A stretch of 64,000 nt of DNA from Candidatus Bathyarchaeota archaeon. Its GTDB lineage: Archaea > Thermoproteota > Bathyarchaeia > Bathyarchaeales > Bathycorpusculaceae. Below are positions 1 to 64,000 of this stretch, piece after piece. The DNA lies in contig CAWFFH010000003.1 of the NCBI GenBank assembly GCA_963815095.1, forward strand, positions 64,001 through 128,000. Reading direction: 5' to 3'. The position numbers were made by a program, and so were the translations under genes. The notes under the pieces are model-generated. The model was not told where the DNA came from. It worked only from the letters and a program-made list of their open reading frames with translations, and ran no database searches. Every line of letters begins with the position of its first letter. Within the stretch, counting starts at the first letter, position 1.

Positions 1-65
1 GGCAACCCCAACTACAACGGTACAACCACAATACGTCTGGATTGGTTGATCTGGACTAAATCAAT

Positions 66-381
66 TGAAAGAAGAACGACAGTTGCTGAAATTAGTTTGT
101 TATTCTTCTAACTAATTAAGAGAAGAAGAAGATTGGAAATTTTGCTCTTCTTCTACTCGCTCAATGGCTGCTTCCACTGATAGGCAGAACAACAACTGAT
201 GGTAGTGCAGTGTTGTTGTTCTTCCATTCAAGTTGAAAGAAGAAAAAATCATTCAAAAAATTGTCAATTTTTTCTTCTTCTAATCGATAATTGTCGTCGA
301 AACAAAAACTGAGGCAACAGAGTTTATCTGAAAGAAGAAGGACAACACTTCCTGTAGGAACAGCGTCCTTCTTCTTCTAAC
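66..381. repeat. Cluster of five related inverted repeats (hairpins) with AGAAGAA...TTCTTCT-type arms
   Basis: Arm pairs: 70-76/103-109; 124-132/146-154; 186-196/212-222 (11 bp perfect); 237-249/267-279 (13 bp perfect); 332-343/365-376 (12 bp perfect). Three units begin TGAAAGAAGAA and end TTCTTCTAA. Confidence 0.75.
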
Positions 382-410
382 AAAAAAGAAAGGAAATGAA
401 TGCAGGATTT

Positions 411-1346
411 CTAAAGTCTGCGGGGTTTCTGGAATGGTTGACTTTTTGGTTGGTCAGGGTTCGGTTTGGTTTCTGCTGTTAAGAGTTGTTTTAGTCGTAA
501 GGATAGTACGTCGCGGTCATTGGGCTGCTGTTGAGTCCATTGTTCACGATATTCTCGGAATTCTTGTCCCGTGATTTTACCTTTTGTTTGCAGCTCGCTG
601 AGTAACTTTACGAAAGCTCTTAGTTCCAGCTGTTCATTGGTTACTATGTTTATGGTTTTTCCTTCTCCTGAGGGGTTAGTTGTGGGTTTTTCGCTGTCTG
701 GCGGGGGATAAGTGTTAAACAAGAAAACCGCAAAGTACAAAGCATCCCAGCCGCGGGTCAATGATAAACTGTTTTTAGCGTTTAGCAATTCAGCATTGTA
801 GTTTTCGTATTCTTGTCCGAGCGAAGAATACTTCGTTTGCCCGCTTGGCACATCAACAACCCGGTTAACGAAATGACGCAAATGTTGATTATTAAAAATA
901 GGCAGTACTTTGCCACCTTCGTAGTTGAAGCAAAATATGATTTCTTTAGCAAGCTGTTTGTCTTGACCTAACCCGCCAATTCTTTCCCATGGGGCGTCGA
1001 TTTTTTGGGCGAGGGACTTTCGGCTATCCACTGCCGCGCGGAGCAGGTTTTTGAATTCTCCGATTTGTAGGCGGGCGTTGCGGTAAACGTTGGAGCTGTT
1101 TAGGGTTGAGCGGCCAAGGGGTTTGAGGGAGCTTTCTAGGAGGCGGAAGAATTCGCCGACTTCATCAGGGTTTATCTTGAAGAGTTTGTCGGCATCCAAG
1201 TATTCTATTGACCGGAGATTTTCGGTGAAAGGATACTTTTGCCTGAACTCTTTGAGTAATGCAAGCGCTCTATCGACTTCTGTGCGGGTTACTTTGACTT
1301 TGTCGTATGCGGTTGCTTTTTCAAGCATAGTGTTGCTTCGTGACAT
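411..1346 (-). CDS. Hypothetical protein; central region resembles N-terminal domains of McrB/HNH-type restriction proteins, with a C-terminal SHOCT-like helix pair
   Basis: 311-aa ORF; LPIFNNQHLRHF...WDALYFAVFLF segment; C-terminal LLSELQTKGKITGQEFREYR. Confidence 0.55.
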   Translation of the reverse strand: MSRSNTMLEKATAYDKVKVTRTEVDRALALLKEFRQKYPFTENLRSIEYLDADKLFKINPDEVGEFFRLLESSLKPLGRSTLNSSNVYRNARLQIGEFKNLLRAAVDSRKSLAQKIDAPWERIGGLGQDKQLAKEIIFCFNYEGGKVLPIFNNQHLRHFVNRVVDVPSGQTKYSSLGQEYENYNAELLNAKNSLSLTRGWDALYFAVFLFNTYPPPDSEKPTTNPSGEGKTINIVTNEQLELRAFVKLLSELQTKGKITGQEFREYREQWTQQQPNDRDVLSLRLKQLLTAETKPNPDQPKSQPFQKPRRL

Positions 1347-1468
1347 TTTCTATCAACCAGAGGTTAAGATACAATAGAAATGCAGGGATAACGGTTAAAC
1401 TTTACCGCGTCAGAACCGACTGAAAAAAGATATTAGTCTTTGCGATTGTTGATTTCACGGTTAACGGC

Positions 1469-1879
1469 ATGAAAAAGCAAGTGTTCATTTCAGGTCCCAT
1501 CATTGGCATGGAGAAAGAGCAGGATTATCGCAAAACCATAACTGACATCTGCACCAATGCGGGTTTTGATGTGATTGACCCTTGGAAAAGGGAACGCGTC
1601 ATCTACAACGGAACTGAGGAGTGCTGGTGGGATAAGGTGCCAGTCTTTGATTTTGTCCAAAGAGACCTCGATGACGCCGATCGATGCGACATCATGGTCG
1701 TTTACTTGCCCATACTTTCAGCTGGCGCCTGCATGGAAATGTTCTACGCCAAACGCAAAGGCAAAAAAGTAATAGTTGTATCGGAAGTAAAGTGTCTGAG
1801 CCCATGGATAGTTTTCCACTCAGATGCAATAATAAAAAGCTTCAGCCAACTTGAGGAAGCGCTAAAAGTGTTCATTTAG
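1469..1879 (+). CDS. Nucleoside 2-deoxyribosyltransferase-like protein
   Basis: VFISGPI, RDLDDADRCD, SAGACMEMFYA motifs. Confidence 0.8.
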   Translation: MKKQVFISGPIIGMEKEQDYRKTITDICTNAGFDVIDPWKRERVIYNGTEECWWDKVPVFDFVQRDLDDADRCDIMVVYLPILSAGACMEMFYAKRKGKKVIVVSEVKCLSPWIVFHSDAIIKSFSQLEEALKVFI

Positions 1880-3485
1880 GCTTGGGATGTTTGAATTCTT
1901 CTCGGATTGACATCTGACGTCGCTTTCGGTTGTATCCCAGCGAAAAATCGTGGGCGGCATCGCGGATTTTTCGGAGGAGAAGCATCATGCGGTTGTTTTT
2001 GTCAAAGGTTCTAGGTGCAGATTCATCCGGCAGATAGATTTCTTCATGCTCTTTAGCTAAGCCAATTAGAGGAAGCTGTAACCCCAATGTTTGCAAAGCA
2101 TGTTTTGCAGCATTAACTTGTCCTGGTCCACCGTCAATGACTACGAGGTCGGGCAATTGGTTTTTCTCTTCGATTTGGCGCGTGTATCTTCTGGCAACGA
2201 CCTCATTGACAGAAGCAAAATCGTCTTGTCCTCTGAAAGTTTTGATTTTGAATTTGCGGTAGTTTTTCTTGTCGGGTTTTGCGTCCTTGAAACTGACCAT
2301 ACCTGAGACAACGTGTTCGGTACCCAAGTTTGATATGTCAAAGCACTCGATGATGTGAGGCAGCACTGGGAGGTTAAGGTTATTTTGCAAATCAACCAGT
2401 GCATTGTCAACTTCTAAGCCTGATTCCAGGTTTTTCTCAGCCAATTGAACGAGCCCCAACTTATTGGCGCGCCTGGGAATCGTCAATGAAACCGGCGCAG
2501 CCCTCTTTGTTGAGAGAAACTCTTCTAAAGCCTTTTTCTCTTCAAAGCCTTGCCAGCAGGGCTTGTTTAGCAAGATTTCCCGAGGAATCGGGTTTGTTGT
2601 GTAATAGGCCTTTAAGAATTCCTGTTCAATTTGGGGCTGCAAGTCCACTCTGAATTCTTTCTTGCCCAAAAGTACGCCTTTTCTCATGCCCATCTGAACC
2701 GCTAGCATCTTCTCGCCGACCTGCCGAAACACCAGCACATCTTGGTCAAAGCGACGCTCTTTATCGACGATTTGGTGCTCTGTTACGAGTCGTATTGATT
2801 GGATTTGGTTGCGGAGTTCAAGCGCATTCTCATACTGTAGTGCTTCAGAGGCGCTTTGCATTTGGGTTTTAAGTTGCTCAATGGTTTGTTGGTAGTTTCC
2901 GTTTAGGAAGCTGCGTGCATGTCGTACTTGGTCGGCGTATTGTTCGGGTGTGGCTTTGCCGATGCAAGGGGCAGTGCAGAGGTGGATGTGGTAGTTTAGG
3001 CAAGCACGTTTGGGCATTGTTTTGCAGGTGCGCAGTTTAAACACCCTTACGACCAAACGTTGAAGGTCTTGGCGTGTGAAGCCATCTGTGTAGGGACCAA
3101 ACGATTCCAGTTTCCGCGAAACCTTTCGGCTAGTTAGAATCCTCGGAAAAGCTTCCCTTGTAAATGAGATGTAAGCGAAGGTTTTGGCGTCTTTGAGGTT
3201 AACGTTGTACTTGGGAGTGTGCTGTTTGATAAGTTTGTTCTCTAAAAGCAACGCTTCAACTTCGGTGTTGACGATAACCCAGTCTATTTGGCGAATATGT
3301 AGCACTAACTGCCGCGTCTTAGCTGGATGATCCTTGCTGGAAAAGTAGCTTTTGACCCTTGAGCGGAGGCTTTTGGCTTTGCCCACATAAATGATTTCGC
3401 TTTGCTCGTCGCGGTAGAGGTAGACGCCAGGGTCAGTTGGGATATCGCTACTTTTGAAGTCTGAGGGCGAAGCTATTTGAATCAT
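1872..3485 (-). CDS. uvrC: Excinuclease ABC subunit C
   Basis: GIY-YIG (PGVYLY...YVGKAKSLRSRV), UVR domain, RNase H-like FDIS and IDGG motifs; appears to lack the C-terminal HhH2; overlaps uvrA stop. Confidence 0.97.
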   Translation of the reverse strand: MIQIASPSDFKSSDIPTDPGVYLYRDEQSEIIYVGKAKSLRSRVKSYFSSKDHPAKTRQLVLHIRQIDWVIVNTEVEALLLENKLIKQHTPKYNVNLKDAKTFAYISFTREAFPRILTSRKVSRKLESFGPYTDGFTRQDLQRLVVRVFKLRTCKTMPKRACLNYHIHLCTAPCIGKATPEQYADQVRHARSFLNGNYQQTIEQLKTQMQSASEALQYENALELRNQIQSIRLVTEHQIVDKERRFDQDVLVFRQVGEKMLAVQMGMRKGVLLGKKEFRVDLQPQIEQEFLKAYYTTNPIPREILLNKPCWQGFEEKKALEEFLSTKRAAPVSLTIPRRANKLGLVQLAEKNLESGLEVDNALVDLQNNLNLPVLPHIIECFDISNLGTEHVVSGMVSFKDAKPDKKNYRKFKIKTFRGQDDFASVNEVVARRYTRQIEEKNQLPDLVVIDGGPGQVNAAKHALQTLGLQLPLIGLAKEHEEIYLPDESAPRTFDKNNRMMLLLRKIRDAAHDFSLGYNRKRRQMSIREEFKHPKPK

Positions 3486-6385
3486 GCAGACTGTTTCACG
3501 GCTAAAACATGTTCTTCAGGCTTAGGGTTAAGTATTTTTTGTAAAAACAGTCCTGTGTAAGAGTTGCTGTTTTTTGAGACTTCTTCAGGTGTGCCCTTTG
3601 CAAGCAGTTCGCCGCCTGCAGCGCCACCTTCGGGACCCAAATCAATGAGGTAATCGCAGCTTTTAATGACGTCGAGGTTGTGTTCGATGATGTAAACGGT
3701 GTTGCCGTTGTCTACTAGTCGATTAAGGACTTTTATGAGGCGTTTAGTATCGTCGAAATGCAGTCCTGTGGTTGGTTCGTCAAGCATGTAAACGGTGTGT
3801 CCTGTTTTGTGTTTGCTGAGTTCGCGGGTAATTTTGATGCGTTGGCTCTCTCCGCCTGACAATGTGGTTGAGCTCTGCCCCATCTTGATGTATCCAAGTC
3901 CCACATCCAGCAGCGTTTCGAGTTTGCGGGAAACACGCGGCGTATTCTCAAAGAACTTGGCTGCTTCCTCAACCGTCATATCCAACACTTCAGCGATGTT
4001 CTTGCCCTTGTAGACTACGCTCAAAGTTTCTTTGTTGTAGCGTTTGCCTTTGCATTCGCTGCACTGAACGTAAACATCAGGAAGGAAGTTCATTTCGATT
4101 CGCAGTACACCGTCACCCTGGCATGTTTCACATCTGCCGCCTTTCACGTTGAAGCTGAATCGGCCTTCTTTGTAGCCGCGTGATTTGGCTTCTTTGGTTG
4201 AAGCGAAAATCCGCCTGATTTCGTCAAAGAGTTTGGTGTAGGTTGCGGGGTTACTTCTTGGGGTTCTCCCGATAGGGTCTTGGTCGATGACTATAACGTT
4301 GCGCACCACGCTTGGGACATCAAGCGATTCATGCTTTCCTATTTTATCCACTTGCTCACCAAACATTTTCCTCAATTCAGGAATAACCGTCAAATTCATC
4401 AATGTACTCTTGCCCGAGCCAGAAACGCCTGTGACACCGCATAACACGCCTAGCGGCAACTGTAAGCTGAGGTTTTTGAGGTTGTTTTCTTTGGCGCCCT
4501 TAACAGTCATGAAGCCGACGGGTTGTCGCCTTGTTTCTGAAACATCGATTTTGAGTTCGCCTGATAGGTATTTGCCTGTGAGGCTTCGGGGGTTTTTCAT
4601 TACTTCTTGCGGAGAGCCTTCTGCAACGATGTGTCCGCCGTGGATGCCTGCGCCAGGTCCCATGTCAACGATGTAGTCGGCGTGGCGCATGGTTTCTTCG
4701 TCGTGTTCAACCACGATTAATGTGTTGCCTAAATCTCGAAGGCGCTGTAAGGTAGCGATTAGTTTGGCGTTGTCCCTCTGATGCAAGCCTATGCTGGGTT
4801 CATCAAGGATATATAGGACGCCCATGAGGTTGCTGCCGATTTGAGTGGCTAAGCGGATACGCTGTGCTTCTCCTCCTGATAGCGTCTTGGCAGCGCGAGA
4901 CAACGAAAGATAACCTAAACCAACGTTCTTAAGAAAACCCAATCGTTCGTTAACTTCTTTTAGCACCTGTTTGGCAATAAAAAGTTCCTTTTCGTTCAAC
5001 TTGGGCGGCAAGTCATGGAAGAAATCCACAGATTCATCGATGGAAAGGTCTGTCACATCAATTATGCTTTTGTCAAGAATTTTCACAGCAAGCACGACGG
5101 GTTGAAGTTTTTTGCCCTTACATGTGGCACAAGGACGAGAAGTCATGTATTTTTCGATGTCTTCTTTGCGCCAATCACTTTCTGTTTGCCGATACAACCG
5201 CATGGTCTGGGGGATTACGCCTTCCCAACCGTCACGCATCCACATGCTGGCGCCGTTTGACCAGTTGCCATTGATTGGTTCTTTATCTCCGTATAGAAGA
5301 ACCTGAAGTTGCTGTTCAGTAAAGTCTTTGATTGGCGTAAAGACGTCAAAGCCGTATTTTTTGCCTACCGTGGCTATTTGTTGTGCTCGCCAACTAAGCT
5401 CCATTGTGCCCTTGTAAACTGCTAAGGCGCCGTCCATGATGGAGAGGCTTGTGTCGGGGATCACTTTGTCTGCGGTTACCTCAGTGATCTCTCCTAGGCC
5501 GTGGCATGTTGGGCATGCGCCAAACGGAGAGTTAAAGCTGAACATCCGCGGCTCGAGGCTTTCAAAGACGATTTCAGGGTGGTTTGGACATGCGCCAAAC
5601 GTGCTGTACATTGTTTCGTCTGCGAATCGTTCAAGCTCCTTTTTCTTTTCGCCTTCAGCTTTTTTAGCGTCGATTATTATCATTGTTCCTTTGCCGACTT
5701 GAAGCGCCTGCTCAACAGCTTCTGAGATGCGTGAGCGCTCTGCATCCTCTATTGTTACGGTATCGATGACTGCTTCAATCCAGTGTTTCTCGTACCGAAC
5801 TAGCTTAACTTCTTCTTTGATGGAGTCGGACTCGTAGATTTTTTGGTCGGCGCGGATTTTGGTGTAGCCTTGTTTTTTGAGGTCTTCGAAGACTTGTTCG
5901 TGTGTGCCTTTTATGCCGCGGATTACGGGCGATAGGAAAGTGAGGGTTTTTGTTTTTTCAGCCATAACGAGGCTGGTGATGTTTTCGGCGCTCTGCGGGT
6001 GGATGCTGCTGCCGCATTTGGGGCAGTGGTGAACGCCTATTCTTGCGAACAATAGCCTGAGGTAATCGTAGATTTCAGTTACTGTTCCGACTGTTGACCG
6101 GGGGTTCTTGCTTGTGCTTTTCTGCTCAATCGAGATTGCTGGCGATAGTCCTTCGATGGAGTCTACATCGGGTTTATCCATGAGTCCCAGAAATTGCCGC
6201 GCATAAGCGCTTAAGCTCTCTACATAGCGCCTTTGTCCTTCCGCGTAAATCGTGTCGAAAGCCAACGTGGATTTTCCTGAGCCTGAAAGCCCAGTTATAA
6301 CTATGAACTTGTTTCGGGGCAACTCTAAATCGATGTTCTTTAGGTTGTGTTCCCGTGCACCTTTAACGGAAATGTTATCTCTCAT
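3482..6385 (-). CDS. uvrA: Excinuclease ABC subunit A
   Basis: [10 protein letters not shown], two ABC cassettes ([21 protein letters not shown]), Zn fingers. Confidence 0.99.
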
Positions 6386-6458
6386 AACTTAAACCAAATT
6401 CCTTCTAATTATTTTGTAGTGTTTGACTGGGGGATTAGAACCTTTTTGCGTTAAATCC

Positions 6459-8417
6459 TTAATTTTCGGGCTGCACTATGTCATTTTCTAGTTTCCGAGA
6501 CAGCGCTTTGTTGAGCTCAGCAATTGCATCCCTCAATTCGATGGCGCGTTCAAAGTCCAATTTCTCCGCTGCTTCCCGCATCTCCGCATCCAACTCTATC
6601 ATCTGGCGTTTTATGTCAGATTTGGGCAGGTGCTTGGTGCCTCTGATTATGCCTTCCTTCTTGGAGACACTTTTAACGATGGTTTTAGGGGTGATGCCGT
6701 GTTCCTGATTGAAGCGTTTCTGGAAGCTGCGGCGGTACCAAGTGGTTTCCACGGCGCGCTTAATCGATTGGGTTTCTATGTCGGCGTAAAGGATTACTTT
6801 GCCGTTGACGTTTCTTGAGGCACGCCCGATGGTCTGGATAAGGCTTCGTTCGTCTCGCAGGAACCCTTCTTTATCAGCGTCCAAGATGAATATGGTTGCG
6901 ACTTCGGGGAGGTCTAATCCTTCGCGGAGCAGGTTGATTCCGACGAGAACGTCGAAGTCGCCTATACGCAGCTGCCGTATGAGTTCGATGCGATCGAGGC
7001 TTTCGATTTCCGAGTGCATGTACCTGACGCGAAAGCCTTCTTTAGACAAGTAGTCGGCGAGATCTTCAGCCATTCTTTTCGTCAAAGTGGTAACCAACAC
7101 CCGATCGCCCCGCGTTATAGTTTTCCTAGCTTCTACCATCAAATCCTGCATCTGCCCTTCGATTGGACGCATCTCCACCTCAGGATCCAAAAGCCCCGTG
7201 GGACGGGTGATCAATTCGACTGGTGGACCGCTCTTTTCCAACTCGTATTCGGCTGGGGTTGCAGAGACAAAAAGAACCTTGCCCATTTTCTTCTCGAACT
7301 CATCAAACTTGAGCGGACGGTTGTCGAGTGCACTTGGAAGCCTGAATCCAAAGTCAACTAGGTTCTTTTTGCGCGCAAAGTCGCCATTGTACATAGCACG
7401 AGACTGGGGAATAGTTTGATGGCTTTCATCGATGATTAACAGGTAGTCTTTTGGGAAATAATCCATCAGAGTGAAGGGCGGCTCGCCAGGTTTGCGCCCG
7501 TCGAAGTGGCGACTGTAGTTTTCCATTCCTGCACAGAAACCCACCTCCTTAATCATTTCTAAATCGTAGTTCGTGCGTTGTTTTAGCCTTTGAGCTTCAA
7601 GCGGAGGCAAATTGGGTAACTGTGCTTCCAGCTCTTTTTTAATAAGCTCAAGGGCTAAGGCATGCTTCTCTTCAGGCACCACATATTGGCGAGCTGGATA
7701 AAGTGTAAATCTGTCGAGCGCCGTTTTTACGTCACCGTTTAGCAGATTTACTTCTTTTATTTTCTTAATTGTGTTTCCTTCGAGTTCGACGCGTAAAATT
7801 TCGTTCTCATACGAGGGAACGACGTCCACCGTGTCTCCCCGGACACGAAACCTTCCAGCCTCAAGAACCATATCGTTACGTTCATACTGCATGTCCACGA
7901 GTTCACGGATAAGCTGTTGCCTCGAAATTTGCTTCCCAACCTCAAGTTCAGCAGCCATGGTCTTGAAATCATCAGGGTTGCCTAAGCTGTAGATGCAGCT
8001 TATGCTAGCGACGATTATGGTATCATTTCGGCTAACGATGCTAGAAACTGCGTGCATACGCATCTTCTCTATCTGCTCATTTACCGTGGAGTCTTTTTCA
8101 ATATACATGTCTTGAGCAGGCAAATACGATTCAGGCTGGTAATAATCATAAAAACTAATGAAGTATTCCACTCGGTTATGAGGAAAAAGCTCCTTTAACT
8201 CCGCATACAGCTGAGCTGCCAGGGTCTTGTTATGAGCGATGAGGAGGGTTGGTTTTTGGAGTTTGTTAATTACATTTGCCATAACAAACGTTTTGCCACT
8301 GCCCGTAATTCCCAAAAGCGTTTGTTTGGGTTTTGTGGAGAAGTTTTTCACTAACTGCTCGACCGCGGTTTGCTGTCCAGGCGAGATTTGAAACGGTGCG
8401 ATAAGTTCGAATTGCAC
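6459..8417 (-). CDS. uvrB: Excinuclease ABC subunit B
   Basis: GITGSGKT, YDYYQPE, DESH, NLLREGLD, C-terminal UVR domain; start likely GTG at 8417. Confidence 0.98.
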   Translation of the reverse strand: MQFELIAPFQISPGQQTAVEQLVKNFSTKPKQTLLGITGSGKTFVMANVINKLQKPTLLIAHNKTLAAQLYAELKELFPHNRVEYFISFYDYYQPESYLPAQDMYIEKDSTVNEQIEKMRMHAVSSIVSRNDTIIVASISCIYSLGNPDDFKTMAAELEVGKQISRQQLIRELVDMQYERNDMVLEAGRFRVRGDTVDVVPSYENEILRVELEGNTIKKIKEVNLLNGDVKTALDRFTLYPARQYVVPEEKHALALELIKKELEAQLPNLPPLEAQRLKQRTNYDLEMIKEVGFCAGMENYSRHFDGRKPGEPPFTLMDYFPKDYLLIIDESHQTIPQSRAMYNGDFARKKNLVDFGFRLPSALDNRPLKFDEFEKKMGKVLFVSATPAEYELEKSGPPVELITRPTGLLDPEVEMRPIEGQMQDLMVEARKTITRGDRVLVTTLTKRMAEDLADYLSKEGFRVRYMHSEIESLDRIELIRQLRIGDFDVLVGINLLREGLDLPEVATIFILDADKEGFLRDERSLIQTIGRASRNVNGKVILYADIETQSIKRAVETTWYRRSFQKRFNQEHGITPKTIVKSVSKKEGIIRGTKHLPKSDIKRQMIELDAEMREAAEKLDFERAIELRDAIAELNKALSRKLENDIVQPEN

Positions 8418-8593
8418 ATTACTTCCCCACAAATGACGAGAAAAGTTCCAATTAAGATTTAAATTAATAAGTATTGTCTAAAAAGATTGTTTTCTTAGCC
8501 AGTTTTTATTAGGGCTGAATATTTAATTTAGTCAGCGATAAAAATATCCGCTTCTATAAATTAGAAAAAGCAGAGCAGATTACTAACCTTTCT

Positions 8594-8887
8594 TTATTCG
8601 ACGGTTAGTTTTCCAAATTTGCCAACGTTAAGCTGAATTTCACTCTTAAAACTCGTAACGTAACCGTTTTCGATTTTTATGTTGTCGCCAACATTGATTT
8701 GGTCAATCTGCTCATTCCAAAGTGTTAGCTTTACGCTGCCAGATTCATCAGCAACTACAGCATCAACTATTCGATAAGTTTCATCTTTGAATCGTGATTT
8801 AACTTCTCGTGGGTCGCCTTTGTCGACAACCTTGGCTTCAACGCTAACCCGCTTCATGCCATCTTGTAAATCTTTAATCGCAACCAT
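8594..8887 (-). CDS. ssb: Single OB-fold ssDNA-binding protein (crenarchaeal-type SSB)
   Basis: DESGSVKLTLWNEQ...IENGY...LNVGKFG; ATG at 8887 with upstream GAGGG. Confidence 0.88.
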   Translation of the reverse strand: MVAIKDLQDGMKRVSVEAKVVDKGDPREVKSRFKDETYRIVDAVVADESGSVKLTLWNEQIDQINVGDNIKIENGYVTSFKSEIQLNVGKFGKLTVE

Positions 8888-9015
8888 CTTAATTCCCTCT
8901 TTTAAACTGTTCACTAACAGTCGGTTTTCAATTGCAAAGGTGACCTGCAATCATATAAATCTTGCTAACTAAAAAAGAAATGAAAAATTGTTGGGTAAAC
9001 GCCAAAAGGCGTTTC

Positions 9016-10383
9016 TTAAACTGATCCGACCAAGAAGATCAAGAGCAGAATCACTATTGCTAAGCTGACTGCAGATATGGCAATGCGTTTAACCATTGAC
9101 AGCTCGGGTTTAAGTGCACCAATAACCATAGCGCCCACCGCACCCAGCCACACGTAGGACACAACGGCCATTCCTGAAACTATAGTTCTGAAAGCAGTAG
9201 TTGCAGCATCAATATTGTGGAAGATAGCCTGTGACATGGCAGGTAATACTCCTAATGCGTCTGGAGGGAAGTACAACGCTGCGAATGGGTCAAAGCGTAC
9301 ACCTAACGATAGGTCGAACGGGTAATAGACGTTTGACAAAGTAAGGCTTGCAGCAAGATTAACTAATGCTCGGACAACCATAATCATCATTGCGAAGCCT
9401 AATGCAGTAAAGAGAGGTTTCCAGAATACTTGACTTTTTAATAGTCTACAGAACAGGTAAATTAATCCAGTAAAGATGAACCAGCCAAAGATGAACTGTA
9501 AGGAGAACAGTTGAAGGAATTGAAGCAAGACTCCAGTGCTATTGTATTGAAGCGGTGAGAGATATTGACCGTGGAAAAATAATGCGCCAATCTGAATTGA
9601 TATGTTGGAGTTTGAGGAGTAAGTGAAGGTGAGTGTAAGTGATGATATATTGCTCCAGGTTGGGTTACCACTACTTGTCCACCCGGTTGCATTGGGACCA
9701 AGAGTTAGGGTCAGATTGTTCCATTGACCGATTAATGACGCGTTTGACATTAAAGGAGTTAAGTCATACTGGAAGTAGTCAGCGTCAGTTAGTGAATACA
9801 ACGTTAAAGCTGCACTTTGTGGTACTGCTTGAGGTTGGTCTTGTTTTAATGTAATCGAGAGGTTCTGGAAAGCACTTGGACTGCAGTCAACAGTTAGGCT
9901 GGAAAGAGGAGTAAGCTTTCGGTTAACCAAACTTTCGTTAAGGCTGTTTAAAGCTGATTTGATATCTAAACCCGCGGCTAAGGAGTTTGTGTTGTTAGCA
10001 GCCATTTCGAGACTGCTGTTTCCAAAGAGCTTATAGTAAGCGTTCGAGTCCGTTGTAGGAAGACCAAAACCAGCGACGTAAACACTATAGTTGAAGAAAT
10101 CGTTAAAGTTGTTGGTTAATGCAACATCGGGGCTACTTCTCCAAACTGCAGTAATATTGTCGCTGCCCGTAAACGTAGCATTGGTAAATGTTCCCAACTG
10201 GTCGATTGATGGATTAGTTTGCTCTGTGTAAGTCTTAGAAAACTGTGAATATTCAAAGCCAACAGACAGGGCTATGAATAAAACTAAAACAAGTACTGCG
10301 CCAAGGTATTTCGGGTTTGCAACAATGTCTTTGAAAACTTTATGCGGCGCATAAATGACTTTTAGTAGGTCATTAAGTATCAA
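9016..10383 (-). CDS. Yip1-like membrane protein with a large inserted extracellular domain
   Basis: N-terminal VIYAPHKVFKDIV plus TM helix; N/S/T-rich insert with many NxS/T sequons; several C-terminal TM helices. Confidence 0.65.
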   Translation of the reverse strand: MILNDLLKVIYAPHKVFKDIVANPKYLGAVLVLVLFIALSVGFEYSQFSKTYTEQTNPSIDQLGTFTNATFTGSDNITAVWRSSPDVALTNNFNDFFNYSVYVAGFGLPTTDSNAYYKLFGNSSLEMAANNTNSLAAGLDIKSALNSLNESLVNRKLTPLSSLTVDCSPSAFQNLSITLKQDQPQAVPQSAALTLYSLTDADYFQYDLTPLMSNASLIGQWNNLTLTLGPNATGWTSSGNPTWSNISSLTLTFTYSSNSNISIQIGALFFHGQYLSPLQYNSTGVLLQFLQLFSLQFIFGWFIFTGLIYLFCRLLKSQVFWKPLFTALGFAMMIMVVRALVNLAASLTLSNVYYPFDLSLGVRFDPFAALYFPPDALGVLPAMSQAIFHNIDAATTAFRTIVSGMAVVSYVWLGAVGAMVIGALKPELSMVKRIAISAVSLAIVILLLIFLVGSV

Positions 10384-10565
10384 TCTTTTCTCTCCCTTTG
10401 CAATGTGAAGTTACTCGGCATTTATTAAGGGTTATTCAGATCTCCAACAAAGCGGACGATAAGCTGCATGATAGCCAGGCCTATAAAAGCTAATTCAATG
10501 ATAACAAGTTTGCGCTGTATAATACAGAAAGGGAAAATAGAATTGAAAAATATTTTGACTTTTGG

Positions 10566-12074
10566 TTACATTCCTGATTTTAGTCGTCGATAGGTTGTGT
10601 AATCCACATATTCTATGAAGGGATTTTCGGCTTGGAATTTTACAGTGATTTTCTGTCGTTTCCGTTTGTCAAGAAGCTGGCTTGTTGTTCTGAGCAGATA
10701 TGAATCGCTGCCTGCGCCTGAGCCGTAACTTGTAACCAGAATGCGTTCATCAGGTTTAGCAACGTCGAGAACTGCAGCTAAACCTACAAGCGAGGCACCT
10801 GAGTAAGTATTGCCGAACTTTGTTATTTGAAGGGCAGGCAAATATTGCTCATCTTTGAATCCGAGTTCTTTTGCAACTCTCACTGGGAAAGTGGGGTTAG
10901 GCTGATGAGGAACGAAATAGTTTAAATCAGCGGCTTTAACGTTGAAGCGTTCCATCAGTTTAGTGGCAGCTTTGCGAACATGTTTATGGTATGCTGGATC
11001 ACCTGTGAATCTTCCGCCATGCATGGGGTATGGTTCACCGTCTCGACGCCAAAAGTCAGGAGTATCAGAGGTGCAGGAGTACCACCCTTCAACTTCAGCG
11101 ATTACATCCTGTTTTCCATAGATGAATGCTGCGGCGCCGTATCCTACAAAAGAATCTAATTCACCACCAGGGCATCCTCGGGGTGCGGCTTGAGAATTAT
11201 CTGCACCAATAACCATTGCATAGTTTATGCCTGACTGGGGGTAACTAACAAGTGCAGATGCATCTTTGAACATACTTGTGGCTGCTTTACAAGCAAACTC
11301 TGTATCCACTGCATCAACGCTTTGAACGTCACCATCTTCTTCACCTAACTGTAGAACCTGAGCTACTTTTGACGCGATTGGTTTAACGGCATAAGGGTTA
11401 GATTCTGAGCCAACGTAAACTTTTCCAACCCACGCACTATCAATTCCTGAATGGATTAGGGCAAGTTTCCCGGCTTCAACCGCCGCTGTCACAGAATCTT
11501 CATCTATGAAAGGAACGGCACGTTCTAATCCACCGTCTTTTATACGGAAACGTGAGGAGTAAGCGCCATAACCCACAATCCCAGGCAACTCATAGTCTTT
11601 TCTTGGTTGAATCACCTTGTATTCCTGATGTGGATAATACTCGTCCGCTAAGGTAAAAGCTAGAGAGATCGTGGGAACAACTTCGCTCTTTCCTACTGAA
11701 TAACGTCTGCGGAACCGGGGAATTACTTCTCGTCCCTCAAGGCTCGCAAAATCCACATCGTCACCATCACAAATCAGTTGGTCTGTTAGCCGTGCAGGCA
11801 CTCGGATTTTGCCGTCATGGAAAGAGACAATGCCGTAAACATAACTGGATAGTTTCATGAATTTGTTTGTGGGCTCGTTAACGTAAGTGCAGAGTTCCAA
11901 TTTGCCCTTGTCATAGAACAAATCGATGCTATCCATTTTACCGAAGCTTTTTCTGCCGCAGTTGCTGCAGTAGTCGCGCACTTCAAAGTATTCTTTGCCG
12001 CAACTTTGACAACGACATGCCTTTAGACGGTCACCTAAGTAAGAAACACGTCGCTCTATTGGTTCACTACTCAT
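10566..12074 (-). CDS. DUF35 (Zn ribbon + OB fold)-hydroxymethylglutaryl-CoA synthase fusion
   Basis: N-terminal CQSCG...CSNCG plus OB fold; HMGS motifs GSESNPYAVKP, EFACKAA, DFWRR, HQPN, GNTYSG, YGSGAGSD. Confidence 0.92.
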   Translation of the reverse strand: MSSEPIERRVSYLGDRLKACRCQSCGKEYFEVRDYCSNCGRKSFGKMDSIDLFYDKGKLELCTYVNEPTNKFMKLSSYVYGIVSFHDGKIRVPARLTDQLICDGDDVDFASLEGREVIPRFRRRYSVGKSEVVPTISLAFTLADEYYPHQEYKVIQPRKDYELPGIVGYGAYSSRFRIKDGGLERAVPFIDEDSVTAAVEAGKLALIHSGIDSAWVGKVYVGSESNPYAVKPIASKVAQVLQLGEEDGDVQSVDAVDTEFACKAATSMFKDASALVSYPQSGINYAMVIGADNSQAAPRGCPGGELDSFVGYGAAAFIYGKQDVIAEVEGWYSCTSDTPDFWRRDGEPYPMHGGRFTGDPAYHKHVRKAATKLMERFNVKAADLNYFVPHQPNPTFPVRVAKELGFKDEQYLPALQITKFGNTYSGASLVGLAAVLDVAKPDERILVTSYGSGAGSDSYLLRTTSQLLDKRKRQKITVKFQAENPFIEYVDYTTYRRLKSGM

Positions 12075-13263
12075 TTTTCTGCACTCCTAAAATGGATACG
12101 TAAGCTTTTGTTCCAAAACCCTCAAACTCCAATACACCGCCATTATGAGGTAAACTATTACCAACGTGAACTTGTCTTTCACCTGCTTCACCACGAAGTT
12201 GGCGGAAAATCTCATAAATCTGTGCTCCTCCAGTTGCACCCAACGGGTTACCATCTGCTTTTAAGCCGCCATCTGTGTTTACATAAAGCGGTTTTCCACT
12301 TATGTCATAACAGTTTTGGCACCCATGAATACTTTTCCAAGCAGTACCAGGTTGGCAGTAGCCCAAGTCTTCAAGAGAAACCATCTCCATCATAGTAGAT
12401 TGATCATAAACTTCAAGAATTTGCAACTCCGAAGGTTTAACCTTAGAGGTTTGGACAGCGTTTTTCATTGCAAGCTCAGCAGCAACAAAATGGGATAAGT
12501 CTTCTCGTTTTGGATAGTTCAAGTAGTCAGTTGCTGAACCGATGGCTAAAACCGAGACGGGGTGTTTAGTCTTTTTTTTGGCGACTGAATCGCTTGTTAG
12601 AATTAAAGCTGAGGCTCCATCCGAGATTGGGGCAAAATCATAGAGTCCCAAGGGTTTATGGGCGGTTTTTCTTGCGTTTAGAACTTGGTCGATGGTGATT
12701 TTTCTTTGAAATTGCGCATATTTGTTTTTAGTTGCGTTCGCATGGTTCTTAACAGTAATCTCTGCCAAAGCCATGTTTAACTTGTCGAGGTTTGCGCCCG
12801 CAATATGGTGTTTCTTTATGTAAGCTCGAAGCATAAGTTCATGGTTCGATTCAGGTGTGCCACCTGCATAATAACTCCATGGATCATCAAGTAACATGAG
12901 GTCGTCGCGAATTTTGTCCCAGCGATCTGTCATCTTCTCTATACCACCTACTAGAACCGTGTTGTAGGCTCCAGCCTGAATCGCGTGGCAAGCGGTTAAT
13001 AGGGCGGCGCTGAAGGAGCGGGTAACTTCCATGGGAACGTGAAGTTCAGTTAATTCGGAGAGAAAACCCTCTTCAAGCCCTAGCTTGTTGGTGATAGGAA
13101 GAAAACAATCTGACAGGTAACAAGCTTCTAGGTCTTTGCGTTCGATGTTACATTCGTTTGAAGCGGCAAGCCAAGATTCCTCAATTAGTTTTTCTGGTTC
13201 TTTGCCGTAGTGTTCTCCAAACTTAGTGCGGCCAACAGCAACGATGGCTGGGCAGTTTTGCAT
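12067..13263 (-). CDS. Thiolase-fold protein lacking the catalytic Cys and His
   Basis: VGRTKFG, GIEKM, KNHANA, PISDGASA, NTDGGLKA motifs are present; no CASG motif; GHP is replaced by GNP; start likely ATG at 13263. Confidence 0.88.
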   Translation of the reverse strand: MQNCPAIVAVGRTKFGEHYGKEPEKLIEESWLAASNECNIERKDLEACYLSDCFLPITNKLGLEEGFLSELTELHVPMEVTRSFSAALLTACHAIQAGAYNTVLVGGIEKMTDRWDKIRDDLMLLDDPWSYYAGGTPESNHELMLRAYIKKHHIAGANLDKLNMALAEITVKNHANATKNKYAQFQRKITIDQVLNARKTAHKPLGLYDFAPISDGASALILTSDSVAKKKTKHPVSVLAIGSATDYLNYPKREDLSHFVAAELAMKNAVQTSKVKPSELQILEVYDQSTMMEMVSLEDLGYCQPGTAWKSIHGCQNCYDISGKPLYVNTDGGLKADGNPLGATGGAQIYEIFRQLRGEAGERQVHVGNSLPHNGGVLEFEGFGTKAYVSILGVQKNE

Positions 13264-13391
13264 TACATTTTCCCCTTTTTGGATAGCATACAAGGTTTTC
13301 CAAAACGACTATTAAGGGTTTGCCATATCCCCACGAAAAATTCGAATAACAAGGTCAAAAGCAAACCATAAAAAAATAACTTAACTCCTCT

Positions 13392-14789
13392 CTATGGGAC
13401 TCCATTAGTTATCTCATTTTTAGTTAACTGAAACCTTGTTGTTTCTACCAGATTCTGAAGGTTTTGACTCAACTCCACTGGATATATTGGAGCATCTGTC
13501 AATGCCTTAAATTTGTCTGGAAGTTTTGATAGATTTTCTGAAGCTGTAGAACGAATTTGCTCAAGCGACGGTAAACTGTAGGACAATTTGCCCTTTTCCA
13601 TGACTTTAACAAGCAAACCTTCACCCGCAACATTCTCATCAGCCAAGGCAATAACATCTTTTCTGAAACAGCCTTCTTCATCTTTGAAACGGTAAACTTG
13701 CTTTCGCCCGGGAAGAGTGATTTTGTCCTTGCTTAGCTTCATAATTGGCGAGAAATTACCGTCAGCTGTCATGGTTTCGCAGAGTTTGTAGATGACATCA
13801 AGGTATGGGCGATCCGCACAAGTACCCATTTTCGTCCCGACGCCAAACGCGTCAATCTTGGTGTCTTCTTTTAGGAGTTGTGTAATTTTGAATTCTTCCA
13901 AGTCGCCGCTAACAAAAATTTTAACGTTCCTCAAACCATTGTCATCCAAGATTTTTCTAACTTTTTTGCTTGTCTCTGCTAGGTCTCCACTGTCCAATCT
14001 GACACCGCCAAGACTGTAACCTTTTGCTTCGAGTTCCTTGGCGACGATGATCGCTTTTTCTGCGCCCGCCATGTCATCGTAGGTATCTATGAGGAGGGTA
14101 GATTTGTTTGGGAAAGTTTTGGTAAACGCGCGGAACGCGTCGATTTCTTTAGGGTAGGACATGATGAACGAGTGCGCCATGGTGCCGAAGACGGGGATGT
14201 CGTAAGCCATGCCTGCTAAAACGTTGCTGGTTCCTTGGCATCCCGCAATGTAGCTTGATCGCGCCACCTTCATACCCGCATCAATTCCAGGTTCTCGCCT
14301 TAAGCCAAATTCAATCACTGATTTGCCGTTTGCTGCATGAACTACACGTGAAGCTTTAGTTGCTATCATAGTTTGCAGGTTGACGGTGTTTAACAAAAAA
14401 GTCTCGATGAGCTGTGCCTCGATTATGGGCGCGGTTACTCGAATTAAGGGTTCGTTGGGAAACGCTACAGTTCCCTCGGGAACAGCCCAAACCTCACCAG
14501 TGAACTTAAACTTGGAGAGATAATTGAGGAAGCCCTTGCGAAAACCCTGCTTTTTTAGATACGCCAAATGTTCCTCAGTAAACTTTGTGCTCTGCAGATA
14601 CTGCAACGCCTCTTCTAAGCCTGCGAAGAGGAAATAGCTGCGGTTTTCGGGCAATCGTCGGATGAAGAGGTCGAATGTTGCAGGCTCAAAGTTTTTGTTG
14701 TCAAAGTAACTTGCGCACATGGTCAATTCGTAGTAATCGGTAAATAAACTGATGTTTTCAGCAGATAAATAGCCGAGAAAACTTTTCAT
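13392..14789 (-). CDS. pncB: Nicotinate phosphoribosyltransferase
   Basis: TDYYELTM, EFGLRR, GTMAHS, LIDTYD, VRLDSGD. Confidence 0.96.
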   Translation of the reverse strand: MKSFLGYLSAENISLFTDYYELTMCASYFDNKNFEPATFDLFIRRLPENRSYFLFAGLEEALQYLQSTKFTEEHLAYLKKQGFRKGFLNYLSKFKFTGEVWAVPEGTVAFPNEPLIRVTAPIIEAQLIETFLLNTVNLQTMIATKASRVVHAANGKSVIEFGLRREPGIDAGMKVARSSYIAGCQGTSNVLAGMAYDIPVFGTMAHSFIMSYPKEIDAFRAFTKTFPNKSTLLIDTYDDMAGAEKAIIVAKELEAKGYSLGGVRLDSGDLAETSKKVRKILDDNGLRNVKIFVSGDLEEFKITQLLKEDTKIDAFGVGTKMGTCADRPYLDVIYKLCETMTADGNFSPIMKLSKDKITLPGRKQVYRFKDEEGCFRKDVIALADENVAGEGLLVKVMEKGKLSYSLPSLEQIRSTASENLSKLPDKFKALTDAPIYPVELSQNLQNLVETTRFQLTKNEITNGVP

Positions 14790-14958
14790 GAATTAGTAGA
14801 GAAGACACTTATGATTTAATTGTTTCTGACCCGACAAGCGGTAAAATGCTTCATTATAGTTTTCACTTTCACTTAACCCCCCACTGCGAAAAATACTCCT
14901 TTGTTCGTGTGTTTTAAATATACCTAACCATACATCAACACTAAATGTGTGAAGATTA

Positions 14959-16005
14959 ATGCCAGAAGACTCCGAAGCTCAACCTCAAGAAGAACATGAA
15001 GAATCTATACTTGAAGCAAACAAGAAAAAATATGAGTTCATAGAAGACCTGCCAGGAGTTGGCCCAGCAACAGCGGCAAAACTCAAAGAACTCGGCTACC
15101 ACACCGTAGAATCCTTAGCTATGGCAACCTACCGTGAACTCGAACCAGTCGGAGTAAGCGAGAAAAAAGCCTTCCAAGTCATCGAAGCCGCACGCTCATC
15201 CATCGGCATCTCATTTATTCGAGCAGACGAACTCTTCAAAATGCGCCAAACTGTTCTGCGGGTAACTACAGGCAGCAAAGCGTTAGATAAAATCGTCGAT
15301 GGCGGCCTAGAAACCCAAACCATCACAGAATTTTACGGTGAATACGGCAGCGGCAAAAGCCAAATGTGCCACCAACTATGCATCAACGTACAGCTACCCC
15401 CAGAAAAAGGTGGACTCGATGGTGCAGCTTTGTACATTGACACCGAGAACACTTTCAGGTTGGAACGCATTGTGCAGATGGCAAAGGGTGCGGGATTAGA
15501 CCCAGCCGAAGCCGTTAAAAAAATCATTTATGCTGAAGCCTACACTTCAGACCACCAGATGTTCCTACTTGAGAACGCTGATGAAATAATCAAGGCAAAC
15601 AACATCAAACTGATAATAGTTGATTCATTAACTGCTCACTTCCGAAGCGAATATATAGGAAGAGAAATGCTCGCGTCAAGACAACAAAAGCTCAACAAAC
15701 ACATGCACAAACTCATCGCCTTAGCTCGAGCATTTAACGCAGTAGCAGTTGTAACCAACCAAGTCATGGCTAAACCAGACCAATTCTTCGGCGATGCAAT
15801 CCACCCAATAGGAGGAAACATCGTCGGCCACACAAGCGCCACACGAATCTATCTAAGACGCGCTTCGCATGGACCAATCCGCATCGCAAGATTAGTTTCA
15901 AGCCCATATTTGCCTGAAGGTGAGGAAATCCTTAAAGTAACCGAGAACGGAATAGAAGATGTCTCTGAAGAAGAGAAAGCAACTAAACCATCTCGTGGAC
16001 GCTAA
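14959..16005 (+). CDS. radA: DNA repair and recombination protein RadA
   Basis: N-terminal HhH (LPGVGPATA), GEYGSGKSQ, YIDTENTF, VDSL, FRSEYIGR. Confidence 0.98.
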   Translation: MPEDSEAQPQEEHEESILEANKKKYEFIEDLPGVGPATAAKLKELGYHTVESLAMATYRELEPVGVSEKKAFQVIEAARSSIGISFIRADELFKMRQTVLRVTTGSKALDKIVDGGLETQTITEFYGEYGSGKSQMCHQLCINVQLPPEKGGLDGAALYIDTENTFRLERIVQMAKGAGLDPAEAVKKIIYAEAYTSDHQMFLLENADEIIKANNIKLIIVDSLTAHFRSEYIGREMLASRQQKLNKHMHKLIALARAFNAVAVVTNQVMAKPDQFFGDAIHPIGGNIVGHTSATRIYLRRASHGPIRIARLVSSPYLPEGEEILKVTENGIEDVSEEEKATKPSRGR

Positions 16006-16007
16006 AT

Positions 16008-16478
16008 ATGCCGATTTCACAAGCCTTAGTTACCAGGTACTTTCAGCTCATAGTTAGCAGGCAATTCACAGAAGCTGAACGTGAGTTGGAACGAGTTAAA
16101 CAAAAAATGCAGAAAACCGAATGGAACAGGGGATACTTCCGAGCACTCTACGGCATGTATCTTTCACGCAAAAACAGTGCCACAGACGACTACGCTTTTT
16201 TTTCAAAAGTTGATTTAACTGACAAAGTAAATTTGCATGCTTACCGAAAAGAATTCCTTGAGCACATGGGCAACGGTTTGCATGGAGACTTTGACCGTGG
16301 ATATTTTTCCGCATGGGCAGATTGCATGCGTATAATTGCGCGCATGGATATTCAAAATCAGAACGGTAACAGCAAATCTGCAGGCGAAGGAGAAAAAATC
16401 GAAACCTTAAGAAGCGATAAAAGTCAGGCAACTATAGCGAATTTTCTGAAGAAAACAGAAGACAAACAAGAAGAGTAA
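16008..16478 (+). CDS. Hypothetical helical protein directly downstream of radA
   Basis: 2-nt gap after the radA stop; internal repeat WNRGYF / FDRGYF. Confidence 0.7.
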   Translation: MPISQALVTRYFQLIVSRQFTEAERELERVKQKMQKTEWNRGYFRALYGMYLSRKNSATDDYAFFSKVDLTDKVNLHAYRKEFLEHMGNGLHGDFDRGYFSAWADCMRIIARMDIQNQNGNSKSAGEGEKIETLRSDKSQATIANFLKKTEDKQEE

Positions 16479-16499
16479 GAATTTTAATTCTTTTTCGAA

Positions 16500-16790
16500 T
16501 TAAAAAGATTTAACTGCGGTGTAGAACAGCACAAAGAAAGATAGCCAAGCAAAGAAGTACATACCTATTGCTGTGCTGAGGATTTTGGATTGTTTCTCGA
16601 TTTTGTCCTTGTAGTATCCTCTCATGATGTAGTAAGTTATGAAGTAGATGAGTAGGGCTACTGTGATGCTGTTTACGAGGGTTGTTATGTCACTTGCGCT
16701 ACCGAATAAACCTGCTAAAACAGCAGTTATTGCCCCTGCAACTATGCCTAATGCAACTCGCAACCAGTAAAGTTGAACAACAGGTGTCAT
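16500..16790 (-). CDS. EMC6/Rab5ip-like three-TM membrane protein
   Basis: 96 aa, 3 TMs, WLRVALGIVAG and AIGMYFFAWLSFFVLFY patterns resembling EMC6. Confidence 0.6.
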   Translation of the reverse strand: MTPVVQLYWLRVALGIVAGAITAVLAGLFGSASDITTLVNSITVALLIYFITYYIMRGYYKDKIEKQSKILSTAIGMYFFAWLSFFVLFYTAVKSF

Positions 16791-16958
16791 GTAAATCGAA
16801 TCCTTGATTTTGTATATTGTTCTTACTTAAAAAAGATGCCTAAGTATTAATCGTTTCTGATACCCAAAAGCTCGATTCCAGCAATTTGACGAGTTTTGGT
16901 GAAAACGGTTAATTTATAGTCAATGACTATAGATTCCATTACAATAGCGGTGCCTACC

Positions 16959-19016
16959 TTGCGCAAAAAAGACTTCTCAAGCTTTGACATTGCCGCAGCA
17001 ATCAAAGAACTAAAAATCACTTTAGCCGATTCCAGAGTGAACAACATCTATCAACTTGACGAGAAAACCGTAATCTTCAAACTCCACAAAACAGACCAAC
17101 CGCCTATTCGATTAGTGATGGAGGCAGGCAGAAGACTACATGTGACTAGTTACGCAGAAGAAAACCCCGCTGAACCCCCAGCATTCTGTATGGCATTGAG
17201 AAAATACTTGCGTAACTCATGGGTAACTGGAATTGACCAATATGAGTTTGAAAGAATCGTAACAGTTACTTTTAGGACCAAAACAGGTTTGTTAAAATTG
17301 GTTGTGGAGCTTTTCGGCGAAGGCAACTTGATACTAACAAATGAACAAAACGTGATTATTCATGCGTTAGCTTTTAAAAAAATGCGTGACCGCGACATCC
17401 TGCACAACATAGTCCTTCAGCTTCCCCCTTCAAGCGGCAAAAACCCCTTCAAAGTAACCCAAAGTGAGCTGGAAGAAGCTCTCAAAAACGCAGGGGAAAC
17501 TGAAGTTGTAAGGTCTATCGCGCGTTTCTTGGGGGTTGGTGGAGTTTATGCAGAAGAAATTCTGCTGCGAGCTAATGTGGATAAAACTAAGCATTGTAAT
17601 ACCGTAACAAGCGAGGAGGTTAAGGGGATTTTTACTGCCCTACAAACTTTACTGGCCGCTGTTTCAGGAGGCAACTTGGAGGCTTGCATAGTTCTGGGTG
17701 ATGACGGAGACTATCTGGATGTTGTGCCTATCAAGCTGAAACGTTATGAAAGCTGCAAACTTCAGGTTTACAACTCATTTAATCAGGCTTTAGACGAATT
17801 TTACCTGAGAGTAATCACCGCAGAGAAAGCGTTTGCAAGCGTTGAAGTTGACAAGTTAAAAAAAGAAGCCGAACGACTCAGACGAATGGTTGCGGAACAA
17901 GAAAAATCCATTCATGAAGATGAAGCCAAATCTGAACGAGACAAACTCGTCGGCGACACCATCTACGCTCATTTTAACGAGCTTCAAACATTCCAAGAGC
18001 AACTGATAAAAGCAAACCAACAAGGACACGACTGGGACATAATCATCACAACGGTCATGGCTGCAAAGAAAACAGGCAAAGTGCCAGCGGCTTATGTTGA
18101 AGGTTTTGATGGCAAAAACCTCGCACTTAACCTCGGCGTAGATAATTTCCATTTCAGTTTCAACTTGCGAGATTCGCTCTTTGATAACGCCAACAGGTAC
18201 TATGAACATGGTAAACACGCTAAAGAAAAAGCTCAAGGCGCTCTCTTTGCTCTTCAGGATTCTAAGAGGAAACTAGCTAAAATCGAGCGCGAGCTGGCTG
18301 AAGCGGAAACGCTCAAGAGCCTAAAACCAGCCGAAATGATAGAAGCACTCTCCAAACGTAAAGTAGAAATGGAAAACAAGGAGTGGTACGAAAAATTCCG
18401 CTGGTATATTTCCTCAGATGGCTTCTTAGTGGTTGCAGGTAAAGACACTGTCAGCAATGAAGTGCTTATAAAAAAATACACTATACAAGAGGATGTAGTT
18501 TTTCACGCAGAAATCACTGGGTCACCGTTTGTAGTTATCAAATCGGAAGGTAGACCAATTAGTGAACAAGCCTTGCGGGAAGCCGGCGAGTTTGCAGCTT
18601 CTTTTTCGCGGGCATGGCGGGAAAACCTTGGAACAGCAGACGTTTATTGGGTAAAAGTTGACCAGCTAACTAAAAGTGGTCCGTCTGGAGAATCAGTTCC
18701 TCATGGAGCGTTTTTTGTTGTGGGTAAACGCAACTGGTTTAGGAACACACCATTAAAAGTGGCAATCGGGATAATCGTCGGTGAAGAAACAACCTTTGTT
18801 GGCGGTCCAGTCGACGCAGTGAAGGCGAAAACCAAAACTTACCTCGTTATCTTGCCTGGAGATTTAGCCGGCAAAGAACTACTCAAGCAAATTCTCAAAT
18901 CTCTCATGCTAAAGTTGCCCAAGGAACAACGCGAAAAAGCAGGAAAAACATCGATTGAACAAGTCCGAGAGTTTGTTCCCTACACGAAAGGCACAATAAA
19001 CCAAAAAGCAACCTAA
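16959..19016 (+). CDS. rqcH: Ribosome quality control factor RqcH/aRqc2 (NEMF, NFACT family)
   Basis: FCMALRKYL, FERIV, ELFGEGN, WYEKFRW, AGKD...NE; start likely TTG at 16959 after GGTG. Confidence 0.93.
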   Translation: MRKKDFSSFDIAAAIKELKITLADSRVNNIYQLDEKTVIFKLHKTDQPPIRLVMEAGRRLHVTSYAEENPAEPPAFCMALRKYLRNSWVTGIDQYEFERIVTVTFRTKTGLLKLVVELFGEGNLILTNEQNVIIHALAFKKMRDRDILHNIVLQLPPSSGKNPFKVTQSELEEALKNAGETEVVRSIARFLGVGGVYAEEILLRANVDKTKHCNTVTSEEVKGIFTALQTLLAAVSGGNLEACIVLGDDGDYLDVVPIKLKRYESCKLQVYNSFNQALDEFYLRVITAEKAFASVEVDKLKKEAERLRRMVAEQEKSIHEDEAKSERDKLVGDTIYAHFNELQTFQEQLIKANQQGHDWDIIITTVMAAKKTGKVPAAYVEGFDGKNLALNLGVDNFHFSFNLRDSLFDNANRYYEHGKHAKEKAQGALFALQDSKRKLAKIERELAEAETLKSLKPAEMIEALSKRKVEMENKEWYEKFRWYISSDGFLVVAGKDTVSNEVLIKKYTIQEDVVFHAEITGSPFVVIKSEGRPISEQALREAGEFAASFSRAWRENLGTADVYWVKVDQLTKSGPSGESVPHGAFFVVGKRNWFRNTPLKVAIGIIVGEETTFVGGPVDAVKAKTKTYLVILPGDLAGKELLKQILKSLMLKLPKEQREKAGKTSIEQVREFVPYTKGTINQKAT

Positions 19017-19124
19017 AATTAAAACTTTAAAATCAGCCCAAGCTATGGATTTTTTTCGGCGTCGATTCTAAATTATGCTAAATCGTTTGAACCTTACCCT
19101 TAGAGCTTGAAATTCGAAAAAGAG

Positions 19125-19448
19125 TTATTTTGGGCATTGAAAAAGCTCTGTTGAGAACACCCGGTAGTTTTCGATTTTGGGAGTTTCCTCAAGTAGTCCT
19201 CTAACTTTGTTTATAGCTTGTGTAAACTCTCCTTTTTCTGAATTCATCATAGTCTCTATATCCTGCCAAAGGGTTAGAACAGTTAATGCATTTGGGTCTT
19301 CATAAGACAATAACGATATGTAACCACGATGACCCCCAGCTACCTGCGCGAGCGTTTTAAGGATACGATCAAGTTCAACGAAGCCTTCTTCACGTTTTCC
19401 GGATTTAAAATGCCAAAAAGATACTCGTGCTAAAACCATACAACTCAT
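19125..19448 (-). CDS. ABM/dimeric alpha-beta barrel family protein
   Basis: ARV...KSGK...GGHRG...LTLW pattern, 107 aa. Confidence 0.65.
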   Translation of the reverse strand: MSCMVLARVSFWHFKSGKREEGFVELDRILKTLAQVAGGHRGYISLLSYEDPNALTVLTLWQDIETMMNSEKGEFTQAINKVRGLLEETPKIENYRVFSTELFQCPK

Positions 19449-19579
19449 CTAAACAAAATTGTAGCCTCTTTCTTTTATAGTTTTAAAGTTAGCATTCTTG
19501 ATGGTCAAGCATTTAGACGATTGCTATCTGCTAGTGCACTAGTTTTTTATTTTCAATTGCTCAGTATAAAAATGGTGGT

Positions 19580-20188
19580 TTGTTGGATAAGATTGACCTA
19601 AAAAAAGAACTGAGAACCCTGTACAACCCTTCAGCAAAAGAAATCACAACCGTGGATGTTCCTGCTATGAATTTTCTGTTGGTTGACGGGGAGGGCTCCC
19701 CTTCATCACCACAATTCAGCGAGGCTATTGAAGCGTTATTTAGTGTCGCGTACACTCTTAAGTTCATGGTTAAGAAAGGCACGGGCATAGACTACGGTGT
19801 TATGCCCCTTGAAGGTTTATGGTGGGTAGATGACATGACAAAGTTTAGTCCAGACCGAAAAGACGAGTGGAAATGGACAGCCATGATTATGCATCCCAAA
19901 TACGCTTCAACGGACAATGTTATTTTGGCGGTTGAACAGGTTAAGAAGAAAAAGAACCCCGTTGCTCTCTCCAAAGTTCGGTTTGAAAGTTTCAAAGAAG
20001 GACTTGCCGCACAAATAATGTACATGGGGCCCTTTTCGGCCGAAGCACCAACGATAAAAAAAATACACACATACATCCAAAACAGCGGACACTTTCTAAG
20101 TGCCAAACATCACGAAATTTACTTAAACAACCCAGCCACAACAGCGCCCGAAAAACTGAAAACCATCTTAAGGCAACCGATGAAATGA
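19580..20188 (+). CDS. GyrI-like small-molecule binding protein
   Basis: DLKKE, PLEGLWW, WKWTAMI, HHEIYL, KTILRQP. Confidence 0.9.
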   Translation: MLDKIDLKKELRTLYNPSAKEITTVDVPAMNFLLVDGEGSPSSPQFSEAIEALFSVAYTLKFMVKKGTGIDYGVMPLEGLWWVDDMTKFSPDRKDEWKWTAMIMHPKYASTDNVILAVEQVKKKKNPVALSKVRFESFKEGLAAQIMYMGPFSAEAPTIKKIHTYIQNSGHFLSAKHHEIYLNNPATTAPEKLKTILRQPMK

Positions 20189-20190
20189 TC

Positions 20191-20706
20191 TTAAGCATCA
20201 ATTGCAGTGATTTGCTTCGCTAATTCACGGATTTGTTGCCTGAATTTTTCGCGCATTTTCGTGAAGCGCATAGCGGCCGAAGGATGAACGATCTGGATAT
20301 ATTCTATTCCATCTATTCGCGGGGTTTCTTTTGCAGATGCCCCCAAAAGCACGATTATTTCTGGCTTAATAAATCTAATTTGAGTAATTAAGTAAGGCAA
20401 GCATGCTTTAACTTCGTCGTCGAATGGTTTGCGGTTTTTGGGAGAAACATGCTTAACAATATTTGTTATGAAAACGTCTTCACGTTTTATACCAAATTCG
20501 CTTAAAGTTTTGGTTAAGTATTTTCCTGCGCGACCGACAAATGGTCTGCCCAATTCGTCCTCGTCTGCTCCCGGATTCTGCCCGACAAACATTACGGTAG
20601 CGCTCAGTGGTCCTTCGCCTGGAACTGCATGTTTTGCGTCTTGCCAGAGCCTACATTTTCTGCATCCATAAATTTGCGCGTTCAATTCGTCCATTGACAT
20701 GTGCAT
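20191..20706 (-). CDS. udg: Uracil-DNA glycosylase family 4-like
   Basis: CRKC, VGQNPG, RPFVGRAG, TNIVK, HPSA. Confidence 0.9.
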   Translation of the reverse strand: MHMSMDELNAQIYGCRKCRLWQDAKHAVPGEGPLSATVMFVGQNPGADEDELGRPFVGRAGKYLTKTLSEFGIKREDVFITNIVKHVSPKNRKPFDDEVKACLPYLITQIRFIKPEIIVLLGASAKETPRIDGIEYIQIVHPSAAMRFTKMREKFRQQIRELAKQITAIDA

Positions 20707-20838
20707 CAGCTTGTTGTTGGCTATTAACAGTCACGCAACCTTAAAAAATAACTCCTAACTACTAGTAAATCAAGTTCTTGTTTGACAAAACAGGAACAGA
20801 CTTGGTAGTTTTAAGGCTTAATTTTACGAGGAAAGAAA

Positions 20839-21140
20839 ATGACAAACGAAGAAACGGTATCTGAGTCCTTAATCAGCAGTGCGATTCGTGTTCTAATGAG
20901 GGTCGCTTTTGTCTTTGAGCCCTAGCGCCAACAGCTATCACGGCTTTGATGAATCAGCAATTGCACAGGTATAAGCAGGCAGGCATAATCGGGGAATACA
21001 AAGCCCATACCAAACGCTTAGGAAAGTACCACTACCGAATCGTAATGGATTTAGATTTGACTGGGATGCAGGCAGTTCATCTTTTGAGTAACTTGTTTCC
21101 TAAACAATTAAGCAGATTCGGGAGGTGGTTCCATGACTGA
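20839..21140 (+). CDS. Hypothetical protein, apparently frameshifted near 20917
   Basis: GAGG-ATG at 20839; adding one base near 20917 joins it to the 20946-21140 frame to give about 100 aa. Confidence 0.45.
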
Positions 21141-21285
21141 AATGCCAGAAAAGAAAGGAAAGTTGAAAGTAACAGTTGAACTCGAAGTTAACGAGGAATT
21201 GATGAGTGTAGTTAAAGACGCAATGTCTAAGGCTTCCACAAAGATTCCTGAAATGATGAGGAGAGGCGGAGAAAACAAACAATAA
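21133..21285 (+). CDS. Small hypothetical protein, 50 aa (MTEMPEKKGKLKVTVELEVNEELM...)
   Basis: Strong GGAGGTGG RBS, overlaps the upstream ORF end, followed by a T-rich tract; not in the ORF track. Confidence 0.65.
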   Translation: MTEMPEKKGKLKVTVELEVNEELMSVVKDAMSKASTKIPEMMRRGGENKQ

Positions 21286-21336
21286 AACATTCACCAAATT
21301 TTCTCTAATATTTTTTTTATTTTTTTAGAAAAACAG

Positions 21337-21576
21337 CTATGATTTGCTCGTTTTATTAAATATTTGTATTATCAATCCGTCGTGGATTCGTTCTGCTTCA
21401 ACTTCCGCTTCTTTTGAGTCTTCTATTTCTTGTATATGGGTCGCAATGTGGACTTCGATTGCTTCGCCCATAAGTTTGGCATCAGGAACTAACATAATCT
21501 TTTTTCCACAAGAGCATTTAATTACAGGCAGACCTTTCTTGCCGCCGATTTTTTTCTTAGAAACTTTACTTGGCAC
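21337..21576 (-). CDS. Small hypothetical protein with CxC...HxxxH possible Zn site
   Basis: IKCSCGKKI...EVHIATH; GAGG RBS. Confidence 0.6.
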   Translation of the reverse strand: MPSKVSKKKIGGKKGLPVIKCSCGKKIMLVPDAKLMGEAIEVHIATHIQEIEDSKEAEVEAERIHDGLIIQIFNKTSKS

Positions 21577-21736
21577 ATCTTTACCTCGACTTTTGATGCC
21601 CCACCCAACCGTTACTTGAATAAAAATTTATTTCCAAATCTCAAATATTGCGCGGGACAAACCACTAGCAAAAAAGATGTTGTTGATTAGAGAAAGACTT
21701 TATACCCTAAAACAGTCACTAATATTAAGGATAATT

Positions 21737-22048
21737 ATGAAGTTTTTAATAATACAAAAAATAAAGCGGGATGTTCCCATAGAAAAATGGGCAAAACTTC
21801 TTCCTCTGCAATTCATATATTTTGAAAACCTGGAAAAAGAAAAAACACTAGAAGTTTACTATCACCTAATTGGGCAACAAGGCAGTATGCTTGTAGTCAA
21901 TGTGGACTCAGACGAGAAACTCTCCAAAATCATCGGACAAGACCCCATGTTCTTCGATTCTGAACGCGAAATTTACCCCTTAACTACGCGACAAACACAC
22001 GAAAAACAAATTCGAGAACTCCTAAAGCCCGAGCCCGCAGGTTTTTAA
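21737..22048 (+). CDS. Muconolactone isomerase/DUF3303-like small protein
   Basis: MKFLII...GQQGSMLVVNVDS...DPMF...EIYPL. Confidence 0.55.
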   Translation: MKFLIIQKIKRDVPIEKWAKLLPLQFIYFENLEKEKTLEVYYHLIGQQGSMLVVNVDSDEKLSKIIGQDPMFFDSEREIYPLTTRQTHEKQIRELLKPEPAGF

Positions 22049-22050
22049 TT

Positions 22051-22605
22051 ATGGGTTGCCATGGCGGATTCAGCCTCGACGAAGCCACACGACGATCGTG
22101 GTACAATCCCCAAGCCATACTGAGTAACTTGCATTCAGGCATGGTGTTTATTGATATAGGCTGCGGGGATGGCTTCTTTAGCATTTTTGCCGCAAAAAAA
22201 ATAGGTGAAAAAGGCAAGGTCTTCGCTGTAGACATAGATACCCAATCAATTGAGAAATTGAAAAATAAAGCAGCTTCTGAAGGCTTGACAAACATTACCG
22301 CCAAAGCGGGCAGAGCTGAAGAGACTGTTTTTTGTAAGCAATGCGCCGACTTCGTTTTTTACAGCATGGATCTTCATGACTTCAACGACCCCTCAAAAGT
22401 TCTGCAAAACGCTAAACAAATGATAAAACCCAATGGGTGGCTAATTGATTTGGATTGGAAAAAAATGGATATGCCTTTCGGTCCACCTACCTCCATAAGG
22501 TTCAGCGAAGAAAAAGCCTCCGAGTTGATATGCTCGGCAGGTTTCACCGTAACAGAAACAAAGGATGCTGGACCGTATCATTACATTCTGACTGCAAAAC
22601 CCTGA
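22051..22605 (+). CDS. Class I SAM-dependent methyltransferase
   Basis: IDIGCGDG, AVDID, LHD, DW..GPP. Confidence 0.9.
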   Translation: MGCHGGFSLDEATRRSWYNPQAILSNLHSGMVFIDIGCGDGFFSIFAAKKIGEKGKVFAVDIDTQSIEKLKNKAASEGLTNITAKAGRAEETVFCKQCADFVFYSMDLHDFNDPSKVLQNAKQMIKPNGWLIDLDWKKMDMPFGPPTSIRFSEEKASELICSAGFTVTETKDAGPYHYILTAKP

Positions 22606-22612
22606 GAGAGGG

Positions 22613-23212
22613 TTATTCCGCATTTGCATAGAGTTCAAGCAAATCATGCTTAAAGCGTTCAGGTTCATCTTTGTAGGCTGAGTGGTTTGAACCGTCGTAG
22701 ATTATGAGTTTTGCATTGGGCAGTTTATCGGCTAGGGTTCGCATGTCTTCGCTTGTGACTATGTTATCTTGGGAGCCCCAAATTATTGTTGTTGAAAACT
22801 TGAATTGGCTGTATTTCTGCACGAGGTCTGGTTCAAGGGCTCTTGCAGGCGAAACTAACAGTAAACCCTTAACTGGAAAACATGCCGCATACCGCAACAC
22901 CATGTTGCCGCCTATACTGGCACCAACGAGTAAAGGAACGGTTGCACCAAAAACAGTTTTGACTGAATCATTTACATATGTAATGTTTTTTTCTGGATCG
23001 CGGGTTTTGGGTTGGCACTGACTCTTCAAGCCGTAAGGCATGTCTAAAGCTAGAAAAGGAATACGTTTTTTCATTAACAAATCTGTTACACCTATTCTCT
23101 GCCAAATGTCGGCGGTGTATGATAATCCGTGAAGAAAAACTATTGGAGTACCAGAAGAAGTGTAATACAAAGCCGGGCACTCGTAGCCCGCCACATTTAA
23201 TGTTTTCTCCAA
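22613..23212 (-). CDS. Alpha/beta hydrolase
   Basis: FLHG, GASIGG nucleophile elbow, WGSQD, NH. Confidence 0.88.
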
Positions 23213-23316
23213 GCCAATCGCTCCATGATTTGCTATGCACACAGCCTCTTATAACATTTAATTCGGTTTGCGAAAAACATAATAGCCCTAAAAAGCCACT
23301 ATGTTACGGTGAATTT

Positions 23317-23793
23317 TTGACAGTTAAAGTCGGCGATAAAGCCCCAGATTTCACACTTCCATCCCAAATGGGCGACAACATCACTCTCTCAGAGTTTTTT
23401 GGCAAAAAGAATGTAGTATTATACTTTTATCCTAAAGATGAATCCCCAGGCTGCACAAAAGAAGCATGCACCTTCAGGGACAGCTATGAAGAACTAACAA
23501 ATTTGGGTGCTGAAGTACTTGGGATAAGTGGGCAGAGTGTAGAATCCCACAAATCCTTCGCCACACATTATGGGTTGCAGTTTATTCTTCTAAGCGACCA
23601 AGGCCACAAAGTCAGAGAACTTTATGATGTGCCTTCAACTATGGGATTAATTCCTGGACGTGTCACATTCATCATCGACAAGAAAGGGGTAGTTCGCCAT
23701 ATTTTCAATTCCCAAACCCAAGCCCAGCGACACGTAGAAGAAGCAAAAAATACTTTAAAACAACTAGAACAAGAAGAGAAAGCCACGGCTTAG
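23317..23793 (+). CDS. bcp: Peroxiredoxin (BCP/PrxQ)
   Basis: [15 protein letters not shown]; start likely TTG at 23317 after GGTGA. Confidence 0.93.
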
Positions 23794-23807
23794 GAGGAGA
23801 AGCAACC

Positions 23808-25043
23808 TTGCTCAATATCTACAATACACTAACACGGAAAACTGAGCCGTTCAAACCTACAGATGACAAAGAGGTTAAGATGTACACTTGCGGCCCATCA
23901 ACATACCAACCAGCCCACATCGGCAACTACCGAACATTCCTCTTTGAAGACATTCTTCAACGCTACCTCGAATATTCAGGATTCAAAGTAACCCGGCTAA
24001 TGACGCTAACCGACGTAGAAGATAAAGCCATTTCACAAGCTAAAAAAGAAAAACTAACCGTTGAAGAGTTAACGCACAAGAACGAGACAGTTTTTTTTGG
24101 GGATTTTAAGCTTTTGAAAATCAAAAATCCCGAATACGCTGTTAGGGCTTCATCAGCGGTGGATCAAGCGGTAAACTTGATTTCGAAACTTGTGGAAAAA
24201 GGCACCGCATACTTTTACGCTTACAATTGTGCAAGAAACGTTTATTTTGACCCTTTAAAATTCGGGGGATTCGGTAAACTTGCCCGTTTAGACATGAGCA
24301 AGTGGCCCAAGAAGAAACGTCGCTTCCACAAAGACACATATCCGGGCACTCCGTGGAACCGCGGTGATTTCGTCCTTTGGCATGGTTGCAACCAAGACGA
24401 CGTATGCTTCGAAACGTCGATTGGAAAGGGGCGACCTGCGTGGAACATTCAGGATGCGGCTATAGTTACTAAGCATCTGGGCTTCTCTGTTGATGTTGGT
24501 TGCGGCGGAATCGACAATTTAGTTAGGCACCACGATTATACGCTAGCGGTTGCGGAGGCCGTTTCGGGTAAACAGTTCTCGCGCTATTGGTTGCATGGCG
24601 GGCATCTGTTTGTGGATGGCAAAAAAATGTCCAAAAGCAAGGGCAATGTGTATTACCCAACTGATTTGTTAGCAAAAGGCTTTAGTGGTGAGCAGTTGAG
24701 GTTCTTTCTTATTTATGGACCGTATAGGAAAAAGCTGAATTTCACATTCGAAAGGTTGGCTCAGAGAATCCAAAAGCTTGATTCATTGAAGGACATGGTT
24801 GCAGAGTTGCAAAATACGAAATCAAATGGACGAATTGAATTGCAAAAAAACTTAACCAGCATCATCGTTTCTGATTTTGAAAATCACATGAATAATGATT
24901 TAGACGTAATATCTGCCTTCGACAGCCTATACAGAACAATCAGTCAACTTTACGAAATGCGGCAATCTTTGAGTTCAATTGACATAAAAAATGTGTTGAA
25001 TGGCTTACGCAAAGTTGACAGCGTGCTACAATGTATTTTTTAA
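23808..25043 (+). CDS. Cysteinyl-tRNA synthetase paralog (class I ligase, altered Zn site, short C-terminus)
   Basis: YTCGPS, HIGN, KMSKS present; WHIEC is replaced by WNIQD and HHENE by HHDYT; 411 aa. Confidence 0.85.
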   Translation: MLNIYNTLTRKTEPFKPTDDKEVKMYTCGPSTYQPAHIGNYRTFLFEDILQRYLEYSGFKVTRLMTLTDVEDKAISQAKKEKLTVEELTHKNETVFFGDFKLLKIKNPEYAVRASSAVDQAVNLISKLVEKGTAYFYAYNCARNVYFDPLKFGGFGKLARLDMSKWPKKKRRFHKDTYPGTPWNRGDFVLWHGCNQDDVCFETSIGKGRPAWNIQDAAIVTKHLGFSVDVGCGGIDNLVRHHDYTLAVAEAVSGKQFSRYWLHGGHLFVDGKKMSKSKGNVYYPTDLLAKGFSGEQLRFFLIYGPYRKKLNFTFERLAQRIQKLDSLKDMVAELQNTKSNGRIELQKNLTSIIVSDFENHMNNDLDVISAFDSLYRTISQLYEMRQSLSSIDIKNVLNGLRKVDSVLQCIF

Positions 25044-25279
25044 ACGAGTTCGCCTATAAGCTTAACTCTAGCGAACGTTTCATCGCGATGCGGCGCCATT
25101 TCAAGTTCTTCAGTTAAATCTTTGCCTGCATCATGCATACCCATGTGGTCGCCTTCCATCCAGAAACTGCTATCTGTAACTTCGTAGACTTTGCCTTTAT
25201 GTGCAATGTAAGCTGGTTTACCGTTTTTTCCATTGTTTTCCTGTAGTTCTTGACGTGTAACTTTTTTTGGTTCTGACAA
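25040..25279 (-). CDS. Cytochrome b5-like heme/steroid-binding protein
   Basis: AYIA..GKVYEVT..W..GDH..HDAGKDLT...APH. Confidence 0.88.
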   Translation of the reverse strand: MSEPKKVTRQELQENNGKNGKPAYIAHKGKVYEVTDSSFWMEGDHMGMHDAGKDLTEELEMAPHRDETFARVKLIGELV

Positions 25280-25347
25280 AAAATTCACCTTTTCTTTAAG
25301 GTCTAAAAGTTTAAGGATAGTTTTAAAGGTTTAGGGATTAAAATAAA

Positions 25348-26418
25348 CTAATTTCTTAAGCTGGGACCAGTTGACGACGCATAGATTGCGTTTATGTTGA
25401 TGCTGCCAAGGTTTGTTCGGCAGTTTATTGCGATGTTGCTGGCTGCTGGGTAATTGTCAGATTGTATAGGTGATTGGTTGCCTGAAAAATGGTGTACATT
25501 CGTATGTATGCTTCCTAAGTTGGTTTGTGAAACGATTTTGGCTCCAACAGCACCATCGAGTTTCAAACCAACGGTGATGGAGCCCAAATCTGTGACAGAG
25601 GTTATCTGAAGATTTCCTTGAAGCGTCTTGGTTTGAGTTATGTCCATGTTTATGGAGCCAGCGTTTGAACGCAAATCAATCGTCTGTTTGCCTAAAACAT
25701 TCGCTTGGCTGGACCCAAAGTACACTGTTCCAGCTTGAGTTTGGAAGGTAAGGTTGCCTGAGATTGTAGCGTTTTGCAGGGTTGCTTCAACATTTCCGGC
25801 ATTCGCATTAAGGTTCAATGATTGAAAAGTTGCAGGTGTCTGAGAGGTTAAGGTGATTTTTCCTGCTTGAGTAGTGACGTTAAGGTTTAGGTTTAAGGCG
25901 GGGTTAACATAGACGGTGCAGATTACGTTGCGTTTGGTAATGAAAGGTGCATTTGTGTCGGTTACTTTTGTGTTGACTGTTAACACGTTGTTTTCTGTTT
26001 CGTTAGAAAAAGTTACAGTTACGAGGTTGGTTGAGCCGAAGATGCTTCTGGATCCTGTTGCTGATGTGGTGATCAAGATGTTTTGGCCATTTACATTTTG
26101 GGTTATGATGTTGACTTGGGCTGAATCAGCTTGTAAATTCAAGTTTAACGTGTCAACGTTGGGGTGGCTATCTTGATTGGTTTGATTAAAATTCAACGTT
26201 GATGCAGGAGCAAAAATTATGGCACTCACAATAATTGCTGCTACCAATAGAACGATTAATGAGATTGCGGCTATCACAAATGGCTCTTTTCTTATTGGTT
26301 TAACAGGTTTTGTTGGAGGTACAGGAACAGGAGCAAAAACCGCGACTGGCGTTCCGCATTTATGGCAGAAATGTGCATCCTCGTCAAGTTTAGTTCCGCA
26401 TCTTCGACAATAAGGCAC
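25348..26418 (-). CDS. Zinc-ribbon, single-TM protein with a beta-helical adhesin-like (DUF4097-type) ectodomain
   Basis: YCRRCG...FCHKCG, TM helix, repeated T/N-xx-G-S/N-I/V turns. Confidence 0.75.
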   Translation of the reverse strand: MPYCRRCGTKLDEDAHFCHKCGTPVAVFAPVPVPPTKPVKPIRKEPFVIAAISLIVLLVAAIIVSAIIFAPASTLNFNQTNQDSHPNVDTLNLNLQADSAQVNIITQNVNGQNILITTSATGSRSIFGSTNLVTVTFSNETENNVLTVNTKVTDTNAPFITKRNVICTVYVNPALNLNLNVTTQAGKITLTSQTPATFQSLNLNANAGNVEATLQNATISGNLTFQTQAGTVYFGSSQANVLGKQTIDLRSNAGSINMDITQTKTLQGNLQITSVTDLGSITVGLKLDGAVGAKIVSQTNLGSIHTNVHHFSGNQSPIQSDNYPAASNIAINCRTNLGSININAIYASSTGPSLRN

Positions 26419-26617
26419 CGTGAATCCTCAGTTAGAGGGTATTACGCCTTGGAAATTTAAGGCTTGCCAAAACAATTTTCGATTTATGATAACTCGGCAA
26501 TAGCAACTTATCTATCTATAATTTGTGCATAGAACCGATATTGGATCTAAAAATAGTCAGGTTAATGCGAATACTTTTTGTTTGCCCCTTGTGCATCTAA
26601 TAGTCAGTGACTATTTG

Positions 26618-27490
26618 GTGCCATTGATTTCAAGCTTTGATCCTTGGCGTTCAGGCCTCTGCACATGCCCTCCTAAGCTGACGTTTAACCCTTACACGGG
26701 ATGCAACCACCAATGCATCTACTGTTACGCATCCAGTTACATACCCAACTTCAAAAACTGCCACCCAAAAAAAGACGCACTCGCTACGCTCAAACGCGAA
26801 GCAGCCAAACTTAAAGGAGAAATCATCTCAATCGCCAACTCATCTGACCCTTACCCTCGTATCGAAGCTACTGAAGGGTTGACCCGACGATGTCTCGAAA
26901 TCTTGGCGGAAAACAACTGCAAAATCCAAATCATCACCAAAAGCAACCTCGTAACCCGAGACGACGACCTCCTCAACAAGATTCCCTCAATGGTCGCATT
27001 AACAATAACCACTGATGACGATAATTTGGCAAGAGTTATTGAGCCATATGCGCCATCGCCTTCCCAGCGTATAAGAGCTGCACAGGACTTAATCAGGGCA
27101 GGCATCCCAGTTTCGGTTCGAATAGACCCGATAATTCCCTCAGTTAATGACCAGCCGCAAAAACTCATCGTAACCCTCGCCAACATCGGCATCAGACACT
27201 TGACCTGCTCAACTTACAAGGCTAAAGCCGACAATTGGATGCGACTCTCGCAAGCAATGCCCAAGGTAGCTGAACAGCTTAAACCGCTCTACTTTGTTCA
27301 GGGAGAAAAAATCAGCGGCAGCGCACTTCTGCCAAAAGAGCTAAGATTCAAAATCCTCAAACATATCCGAGATTTAGCTGAAGCCAACGGAATGAAGTTT
27401 GGGATATGCCGCGAAGGCTTAGCCCAACTAAACACTGCAACATGCGACGGCTCATGGCTCATACCCAAACCTAAAGGAGGTTTAGGCTGA
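26618..27490 (+). CDS. Radical SAM protein, spore photoproduct lyase-like
   Basis: NPYTGCNHQCIYCYA, SSDPYP, TKS, RIDPIIP; overlaps the dinB start. Confidence 0.85.
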   Translation: MPLISSFDPWRSGLCTCPPKLTFNPYTGCNHQCIYCYASSYIPNFKNCHPKKDALATLKREAAKLKGEIISIANSSDPYPRIEATEGLTRRCLEILAENNCKIQIITKSNLVTRDDDLLNKIPSMVALTITTDDDNLARVIEPYAPSPSQRIRAAQDLIRAGIPVSVRIDPIIPSVNDQPQKLIVTLANIGIRHLTCSTYKAKADNWMRLSQAMPKVAEQLKPLYFVQGEKISGSALLPKELRFKILKHIRDLAEANGMKFGICREGLAQLNTATCDGSWLIPKPKGGLG

Positions 27491-28590
27491 TGCAGAACCG
27501 AGTAATAATGCTAGCAGACTTTGACTACTTCTTTGCCCAATGCGAGGAACTCCGCAACCCATCCATAAAAGAAAAACCAGTCGTTGTCGGCGTTTATTCG
27601 GGACGCACTGAGGAGAGCGGAGCCGTCAGCACAAGCAACTACATCGCTCGCAAATACGGCGTCAAATCAGGTATGCCGCTTTTTCTGGCGAAGCGCAAAC
27701 TGGAAGGCACAGAAGTCGTTTTCTTTAAAGTAGACCATGAATACTACGATCAAATCAGTGACCGCATTATGCAGATTTTCCGCGGCTACGCCAGTAACCT
27801 TGAACAAGTCAGCGTTGATGAGGCTTATTTGGATGTTACCGAGCAAGTTGAAGGAAGCTTTGAAAAGGCAAAGGATTATGCCCAGAAAATCAAAGGTGAT
27901 GTCAAAAACCAAGTCGGAATCTCCTTCACAATAGGCATTGGACCAAACAAGCTCATTGCAAAAATTGCGTGTGACAGCCAAAAACCCGATGGCTTAACTA
28001 CCGTCAAACCCGAAGAAGCGCGAGCTTTCCTTGAACCGTTGGATGTTGACCGCCTTTTAGGGGTGGGCAAGAAAACCTCCACCAGGATGGCGGAGTTGGG
28101 CATAAAAACTATAGGAGACTTAGCCAAATATGACTGCCAAAGACTCATAGAAATTTTCGGCAAAGTCTTAGGCATCTATTTCCACAACTCCGCGAACGCA
28201 GTTGACAATGAACCCGTCCAAGAACAGGGCGAAGCAGAATCAATCAGCCGCATCGGCACCCTAAAACAAGACACACATGACCTAGAATTCATCCTGCAAA
28301 AAACAGACGAACTAACCGAATACGTTGCAAAAGAGGCCGCTGAGAAAAGCTTGAGCTTCAAACTGGTATCGATATACGTTGTTAATGTGGATCTAAGCTG
28401 TAAAAGCCGCTCAATAACGCTTGAGCAACCCGCCAAAGACAAAGAAACAATTAAACGTAATGTCCGCATCCTCTTCGAGAAGTTCTTGGCTGACTCACCG
28501 CTTGAAGTGCGCAGAGTCGGCGTTAGAGTCGCTAGTTTTAGCAAAGAAGAACTAAGACAAAAACAGCTAACAAGTTTTTTCCAAACCTAA
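27490..28590 (+). CDS. dinB: DNA polymerase IV (Y family, DinB/Dbh)
   Basis: DFDYFFAQCE, YIARKYGV, SVDEAYLD, KPDG; C-terminal PIP box QLTSFF. Confidence 0.96.
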   Translation: MQNRVIMLADFDYFFAQCEELRNPSIKEKPVVVGVYSGRTEESGAVSTSNYIARKYGVKSGMPLFLAKRKLEGTEVVFFKVDHEYYDQISDRIMQIFRGYASNLEQVSVDEAYLDVTEQVEGSFEKAKDYAQKIKGDVKNQVGISFTIGIGPNKLIAKIACDSQKPDGLTTVKPEEARAFLEPLDVDRLLGVGKKTSTRMAELGIKTIGDLAKYDCQRLIEIFGKVLGIYFHNSANAVDNEPVQEQGEAESISRIGTLKQDTHDLEFILQKTDELTEYVAKEAAEKSLSFKLVSIYVVNVDLSCKSRSITLEQPAKDKETIKRNVRILFEKFLADSPLEVRRVGVRVASFSKEELRQKQLTSFFQT

Positions 28591-28633
28591 GGATAAAGGA
28601 AACTTTTTCTTCCTCCAATACTCTCAGTAATTA

Positions 28634-29230
28634 GTGATGATTTTGTCTTCGAACAAACAAAGGTTGCCGCCTGAGCAACAGGCTACAGACAGAATTTTGC
28701 GTTGGGGCACTGACCACCCAGGAATAACCTCAACCAACCCGCAGCTTAAGCTTGAAGCTTACACGTTAACCGTTACCGGCGAAATCGAAAATCCAACAAA
28801 ACTCAGCTGGAGGGATTTTATGGAACTACCTAAAACGGTTTCTGTTAGTGATTTTCATTGTGTCGAGGGCTGGAGTGTGTTGGATTGTAAGTGGGAGGGC
28901 GTAAAAATAAAAGATATTGAAAAAATTGTCAAACCCAAAGAGGTGGCACGTGCAGTTACTTTTGATTGTGCAGACAACTACACGACGTCGCTTTTTAGAG
29001 AGGAGCTTGCTGATGACGATGTACTGTTAGCCTACAAACTTAATGGTGAGGCGCTGGACGAAGGGCTGGGTTTTCCTGTGCGTCTTATCGTGCCGAAAAA
29101 ATATGCATATAAGAGCGCTTTGTGGGTTGTAGGTTTGCAGTTTACTCGGACTAAGGAGCTAGGATTTTGGGAGCGACGAGGGTATAGTGACAGCGCGGAT
29201 GTTTGGAAAAACGATCGTTACAGGCGTTAA
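28634..29230 (+). CDS. Sulfite oxidase-family molybdopterin-dependent oxidoreductase
   Basis: DFHCVEGWS, WEGV, GFPVRL, KSA, GFWE..GY. Confidence 0.9.
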   Translation: MMILSSNKQRLPPEQQATDRILRWGTDHPGITSTNPQLKLEAYTLTVTGEIENPTKLSWRDFMELPKTVSVSDFHCVEGWSVLDCKWEGVKIKDIEKIVKPKEVARAVTFDCADNYTTSLFREELADDDVLLAYKLNGEALDEGLGFPVRLIVPKKYAYKSALWVVGLQFTRTKELGFWERRGYSDSADVWKNDRYRR

Positions 29231-29380
29231 CTTGAGAGATCTGTTTTGATTTAATCAACCGCTGGATCTTTTTATTTGATATAATAATTATATAGTCTCT
29301 ATTGGACAGTTTTAAAAGCATGGCAACATTTATAAGCATAATCTAATAATTCAGTTGGCTCTTTAAGAGGTTGAAAAAAT

Positions 29381-29530
29381 ATGCCAAAGAAAAGTGAAGT
29401 AAGGAACTGCTCAAAAAGCCAAGTAACCGTTGAAACCACGGTTAGCGTAGCTGACATCAGCAGTTCGAACGTGCCTTCACAGAAGCAAAAAGAAGACGCT
29501 AAACAAATTCTATACTTCAACAGAATATAA
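29381..29530 (+). CDS. Small hypothetical protein, 49 aa (MPKKSEVRNC...ILYFNRI)
   Basis: TTTATAA box near 29329 and GAGGT RBS; fills an intergenic gap. Confidence 0.5.
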   Translation: MPKKSEVRNCSKSQVTVETTVSVADISSSNVPSQKQKEDAKQILYFNRI

Positions 29531-29618
29531 ATTCCCAAAAGTTTCCTAAAAGAACACTTTTGCAAAGTTTAATTCTTTTATATTTGACACTCTCCGTTTT
29601 AGTCCAGAGGCTAAACCC

Positions 29619-30065
29619 TTGAATTACACCGAAGCAAACATAGGAAGAATTTTCATACTAAGACTCCAACCAAACGAAACCCTTCATGTGGAAATAGAAA
29701 AATTCGCAGCTGAAAAACAAATCCAAAGCGCCATCTGCTTCTTTCTCGGAGGCGCTCAAGATAAAAGCAAAGTCGTTGTGGGCCCCAAAGACGGTGAGGC
29801 AGTCACTATTGAGCCAATGGTTACGCTTTTGAAGGGTGTGCATGAGGGCTATGGTGTAGGCACAATCTTCACTGATGAAGCGGGAGTGCCAAAGTTGCAT
29901 ATGCATGCGAGTTTTGGAAGAAACGACAACACAGTTTCGGGTTGCGTGAGGGTAGGCGTGAATATTTGGTTAATAGGCGAAGTGGTTATTCTCGAATTAG
30001 CTGGGAATTCCGCTAAACGATTAAAGGATAAAGCAACTGGTTTTGAATTACTCGAAACAAAATAG
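29619..30065 (+). CDS. PPC/DUF296 domain protein
   Basis: GRIFILRL, GTIF, LHMHASFG. Confidence 0.85.
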   Translation: MNYTEANIGRIFILRLQPNETLHVEIEKFAAEKQIQSAICFFLGGAQDKSKVVVGPKDGEAVTIEPMVTLLKGVHEGYGVGTIFTDEAGVPKLHMHASFGRNDNTVSGCVRVGVNIWLIGEVVILELAGNSAKRLKDKATGFELLETK

Positions 30066-30068
30066 TCC

Positions 30069-31658
30069 TTACCCTAAAAAGCGGACAAGGAAGATTCTGA
30101 ATCCCATGTTACCATAGAATTCGCCCCAGAATGGCTGGTCCTGTGGATCGCCGAAACGGCCAGTTTGGTAAATCATGTTTTCAACTTGTGTGTAGTCAAG
30201 TGTTGTGTTGAAGAATTGGGTGTGGATTCCGTAGTCAAATAGTATAATGTATTTGACGTTTCGTTCTTGGCAGAGATTTACAAATTGGGTAATGTTAAAG
30301 TTAGGTGTGAAAGAGTCAACGGGCAAAGGGGGGTATTGCCAAATTTGGTCGCTCGACATGTTTGCAGGCGTATAAAAGCGGAACATATCTTGACTGAGAA
30401 GGTTGAAACTGCAAACTAACACAGCTGATTGGTTTTGATCAAGATGGGTCGCCAAGTATGCGGTGGCTTCTTGGATTGGAATGTGAATTTGGTCCCGGAC
30501 AGTCATCTGATAAGAATTATAGCTTGCATAAGCAACTGCACCTCCGATTATCGCGATGAAACCGACTGCAGCCAGCTTTTTCAGGCGGTCAGCTTTAATG
30601 CCCACACGTGGAACTTTCCACTCGCGAACTCTACCATAGAGAAACATTATGAAACATGCAGCAGAGATTGCCAAAATCGGGAAAAGCGGAGTCACATAAC
30701 GCCATTGCCTATTGGGAATAAAGGTGAAGAAAACATAAATAACCAAAAACCAGGTTAAGAAGAAGATGTCTTGTTTTTTTCTCCGGAAAGCAAATAACCC
30801 CAAGCCACACAAACCTAAAATCATAATTGGAAGCGAAATCGGGTTCACGGGAATGTCATTGAAGGGCCAAGTCATCTCTACCAAGTAAAAGACGGGTATA
30901 GGCTGGAATCGGTTGCTGTAAGCTGGGCGGTCTTGTCCACCTTCAGTCATTACGTATTGGAGGGTTTGAAATTTTGTTATGCCGTCATATTGGTAGACCA
31001 TTAAAACCCATGGTGCCACAACCAAAGCCACAATAACGATAATCAACAGATACTTTGCCAAATTGATCTTTAGTCGTTTTCGGCACAAAAACAGGATACT
31101 TAACAGCATAGCTATGGCTGCGACGATGAGCTGGTACTTTGCTAAAACACCAATACCTAAAGCTACTCCCGTGAAAATAAGCGTCTTGTAACTATCTTTG
31201 ATTATCCACGAATAAAACCCAAACATTACCAACGTGAAGAAAAATATGAGCATAGTTTCTATCATGGTTACTCTGGAAAGCCAAAAGAACCCAGGCATTG
31301 TGCCCAAAAGAATACTTGCGATTAGCGCATTTCTTTTGCCATATGTTTTTTTGGTGAACTCGAAAAGAACCCAAATTGCCAACACCGAAAAAGTCACTGC
31401 AACCAGACGTCCAGCAACCTGAGATGCCCCAAAAATTTGAATATACAAAACTGTTGAGAAATCAAAAACCGGCGGGTAATAACCGTAAGTAGTCATGTAG
31501 TTCCACGTTTGTCCGCGGATAAGCATTAAGGCGCCGTTGAGGTGAGGCATTTCGTCCCACTGCACTGACATGTAGCCCAGATTGTAGAGGGCAGCAAGGG
31601 TGAAGATAACTAAGAAAACCAACAGCGCCAATGTGTACTGATGTTTTTTTGCGAACAT
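30069..31658 (-). CDS. GT-C (family 39/ArnT-like) membrane glycosyltransferase
   Basis: WDE, YPP, GRL, LAKY, RY motifs and many TMs; exact start uncertain. Confidence 0.85.
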   Translation of the reverse strand: MFAKKHQYTLALLVFLVIFTLAALYNLGYMSVQWDEMPHLNGALMLIRGQTWNYMTTYGYYPPVFDFSTVLYIQIFGASQVAGRLVAVTFSVLAIWVLFEFTKKTYGKRNALIASILLGTMPGFFWLSRVTMIETMLIFFFTLVMFGFYSWIIKDSYKTLIFTGVALGIGVLAKYQLIVAAIAMLLSILFLCRKRLKINLAKYLLIIVIVALVVAPWVLMVYQYDGITKFQTLQYVMTEGGQDRPAYSNRFQPIPVFYLVEMTWPFNDIPVNPISLPIMILGLCGLGLFAFRRKKQDIFFLTWFLVIYVFFTFIPNRQWRYVTPLFPILAISAACFIMFLYGRVREWKVPRVGIKADRLKKLAAVGFIAIIGGAVAYASYNSYQMTVRDQIHIPIQEATAYLATHLDQNQSAVLVCSFNLLSQDMFRFYTPANMSSDQIWQYPPLPVDSFTPNFNITQFVNLCQERNVKYIILFDYGIHTQFFNTTLDYTQVENMIYQTGRFGDPQDQPFWGEFYGNMGFRIFLVRFLG

Positions 31659-31830
31659 TAGCTTACCACTCGGTGGCTTTTCGCTGGTATTGGCGATTTG
31701 GGTGATGTTTAGTGACCCCTTTTTAGAGGGAGAATTAGTAGTGGCATCTAAAAAGAGTTTGCAATAACCCAAAGAATTGTGCTGCCAGATTTTTTGGGGA
31801 AATACACAATTCATTTATGTTTAGAATCAT

Positions 31831-32595
31831 TTGTTTTCCCAGTTTAGAAAGGTCGAAAATGAATTGAAAGGGTGGGTACCGAACAAAGAAATTTCAATCC
31901 TGCTCCCAGCATTTAACGAAGCGGCACAGATTGAAAAATGCGTGCAGGAAGTTGAAGCCGCCGTTAGGTCTTTTTCTAAATCCTACGAAATAATTGTGTC
32001 TGAAGACGGAAGCACAGATGGAACAGAAGTCATTGTTTCAAAAATGGCTAAGTCCAATCCAAACCTTGTCCTACTCCACTCAACCGCCCGTTTAGGGAAA
32101 GGAAAAGCCATAAAAAAAGCTCTCAGCACATCGAAAGGCAAAATCATAACGTTCATGGATGTTGATTTAGCAACTAACCTTGAATGTCTACAGCAGCTTC
32201 TTCAGGTAGTTCAAGAGCATGGGGGGATGGCTATCGGCTCGAGACACATCGCGGGATCACGTGTTCAACGACGGGTCACCCGAACAATGTTTAGTTTAAC
32301 CTACAATTTGGCGGTGAGGATGCTTTTTCTAGATGGCATCCACGACCACCAATGCGGTTTCAAAACAATGAATCGCGAAGTCGCTGAAGCCGTTCTAAAC
32401 GTTTCCAAATCAGACGGTTACTTCTTTGACACGGAAATGATTGTGCGCTGCAAAAAACTTGGTTTCCCCGTTGCTGAAGTGGCAGTGCAATGGTCTGAAC
32501 GCGATAAAGGCGCCTCCAAAGTTAACCCTGTGCGTGATGCTAAAAAGATGGGGTTAGACTTGTTGGCTTTCAGGCTAAATTCTGCAAATAAATAA
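31831..32595 (+). CDS. GT2 polyprenyl-phosphate glycosyltransferase
   Basis: LPAFNEA, EDGSTDGT, GKGKA, MDVD, GSR, DHQCGFK. Confidence 0.92.
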   Translation: MFSQFRKVENELKGWVPNKEISILLPAFNEAAQIEKCVQEVEAAVRSFSKSYEIIVSEDGSTDGTEVIVSKMAKSNPNLVLLHSTARLGKGKAIKKALSTSKGKIITFMDVDLATNLECLQQLLQVVQEHGGMAIGSRHIAGSRVQRRVTRTMFSLTYNLAVRMLFLDGIHDHQCGFKTMNREVAEAVLNVSKSDGYFFDTEMIVRCKKLGFPVAEVAVQWSERDKGASKVNPVRDAKKMGLDLLAFRLNSANK

Positions 32596-32618
32596 TTCGA
32601 TCCAAAATGGAAAATTGA

Positions 32619-33281
32619 TTAAAAGTTGTTTCTTTTTGTTAGCATCCGTTTTACTCTTTCTAACTCCTGCATAAGGTTCAGAGTAAAAGGCACAGGTTGA
32701 CCGAAAGGTTGACAGTGCCCTTCTACAATAGCTCTTGTAATGGCTTCCACACTAGCCTCTTCAGCTTCAATAACAGTGTAGCCGTAGCCAATTTGGGGAC
32801 CATAATGAGCATCGGTTCCCGCCACCCTTGAGAGGTTGAGGTGTTCTGCCATTTCCGTAGCTTTTTTTACGCTTCGCTTAAATGGGAATGCTCGGGCGTT
32901 TATGATTTCTATTGCATCAAAGGTTTCGCAGACGTTTTCTTTGAGACTACCTTTAAAGTAAACGTAGGGGTGGCATGCGATTGCAACTCCGCCTGCCTTA
33001 TGAATCCGAGCGACAGTCTCGGGGGCGCTGTATCCTCTGGGAATAATTTCTTTAACATTTAACGCAACAATGTGACCGTCGAGACTGGAAACTTCCATGC
33101 CAGGTATGACGAGGAAATCTGTTTCTTGGGCAATTTTGTAGGCACCCTCTAACTGATTGTGGTCAGTAACGGCTACCGCGTTCAACCCGCGTTTTTTGGC
33201 ATAATAAATGAGGTCTTTTGGAGTTATTAGTGAATCTTTTGAATAGGTTGTGTGAACGTGGAGGTCCGCTTTTATCTGCAT
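32619..33281 (-). CDS. PHP domain metal-dependent phosphoesterase
   Basis: DLHVHT, TDHN, HP, GTDAH. Confidence 0.9.
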   Translation of the reverse strand: MQIKADLHVHTTYSKDSLITPKDLIYYAKKRGLNAVAVTDHNQLEGAYKIAQETDFLVIPGMEVSSLDGHIVALNVKEIIPRGYSAPETVARIHKAGGVAIACHPYVYFKGSLKENVCETFDAIEIINARAFPFKRSVKKATEMAEHLNLSRVAGTDAHYGPQIGYGYTVIEAEEASVEAITRAIVEGHCQPFGQPVPFTLNLMQELERVKRMLTKRNNF

Positions 33282-33291
33282 TATAAAGCCT

Positions 33292-34995
33292 CTATTTTGG
33301 AGGTGTCTTTGCTCTTATCTGGGTCAGCATCTCTTCGAGTTTTGTTTCGTCGGAGTCGATTTTGTGGAATAGCGGTGTTGGTTTCGCGATTTTGTGCCCT
33401 GCCTCTATGGGCGCTAATGCGTCGCTCCAGTTGTTTTTCTCTACGCTTCCCTCAAGATTTAGGGTTTGCCAAAGCTGCTGTGCTGTCTGCGGCATGAAAG
33501 GCTCAGAAACTACTGCAATTGCTTTAACGACTTGCGCTGCCACGTAAAAGATTGTTCCCGCTTTCTCCTTATCGGTTTTCATGAGGTTCCATGGTTCCTT
33601 GGTATTCAGATACTGGTTACCCATGCGGCTTATGCCGATTAGTGTGTTTGCGGCGGATTGCAGCCATGAATCCTCAATTTCCTTCGCAGCCTGCTCCACT
33701 TTCTCTTTTACTGTTTGCAAAAGTGCTTCGTCGTCTTTGTCGAGTTTGGTTGGTGCTGGGATTTGTCCATCGAATTTGCTATTGATGAATGAGAGTGTTC
33801 GGTGGATGAAGTTGCCAAACGTATCGTTGAGGTCGGCGTTGATTTTCTCCATGAATGCGGTCCATGTGAAGTTAGTGTCTTTGCTTTCAGGTCGGGTGGC
33901 TATAAGGAAGAAACGCCAGTAATCAACCGGGAACATTTCGAGGGCTTCATCTATCCAGATACCGACGCGTTGGCTTTTAGAGGCTTTTTGACCTTTGAAC
34001 TGAAGGAACTCGGTTGCGGAAACGTTCCAGGGCAAGTTGTAGCCTTGACCCGACGCCAAAAGCAGCGCGGGTAAGATGATTGTGTGGAAGGGAATGTTGT
34101 CTTTGCCAACAAAATAGAGAGTTCGGGCTTGTTTATCAAACCAGAATTCGCGCCATTTTTCAGGCTGCCCCAAACGCTGGCACTGCTCGATGGTAGCGGA
34201 AACGTACCCTAAAACAGCATCCACCCAAACGTAGATGGTTTTGCCTTCTGCTCCCTCAAACGGTGCGGGGATACCCCATTCGATGTCACGGGTGACTGCT
34301 CTGGGTTTTAAGCCTTCCTTTATCCAGTTTAAACTAAAGTTTTTCACGTTCGCTGGCAGCTGTTGGTTTTCTTTTAGGTATTCGGTTAATGGTTCGGCTA
34401 GTTTTGAGAGGTCAATGTACCAATGCCGCGTGGTCTTCACCGCTGGTTTGTTTTTGCAGATAACGCAGTAAGGGTCAATCAAGGCGGTGGGTTCCAGAAG
34501 TTTGCCGCAGACATCGCATTGGTCGCCACGAGCTTTCTCGCACCCACAATGTGGACATTTGCCTTCTACAAAACGGTCGGGCAAGAACCGTAGGTCGTGC
34601 TCACAGTAGAGCATCTGAGTATCTTGCGCGAATATGTAGCCGTTCTTTTGAATCTCGAGAAGAGTTTCTTGGACGAATTCCTTGTGGATTGGGCTTTCGG
34701 TGCTGGTGTAATTGTCAAAGGAGGCGTCCCATCGTCGAAAGAGTTCGGCGACTTTCGCGTGGTTGCGGTCGGTTAACTCTTTGGGTTTGATGCCTTGTTT
34801 TATGGCTTCCACTTCTATGGGTGTGCCATGGGTGTCTGAACCGCTCACCATCAACACGTCGCTCCCTTTTAGCCTGTAGTAACGGGCTGTAACGTCGGCG
34901 GACAGGACTGAGCCGACAAGGTTACCCAGATGTGGGGTGACATTGATGTAAGGCCAAGCGGATGTAACTAAAACTTTTTGGGGCAAAGGTATCAT
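33292..34995 (-). CDS. metG: Methionyl-tRNA synthetase (short form without C-terminal tRNA-binding domain)
   Basis: TSAWPY, HLGN, Zn knuckles, YVWVDA, GKDNIPFH, KASKS. Confidence 0.97.
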   Translation of the reverse strand: MIPLPQKVLVTSAWPYINVTPHLGNLVGSVLSADVTARYYRLKGSDVLMVSGSDTHGTPIEVEAIKQGIKPKELTDRNHAKVAELFRRWDASFDNYTSTESPIHKEFVQETLLEIQKNGYIFAQDTQMLYCEHDLRFLPDRFVEGKCPHCGCEKARGDQCDVCGKLLEPTALIDPYCVICKNKPAVKTTRHWYIDLSKLAEPLTEYLKENQQLPANVKNFSLNWIKEGLKPRAVTRDIEWGIPAPFEGAEGKTIYVWVDAVLGYVSATIEQCQRLGQPEKWREFWFDKQARTLYFVGKDNIPFHTIILPALLLASGQGYNLPWNVSATEFLQFKGQKASKSQRVGIWIDEALEMFPVDYWRFFLIATRPESKDTNFTWTAFMEKINADLNDTFGNFIHRTLSFINSKFDGQIPAPTKLDKDDEALLQTVKEKVEQAAKEIEDSWLQSAANTLIGISRMGNQYLNTKEPWNLMKTDKEKAGTIFYVAAQVVKAIAVVSEPFMPQTAQQLWQTLNLEGSVEKNNWSDALAPIEAGHKIAKPTPLFHKIDSDETKLEEMLTQIRAKTPPK

Positions 34996-35097
34996 CAACA
35001 AATCGTTTGGTGCCAACCTTATTAAAATTCCTATAACCCTCGGATCGCCCAATAAGCCTATAGGTAAAGAATAAACTTTAATGGTAAAAGGAAGAAA

Positions 35098-35727
35098 ATG
35101 AGTCAAAACGACAAACCCAAAACCGTTTACTGGCTGGATAACACCCTCTACCTAAACATAACCAACCAATGCTCAAATAGCTGCTATTTCTGCCTCAAAC
35201 GCTACAAACGCGGCGTCGGCGGCTTCAACCTCAAACTGACCCAAGAACCCAGCGTCTCAGAAATCATAACTGAATTATCTTATGTTTTGTATAGGCGAAA
35301 TTGGGAAGGATTAGTTTTCTGCGGTTTCGGCGAACCAACAGAGCGGCTGGATGTTTTGCTGGCGGTTACAAGGTGGGTGAGGCAGCATTATGGGAGATCA
35401 CTACAAATTCGCCTTGATACGAATGGACATGGTTACGTTTTGAATTCTGATAGGAATGTGGCGGCTGAATTGAAACCAGCTGGCCTTGACAAGGTAAGTG
35501 TCAGCCTAAATGTTGGAGATAAGGAAACTTACATGGAGATTTGCAAGCCCTCCTTTCCGAACGCCCATGAAGCCATGCTGGATTTTATCGGCAAAGCCAA
35601 GTTAGTTCTCGAAGTTGAGGTTACAGCTGTGAGAGTACCTGAGGTCGATTTGGAGAAGGTGCAGGCTATTGCGAGCAGTTTAGGGGTGGCTTTAAAGGTT
35701 AGAGAGTACATCCCCTGCTTCTATTGA
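35098..35727 (+). CDS. TatD-associated radical SAM protein
   Basis: LYLNITNQCSNSCYFC, FCGFGEP, TNGHG. Confidence 0.88.
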   Translation: MSQNDKPKTVYWLDNTLYLNITNQCSNSCYFCLKRYKRGVGGFNLKLTQEPSVSEIITELSYVLYRRNWEGLVFCGFGEPTERLDVLLAVTRWVRQHYGRSLQIRLDTNGHGYVLNSDRNVAAELKPAGLDKVSVSLNVGDKETYMEICKPSFPNAHEAMLDFIGKAKLVLEVEVTAVRVPEVDLEKVQAIASSLGVALKVREYIPCFY

Positions 35728-35831
35728 CCCAATCGCCCAAAAAATTCTAATAGTTAAGACTGAGCGGTACAGATTTCTTTTTATTAAATGCTTAATTTAC
35801 TATTTGTAATAAAGGAATTTTTCAGCAGATT

Positions 35832-37808
35832 TTGGATGAGAAAATGGGCGCGTGTGAAGAAAAACCAGAGACGGGAAAAGCCGTAATCGGTGAAGAGGAA
35901 CACAATAGGGTAGTGTTGGTTAGGTTTGCTTCTTGGCTTGGCGTAACTATCCTAGTTAGCGGCTTATTGGACTTGTTTGCTAAAGGGCTGCTGCTTGGTT
36001 TCACCATGCCAGTCCTAAACGCTCCTGCCACCGTATCGATGATTCTTTACTATGTGGCAATCCTCACTGCAGTAATTTATATCGGCGTAATCGGGTTGAA
36101 AGAATTGATTTTGGAGCGACGTTTTAGCGTCGAATTCTTGATGGCAGTCGCGGGTTTAGGTGCTCTTTTTCTCGACTACCGCTTTGAAGCAGCTACCGTT
36201 CTATTTCTCTACTGCGTAGCTGAGTATTTTGAAGGCTACATCCAAGACAGGGCAAAGCGAACGGTAGAGAAAATATCGAAAGTTATTCCTGAAAATGCCC
36301 GCGTAATAAGTGAAGGCACGGAAAAAAGTGTTAAGGTCAACGAAGTGGAAATAGGAGCAGTTCTACTTGTTAAGCCAGGAGAAAGAATCCCCTTAGATGG
36401 TAATGTGACCGATGGATTCTCGCATGTTGACCAAGCGTTGGTCACGGGTGAATCGGTGCCCGTTCCCAAAAACGTTAATGATTGCGTATTCGCAGGCACC
36501 CTAAACACCACTGGCGTCCTTAAGATTATCGTTACCAAGAAAACTACTGAAACTTTGGTTTCGCGGATTGTTCAACTTGTGGTTGAATCTCAAAAGCGAA
36601 AAGCATCAATAGAGCGGTTGGTTGACAGATTTGCGAAGGTCTATGTACCTATAGTAGTTGCGCTTGCTATTTTTACTGCTGGAGCCTTGCCATACCTTTT
36701 TGGCGGGACTTTTCGAACCTGGTTTTACCGCTCGCTAATCCTGCTTGTGGTCTCATGCCCCAGCGCATTCATAATTTCTGTTCCAGCCACCGTTTTCATA
36801 GCCATAACAATCGCAGCCAAAAGAGGCGTAATAATTAAGGGGGGAATTTTCATCGAAAAACTTGCACGCGTCAAGACAGTGGTTTTTGATAAGACGGGTA
36901 CATTGACACTTGGGCGTCAAGCAGTCCATGAAATTAAACGCCCAGATACCTCTACAAGTGAAATTGAAGCATTAACTTACGCTGCCGCTTTGGATCAGTT
37001 TTCTAACCATCCAATCGCGCAGGCTATCGTACGCAAAGCGTTAGAGCGAGGCATTGACCTTAGCAAAGTCAAAGTGACTGATGTTTTGGAGGTTCCAGGC
37101 AAAGGCATCGTGGGTTTAGTGAACGGTAAACACGTAGCAATCGGTAACTTGGAGTTAATGCGTGAGTTGGGCTGCGATTGTACTGAAGCCTTTGAAGTTA
37201 TTGCAGGTGATGCCCATACTGCGGTTTGTGTTTCTGTTGGGAAGACGGGTTTGGCTGCTGTTTGCGTGGTTGACGAAGTTAGAGAAGACGCCTTGAAAGC
37301 TATCCGTTTGTTGAAGCAGTCGAACATAAAGACTGCCATGTTAACAGGCGATAGAGCTGAGATTGCCAATGATACGGCGCATGCGCTAGGTATTGACGAT
37401 GTCCACTCTGGACTGTTCCCCGAAGACAAGTTGCAATGTATCGAAGATATGAAGGGCAAAGGCTCGCTTGTAGCAATGGTTGGCGACGGCGTTAATGATG
37501 CGCCTGCACTGGCGGCTTCAGATGTTGGAATTGCCATGGGCGCACACGGAGTTGACGTTGCCTTGGAATCAGCAGATGTCGTGTTAGTGAAAGATGAGCT
37601 TGCACAAATTCCTTACTTGCTAAAGTTAAGCGACAAAACAATGGTGATTGCAAAACAGAACATTGCAGCGTCGCTGGTTGTTAAGTTGATTTTGGGTGCT
37701 TTGGGCTTGATGGGGTTGACGCCGCTTTGGTTTACGGTGGCTTCGGGCGACGACGGAGTAACCATGTTGCTACTGCTAAATACGCTGCGCCTTGAAAGAA
37801 TAAAATAA
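35832..37808 (+). CDS. Heavy-metal P1B-type ATPase (CPS motif, no N-terminal metal-binding domain)
   Basis: TGES, SCPSA, DKTGTLT, HP, GDGVNDAP. Confidence 0.93.
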   Translation: MDEKMGACEEKPETGKAVIGEEEHNRVVLVRFASWLGVTILVSGLLDLFAKGLLLGFTMPVLNAPATVSMILYYVAILTAVIYIGVIGLKELILERRFSVEFLMAVAGLGALFLDYRFEAATVLFLYCVAEYFEGYIQDRAKRTVEKISKVIPENARVISEGTEKSVKVNEVEIGAVLLVKPGERIPLDGNVTDGFSHVDQALVTGESVPVPKNVNDCVFAGTLNTTGVLKIIVTKKTTETLVSRIVQLVVESQKRKASIERLVDRFAKVYVPIVVALAIFTAGALPYLFGGTFRTWFYRSLILLVVSCPSAFIISVPATVFIAITIAAKRGVIIKGGIFIEKLARVKTVVFDKTGTLTLGRQAVHEIKRPDTSTSEIEALTYAAALDQFSNHPIAQAIVRKALERGIDLSKVKVTDVLEVPGKGIVGLVNGKHVAIGNLELMRELGCDCTEAFEVIAGDAHTAVCVSVGKTGLAAVCVVDEVREDALKAIRLLKQSNIKTAMLTGDRAEIANDTAHALGIDDVHSGLFPEDKLQCIEDMKGKGSLVAMVGDGVNDAPALAASDVGIAMGAHGVDVALESADVVLVKDELAQIPYLLKLSDKTMVIAKQNIAASLVVKLILGALGLMGLTPLWFTVASGDDGVTMLLLLNTLRLERIK

Positions 37809-37919
37809 GATTTGGCAATTAATTATTTTAGCTTAACATACGTTTCGATGCTTCTGGTTGAGCATTATGCTTGACGGTACATGAAATATTAATAAGCGCA
37901 AAACCTCGACTTAACCTTC

Positions 37920-38411
37920 ATGCCTAAGACTCAACCTAAACAATATCCAAAGAAACAGAAAAAGACGCCGCCAAAGAATCAAAATCAACCGCCAAGCCTA
38001 TTCAAAAATAAATACTACTGGATAATTTTGACTTTAACTATTCTAGTTTTCACAGTTGCCTTTGGATATTTAAACCAAGTTTCTGGAGAAAGAGAAACGC
38101 TGCTTTTAGGCTGTGATTTATCGGTGATAGGCTTTGCGTTCTATATCTCGCTCATAGCTACTGCAAATTACGATAAACGAGCAACCTTCATTTTTGCTGG
38201 AGTATCCATAATTGGCTTCAGCATTTGGGCTGCAATAGTGCTTGCCTTAAATGCAACTGGGCTGATAACAAGAGTTGTAAGTTCAATTGGCGACAGCTTC
38301 TTTGCCGTAACAACCCTGATAATATGCTTAAGTATAGGAGCATTAGTCGGTGACTTGATAGGCAAAAACAGAGCGGCCAAAGCGTTGTCTTTGGAAAAAC
38401 CCCGAAAATAA
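37920..38411 (+). CDS. Hypothetical 4-TM membrane protein
   Basis: Basic N-terminal tail followed by four hydrophobic segments. Confidence 0.65.
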   Translation: MPKTQPKQYPKKQKKTPPKNQNQPPSLFKNKYYWIILTLTILVFTVAFGYLNQVSGERETLLLGCDLSVIGFAFYISLIATANYDKRATFIFAGVSIIGFSIWAAIVLALNATGLITRVVSSIGDSFFAVTTLIICLSIGALVGDLIGKNRAAKALSLEKPRK

Positions 38412-38524
38412 TTAGTTACCTTGTCAATAAAGATGACAAAGCCAGTTTTTTCCACGCCCCCCAGAAACTTTAAGAGTACAATCCATCAGCATGTTCTAAA
38501 GACCAACGCGAGGATCGACCAGCA

Positions 38525-39403
38525 TTGAAATTTGGAATAATGACGCGGAACATGGAAGCATGGAGCTCCACGCAAGTTCGGGAAGCACTAACAAAGAGGG
38601 GCATCCCATACGAATGCTTTACTTTTCCAAGACTTGTAGCACGATTAGCATATAGGCCATACTTTAAAGTTAATGGAACCAGCATCCTCGACGACTTGGA
38701 TGCGCTTATCATTCGCCCAATCGGACGTGGTTCATTGGAGGAATTGGTGTTCCGAATGGACATGCTCTACAAGCTGGAACGCAAAGGATTCTACATGGTG
38801 AATCCACCCACAGCAATTGAACACTGCGTCGACAAATACGACATACTTGCCATCCTTGAAGACGTGGGCGTTCCTGTACCACGCACCTTAGCCACCGAAA
38901 GCGTCAACGAAGCGCTTAAGGCTTTTAACGAACTCGGCGGCGACATCGTCGTCAAACCAATCTTTGGCTCACGCGGACAAGGCGCCACACGCGTCAACGA
39001 CATAGACATCGCCGACACCGTCTTCAAAGCCATAACCTTTCACCACGGCGTAATCTACATGCAAGAATTTGTCCCCCACGGAACCTCAGACATACGTGCC
39101 TTTGTCATCGGAGACCAAGTAGTTTCATGCATGCGCAGAGTAGCAACAGGATGGAAAACGAACTACAGCCAAGGAGCCAAACCAGCCCCAGCAACAATCA
39201 GCAAAGAATTCGAAGAAATAGCTGTGAAATCCGCTAAAGCAGTTGGCTGCAAAATCGCGGGCGTAGACATCCTTGAAGGACCAGATGGACCACGCATCGT
39301 GGACGTGAATAGCCAACCAGGCTGGAAAGGACTGCAGGTAGTTGCAAGAGTTAACATAGCCGAAGAAATAGTCAACTTTGTCTTAAAAGAACTGAAAAAG
39401 TAA
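38525..39403 (+). CDS. RimK-family ATP-grasp alpha-L-glutamate ligase (MptN/CofF-like)
   Basis: DKY, KPIFGSRG, QEF, DIR, WKTNYSQG, GVD, DVNSQPG. Confidence 0.88.
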   Translation: MKFGIMTRNMEAWSSTQVREALTKRGIPYECFTFPRLVARLAYRPYFKVNGTSILDDLDALIIRPIGRGSLEELVFRMDMLYKLERKGFYMVNPPTAIEHCVDKYDILAILEDVGVPVPRTLATESVNEALKAFNELGGDIVVKPIFGSRGQGATRVNDIDIADTVFKAITFHHGVIYMQEFVPHGTSDIRAFVIGDQVVSCMRRVATGWKTNYSQGAKPAPATISKEFEEIAVKSAKAVGCKIAGVDILEGPDGPRIVDVNSQPGWKGLQVVARVNIAEEIVNFVLKELKK

Positions 39404-40402
39404 CTACTTTCCCGAAAGAATCCGGGTATATGGGTCTTCGCTGACTTGCGGAAAAGGCGTTTCTTTTCCTTTTCTAATTAAAGTTCGTTCTTTGTTTTCG
39501 GTAAATTCTCCCAAAAAGTGGGCCGAGAGCCCGAGCTCATTTAATGCGGTTTTGACTTTCTTTTGCGCTTCAGGAGCTACAGCCGCCAAAATCGTCCCAG
39601 TCGAAGAAATTGCGAGCAATTGATCATCTGTTAGTTTAAAATGTTCTTTCAACAACCCTGCTTCCTTTGGCACAGGAATTTTTTCCCAATCTACCCTAAA
39701 CCCAACCTTTGAAGCCACAGCCAACTCGTTGAGCGCCGCCACAAACCCACCTTCAGTCGCATCATGCATCGCATGAACACCCACAACATCAGCAAGTTGG
39801 ATAGCTTCTTTAACGCAGCTCTGCATGCAAACCAGTTTGGCGAGTTCTTCTTGTTTGTCAAAGCCGAAGAGCTCCCGCGCCATCTCCGAATAGGTGAGTG
39901 AGAAGTTGGTGATTGTTTCTAACCCCAAGGGTTTTGTGCACAAAATCAGGTCGCCTGGCTTGGCGTTTCCCGGAGTAATCAACTTCGTGGGCTCTACGGT
40001 TCCATAAACGGTGCAGACTCCAAGCATGTCATTGAGGCTGCCGTACATTCCTGTGTGTCCTCGAACGATGGCTATGCCTAATTCGTCGGCGGCACTGCAG
40101 GTTTGACTCATTATTTTTTGGAATCTCTCAGATTTTGTTCCTAATGGTCCAAGGAGATTTATGGTGCAGAATTCAGGTTTTGCCCCAAACAGAGCCACAT
40201 CTGAAGCGGCATAATTGATGAGTAGCCACCCAAACCATTCCTCAGGCACACCGGTACAAGGGTCAGTTGCAACCGCTACATATTTGCCATGTAGGAGATG
40301 AACGCCTGCATCGTACCCAATCGTGGGCGGAACGATGACTCGGAAATCCTTCTTGATGCAATCCAACATTTTTTGGAGTTCTTTAGCTGCAAGTTTTCCC
40401 AA
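39404..40402 (-). CDS. AIR synthase/PurM-like superfamily protein (lacks the HypE C-terminal PRIC)
   Basis: GYDAG, ATDP, SDVA..GA, GHT, GDLI, MHDATEGG; TTG start abuts the thiT stop. Confidence 0.85.
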   Translation of the reverse strand: MGKLAAKELQKMLDCIKKDFRVIVPPTIGYDAGVHLLHGKYVAVATDPCTGVPEEWFGWLLINYAASDVALFGAKPEFCTINLLGPLGTKSERFQKIMSQTCSAADELGIAIVRGHTGMYGSLNDMLGVCTVYGTVEPTKLITPGNAKPGDLILCTKPLGLETITNFSLTYSEMARELFGFDKQEELAKLVCMQSCVKEAIQLADVVGVHAMHDATEGGFVAALNELAVASKVGFRVDWEKIPVPKEAGLLKEHFKLTDDQLLAISSTGTILAAVAPEAQKKVKTALNELGLSAHFLGEFTENKERTLIRKGKETPFPQVSEDPYTRILSGK

Positions 40403-40975
40403 TTACATATACGCTCTCAGCACATTGCTTTTCTGCAATAAGTAAAGTACGAATCCGCTTATTAGAAATTCGGGCAACAGATAGCTGCCGTTGTAGACTG
40501 TTGAGTAAACCCATGGGTTTAGGGTTGGAGCGTAGACTGGCGCCCAGAAGTACACGCCTGAAACGAAATGCATGGTGAAGCGTGCGCTGATACCGACTGC
40601 GGCTCCCACTACCGGGTGCTTAGGGAAGAAACCAGCTAATCCTAACACAGCGAACGCAAGCGGATAGTCAAGCAGCACTTGGATAATTGCATACGGAACT
40701 GGAGCGATATAGGGTAGAGCCGCGAATTGTATTAAGCCATAGATTACGCCCGCGGTTATGCCGACTTTGGGTCCGCGTCGAAGCGCCAGCCAAATAATCG
40801 GGACCATGGACGCCAAGGTGATGGAGCCGCCCTGTGGCAAGGTGTAGATGATTATGAAGCTAAGTGCGGTGGCTAAGGCAGTAAAAATCGCCAATTCAGC
40901 TAAAACTCGTGGGTTTCTAAAGGATGTTTGATATTTTTTTGATTTTTTTATGGAGTCTGGATTGTTTGTTTGCAT
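40403..40975 (-). CDS. thiT: ECF S-component thiamine transporter ThiT
   Basis: PQGGS, MVPI...RRG, QVLLDY, HFVSG, YS..YN; TPP riboswitch directly upstream. Confidence 0.93.
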   Translation of the reverse strand: MQTNNPDSIKKSKKYQTSFRNPRVLAELAIFTALATALSFIIIYTLPQGGSITLASMVPIIWLALRRGPKVGITAGVIYGLIQFAALPYIAPVPYAIIQVLLDYPLAFAVLGLAGFFPKHPVVGAAVGISARFTMHFVSGVYFWAPVYAPTLNPWVYSTVYNGSYLLPEFLISGFVLYLLQKSNVLRAYM

Positions 40976-40981
40976 TTGTTT

Positions 40982-41074
40982 TTCCCTCCGCCAGTATTAC
41001 CTGGTTCAGGTTCCTAAGGGTCGACACCAAACAGGCGTCCTCTCAGCCGAGTCATTTTCCCAGCTCCCCAAGAA
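40982..41074 (-). ncRNA. TPP (THI-box) riboswitch
   Basis: Minus strand reads TTCTT GGGGAGC...GCTGAGAG...GACCCTTAGGAACCTGAACCAGGTAATACTGGCGGAGGGAA, matching the canonical TPP aptamer; ATG lies 8 nt after GGAGGG. Confidence 0.95.
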
Positions 41075-41227
41075 CTACGGAAAATATGCGTTTCTGTAAC
41101 ATATTAGGTTTGCTAAAGCTGATTTTTCTATTTGCTGTCAAAAACCCCTGTTAAATAACAACGAGCAGGTCATGAAGCATACAGCTCTGTGGTAGACCTA
41201 CACACGCAGTTCTTACATTTCTGTATC

Positions 41228-41271
41228 TGGTAGTAGTAGTCTAGTAAATCTCCTAGACGACTACTTCTAAC
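41228..41271. repeat. Hairpin of the same family as those at 66-381
   Basis: AGTAGTAGTCTAG/CTAGACGACTACT stem (one mismatch); preceded by TATCTG and ending CTTCTAAC, like the unit at 329-381. Confidence 0.55.
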
Positions 41272-41452
41272 TTTCAGTTTTTGTTTTGGGAAGATTGGAA
41301 AAATGCTGGCTGTGCAGGGTAAAAGAAACCGATAAGCTGCTTCTCTTTTTCGCTTAAATCCTATTTTTCTTTCTTTTCTTGTTAGGGTAACGTTTTTAGG
41401 TTTTAGCATAGTTTGCTGATAGTCAAACAGTAACTACAGGATATTGATTAGC

Positions 41453-43936
41453 ATGCAGCCTTTGCCTAAAGAATACAATTTTGCAGAGATTGAGCGTAAG
41501 TGGCAGCAGAAATGGGAAGAAATGGGCATTTACCATTATGACTGGAACGATAAGGAGCGGGTTCCTTTCAGCATAGATACACCGCCGCCCTACCCTTCAG
41601 GCGAATTGCACATGGGCAACGTCCTTAACTGGACATACTTTGACATGGTAGCACGGTACAAACGCATGCAAGGCTTCAACGTGCTCTTCCCCCAAGGCTG
41701 GGACTGCCACGGACTGGGCATAGAAATCCAAGTTGAAAAAGCAAGAAACATACGCAAACGCGATGTCCCCCCAGACCAATTCCGAACATGGTGCATCGAA
41801 CTAGTAGAGAAATACATTGCGATGATGAAGGAAGGCATCCTTGAGATGGGTGCAAGCATCGACTGGACCACTGAATACAAAACGATGGATCCAGACTATT
41901 GGCGCCGAACGCAATTGAGCTTCATTTTGCTTCATAGGAAAGATTACATGTATCGGGGCACGCACCCAGTTAATTGGTGTCCAAGAGACGAAACTGCAAT
42001 CGCCGACGCCGAAGTTGACCACATAAAGAAAGAAGGCGCATTGCATTACATTCGTTTTAACCTTGAAGGAAGCAGCGAATACCTCTTAATCGCCACTTCA
42101 CGCCCCGAATTCATTCCCGCATGCGTTGCTGTGGAAGTTAACCCTAAAGATGAACGCTACAACAAATACATTGGCAGAAAAATCGCTGTGCCCCTCATGA
42201 ACCGCGAAGTAACTATCATCCCCGAGGAGTCAGTGGACCCCTGTTTTGGCACGGGCGTCGTCCAAATCTGCACGTACGGCGACAAAGAAGACGTGAAAAC
42301 CGTCATAAAACACAAACTCCCAGTCATCAGGCTCCTAACCACAAACGGACAAATCAGCGAAGCAGGCTGCAAATACTCGGGTTTGTACGTTAACCAAGCA
42401 CGCGCAGCCATAGTTGCCGATTTAACCGCTGCGGGACTGCTCGAGAAAACCGAGAAGATTCAGCAGGAAGTCGGCGTCTGCGACCGCTGCAAAGCCCAAG
42501 TTGAAATCCTCGAGGTTAAACAGTGGTTCATGAAAGTTCTACCATTATCCGACGCCGTAGTGAAAAACGCCCTCGAAATCCCTTGGTACCCCGACTACAT
42601 GAAAAACCGCCTAATCGACTGGACTCGCGCTCTAGATTGGGATTGGGTTGTCAGCCGCCAACGCCTGTTCGCGACGCCCATTCCAGTGTGGTACTGCAAG
42701 AGCTGCGGCGAAGTCATTGTGGCAGAGGAAAGCTGGGTGCCGATTGACCCGCGAATGGAAAAACCAAGAATTGACAAGTGTCCCAGATGCGGCGGAACTG
42801 AATTCACGGGTGAAACCGACGTGCTCGACACGTGGATGGATAGCTCAATCACCTGCGCTGTACACGCTGGCTGGCCCGACCGACCAGACTGGAAACACCT
42901 GTTCCCCGCAAGTATGCACCCTAGCGGCACAGACATCATCCGAACCTGGGCATACTACCTCATGGTTCGCCACCTCGCCCTGTTCGACGAGCGCCCATTC
43001 AACAGCGTCCTCATAAACGGCATGGTCCTCGGCGCAGACGGCAGAAAAATGAGCAAATCCCTCAAAAACTACGCAGCCGCCCCCGAAGTCCTCAACAAAA
43101 GCGGCGCCGACGCAACCCGCCAATGGGCTGCTGGCGGAGGAGCAACAGGCTCAGACATTCCCTTCCGCGTCCAAGACGTCGAATACGGCAGACGCTTCCT
43201 AACCAAGCTCTGGAACGTCGCTGGGTTTGCAAGCAACCTTTTGGCAGACTACGACCCTAAAGCCAACGCCCAAGTTGACCTACAACCGCTTGATAAATGG
43301 ATTTTAAGCAAAACCGAAAATCTAATTAAAAAAGTCACCGAAGCTTATGAAAAATGCCAATTCAACAATGCCATCGAAGAAATCCGCAACTTCACCTGGC
43401 ATGTCTTCTGCGACTACTACATCGAATCAGTCAAAGACCGACTTTACCGCCAAGAAACAGAAAATTCATCGCCCAAAACGGCTGCTCAACAAACCCTCTA
43501 CAACGTCTTCTACAAGATCTTGCAGTTGCTAGCACCCATAACACCCCATTTGACTGAGGAAATCTACCAAAACATGTACGCTCAAACTAAGGGCTTTGTT
43601 AGTTTACAAATCACTCCCTGGCCAAAAATGGATAGCGCACCCGTTGATATGACGGCTGAAGAGGAAGGCGACAAAGTGATGGCATTGATCGAGGATGTGC
43701 GAAGAAAGAAAGCATCTCTAAAGTTGCCGCTGAACATTCCCATACTGTCCCTAGAAGTATACACAACAAACCAAGCAAACGCCGACTTAATCAACCAAAG
43801 CAAAAACGACATAGCAGGAACCCTTAAAGTTGTAGGTGACTTCAAAGTTGTCCCCCAAGCGGGTCAAGGGCAAGAAGTATCGCAGTTTCCAGGGGTCATT
43901 CCTGTCGCTGTCTTCGGAGTGGCAAATAAAAAATGA
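41453..43936 (+). CDS. valS: Valyl-tRNA synthetase
   Basis: DTPPPY, HMGN, GWDCHG, SRQR, DIIRTW, KMSKS. Confidence 0.97.
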   Translation: MQPLPKEYNFAEIERKWQQKWEEMGIYHYDWNDKERVPFSIDTPPPYPSGELHMGNVLNWTYFDMVARYKRMQGFNVLFPQGWDCHGLGIEIQVEKARNIRKRDVPPDQFRTWCIELVEKYIAMMKEGILEMGASIDWTTEYKTMDPDYWRRTQLSFILLHRKDYMYRGTHPVNWCPRDETAIADAEVDHIKKEGALHYIRFNLEGSSEYLLIATSRPEFIPACVAVEVNPKDERYNKYIGRKIAVPLMNREVTIIPEESVDPCFGTGVVQICTYGDKEDVKTVIKHKLPVIRLLTTNGQISEAGCKYSGLYVNQARAAIVADLTAAGLLEKTEKIQQEVGVCDRCKAQVEILEVKQWFMKVLPLSDAVVKNALEIPWYPDYMKNRLIDWTRALDWDWVVSRQRLFATPIPVWYCKSCGEVIVAEESWVPIDPRMEKPRIDKCPRCGGTEFTGETDVLDTWMDSSITCAVHAGWPDRPDWKHLFPASMHPSGTDIIRTWAYYLMVRHLALFDERPFNSVLINGMVLGADGRKMSKSLKNYAAAPEVLNKSGADATRQWAAGGGATGSDIPFRVQDVEYGRRFLTKLWNVAGFASNLLADYDPKANAQVDLQPLDKWILSKTENLIKKVTEAYEKCQFNNAIEEIRNFTWHVFCDYYIESVKDRLYRQETENSSPKTAAQQTLYNVFYKILQLLAPITPHLTEEIYQNMYAQTKGFVSLQITPWPKMDSAPVDMTAEEEGDKVMALIEDVRRKKASLKLPLNIPILSLEVYTTNQANADLINQSKNDIAGTLKVVGDFKVVPQAGQGQEVSQFPGVIPVAVFGVANKK

Positions 43937-44667
43937 AACGCGTCGGGTTAATTGGCTGTGGCGCAATCGGAACAGTTCTTGCGGAAGCAATCGAGCGCAA
44001 ACTGGTGGTCTGTGATGAACTGGCAATTTTCGATTTGGATGCGACCAAAGCAGAGAAACTCAAAGACCAAATAAAATTCCCGGTGAAAATCATGCCAAAC
44101 ATAGACGAGCTGCTCGCAGCCAAACCGACTATAATTGTTGAAGCAGCATCCCAGCAAGCTGTGCGAGAATACTATGATCAAATTTTAGCAACAAACACAG
44201 ACTTCATCATCATGAGCACAGGCGCACTCTTAGACTTAAACACAAACTCCCCTAAACTCCATTTTCCCTCAGGCGCCATCGGAGGTCTCGACGCGCTCTC
44301 GCCAGCAGCCTTAGCTGGAATTAGCGAGGTCACATTGACATCCCGCAAACCCCCCAAAGCATTGGGAAAAACCAACAGACAAGAGGAAACCGTCTACGAG
44401 GGCTACGCAGAGGAAGCCGCAAGACAGTTCCCAAGAGAAATGAACGTTGCAGCAACATTAGCGTTAACCGTTAAACCCGCCAAAGTAAAAGTGCGAGTCA
44501 TCTCTGACCCAGGTGTCACACGCAACACCCACCAAATTCACGTCAAATGGCGCTATGGCGAAATGACAATGCAATTCGCCAACGATCCCCACCCAGACAA
44601 CCCCCACACCAGCGCACTCGCAGCATGGTCAGCCATCAACCTGCTAAAATCACAACTAGAAAAATAA
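43933..44667 (+). CDS. nadX: L-aspartate dehydrogenase
   Basis: GCGAIG, EAAS, SGAIGGLD, RKPP, FP..NVAA, NP.TS.LAA; ATGA-like coupling to valS end. Confidence 0.9.
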   Translation: MKRVGLIGCGAIGTVLAEAIERKLVVCDELAIFDLDATKAEKLKDQIKFPVKIMPNIDELLAAKPTIIVEAASQQAVREYYDQILATNTDFIIMSTGALLDLNTNSPKLHFPSGAIGGLDALSPAALAGISEVTLTSRKPPKALGKTNRQEETVYEGYAEEAARQFPREMNVAATLALTVKPAKVKVRVISDPGVTRNTHQIHVKWRYGEMTMQFANDPHPDNPHTSALAAWSAINLLKSQLEK

Positions 44668-44843
44668 CAACACCAAAAGCTCAGAACATTTAGTAAAGCG
44701 ATTTAATAAAGCAATACCCCATTAAAATCGCATCCATCTCAAATGAGACAAGCATAAACGTAAAGAAAGAAACTGACAGCTAAAACAAAAACAAAATTCA
44801 TATAAACAAAAAGAAAAGAAAGAAGAATACGGTTTTATTTTGC

Positions 44844-47800
44844 TCAGTTGTGTTTTCGTCGTCTGCGTCTGCTTGGGGGGTTTGGTCGTTGTTGTCCGCT
44901 TCCGTTATCAGTTCCGAATGCGCCGCCTGGGACGCTTCTGAAGGGTGGGACGGAATGTGGGCCTCCCTCCACCAATGAAATAGTTTCTATTGCTGGTTCT
45001 TCAAGAACTTTTTCAAGGGTAGTTTCGATTGGAGCTTGCTCTGTTACTTCGAAGGCTTGGAGCGGAGCTTCAATTACGCGTTGTTCTTCGTGAGCTGCTT
45101 CTGCAATTGGCTCGTTTGCGATGATTGCCTCTGCTTGAGCTTCGACTGGTGTTTCAATTATTGGGGCTGCTTCAACAACAGGAGCTTCTGCGATTATTGG
45201 AGTTTCGACTGCTGGAGCCTCAATAACTGGAACTTCTTCCACTGCGATTGTTGGTTGCTCGATTGGAGCTGCTTCAACAACTGCTACTTGAGCTTCCTCA
45301 ACGATTGCAGCTGGCACTTCAACTGGTGCTTCGATGATTGGAGCAGCTTGGATTACTTGTTCTTCGACTATTGGCTCTGCGATTACTGATTCATTTACTA
45401 TTTCAACTGCTGCTTCTGGCTCAGCTACAACTACTTGAGCCTCTTCTATTGGGGCAGCTTCTACAATTGGAGTTTCTTCAACGATTGGAGCTTCAATTAC
45501 TGGAGCTTCTAATATGGTTTCAACTGCTGGAGCCTCAACTGGTGCAGCTTCCTCAACAATTGGAGCTGCTTCTGTTGGGGCAGTTTCAACTGGGGCTTGC
45601 TCGATTGGAGCGGCTTCTTCTATGATTATTGCGGGAGCTCCTTCAACAATTGCCACTGGAGCTTCAATTGGTGTTTCAATTATTGGGGCTGCTTCAACAA
45701 CAGGAGCTTCTGCGATTATTGGAGTTTCGACTGCTGGAGCCTCAATAACTGGAACTTCTTCCACTGCGATTGTTGGTTGCTCGATTGGAGCTGCTTCAAC
45801 AACTGCTACTTGAGCTTCCTCAACGATTGCAGCTGGCACTTCAACTGGTGCTTCGATGATTGGAGCAGCTTGGATTACTTGTTCTTCGACTATTGGCTCT
45901 GCGATTACTGATTCATTTACTATTTCAACTGCTGCTTCTGGCTCAGCTACAACTACTTGAGCCTCTTCTATTGGGGCAGCTTCTACAATTGGAGTTTCTT
46001 CAACGATTGGAGCTTCAATTACTGGAGCTTCTAATATGGTTTCAACTGCTGGAGCCTCAACTGGTGCAGCTTCCTCAACAATTGGAGCTGCTTCTGTTGG
46101 GGCAGTTTCAACTGGGGCTTGCTCGATTGGAGCGGCTTCTTCTATGATTATTGCGGGAGCTCCTTCAACAATTGCCACTGGAGCTTCAATTGGTGTTTCA
46201 ATTATTGGGGCTGCTTCAACAACAGGAGCTTCTGCGATTATTGGAGTTTCGACTGCTGGAGCCTCAATAACTGGAACTTCTTCCACTGCGATTGTTGGTT
46301 GCTCGATTGGAGCTGCTTCAACAACTGCTACTTGAGCTTCCTCAACGATTGCAGCTGGCACTTCAACTGGTGCTTCGATGATTGGAGCAGCTTGGATTAC
46401 TTGTTCTTCGACTATTGGCTCTGCGATTACTGATTCATTTACTATTTCAACTGCTGCTTCTGGCTCAGCTACAACTACTTGAGCCTCTTCTATTGGGGCA
46501 GCTTCTACAATTGGAGTTTCTTCAACGATTGGAGCTTCAATTACTGGAGCTTCTAATATGGTTTCAACTGCTGGAGCCTCAACTGGTGCAGCTTCCTCAA
46601 CAATTGGAGCTGCTTCTGTTGGGGCAGTTTCAATTGGGGCTTGCTCGATTGGAGCGGCTTCTTCTATGATTATTGCGGGAGCTTCTTCAACAATTGCCAC
46701 TGGAGCTTCAATTGGTGTTTCAATTATTGGGGCTGCTTCAACAACAGGAGCTTCTGCGATTATTGGAGTTTCGACTGCTGGAGCCTCAATAACTGGAACT
46801 TCTTCCACTGCGATTGTTGGTTGCTCGATTGGAGCTGCTTCAACAACTGCTACTTGAGCTTCCTCAACGATTGCAGCTGGCACTTCAACTGGTGCTTCGA
46901 TGATTGGAGCAGCTTGGATTACTTGTTCTTCGACTATTGGCTCTGCGATTACTGATTCATTTACTATTTCAACTGCTGCTTCTGGCTCAGCTACAACTAC
47001 TTGAGCCTCTTCTATTGGGGCAGCTTCTACAATTGGAGTTTCTTCAACGATTGGAGCTTCAATTACTGGAGCTTCTAATATGGTTTCAACTGCTGGAGCC
47101 TCAACTGGTGCAGCTTCCTCAACAATTGGAGCTGCTTCTGTTGGGGCAGTTTCAACTGGGGCTTGCTCGATTGGAGCGGCTTCTTCTATGATTATTGCGG
47201 GAGCTCCTTCAACAATTGCCACTGGAGCTTCAATTGGTGTTTCAATTATTGGGGCTGCTTCAACAACAGGAGCTTCAACTACTGGAACTTCTGCTGCAAT
47301 TTCAACTGCTTGAGCCTCAACAATTGGGGCTTCCTCAACTGGGATAACTTCAATTGGAGCTGTCTCTATTGGGGCGGCTTCTTCGACAACTGGAGTTGCT
47401 TCAACTGGTGCAGCTTCCTCAACAATTGGGACTGCTTCTGCAACGATTTCAACTGCTGGAGCCTCAATAACTGGGGCTACTTCAACAACTGGAGTGCTTT
47501 CAACTACTGGAGCGGTTTCAACTGGGGCTTCGATGGTGGCTTGCTCAACTTGAGCTTCCACTGGGGCCTCTAAAGGGACCGCTGTCTCCACTGGAGCCGC
47601 TTCAACGATTGGAGCTTCAACTGGAACAGTTCCTACTGGAGCACACTCAACTGGGGCCGCTTCGGCTACTGGAGCTTCTGCAGGGGCAGTTTCAATTGGC
47701 GCTGTTTCGATTGGAGATGCTTCTTCAACCAGAGCGACTGGAGCTTCTTCTGCGATTGCTACTGGGGCTTCGACTGGTGTTTCAATTATTGGGGCTGTTT

Positions 47801-48815
47801 CAACAACTGGAGCTTCTGCGATTATTGGAGTTTCGACTGCTGGAGCCTCAATAACTGGAACTTCTTCCACTGCGATTGTTGGTTGCTCGATTGGAGCTGC
47901 TTCAACAACTGCTACTTGAGCTTCCTCAACGATTGCAGCTGGCACTTCAACTGGTGCTTCGATGATTGGAGCGGCTTCTTCAACCACTGGAGTTGCTTCT
48001 TCAATAACTGGAACTGCTTCGACTACAGGAGCTTCTATTGCTATAGATTCAACTACTGGAGCTTCTTCAACAATTGGTGTGCTTTCGATTACTGGAGCGG
48101 TTTCAACTGGGGCTTCGATGGTGGCTTGCTCAACTTGAGCTTCCACTGGGGCCTCTAAAGGGACCGCTGTCTCCACTGGAGCCGCTTCAACGATTGGAGC
48201 AGTCTCTGCTGGAGCACACTCAACTGGGGCCGCTTCGGCTACTGGAGCTTCTGCAGGGGCAGTTTCAATTGGCGCTGCTTCAACTGGACAAGTTTCAATA
48301 ACTGGCGCAGTTTCAACAGGTGTAGCTTCCACGGGGACCTCTAAAGGGACCGCTTCTACCGCCGTCGGTTGAGCTGCTGGAGCTTCCATTATTGGAGCTG
48401 GTTCAGGAGCTTGAATTTGTTGTGCGCAGGGAAAAATTTGGTCAATTGCTTGTTTTATTACGCCTAATTCTGTTCTGGTTGTTTCGAGCGTGTTTGAGAG
48501 AAGATTTATTTCCCGACCATAGCTTTCCTCGTCGATTTCTCCTACGACGTGTTGGATTTCGTAGTTAGCGAGGAGGGTTTCTAAGGTTTTTAGTTGGCCT
48601 TCTAGTTCCAGGGTTTTTGTTTGCATTTTTTCTGCGAGGTCTTTTCTTTGTTTTTCGATTTCAATTATTGCTGAGCTTATGTCGCCTGTGAATGAGTCGC
48701 GTGTTGCTTGTGAGATTTTGCCTGAAGTAAAAAGGTTGTCTAAGGCTTGCTTCTTTTTATTTGCTATTTCGTATTCTTCATTTAATCGTTTAAATGTATA
48801 TTTCCATGAAATCAC
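44844..48815 (-). CDS. CdvA-like coiled-coil protein with a very long acidic E/A/P/V/I low-complexity repeat tail
   Basis: N-terminal ISWK..F..L.EEYE...KKKQALDNL...GKIS...YEIQHVVGEI; GTG at 48815 after GGTG; C-terminus probably frameshifted near 44966. Confidence 0.75.
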   Translation of the reverse strand: MISWKYTFKRLNEEYEIANKKKQALDNLFTSGKISQATRDSFTGDISSAIIEIEKQRKDLAEKMQTKTLELEGQLKTLETLLANYEIQHVVGEIDEESYGREINLLSNTLETTRTELGVIKQAIDQIFPCAQQIQAPEPAPIMEAPAAQPTAVEAVPLEVPVEATPVETAPVIETCPVEAAPIETAPAEAPVAEAAPVECAPAETAPIVEAAPVETAVPLEAPVEAQVEQATIEAPVETAPVIESTPIVEEAPVVESIAIEAPVVEAVPVIEEATPVVEEAAPIIEAPVEVPAAIVEEAQVAVVEAAPIEQPTIAVEEVPVIEAPAVETPIIAEAPVVETAPIIETPVEAPVAIAEEAPVALVEEASPIETAPIETAPAEAPVAEAAPVECAPVGTVPVEAPIVEAAPVETAVPLEAPVEAQVEQATIEAPVETAPVVESTPVVEVAPVIEAPAVEIVAEAVPIVEEAAPVEATPVVEEAAPIETAPIEVIPVEEAPIVEAQAVEIAAEVPVVEAPVVEAAPIIETPIEAPVAIVEGAPAIIIEEAAPIEQAPVETAPTEAAPIVEEAAPVEAPAVETILEAPVIEAPIVEETPIVEAAPIEEAQVVVAEPEAAVEIVNESVIAEPIVEEQVIQAAPIIEAPVEVPAAIVEEAQVAVVEAAPIEQPTIAVEEVPVIEAPAVETPIIAEAPVVEAAPIIETPIEAPVAIVEEAPAIIIEEAAPIEQAPIETAPTEAAPIVEEAAPVEAPAVETILEAPVIEAPIVEETPIVEAAPIEEAQVVVAEPEAAVEIVNESVIAEPIVEEQVIQAAPIIEAPVEVPAAIVEEAQVAVVEAAPIEQPTIAVEEVPVIEAPAVETPIIAEAPVVEAAPIIETPIEAPVAIVEGAPAIIIEEAAPIEQAPVETAPTEAAPIVEEAAPVEAPAVETILEAPVIEAPIVEETPIVEAAPIEEAQVVVAEPEAAVEIVNESVIAEPIVEEQVIQAAPIIEAPVEVPAAIVEEAQVAVVEAAPIEQPTIAVEEVPVIEAPAVETPIIAEAPVVEAAPIIETPIEAPVAIVEGAPAIIIEEAAPIEQAPVETAPTEAAPIVEEAAPVEAPAVETILEAPVIEAPIVEETPIVEAAPIEEAQVVVAEPEAAVEIVNESVIAEPIVEEQVIQAAPIIEAPVEVPAAIVEEAQVAVVEAAPIEQPTIAVEEVPVIEAPAVETPIIAEAPVVEAAPIIETPVEAQAEAIIANEPIAEAAHEEQRVIEAPLQAFEVTEQAPIETTLEKVLEEPAIETISLVEGGPHSVPPFRSVPGGAFGTDNGSGQQRPNPPSRRRRRKHN
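45147..47276. repeat. 522-bp (174-aa) tandem repeat, about 4.1 copies
   Basis: Identical shadow ORFs start at 45338/45860/46382/46904; I see only two substitutions, in one unit (near 46633 and 46684); partial copy at about 47776-47970. Confidence 0.93.
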
Positions 48816-48921
48816 GTTTAGGGCACCGTAGCATCCATAGGATAGTTGAGAATTAACGTTTGTTAACATGCGCATATATCGCTAACTATTAATTTCGGGT
48901 GGGTTAGCAGAAAAATGGAAA

Positions 48922-48935
48922 TTTTAACGTTAAAA
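48922..48935. promoter_or_regulatory. 14-bp perfect palindrome TTTTAACGTTAAAA, candidate operator
   Basis: Lies in the divergent region between the CdvA-like gene and padR; TGTTAACA (48861) and TGTTATAACA (49153) are nearby. Confidence 0.35.
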
Positions 48936-49228
48936 CGAGTTGGGTTTGTATGGGTTTATGTAAATAAATAGTGAAATTTTTCTTGAAATTAAGCCTAATA
49001 AGATAACACTTCTATGTTAACTATCATGTGTGCAGGGCGATGTTATGTAGCTATATATGAAAACCCGTTTGAGGATATTCATGATTGTTTTTCTTTTGGT
49101 TCGATGGGTTGAGGTTCTGGGGTAGTTTAGTTTATCATTACTTTTCTATGTTTGTTATAACATTTTATTCTAAATCAGAATAAATCTTATATGTCTAAAC
49201 AAGAATAAACAATAATGGAGAGAAAAAA

Positions 49229-49600
49229 ATGGTAGCATTAACAATTACAGTAAACGGAGAAAAATCCGAAGCAAGAATAATCAAAAAAATGCATGAACGC
49301 GTAATCAAAAGCTTCATGGACACAATAATATTGTCTGAATTACGAAATGGACCCATAAGCGGATACGACGTCATTTCGTTCATACACAACAAATTTGGGT
49401 TCCTCGCCAGCTCTGGAACAGTGTATTCACTACTCTACTCGCTTGAACGCAATGGATTAGTCGAGGGAATATGGATCGAGCGTAAAAGAGTCTACAAACT
49501 CACAGAAAAAGGAGCAAAAACAATCGCAACCATCCTCAACTCACAGGAAAAAATCAAGGGTTTCATGTCAACAATCCTCTCAGCCCAAATAACCCATTAA
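49229..49600 (+). CDS. PadR-family transcriptional regulator
   Basis: SGYD, SSGTVYSLLYSLERNGLV, KRVYKLTEKG. Confidence 0.9.
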   Translation: MVALTITVNGEKSEARIIKKMHERVIKSFMDTIILSELRNGPISGYDVISFIHNKFGFLASSGTVYSLLYSLERNGLVEGIWIERKRVYKLTEKGAKTIATILNSQEKIKGFMSTILSAQITH

Positions 49601-49680
49601 CTGTTTCTTTTTATCACTAAAGCAATAGAAATACTAAAAAACCCCTTCGTGTTTTCCTATCAGCCGCAACGAATCTTTGC

Positions 49681-49758
49681 GGGTCCGTAGCTCAGTCAGG
49701 CTAGAGCATCGGACTTTTAATCCGAGGGTCGCGGGTTCAACTCCCGTCGGACCCGCCA
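49681..49758 (+). tRNA. tRNA-Lys(TTT), intronless, CCA encoded
   Basis: Acceptor stem GGGTCCG/CGGACCC, anticodon arm TCGGA-CTTTTAA-TCCGA, GGTTCAA T-loop. Confidence 0.97.
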
Positions 49759-49930
49759 AAATTTCGTTACTCGTGTTTTTGTTAGCTCGTCCAATTTGGT
49801 GCGCAGCAGATATGGCTCACGCGCTTAAAAACAACTTTTAGGGCAGCCCTTAAGATTTTGAAATTCGCATTTAGGTCTTATGACTGCTCAACGGGTGACT
49901 TACCATTCTGTTATCGCCAGCTGGCTCATG

Positions 49931-52156
<2,226 letters not shown>

Positions 52157-52292
52157 TTAAGTCTTAATTATATTAGATAAAATACGTTATTGAATAATGA
52201 AAGTAGTCCCTTTGCCGCTTTGCTTTCAAAAGATATTGTAACACGATCAAGTGATGACAACAATTTCGCTAACGGCAACGCTGGATAGCAGA

Positions 52293-52535
52293 TTATTTTT
52301 TCTTTTTAAAAATAACTACTCGTTCTTTATAATTTACCTTACAAGTGTAACTTGAGGAAAGCCCAAGAAGACTTTGAACGCGTTTTTTATTCTTAGGATT
52401 TTCCCAAAACACCCGGTAATTAATCGCTGTTTTAGGCAACTGCAAACCCAGCATAGCTCTAAATTCTTGAGATGTGAATGTAACCGTTTCATCTGGATTA
52501 CCAAAATGACCTGAATATGACTGGTTTTTGTACAT
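52293..52535 (-). CDS. Hypothetical protein
   Basis: 80-aa ORF with upstream GAGGT; no recognisable motif. Confidence 0.4.
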   Translation of the reverse strand: MYKNQSYSGHFGNPDETVTFTSQEFRAMLGLQLPKTAINYRVFWENPKNKKRVQSLLGLSSSYTCKVNYKERVVIFKKKK

Positions 52536-52673
52536 CCGCCAACCTCGACTAATATTGTTTGAATGTCTCGGATTAATGCTAAAAGACTTATGAATTCAAG
52601 ATTCACAAAAAAGGCACACAATACTCTGTTAATAATCCGTAAGATAGAAAAAGGCATCCACTGACATACAATT

Positions 52674-53444
52674 ATGCCAAAACCTAATCAAGTCCATGAA
52701 GCCCCAAAGTCCCGTTGCCTATGGCTCGACGAATTAAGCACGGTTGAAGCAGAAGAAGCCGCAAAAGATGGCTCAGTCGTGATTTTTCCTGTAGGAAGCG
52801 TCGAGGAACACGGCGACCATTTGCCCCTTTGCACCGACAGCATCCAGCCAGAATACATCGCATTAGAAGTTGCCAAAAAAACCGGCTGCATCGTTGCGCC
52901 CCCCTTCAGGTACGGCATCTGCAACGCCACCCGCAATTTTCCTGGAACCCTAACCATAGAGTTCGATACGCTCTATAGGGTAGCGCATGATGTTTTGTCG
53001 GAGCTTGTCCGCAATGGCTTTTGCCGAATCATTGTGTTAAGCGGTCACGCCGGAAACTCGCATATGGTTGCGTTGAGGCTTGCAGCCCAAGACATAGTCG
53101 TAAAAAATGATGAGTCACAGGGTGTGGGTAAAGTGCGGATTATGGTGTTGTCTGATTTTGATTTTGCGGAAGAATTAACTCCCAAATACACCAGCGTAAA
53201 CGACGGGCACGCAGGTATGCTTGAAACATCACGGGTTATGGCGATTAAGCCTGAACTAGTTAAAGCTAAAGGCAAAGCAGATGTTTGGCGTATGCCCCGT
53301 TTTGAGGTTGTGTCGCATCCTGAACTTTATTTTCCAAGCGGAGTCAACGGAGACCCAACAGCAGCATCTCAAGAGAAGGGACAAAAAATAAACGAGTACA
53401 TCATTAAGCAGGTTGAGAAGCTAGTAAAAGAGCTTAGACAATAA
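52674..53444 (+). CDS. Creatininase/amidohydrolase family protein
   Basis: PVGSVEEHGDHLP..TD, FPGT, GHAGN, HAG..ETS. Confidence 0.92.
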   Translation: MPKPNQVHEAPKSRCLWLDELSTVEAEEAAKDGSVVIFPVGSVEEHGDHLPLCTDSIQPEYIALEVAKKTGCIVAPPFRYGICNATRNFPGTLTIEFDTLYRVAHDVLSELVRNGFCRIIVLSGHAGNSHMVALRLAAQDIVVKNDESQGVGKVRIMVLSDFDFAEELTPKYTSVNDGHAGMLETSRVMAIKPELVKAKGKADVWRMPRFEVVSHPELYFPSGVNGDPTAASQEKGQKINEYIIKQVEKLVKELRQ

Positions 53445-53497
53445 TTAGTTTGGATAAAGAAAAAGGAAAAATAGTATGAAAAGCGATGAATGTTTGG

Positions 53498-53677
53498 TTA
53501 CTTCTTAGGCTTCACTGGAGCTTTTGAAGCAGCACTTTTTGCTGGAGCTTTAACTGGCTTCATGGGTTCTTCGCAACAAATTAGTTCGCATGTTTCGTCA
53601 CATTCGCATGGATTCTCGATCAAAACGACAAGCCCGCATTCATCACACTTGTACTGTTCACCTTTCTTTTTTGCCAA
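53498..53677 (-). CDS. Desulforedoxin-like small Cys-rich protein, 59 aa
   Basis: MAKKKGEQYKCDECGLVVLIENPCECDETCELICCEEPMKPVKAPAK...; GAAGGTGA RBS; not in the ORF track. Confidence 0.8.
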   Translation of the reverse strand: MAKKKGEQYKCDECGLVVLIENPCECDETCELICCEEPMKPVKAPAKSAASKAPVKPKK

Positions 53678-53824
53678 AAAATCACCTTCTAAAAAGCAGC
53701 TACATATTGGATTGTTTTCTGAAAATATAAGAATTTCTAGTTGACTAATTTTCTACCTAACTTAAGTTTTGGTATAACAGAAAAAGTTTAAAGGTCACCC
53801 AAAAGATAATTAATTAGTGATTTT

Positions 53825-54256
53825 ATGCAGTTTTTCACTTTAACGGACCAATCAAGCGTTAAGCATAAGGTTCTCGTCGTACCCTTGAGCCAAACAGAAA
53901 TGAATGAACTCGTAGGTAAATGCGAGAAATGTATGCCCTCAATCTCTATTTCGTCTATAATTCAAATAGGACACCCATACCTGACCGTCGATTTCGGCGG
54001 TGCTGATGCATGGAAAACAGCTATCGCTCTTGACAAAGAATCTGAAGATGGACATAAAATTGGAGATGAACTTGAGATTGGAGACATTTTAAATGTGATT
54101 TTAACCTCAGACCCTAAGGCTCTAAATGTTTCGAATGAAAAGGTTTACATGAACGTGCCTTTGGAAGCGGTTTTAGCGTTCAGTATACTCTACACTGCAG
54201 ACATCGCAGAGAACTATGCATTGTTCAAGATGATTAAGCAGCCTAAAGCCGAATAA
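53825..54256 (+). CDS. Hypothetical protein
   Basis: 143-aa ORF filling the gap, with an upstream TTTAAA box. Confidence 0.6.
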   Translation: MQFFTLTDQSSVKHKVLVVPLSQTEMNELVGKCEKCMPSISISSIIQIGHPYLTVDFGGADAWKTAIALDKESEDGHKIGDELEIGDILNVILTSDPKALNVSNEKVYMNVPLEAVLAFSILYTADIAENYALFKMIKQPKAE

Positions 54257-54266
54257 AGGATCTTCG

Positions 54267-54917
54267 TTAACGAAGATAACGCAGAAACCAATCAGCTGAA
54301 TACTTTGCTACCTCTTCAAGCGTGCCAGGCTCCTCAAAAAGATGCGTAGCACCAGGAACAATGACCAGTTTCTTTTCATTAGTCATTTGATCCATGGCAA
54401 GTCGATTTAATTCAATAACTTCAGTGTCCAAACCGCCTACTAACAGTAGAGTTGGCGCTACAACTTTTGGAAGGTATTCTCCTGCAAGATCAGGACGCCC
54501 TCCACGCGAAACCACCGCCACAATCTCGTCTGGAAGTTTTGCAGCTGCAATCAAAGCCGCAGCCGCCCCTGTGCTTGCCCCAAAGTACCCAAAAGCTAAA
54601 CTTTTTGTCAGAAGATCATTTCTCAGCCACTCTGTTGCTCCGATAAGGCGTTTAGCTAGTAAGGTAATGTTGAACCTATATTCAGCAGTTACGATATCTT
54701 CTTCTTCCTCTTCGGGAGTAAGAAGATCAAAAAGTAAGGTTCCGATTTTGGCTTTGTTAAATTCTTTTGCAACATATTGGTTTCTTGGGCTAAACCTGCT
54801 GCTACCGCTGCCATGGGCAAATAAAACAACTCCTTTAGCACCAGATGGCAAAGTTAATGTGCCTTCCACTATTACGTTGCCGACTGGAATTTTCATTTCT
54901 GTTTGGTTATGAATCAT
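54267..54917 (-). CDS. Dienelactone hydrolase-like alpha/beta hydrolase
   Basis: FAHGSGSSRFSPRN, GASTG, SRGGRPDLA, GATHLFEE. Confidence 0.92.
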   Translation of the reverse strand: MIHNQTEMKIPVGNVIVEGTLTLPSGAKGVVLFAHGSGSSRFSPRNQYVAKEFNKAKIGTLLFDLLTPEEEEEDIVTAEYRFNITLLAKRLIGATEWLRNDLLTKSLAFGYFGASTGAAAALIAAAKLPDEIVAVVSRGGRPDLAGEYLPKVVAPTLLLVGGLDTEVIELNRLAMDQMTNEKKLVIVPGATHLFEEPGTLEEVAKYSADWFLRYLR

Positions 54918-55585
54918 ACCACTACCGTCCTTGTTGACTTGCGCGCTGTTTGTTTACTTTCGTGTAGCAGTTTTATTACTTCTTCATCTTCAGTTTGGGA
55001 AAAATTAGAGTAGAATTCGCCTATAGCTTGGAAATATTCAGGAGTGTACAGACACACCACGCGGTCAGCTATTTCATTTAACTCTTCAATGGTTGATGGT
55101 GGACCAACTGGAATCGCAACTGTCACGCTGACGGCGCCCCTATTTTTCACTGAAGCCAATGCAGCTTTCATGGTTGACCCAGTTGCTATCCCATCATCCA
55201 CAACGATAACGTCAAGCCCTTTCAAGTTGGGGTAAGATGTATCATGTCTGTACAATTTTAGCCTGCGCTCAATTTCCCTTTTTTGTCGTGCAGTCTCTTC
55301 CTTGATATATTCTTTGCTGACGCCCAAGTAAGCGATTAAGCGATTATCAAGAATAGCTGTTCCATCTTCGGCAACGGCACCTATAGCCAACTCTGGGTTA
55401 TCAGGGGCTCCAATCTTTCGGGGAATTATTACATCGAGCGGCAGGTTGAGCACTTTAGCAATCTCGTAGCCTACAACTACGCCGCCTCTCGGAATCGCCA
55501 AAACAATCCCTTTTTTGCCGGAAAAATTCTTCAAAGAAGAAGCTAAACGCTTGCCAGCGTCAACGCGGTCAGTAAAAAAAGCCAT
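54914..55585 (-). CDS. Phosphoribosyltransferase (Rv0571c-like)
   Basis: FTDRVDAG, PRGG, RKIGAP, VDDGIATGST. Confidence 0.92.
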   Translation of the reverse strand: MAFFTDRVDAGKRLASSLKNFSGKKGIVLAIPRGGVVVGYEIAKVLNLPLDVIIPRKIGAPDNPELAIGAVAEDGTAILDNRLIAYLGVSKEYIKEETARQKREIERRLKLYRHDTSYPNLKGLDVIVVDDGIATGSTMKAALASVKNRGAVSVTVAIPVGPPSTIEELNEIADRVVCLYTPEYFQAIGEFYSNFSQTEDEEVIKLLHESKQTARKSTRTVVV

Positions 55586-55860
55586 TAAAATTCCTCAATA
55601 CCCTTATAAAATAAATAGTGAAAGGAAATATAAAAAGTGGATACCAACAATTTTTCTTTGCAAAAAGAGGTTCACATCGCTCTCAACAAGTACAAGCACG
55701 AGAGATTGAGTATTTTTCTTTCAAAAAAATTTAGCATACATGTAAAAAAAAGTGAGTTTCCAAAATTCTAAATTAAATAATTCTGTCTAATTTTGCATGC
55801 TTGAAAGGACAAAAGATAAGAGAATTCAAGCGTTCTACAAGTGTGGCACAGTGGCAACTA

Positions 55861-56790
55861 ATGGAAGTCGTAAATGTCCGTTTACCCGACAAATTAACCG
55901 CAGACATAGACAAACTAGCAAAAAAACATAACCTCACCCGATCAGAAGTCATGCGTCAAGCATTAACCATCTATCTGCACCTTACAGAAAACGTTGGCAC
56001 CATGCTAAGACCAATAGTTTTTCAAGTAAAACCAGCACAAATAACCTACACTCGCAGAGGCGATGTCTCCATCCTAAAAGTTCCCACAGGACACGCCATA
56101 GTGGTAGGCTCAACCTCAAGTGGCGCTGTTGGCCCCAAAAAAATGGACAAGGTTCAAGTGGAGGGGCAGGTGCTGGGAAAGTTTTTGGCAAGAGTTGCCT
56201 TAATGGATGTGATCGCAACGGGCGCGTTTCCACTTCTTTTGTCTGTAACGTTAGGCGTAGAAAAAGAACCCAGTGGCAACTCGATAATTGAGGGAATTCG
56301 ACGTGAAGCTAGAAGCATAGGTCTTGACGCAAATCAAGCTCTTATGGAGAACACTGAAGACAATTTTGAAACAGTACAAACCGGCGTTGGATTAACCGTA
56401 GTTGGTTTTGCAAATGATGAAGAGCTCAGGCTTGGAAAAACCATGCCGGGCGACTTAATAGTAGCAATTGGCAAACCCAAAGTTGGAGACGAAGTACTAG
56501 TCGCAGAAACACGCGGAGAAATTGCGGACCTCAAAAACGTCACACAACTATCCCAGAGAAAATATGTACACGATATTGCACCAGTTGGGGGGTTTGGGAT
56601 TGCAAGTGAAGCAAGAATGATGGCGTATGGCGTTGGGAGACAACTAAAACTCTACGAGGTGCAAGGGTTGGATTTGAGTAAGTCAGCGGGTCCAGCAACA
56701 GTTGTTCTTGCAACAATTGACAAAGAGAAGCTTGAAGATTTAACTTCGTTAATTCCTAAACCAATTAATGTTGTTGGAGAAATAATCTAA
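55861..56790 (+). CDS. Ribbon-helix-helix (CopG/MetJ) + CblS/PurM-like domain fusion, putative regulator
   Basis: MEVVNVRLP...IDKLAK...TRSEVMRQAL, then SSGAVGPK..D...ARVALM...GA, TEDNF.TVQTG.G, GKP.VG, KSAGPAT; ATG at 55861. Confidence 0.8.
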   Translation: MEVVNVRLPDKLTADIDKLAKKHNLTRSEVMRQALTIYLHLTENVGTMLRPIVFQVKPAQITYTRRGDVSILKVPTGHAIVVGSTSSGAVGPKKMDKVQVEGQVLGKFLARVALMDVIATGAFPLLLSVTLGVEKEPSGNSIIEGIRREARSIGLDANQALMENTEDNFETVQTGVGLTVVGFANDEELRLGKTMPGDLIVAIGKPKVGDEVLVAETRGEIADLKNVTQLSQRKYVHDIAPVGGFGIASEARMMAYGVGRQLKLYEVQGLDLSKSAGPATVVLATIDKEKLEDLTSLIPKPINVVGEII

Positions 56791-56798
56791 ACAAAAAT

Positions 56799-57281
56799 TT
56801 ATTTTTGAATGCTCTTTAGCATGTGCCCGTTACGGTCGATTTCTCCACTGCGAATCCGAGTGGTCGAGATAGGAGTTTTATTTTCTGCCTCTACCATGTC
56901 CACTGCGACAATTTCGAGCGGTGGCAACCCAGCTTTTCCGCGTGTTGAATTAATAGCGCCTGCCGTTCGGGCAGTTTCTTTGCTCACCACTAACGCCTCT
57001 AACCCTCTGCCCTTAATTGTCAAGCCATACGAGTCCGTTAACGGCACAATTTCAGCTCTATCGGCTAAACCCATTTCTGTCAAATAAGTGGCTAATTCAT
57101 CTCGGCGTTCAGCGTAAGACGCAGTTATGTGAGGTTTGCCCATTTTCTTGACGAACTCATCAGAAGATAAGCCTATGACAACTTTGTCTCCGACTTCAAA
57201 AGCTCTGCTGAGTAACGCTTTGTGGCCTCTATGGAGTTCATCAAAAGTTCCTCCGACTGCAACTTTCTTGTATTTTTTCAT
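56799..57281 (-). CDS. coaD: Phosphopantetheine adenylyltransferase (archaeal/eukaryal type)
   Basis: GGTFDELHRGH, YG, VVSKET, ISTTRIR.GEID. Confidence 0.93.
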   Translation of the reverse strand: MKKYKKVAVGGTFDELHRGHKALLSRAFEVGDKVVIGLSSDEFVKKMGKPHITASYAERRDELATYLTEMGLADRAEIVPLTDSYGLTIKGRGLEALVVSKETARTAGAINSTRGKAGLPPLEIVAVDMVEAENKTPISTTRIRSGEIDRNGHMLKSIQK

Positions 57282-58214
57282 TTTACCAGCCTAACGCCCT
57301 GAAAATCAATCTTGCTAACTATCACTTGTTTTGAGGGCAAGGTTTGCTTAAAAGCTTCTGCTACCGAGTAAGCGTTATTTTCATGTACGACAGCGTGAAC
57401 TGCTTCCCCAATCATGTTTTGGGCTGCACCGACCGCACCAGCCTTCTTCGCCACCGCCACCAGATCCCTTATGTTTTGGGTTGCGAACCCTGCTTTCTGC
57501 GAGAAGTCCCAGCAGCAATCAAGAAAATTCTCCAAGCTCGGCTCCGCGAGGATAGCGTCTAAGGCTTTTTTGCCGTAGCGATTTATTTCCTGCTTTTTCT
57601 TTACTGAGGAAAGGACTGATTTTTTGCGGATGTTAGTTTTAAGAAAGCCCGCGACAACCATATAATCTGGCGTAATGGGTATGCGGTCGATTTGGCAGAT
57701 GCCTGGAGCGCCAGGTTCCACAACGAGAACGCAACCACCACTAAAAGTCAAAGAACTTACCGTGCCCAAACCTGTTAGGCATTGAATCTCGGCAACATGC
57801 GCTATTTTGCCAATCTGATTATACGTTAAGGGCAACCCTAAAGCTTCTCTAAGCGCCAATCCTGCGGTTAACGCTCCTCCTGCACTGGTGCCAAACCCGG
57901 TGCCAATCGGGACTTCAATTTGATGTTCGACTGTGATAGCATAGTTTGCGTTTGTTTTGGTCAGAAGGGTCGCTATTACTTGCCTTGTGGTTTTTGCTTC
58001 GGTGACGGGTTTAGAATTAATGAAAATGTTAATGCTGTTTGTCTGTGCTTCTTCAGCGGTCGCTGTTGTTGTGACGCCTCTTTTCTAGCCCAAAACCTCC
58101 ACCTATAGCACCAACTTTCTCCAAATCAGTAATCGGTTTGCCGTCTTCGGTGTCGTGGATTTCAAAAAAGCTAGAGATTGCCGCTGGAGCGAAAGCTTTG
58201 GCGGTTTTTTTCAC
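57278..58214 (-). CDS. pok: Pantoate kinase (GHMP family), frameshifted near 58082
   Basis: GTG at 58214 gives KAFAPAAISSFF...GAIGGG; after the shift, PIGTGFGTSAGG, AHVAE, TGLG, AAQNMIG. Confidence 0.85.
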
Positions 58215-58942
58215 TGAGTTTCACTTTGGTTCTTTTTAGCTAATGTTGGAAACGCTTTGTTGGCTGCTGCAATGATTGGTGGTCCAAGGATTAGTATAAA
58301 CGGGATTTCGGTGAAGAAGGTAAAGAAAAAAGTTATCAGCGCTATAGGGGCAGTAAACGGTGTGGCAGCTTTGGTAAAGTATTGAATGAAAAGTGGTACA
58401 GTTACCCCTATTATGGCTGAGCCAAGCAACATACCAATTATTGAACCAACTTCAAAGCTGCGCCATCTCGAGTTTCTTAAAATCACTACTGGAACTAAAA
58501 ATATTACATAACTTGCTGCAACAACACTCATGAAAGCGATTTTAGTCCAGAAATCCAAACCAGTATAGGCGTAACCAATCCACATGAATAATGCCGTAGC
58601 TATGCCATAAGCTACAACAGGTGCTGCCCACCGAATTTTCTTCTTGGCTATGTACCCGATTAAGAAGAAAGCGACAAAGTTGCTAGTTACCCCTGCCAAC
58701 AGACTTAGCAACAGGTTGTTTCCAAAGATGGCATCACTTATGAAGATACCGACTGCTGCGCCGATTCCTCCAACAAGTGGACCAAACACAACGGCGAAGA
58801 CTGCGGGGACAATGACTGGAGGCCAGAATCTAACTCCGCCATACGATATTGGGATTAAGCTGTAGAAAATGTAGCCGACTGCTACATACAATGCTATGTT
58901 TAACGCTAAACCGGCAACATCGATTGATCTAAGTTTCAGCAT
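58211..58942 (-). CDS. ECF transporter S-component-like membrane protein (probably pantothenate/pantoate)
   Basis: ALY, VRFWP, FGP.VG.IG.A.G...SD; stop overlaps the pok start (GTGA). Confidence 0.75.
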   Translation of the reverse strand: MLKLRSIDVAGLALNIALYVAVGYIFYSLIPISYGGVRFWPPVIVPAVFAVVFGPLVGGIGAAVGIFISDAIFGNNLLLSLLAGVTSNFVAFFLIGYIAKKKIRWAAPVVAYGIATALFMWIGYAYTGLDFWTKIAFMSVVAASYVIFLVPVVILRNSRWRSFEVGSIIGMLLGSAIIGVTVPLFIQYFTKAATPFTAPIALITFFFTFFTEIPFILILGPPIIAAANKAFPTLAKKNQSETQ

Positions 58943-59014
58943 CTTAACTTTTGCTTCCTTGTTGTTTAATTGTTAACGCCGTTGAGAGTTGGCGTTTATA
59001 GATAAAACTTCCCT

Positions 59015-59046
59015 TTGAATTGTTTAAACATGTTTAAACAAATCAA
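59015..59046. promoter_or_regulatory. 32-bp near-perfect palindrome containing tandem TGTTTAAACA x2
   Basis: TTGAAT-TGTTTAAACA-TGTTTAAACA-AATCAA with a 22-bp perfect core, just upstream of a minus-strand GGGAAG-TTTTATCTATA promoter-like element. Confidence 0.6.
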
Positions 59047-59136
59047 CATAATCTTACCTCAACAGACTTTACAACCCTAAAACTACTGTAACCCTGAAAA
59101 ATCTACGACTAATATAGGGAAATAAAGAAAAGGACT

Positions 59137-59481
59137 CTATTTTTTGTGTCTTTTGATTCTGTCTTGCCGTTGAGTTTTTTTGCGCCAGTCTTTCTTTCGT
59201 TGAGTCTGCATTGAGAATCTTTCTTGGCGGGGAACATCTAACTTTCTGAAACGAGAGACATTTCCATAAAAGGTTTCAGCTGATATTTTGTTCTCTTTCA
59301 AATCTTGAAGATTCTGGTTTAATTCCTCTTTAGATTCAGCATCGCTTGTCTTGTCGAATGCTTCTTCATAAACAAGGTACGCGGCATGGAACTGAAAGTT
59401 CGAGAGGTCATCAATTAAAAGTTTCTCAGTTTGAGGGGGAGATTCATTATTGTTGTTTTGCTCATTGGGTTGTTGAGTCAT
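59137..59481 (-). CDS. Hypothetical protein
   Basis: 114 aa, acidic N-terminal half and basic C-terminal tail. Confidence 0.7.
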   Translation of the reverse strand: MTQQPNEQNNNNESPPQTEKLLIDDLSNFQFHAAYLVYEEAFDKTSDAESKEELNQNLQDLKENKISAETFYGNVSRFRKLDVPRQERFSMQTQRKKDWRKKTQRQDRIKRHKK

Positions 59482-59641
59482 GTATTATCCAGCTTTTTGA
59501 ATAGTGCAATGATTGTTTTTCACCCTTTTATAGGTGTGCCTAATTTTCTGGCAAAAGAACCCGTCTTACTGTAGCCTCTCAGAGAGCTACCCTCGCCCAT
59601 ATATGAATTCAAGCGCTTGTTGAACATAGTTTACTTTAAGC

Positions 59642-60100
59642 TTAATTGATTTGTTCTTGATTCTGTAACCCAATTTGATTCCTAATTTTTTGGGCATCTT
59701 GTTCCAATGCTTCTGAATCACGCGGATTTGTGAGGTCTCGATAAGCCTTGCCATGACTGAAACCTTCGTGGGGCTTCATTGGGATAACATGTACATGTAA
59801 ATGAAAGATCACTTGCCCAGCTGCCCAACCATTATTTTGAACAATCCGAATGCCTTCTACCTCCATGGCATCCCTTACCGCATGAGCAACTCTTTTAGCA
59901 ACTCTAAAGAGGTAAGCTGCTTCTTCCTCAGAAATTTCATAGATGTTTTTGTAATGTTTTTTGGGAACTACCAATGTATGCCCTTCGTTTACTGGGCGGT
60001 TACTCAAAAAAGCAATAATCTGATCATCCTCGTAGACTACGCTTGCAAGGGCTTCTTTGCGGATTATCTGGCAGAATATACAATCAGACATGGTGGTCAT
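59642..60100 (-). CDS. HIT family hydrolase
   Basis: CIFC, GHTLVVPK, AGQVIFHLHVH. Confidence 0.93.
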   Translation of the reverse strand: MTTMSDCIFCQIIRKEALASVVYEDDQIIAFLSNRPVNEGHTLVVPKKHYKNIYEISEEEAAYLFRVAKRVAHAVRDAMEVEGIRIVQNNGWAAGQVIFHLHVHVIPMKPHEGFSHGKAYRDLTNPRDSEALEQDAQKIRNQIGLQNQEQIN

Positions 60101-60163
60101 ATCTTTCAGCTGTTTGTTGGTAGCATATAGCTTTAATAGAATTTCGTCAGTCAATAATACTTT

Positions 60164-61195
60164 ATGGAAACTTTAGTTGACGATATTGGCAGTTTTCCGT
60201 TACCAACAGGAATCAAAAGAGAAACCTTTAGCAAGTCCTATGAACTTGCAAGAGAAGCAATCCTCGAAGGCAAGGACATAACCAAAGACGATTTTTTGCA
60301 AGAAAATTTCTGCAAAGTTGTGGTTAACTCCTTTAGGAAAAAATTGTCTACAGGCTTAGACGTTATAAATTTCCCTCAACATTATAGTGGAATCAAACAA
60401 GTTGGTGACGCAGTTCATGAAGCTATGGCGAAAGGCTCCTTTGTTGTCGACAAAGAAAAAGCATTCCTCCCCGAAATCTACGTGCTCAACCAAGAAGCCA
60501 AGCATCTGAGCGAAGAATTTGGCAAGAAAATCCAGTTGCGCGTTTCAATTTTTGGCCCCATCGAACAATATTTGGCTGAAGTCGGAACAACAGCGTTTCC
60601 AGACGTATTAGACGGGTTTGCCCAAACGATAAATCGGTTTGCCAAAAACTCTATTTTAAACAACAAATACATTGAAACCAAAGTAATTTCCATCGATGAA
60701 CCGAGCCTAGGCCACACCAACCTCTCAGCTACCCCAGATTTAATTCGTGAAACGCTCGAGAAAGCATACGACTTTCAAGGACCAATAAAACAGATTCACC
60801 TACACTTCGCCTCAGGAATACATGATTTACTCGCCGTGAAAGGTCTTGATGTTTTGTCGTTTGAGTACGCGGGGTCTCCAAAAAATATCGATGCAATCCC
60901 AAAAAGTATACTTGAAAAAGCTAACAAGCAAATTCGAGTGGGCATCTCAAGAACAGACATCGACTCTATTTGGGCGGAACTCTACGAGAAAGGCATAACC
61001 AAACCATCCAATGAACATTTAGTTGAGACGATAGAAGCGATAACAAAACGATACCGTATTGCCAAAGAGAAGTATGGAGATCGGATGACTTTTACTGGTC
61101 CTGACTGTGGACTTGGCGGTTGGCCCAATCAAGAATCAGCCGCATTGCTGCTGGAGCGCTCAGTGAAAGCTGTAAAATCAAACCTTCAATTTTAA
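60164..61195 (+). CDS. Core (single-domain) MetE-like methionine synthase family protein
   Basis: DIGSFP, GP, IDEP, HLH, E, GPDCGL. Confidence 0.75.
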   Translation: METLVDDIGSFPLPTGIKRETFSKSYELAREAILEGKDITKDDFLQENFCKVVVNSFRKKLSTGLDVINFPQHYSGIKQVGDAVHEAMAKGSFVVDKEKAFLPEIYVLNQEAKHLSEEFGKKIQLRVSIFGPIEQYLAEVGTTAFPDVLDGFAQTINRFAKNSILNNKYIETKVISIDEPSLGHTNLSATPDLIRETLEKAYDFQGPIKQIHLHFASGIHDLLAVKGLDVLSFEYAGSPKNIDAIPKSILEKANKQIRVGISRTDIDSIWAELYEKGITKPSNEHLVETIEAITKRYRIAKEKYGDRMTFTGPDCGLGGWPNQESAALLLERSVKAVKSNLQF

Positions 61196-62109
61196 TTTCT
61201 TTTTAGCCACAAACAAAAAGGAAAGAAGAAAAAATCTTCTATTCTGGAGTTTCTTCGGATGGTGAAGGCGGCATGGGTTCTTGTCGAGGCATCGGTTTTT
61301 TCTTTGCCTAGAGCCTGTTGCGCTTGAGTTAGGTCTTTGAAGCCGTAGGTTCCAATTGGAGGCCAACCTGCTTCAGGCATAGATGCTGGAATAAGCATTA
61401 TGGTGTTTGTTTGTGATTGTTGACCTAACTCGTAGAGTATGTTCATCCACCTAAGTCTTAGACCTTCTGGGCTTGATTCATATGCTTTTGCTGCTTCAAT
61501 CATTTTTGTCGATGCTTCAAACTCGGCGGTGGCTAATGTTACCCTTGCTATGCGTTCCCGTTCAGCCTGTGCTTGGCGGCTCATAGCGTCTTGCAGGTTG
61601 GCTGGAATAATTACGTCTCGGACTTCGACAGAGGTGACTTTTATTCCCCATGACTCCGTTTTTTCGTCGATAATTTCTCGTAGACGAGCTCCGACTTTCT
61701 CGCGTTCTGCGAGCAACTCGTTTAAGCTAACTTTGCCGATGACTTCCCTGAGGGTTGTTTGCGATGCCAATTGTGTAGCTTGGTAATAATTTTCTACTGC
61801 CAGTACTGCCTTCTCCAAATCTACCGGTTTCATGTATAACACTGAGTCAACATTTACGGGAACATTATCTTTGGTTAAGGTGGATTCTGTTCGAAATTGT
61901 ATGGTGTCTAGTCTGGTGGAGATTTTTAAGGGCGCTCTATCAATTAATGGAACTAGATAGATTATTCCTGGACCCTTCAAACCTACGTAGCGTCCAAGCC
62001 TTAAAACGGGCATTCGTTCCCATTCTTTAAGCACTCGAATGCCGCTTAACAGGAAAAGTGCAACAACTATAGCTATAAAACCAATAATAGGAGTTAAAAC
62101 ATCAACCAA
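61192..62109 (-). CDS. SPFH/stomatin (slipin) protein; true stop probably near 61239
   Basis: LRLGR, GPG, TKDNV, QTTLR.VIG, AMSRQA.AERE; apparent frameshift in the homopolymer at 61296-61301. Confidence 0.92.
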   Translation of the reverse strand: MVDVLTPIIGFIAIVVALFLLSGIRVLKEWERMPVLRLGRYVGLKGPGIIYLVPLIDRAPLKISTRLDTIQFRTESTLTKDNVPVNVDSVLYMKPVDLEKAVLAVENYYQATQLASQTTLREVIGKVSLNELLAEREKVGARLREIIDEKTESWGIKVTSVEVRDVIIPANLQDAMSRQAQAERERIARVTLATAEFEASTKMIEAAKAYESSPEGLRLRWMNILYELGQQSQTNTIMLIPASMPEAGWPPIGTYGFKDLTQAQQALGKEKTDASTRTHAAFTIRRNSRIEDFFFFPFCLWLKRN

Positions 62110-62148
62110 TCTTTATTCCTCGACTAGTGGTATGTTATGATTGGGGAA

Positions 62149-62544
62149 TTAAGCTTTATGCTCGGTCGGTTTCACCAAAAGAAACATACCATCCATGCCT
62201 ACAACTTCGACGTCTTGACCACTGGCTATTTCGCCCTCTTTGGTTGTGGCTTCCCAAAACTCCCCCATCACGCGGATTTCACCTTTGGGCTTAAGATCTG
62301 TTGTTGCTACGCCTTTGGCACCGATTAATGCTTCTTTACCTGTTTTTACCCTCCTAAACTGAGCTTTAACTCCAACGTAGAAAATGACTGCAACAATCAA
62401 GGCAACAATTATGAGAGTTATTCCAAGAGTCACTTCAACCGAAACAGCTAACCCATAATAGGTTGTACCAGAAATTCCAGCGTAAAATAGAAACGCCGCT
62501 ATGGTTGCTAAGATGCCTGTGATGAAAGCCAATCCAGCGTGCAT
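62149..62544 (-). CDS. NfeD C-terminal domain protein
   Basis: Two TMs, TGKEALIG, L.PKG...GE.W. Confidence 0.88.
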   Translation of the reverse strand: MHAGLAFITGILATIAAFLFYAGISGTTYYGLAVSVEVTLGITLIIVALIVAVIFYVGVKAQFRRVKTGKEALIGAKGVATTDLKPKGEIRVMGEFWEATTKEGEIASGQDVEVVGMDGMFLLVKPTEHKA

Positions 62545-62695
62545 GTAAATTCCTTAAACTGTGATAGGTTGAATGTGCTTATAAGGTATTTCAGATAGCA
62601 ACCATCCAAGTTTTAAAAACCAATTTGCAGTTAGAAATGATAAAGAACACAAAATTTGGTTTAAGGTATATTAAAAAAAGAAGAAATTGTTTGTT

Positions 62696-62833
62696 TTAGT
62701 TCCAGCGCTCGTTTATGAATAATCGGAGCGATGGGTCTTCTCTTGGGACGATACTAAGTTGGAGCATTGGGGATGGTCGTCTGCGTAGTGGCGGCGCTGG
62801 CATGGGTGATGGTGGATCGATTTCTAATGGCAT
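62696..62833 (-). CDS. Small Pro-rich peptide, 45 aa
   Basis: ATG 8 nt after the htrA stop; MPLEIDPPSPMPAPPLRRRPSPMLQLSIVPREDPSLRLFINERWN; T-rich tract follows. Confidence 0.5.
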   Translation of the reverse strand: MPLEIDPPSPMPAPPLRRRPSPMLQLSIVPREDPSLRLFINERWN

Positions 62834-62841
62834 TTTGTTTA

Positions 62842-63774
62842 TCAGTCTTCTTCGCCTCCATGAACGGTTGGGACAATGCTTGTTTCGATTAGGCTCTCTC
62901 TGCGTATGATTGTTAAGGTGGTTTCCTTGTTAATGACATCTTCAGCGAGCAGTCTTGGGAGGTCGTAGAATTCGGTGACGGGTTTGCCGTTGAATTTGAC
63001 AAGTACGTCGCCCATAGCTAATCCTGCTTTGCGTGCGGGTGAGCCAGCTTCGACACTGAAAATCATAACGCCTGTTTCTTGTTCTAGGCCTGCTTGTTCA
63101 GCGATTTCTTCGGGGATTGCGACTGTGTTTGCGACTATGCCGAGGTATCCTCTTTGTGCGACTTTGCCTGTCATTAGGCGATCAGTGATAGCTTTTATTT
63201 TGTTTACTGGAATTGCGATGCCTCTTTGCCATACGTAAGCGGTGTTTATTCCGATTAGTCTGCCTTGGATGTCTATGAGTGGTCCTCCGCTGAAGCCGGG
63301 GTTTAGTTGGGCGTCGGTGGCGATGACGTTTTCCATTGCAGTTGATCCTCGCCAACCGCGGATGCTGCTGTTTACGCTGGTTACCATGCCGCTGGTTGCA
63401 GTGGGTTGATTTCGGTTGAATGGATTAGCCAGAGCCAGAACATATTGACCTACATTGAGTTTTTCTGAATCGGCTAGCTCTATTGGTGTAAATTCGCCTT
63501 TCTCGGCTTTGAGTACGGCTACGTCGTTGTATGGGTCGGTGCCCACTATTGTTGCGTTGAAGGTTTTTTCTCCTTGCCCAATTTTGATTGCATTGCACCC
63601 TTGAAGGACGTGGTTACAAGTAACTATGAAGCCGTCTTTGGTTAAGACAACGCCTGTGCCCCTTGACATTTGCGCTTTTACGCTAACAACTGACTCGGAA
63701 GTTATTTTGATGAGTGTGCTTGTTGCTTCTGAGAGCGATTTTAAGACTTCTAATGGGTTAACTAATTGAGTCAT
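62842..63774 (-). CDS. HtrA/DegP-like serine protease with one PDZ domain, no signal peptide
   Basis: TCNHV, DVAVL, TDAQLNPGFSGGPL, PDZ SPARKAGL..GD. Confidence 0.93.
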   Translation of the reverse strand: MTQLVNPLEVLKSLSEATSTLIKITSESVVSVKAQMSRGTGVVLTKDGFIVTCNHVLQGCNAIKIGQGEKTFNATIVGTDPYNDVAVLKAEKGEFTPIELADSEKLNVGQYVLALANPFNRNQPTATSGMVTSVNSSIRGWRGSTAMENVIATDAQLNPGFSGGPLIDIQGRLIGINTAYVWQRGIAIPVNKIKAITDRLMTGKVAQRGYLGIVANTVAIPEEIAEQAGLEQETGVMIFSVEAGSPARKAGLAMGDVLVKFNGKPVTEFYDLPRLLAEDVINKETTLTIIRRESLIETSIVPTVHGGEED

Positions 63775-63837
63775 ATTTTTCCCAGAAGTACTAATAGCCA
63801 AAAAGGTATTTGTTGACTAAGGAATAGGCAAAGTTAG

Positions 63838-63999
63838 TCACAAAGTTATGAGGGCATCATTGAGTCGCCATAGTAACCAACGTTTCTCGTCATAACTTGT
63901 CTTCTGGATTGTGAAGTTATGCAGAGTTTGCCGATATGCGACATTAGCTGGTAGGAAGCTTTCAATGCCAAGTTTAGGTTGTTGTTGGTTAAGAATTTG
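63838..63999 (-). CDS. Possible 3' end of a gene running off the window
   Basis: Open frame of 53 codons up to TGA at 63838. Confidence 0.3.
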   Translation of the reverse strand, partial: QILNQQQPKLGIESFLPANVAYRQTLHNFTIQKTSYDEKRWLLWRLNDALITL

Positions 64000-64000
64000 G

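Follow-up and report, generated by a model that had tools for sequence, protein, structure and literature searches.

What does a protein do that joins a DNA-binding domain to what looks like a kinase of the cobamide pathway? The question is raised by one gene in the 64,000-nucleotide stretch of a Candidatus Bathyarchaeota contig analysed here (the window), whose product combines a ribbon-helix-helix (RHH) domain with a domain resembling CblS. CblS is the alpha-ribazole kinase of Firmicutes (Listeria innocua, Geobacillus kaustophilus) and is paired with the transporter CblT. Alpha-ribazole 5′-phosphate is the activated lower ligand of cobamides. In the lineages with the fusion gene, cobamides have a central part in methanogenesis, in the anaerobic oxidation of methane and alkanes and in acetogenesis-like metabolism. 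Bacteria control their B12 genes mainly by riboswitches; to our knowledge, the control of archaeal B12 genes is largely unknown. The reading that we favour, with a probability of roughly two in three, is that the fusion is an autoregulated, ligand-responsive transcription factor that governs how much alpha-ribazole phosphate is supplied, with a pseudo-kinase domain as the sensor of alpha-ribazole or its phosphate.

Architecture of the fusion protein

The open reading frame opens at a TTG codon (55801..56790, + strand), and translation from the ATG at 55861 gives a protein of 309 amino acids. The 120 closest homologues are 85–90% identical to this protein and nearly all have the same length. 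Since promoter elements occupy 55801–55860 and the homologues are mostly of 309 aa, we retained the ATG start given in the first-pass annotation. The features of the locus are collected in Table 1. An AlphaFold model of the protein has a mean pLDDT of 94.5, and the gene is carried by Bathyarchaeia, ANME-1, Methanoliparia, Methanonatronarchaeia, Methanomethylicia and an Asgard group. WP_086636853.1 is the homologue from a cultivated carrier, Methanonatronarchaeum thermophilum.

Table 1. Coordinates in the window of the fusion gene, its domains and the elements upstream of it
Feature	Position	Strand	Basis or remark
RHH-CblS-like fusion CDS	55861..56790	+	309 aa and stop; ORF list, Pfam, homologue lengths
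RHH DNA-binding domain	55861..55995	+	Residues 1–45; Pfam RHH_1, alignment, model helices
Flexible linker	55996..56040	+	Residues 46–60; block pLDDT 62–66, residues 50–53 below 50
PurM-fold CblS-like putative sensor (pseudo-kinase) domain	56041..56787	+	Residues 61–309; Foldseek, homology to paralogue and CblS
T85 codon	56113..56115	+	Position of the family's near-invariant Asp (CDS motif)
ENTEDN, residues 163–168	56347..56364	+	GSTExN in stand-alone CblS-like proteins; S164 replaced, E166 and N168 kept
18-bp imperfect palindrome GTTCTACAAGTGTGGCAC, candidate operator	55832..55849	.	11 nt before the ATG; same place in relatives
TATA-like element ATAAGAG	55816..55822	+	9 nt upstream of the palindrome; putative promoter element

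The N-terminal RHH domain seen in the first pass was recovered by Pfam, with RHH_1 matching residues 4–39 (E 2e-8; 34.4 bits against a cut-off of 20.5) and matching 9 of 11 diverse fusion representatives as well. When 10 diverse fusions were aligned, R7, S28 and R32 were invariant and N5 nearly so; in a monomer model, the RHH part forms helices at residues 10–22 and 27–43 preceded by an extended N-terminus. The aCcr1 cell-cycle family scored 30.3 bits against an NCBIfam cut-off of 60, and the fusion carries an extra domain of 250 aa. Type II antitoxins (VapB, RelB, BrnA) scored 13–19 bits against cut-offs of 50–60, with no toxin-like gene among the neighbours. When the single protein was searched against the sequences of solved structures, the sole match was the antitoxin EndoAI (E 0.79).

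The remainder of the protein has a two-domain PurM fold, as indicated both by Pfam, where the AIRS N-domain covers residues 70–156 (26.1 bits against a cut-off of 24), and by Foldseek searches with the model. The latter matched SelD, ThiL, HypE and PurM at E values of 1e-15 to 1e-11, and also PurL; SelD 3u0o was matched at E 1.4e-15 (TM 0.62). Against PDB sequences, a profile search had no match at E ≤ 0.01 and aligned weakly and partially with PurM and ThiL at E 0.02–0.3. NCBIfam and Pfam scans of the fusion protein matched no CblS-specific model, and the NCBIfam scores for ThiL, SelD and PurM were 16–21 bits.

The likeness to CblS comes from homology to CblS proteins encoded beside cblT, cobS or cobC. 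The host genome has a stand-alone CblS-like protein of its own, the gene for which, at G000 C3:1336056-1336832, sits behind that of a CblT-like ECF-S transporter, and this paralogue is 39% identical to the PurM-fold domain of the fusion. The product of a gene of L. plantarum pMF1298-5, which lies between an ECF-S gene and cobS-cobC, is 30% identical to the fusion protein over 230 aa (E 1e-29); this gene has been called a CblS homologue (PMC6722938), a label itself based on homology. Homologous genes of Lactiplantibacillus and Listeria adjoin cobS, cobC or cobU. The CblS-like domain seen in the first pass is confirmed.

Residues lost from the kinase-like domain

Residue conservation was counted with one representative per 50%-identity cluster, giving 122 stand-alone proteins and 12 rows classed as fusions by a script. 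The twelfth of these rows (P0207) is without an RHH hit and keeps the Asp at position 85, and it was left out of the 11 RHH fusions. The Asp of the CDS motif, presumably a metal ligand as in the PurM superfamily, is shared by 120 of the 122 stand-alone representatives, whereas all 11 RHH fusions are without it. Its replacement by Thr (GSTS), as first read, is indeed found here, and the xxTS form is retained in 118 of the 120 closest homologues.

Changes were also seen elsewhere in the domain. At position 164, a Ser that 120 of 122 stand-alone proteins share has given way to Asn, His or Asp in the fusions; the Glu found at position 116 in 121 of 122 is Asp or Lys in 10 of the 12 fusion-classed rows; and the Ser at position 244 (120 of 122) is replaced in the fusions. 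The protein studied here has T85, D116, N164 and G244, and keeps E250. Where stand-alone relatives carry GSTExN it reads ENTEDN, the change from GSTEEN that had been described. A further proposed change, from RD to GD, held only in part: the sequence here is RRGD in place of RD, but the replacement of R67 by Gly is not class-wide, with Arg in six, Gly in five and His in one of the 12 rows. In a quick IQ-TREE tree, the RHH fusions formed one side of a branch with an SH-aLRT value of 91.

The residues invariant in the CblS family (the CDS Asp, Glu116, the Ser of GSTExN, Ser244 and Glu250) are therefore not preserved as a set, and because such residues have been lost class-wide, we did not file the fusion as a CblS enzyme. 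Several other family-conserved residues, namely D68, D96, E166, N168 and T174, are retained in the fusions. Their retention, together with that of the G-rich loops, would suit a bifunctional protein of the RbkR kind, one whose C-terminal domain would have kept its alpha-riboside kinase activity with Thr or Ser in place of the lost Asp. The protein would then both make alpha-ribazole phosphate and regulate transcription, as RbkR does in the case of riboflavin. The same can be said of the finding that most genomes of the window's genus carry the fusion and have no stand-alone cblS at E ≤ 1e-10. However, D85, E116, S164, S244 and E250, which are 98–99% conserved among the 122 stand-alone proteins, are replaced variously by lineage in the fusions, as would fit a relaxed catalytic constraint, and an intact cblS, the neighbour in 10 of 23 loci, would make a second kinase redundant there. 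We therefore consider a bifunctional protein unlikely; following the loss of the Asp and the other invariant residues, the CblS-like domain most likely no longer turns its substrate over.

Gene neighbourhood and the candidate operator

The neighbours of the fusion gene were compared in Bathyarchaeia and in euryarchaea. Ten of 23 related Bathyarchaeia loci have the gene divergent from an adjacent cblT-cblS pair, and two have it divergent from archaeal cobT (TIGR00303, 406 bits) with a membrane protein gene. Of 29 euryarchaeal loci, 22 have at least one of four genes within 3 kb of the fusion: cobT (10 loci), cbpB-type radical SAM (eight), trpD-like (12) or cobQ (one). These 29 loci were found with a 4-sequence alignment biased towards Halobacteriota-type fusions. 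Across the relatives, the divergent partner is cblT-cblS, archaeal cobT, bacterial-type cobT with cbpB, or a trpD-like gene. As most genomes of the window's genus are without a stand-alone cblS at the threshold used, cblS cannot be the universal target.

The palindrome listed in Table 1 has a consensus of about GTATTACA-NN-TGTAATAC (the GTATTACA-NN-YGTAGTGY type), and the counterpart of the TATA-like ATAAGAG in the aligned relatives is ATAAAAG or TTTAAAT. In Bathyarchaeia, ANME-1, Methanoliparum and Methanolliviera, the palindrome is placed downstream of the TATA-like element and ahead of the start codon of the fusion gene, a placement seen in at least 20 of the 29 euryarchaeal loci. The operator is conserved across two archaeal phyla. 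Three euryarchaeal loci with enough flanking sequence (L058, L061 and L071) have neither the palindrome nor cobamide neighbours, and the pattern was found in none of six loci that hold only a stand-alone cblS.

Sites were searched for by IUPAC pattern matching, with a pattern derived from the own-promoter sites. In the 2.69-Mb host genome, the strict pattern has exactly two matches, with none for a reversed-pattern control: one is at the fusion's own promoter and the other, 1.2 Mb away, is upstream of cblT-cblS (G000 C3:1335444-1335461), 53 nt before cblT. A match with two mismatches precedes the gene for a QueT/ECF-S-like membrane protein. In the target promoters, the palindrome lies 11–12 bp upstream of a TTTTAT box. 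Five sister genomes gave eight distinct exact sites, five before the fusion gene and three before the same membrane-protein gene; the sister and related genomes are not independent of each other, and only the host-genome cblT site and the three membrane-protein sites count as independent operator finds. A looser pattern gave nine matches in the sister genomes and nine for the reversed-pattern control, so the signal in these genomes lies in where the sites are and not in their number. Two sites of the host genome with one mismatch (G000 C3:356686 and C3:1131782) were rejected as operators, both being inside long open reading frames. Overall, the palindrome marks the fusion's own promoter and the promoters of cblT-cblS and other candidate targets. 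Neither the window nor seven related loci yielded a cobalamin riboswitch.

The membrane protein just mentioned is of about 200 aa and was modelled from a 4-sequence alignment with a pLDDT of 59, a value too low to support a fold search. As a separate observation, and as a lead only, its Atlas feature matches were to QueT and ECF-S clusters (0.92–0.93).

Within the window, the first-pass annotation had pointed to a convergent CoA operon and a nearby MetE-like gene. Both are present, the former with PPAT and pantoate kinase genes and the latter at 60164–61195; no operator was found at either, and they seem to be unrelated to the function of the fusion. A PRTase/hydrolase pair upstream (54267–55585) was also considered as a target and rejected: none of the 23 related loci has it, and its distance from the operator is 247 bp.

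These neighbours bear on a reading without any cobamide connection, in which the protein either regulates the convergent CoA genes or is a CopG protein of the antitoxin-like or plasmid type. The weak match of the RHH part to antitoxin families, such as EndoAI, points in this direction, as does the conservation of the PPAT/pantoate kinase neighbour in 12 of 23 Bathyarchaeia loci. However, a toxin partner gene is absent and the CoA genes are convergent with the fusion rather than co-transcribed. The window has no exact operator match besides the own promoter, and matches with two mismatches are at chance level (eight found and 10.1 expected). In all 29 euryarchaeal loci examined, the CoA neighbour is missing, whereas cobamide genes recur there. 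We regard a cobamide-unrelated role as very improbable.

A transcription factor with the same regulon could instead sense another molecule: the free lower base, NaMN, a complete cobamide or corrinoid, or ATP/ADP. Besides cblS, the targets include cobT, cobQ, trpD-like and transporter-like genes, and sequence cannot reveal the ligand specificity of a diverged PurM-fold pocket. Against such an effector, the domain is specifically a CblS-like paralogue (30–39% identity) and not ThiL, SelD or PurM (16–21 bits), and what cblS and both types of cobT have in common is their product, alpha-ribazole phosphate. A different effector therefore seems improbable to us, and alpha-ribazole or its phosphate is the signal that we prefer.

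Proposed regulation and related systems

The first-pass annotation had proposed that an inactive CblS-like domain senses alpha-ribazole, its phosphate or a related cobamide precursor. This reading is supported by the intact paralogue behind a cblT-like gene, the linkage to cobamide genes, the conserved palindrome and the class-wide loss of the Asp. Judging from these sequence comparisons, the fusion most likely switches genes for B12 lower-ligand salvage on or off in many archaea.

In the mechanism that we propose, the RHH domain would bind the 18-bp palindrome, probably as a dimer or a dimer of dimers joined through the PurM-fold domain. At the fusion's own promoter, the bound palindrome should block transcription initiation and so lead to autorepression, because it sits between the TATA-like element and the start codon. 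The other targets would be genes that supply alpha-ribazole 5′-phosphate, and these may be either repressed or activated. In the host genome, they would comprise the cblT-cblS salvage operon and the QueT/ECF-S-like membrane protein gene; elsewhere in archaea, the predicted targets are cblT-cblS, archaeal cobT with the membrane protein, bacterial-type cobT with cbpB, and the trpD-like gene. The C-terminal domain probably still binds alpha-ribazole or its phosphate, perhaps together with a nucleotide, and would thereby tune DNA binding.

A broader reading is held tentatively and may well be wrong. For the lower-ligand branch, the fusion family would be a protein equivalent, in archaea, of the B12 riboswitch. 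Its members would be pseudo-kinases that sense alpha-ribazole or its phosphate, would be conserved together with the operator across Thermoproteota, Halobacteriota and probably Asgard, and would act as a direction switch at a shared symmetric TATA box. The palindrome-bound protein would shut off its own gene, because the operator is downstream of the TATA box, and would simultaneously steer or recruit the initiation complex to the divergent salvage or cobT operon, because the operator is just upstream of the BRE/TATA of that operon. Like the cobalamin riboswitch, the fusion is predicted to control genes for cobamide salvage, transport and the nucleotide loop; unlike it, the fusion is a protein and a predicted sensor of a lower-ligand intermediate instead of the finished cofactor.

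The fusion has features in common with several other known systems. It shares with CblS a homologous PurM-fold domain and a link to cobamide nucleotide-loop genes, but it has an N-terminal RHH domain, is without the CDS Asp and other invariant residues, and is probably no enzyme; its gene is divergent from cblT-cblS and outside the operon. RHH modules joined to a ligand-binding or enzyme domain are known from NikR, MetJ and PutA, whose palindromic operators overlap the promoter. The fusion likewise joins an RHH module to a C-terminal domain that is predicted to receive a small-molecule signal, but its sensor would be a PurM-fold pseudo-kinase, whereas theirs are an ACT-like nickel domain, a SAM-binding RHH body and a proline dehydrogenase.

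ThiR and RbkR are archaeal vitamin regulators in which a DNA-binding domain is followed up by an enzyme-derived one, ThiN-like in ThiR and a riboflavin kinase in RbkR. RbkR is described as bifunctional (PMC8305020). As in these two regulators, a DNA-binding domain is combined in the fusion with an enzyme-derived domain from the regulated pathway, and the gene lies beside pathway genes with palindromic operators. There is no homology, however: ThiR and RbkR have a winged helix with ThiN or a CTP-dependent kinase, the fusion has RHH with a PurM fold, and its pathway is that of the cobamide lower ligand. If our reading is true, the fusion would be a new kind of B12-pathway regulator with a known, ThiR/RbkR-like logic.

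The locus offers a concrete transcription factor candidate with a precisely defined candidate operator and a few predicted targets, which make the control of archaeal B12 genes directly testable. It also offers, as unannotated members of the predicted regulon, candidates for missing steps of lower-ligand uptake or activation, namely the membrane protein of about 200 aa, the trpD-like gene and the cbpB radical SAM gene. The combination of RHH with a PurM-fold pseudo-kinase would be new among enzyme-derived regulators. The first-pass annotation had called the protein a candidate new factor, and our literature searches found no study characterizing an RHH-CblS-like fusion; the architecture, however, has already been noticed at the level of annotation, in one GenBank record entitled ‘CopG/MetJ family transcription regulator fused to thiamine monophosphate kinase-like ...’.

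The fusion protein and its kinship to CblS

The listed ORF begins with TTG; translated from an ATG further 3′, the product, P0001, is 309 aa long. This length is shared by nearly all of the 120 closest database homologues (85–90% identity), and the promoter elements fall in the 60 nt separating TTG from ATG; on both grounds the start at 55861 chosen in the first-pass annotation is correct. The N-terminal RHH domain recognised there matches Pfam RHH_1 above the cut-off (residues 4–39, E 2e-8), and residues 70–156 match an AIR-synthase-related N-domain (Pfam; 26.1 bits, cut-off 24). The NCBIfam matches to P0001 are all sub-threshold: aCcr1-type RHH (30 bits, cut-off 60), SelD (21 bits) and ThiL (16 bits). 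The AlphaFold model of P0001, which drew on 134 sequences, has a mean pLDDT of 94.5 and consists of a helical N-terminal RHH part, a low-confidence linker (46–60) and a compact alpha/beta domain with the PurM fold (Foldseek: SelD, E 1.4e-15, then ThiL, HypE, PurM and PurL). In JGI, many entries of the family bear the name ‘ribosomal protein S8’ or ‘selenophosphate synthetase-related protein’; the former label corresponds only to a weak NCBIfam match (14.7 bits) and looks like a propagated annotation error.

The genome of the window (G000, 2.69 Mb) has a second copy without the RHH domain, 1.2 Mb away (258 aa, 39% identity to P0001 residues 65–308). This stand-alone paralogue has the CblS motifs named in the first-pass annotation, here RD, ACDS and GSTEKN. 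It overlaps by 4 nt the 3′ end of a gene for a 181-aa membrane protein that matches PF12822 (ECF S-component; E 6e-15), which is the CblT-CblS arrangement. As a tblastn query, the paralogue matched seven records in the plasmid collection. One is a gene of L. plantarum pMF1298-5 that is flanked on one side by an ECF-S gene and on the other by cobS and a gene for a histidine phosphatase; the genome paper names these genes as CblT, CblS, CobS and CobC homologues (PMC6722938). Another is a Listeria gene immediately 5′ of cobU-cobS-cobC. In direct BLASTP comparisons, the L. plantarum protein was 32% identical to the paralogue (E 4e-35) and 30% identical to P0001 (E 1e-29). CblS is described in passages of PMC6461909 and PMC6167548 as the alpha-ribazole kinase partnering the CblT transporter. 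These identities bear out the proposed CblS-like C-terminal domain, and the RHH–CblS-like fusion is real. P0001 is homologous to CblS, yet it lacks residues that are invariant in the CblS family, and for this reason it is not classed here among the CblS enzymes.

Residue losses and distribution of the fusions

Searching the cluster representatives exhaustively with HMMER gave 495 relatives at E <= 1e-3. The alignment comprised P0001 and 133 of the best 150, with 17 rows outside 225–330 aa left out as fragments or long fusions. RHH fusions account for 11 rows: nine match RHH_1, one matches the RHH-like DUF6290, and one is N-terminally cut and has a full-length cluster mate matching RHH_1. The script also classed P0207 as a fusion, which has an N-terminal extension only, without an RHH match; hence there are 12 ‘fusion’ rows.

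The Asp at position 85, a presumed metal ligand as in other members of the PurM superfamily, is found in 120 of the 122 stand-alone proteins, whereas all 11 fusions have Thr, Ser or Ile. The loss of Asp from the CDS motif (GSTS) reported for P0001 is therefore class-wide. The altered GSTEEN motif (ENTEDN) was likewise confirmed: Ser164 is present in 120/122 stand-alone proteins, whereas the fusions have Asn, His or Asp there. Position 116 is Glu in 121/122 stand-alone proteins and Asp (5), Lys (5) or Glu (2) among the 12 rows classed as fusions; position 244 is Ser in 120/122 and variable among fusions; and position 250 is Glu in 121/122, while roughly one fusion in two retains it. The fusions do retain D68, D96, E166, N168 and T174. 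The change of RD to GD holds for P0001 itself but not for the class, as R-to-G is not class-wide among the fusions. Among the 120 closest homologues, 118 have xxTS and 116 have ENTEDN.

A quick, unrooted IQ-TREE analysis, run on the C-terminal domains, puts the 11 fusions on one side of a branch (SH-aLRT 91) and splits them into a Thermoproteota/Asgard-type and a Halobacteriota-type subgroup. Together with the class-wide losses, this placement fits a single ancient fusion that would have been followed by relaxed catalytic constraint.

Among the source names of the fusion clusters are Bathyarchaeia, Methylarchaceae, an Asgard group (Wukongarchaeota), Methanophagales (ANME-1), Methanomethylicota, Methanohalarchaeum and Methanonatronarchaeum thermophilum, which is in cultivation. 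A sample of 301 genomes from the class, with G000 among them, contained 43 that match at E <= 1e-10: 24 have the fusion (22 full-length, two cut by contig ends) and 19 have the stand-alone form only. One GenBank entry is titled ‘CopG/MetJ family transcription regulator fused to thiamine monophosphate kinase-like ...’, and full-text literature searches, mostly outside subscription journals, found no study of the fusion protein among the papers listed. In joining a DNA-binding domain to a sensor derived from a pathway enzyme, the fusion would be functionally like ThiR and RbkR, and would also resemble the RHH regulators NikR, MetJ and PutA; however, none of their sensor domains is homologous to that of the fusion.

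A candidate operator and its gene neighbourhoods

In the window, an 18-bp palindrome, GTTCTACAAGTGTGGCAC, precedes the ATG of the fusion gene. In essentially all Bathyarchaeia loci such a palindrome lies 10–13 nt 5′ of the fusion start codon and 9–11 nt 3′ of an ATAAAAG or TTTAAAT element. Of 29 euryarchaeal loci, 21 have the palindrome by regex, 20 of these directly 5′ of the fusion gene, and two further loci have a variant (alignment A4 of the promoter regions). Across ten diverse fusions, the RHH domain has three invariant residues (R7, S28 and R32) and a nearly invariant one (N5), which fits a conserved candidate operator.

Across all of G000, exactly two sites match the strict pattern GTWYTACANNYGTRRYRY (reversed control, 0), one at the fusion gene's own promoter and one before cblT. 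Allowing one mismatch added two sites, both within long ORFs, with the same control count. A slightly looser pattern gave nine hits at eight distinct sites in five sister genomes, against nine control hits. Five of these sites precede the fusion gene and three, in three sister genomes, sit 57–70 nt before orthologues of a ∼200-aa membrane protein, whose G000 orthologue has a two-mismatch palindrome 12 nt before TTTTAT. The pattern is absent from all six loci holding only stand-alone cblS. Within the window, two-mismatch matches are no commoner than chance would give (8, against an expected 10.1). A near-palindrome at that stringency, CATTTACATATGTAATGT, resembles the ANME-type operator; it lies within overlapping ORFs. 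No cobalamin riboswitch was detected within the window or seven related loci.

Coordinates of the features (window positions unless stated; C3, positions within G000; L numbers, loci in G000 or related archaeal genomes)
Feature	Position (strand)	Remarks
Listed ORF of fusion gene	55801..56790 (+)	TTG start
Palindrome	55832-55849	before fusion gene ATG
Second strict match	C3:1335444-1335461	53 nt before cblT start, 11 nt before TTTTTATC box
Near-palindrome	22969-22986 (+)	two mismatches to pattern
∼200-aa membrane protein family	L078 1492-2106 (G000 C3:1252506-1253120); L046, L047, L048; L012 3624-3926
PRTase/hydrolase pair	54267-55585 (-)	divergent from fusion gene
Pantoate kinase gene	57278-58220 (-)	two frames: N-terminal 58053-58220, remainder 57278-58084
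243-aa membrane protein	58211-58942 (-)
MetE-like gene	60164-61195 (+)	343 aa
TPP riboswitch	40966-41080 (-)	190-aa ORF at 40403-40975
KatG-like ORF	49931-52108 (-)	725 aa

Related Bathyarchaeia fusion loci number 23. In 10 of them, an operon of a cblT-like and a stand-alone cblS-like gene runs divergently from the fusion gene, with a 50–90 bp intergenic region in nine and an additional ORF between in the other. In two of the 23, from another genus, the fusion gene is divergent from archaeal-type cobT (TIGR00303, 406 bits, cut-off 240), which is followed by the gene for the roughly 200-aa membrane protein. That family has no Pfam or NCBIfam match; Atlas features place it near QueT/ECF-S-like clusters (0.92–0.93, a lead only), and it is a candidate transporter of the lower ligand or alpha-ribazole.

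A pattern scan of GTDB genomes gave 29 loci with Halobacteriota-type fusions, from ANME-1, Syntrophoarchaeum, Methanolliviera, Methanoliparum and Methanohalarchaeum. Here cblS and cblT are absent within 3 kb in every case. Bacterial-type cobT (PF02277, E down to 1e-138) is present in 10/29. A radical SAM/SPASM gene with the NCBIfam name CbpB (TIGR04163 ‘rSAM_cobopep’, 556 bits) lies upstream of the fusion gene in eight (L054, L055, L056, L062, L070, L072, L075 and L076), and in ANME-1, Methanolliviera and Methanoliparum it sits between the fusion gene and bacterial-type cobT. A trpD-like gene (TIGR01245, 260 bits) takes the place of the CbpB gene or accompanies cobT in 12 loci, and cobQ occurs in one. 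At least one of these four genes is found in 22 of the 29 loci; of the remaining seven, four have <250 bp of upstream flank. Alpha-ribazole 5′-phosphate is the shared product of cblS and both cobT types.

A possible mode of regulation and neighbouring genes

Before the fusion gene itself, the candidate operator is placed between TATA and start codon, the usual position for an archaeal repressor, which makes autorepression likely. At the target promoters it lies just 5′ of TATA/BRE, and where the genes are divergent a single AT-rich box seems to be used in both directions; binding could thus either repress the target by occluding BRE or activate it by favouring transcription in its direction. 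The sensor domain would most plausibly bind the substrate or the product of CblS. Feedback by the product, alpha-ribazole-P, would account for the salvage and the cobT routes both being targets; a salvage operon induced by the substrate would fit the data equally well. Independent comparative evidence supports the regulator interpretation of the first-pass annotation, with its biochemical claims to be read as predictions. From the sequences, we infer a family of archaeal regulators, uncharacterised and of wide distribution, for which a candidate operator and regulon are defined.

The convergent CoA genes that had been pointed out (the PPAT/pantoate kinase neighbour) are present in the window and in 12/23 loci, always convergent. 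The pantoate kinase gene, a single ORF of 310–330 aa in relatives, is divided by a frameshift in the window, either a sequencing error or a pseudogene. Directly 5′ of the pantoate kinase-PPAT genes, and overlapping them, is the gene for a membrane protein of 243 aa whose ECF S-component match stays below threshold (26.9 bits, cut-off 30.7); as part of a CoA operon, this protein may serve in the uptake of pantoate or pantothenate. The nearby gene called core MetE-like in the first-pass annotation matches NF004712 ‘methionine synthase’ below the cut-off (228 bits, cut-off 387), and it has no operator in its vicinity.

In the PRTase/hydrolase pair, one protein (223 aa) has a type I phosphoribosyltransferase domain and the other is an alpha/beta hydrolase with weak dienelactone hydrolase matches. 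As the pair recurs in none of the 23 related fusion loci, it looks like a local insertion displacing cblT-cblS. Elsewhere in the window, a TPP riboswitch (Rfam RF00059, 61.4 bits, gathering score 54.3) lies directly 5′ of a 190-aa and a 332-aa ORF. The 725-aa ORF, catalase-peroxidase (KatG)-like by eye, occupies the sole 2-kb bin with a G+C of 0.54, in surroundings of about 0.43, and was possibly acquired horizontally.
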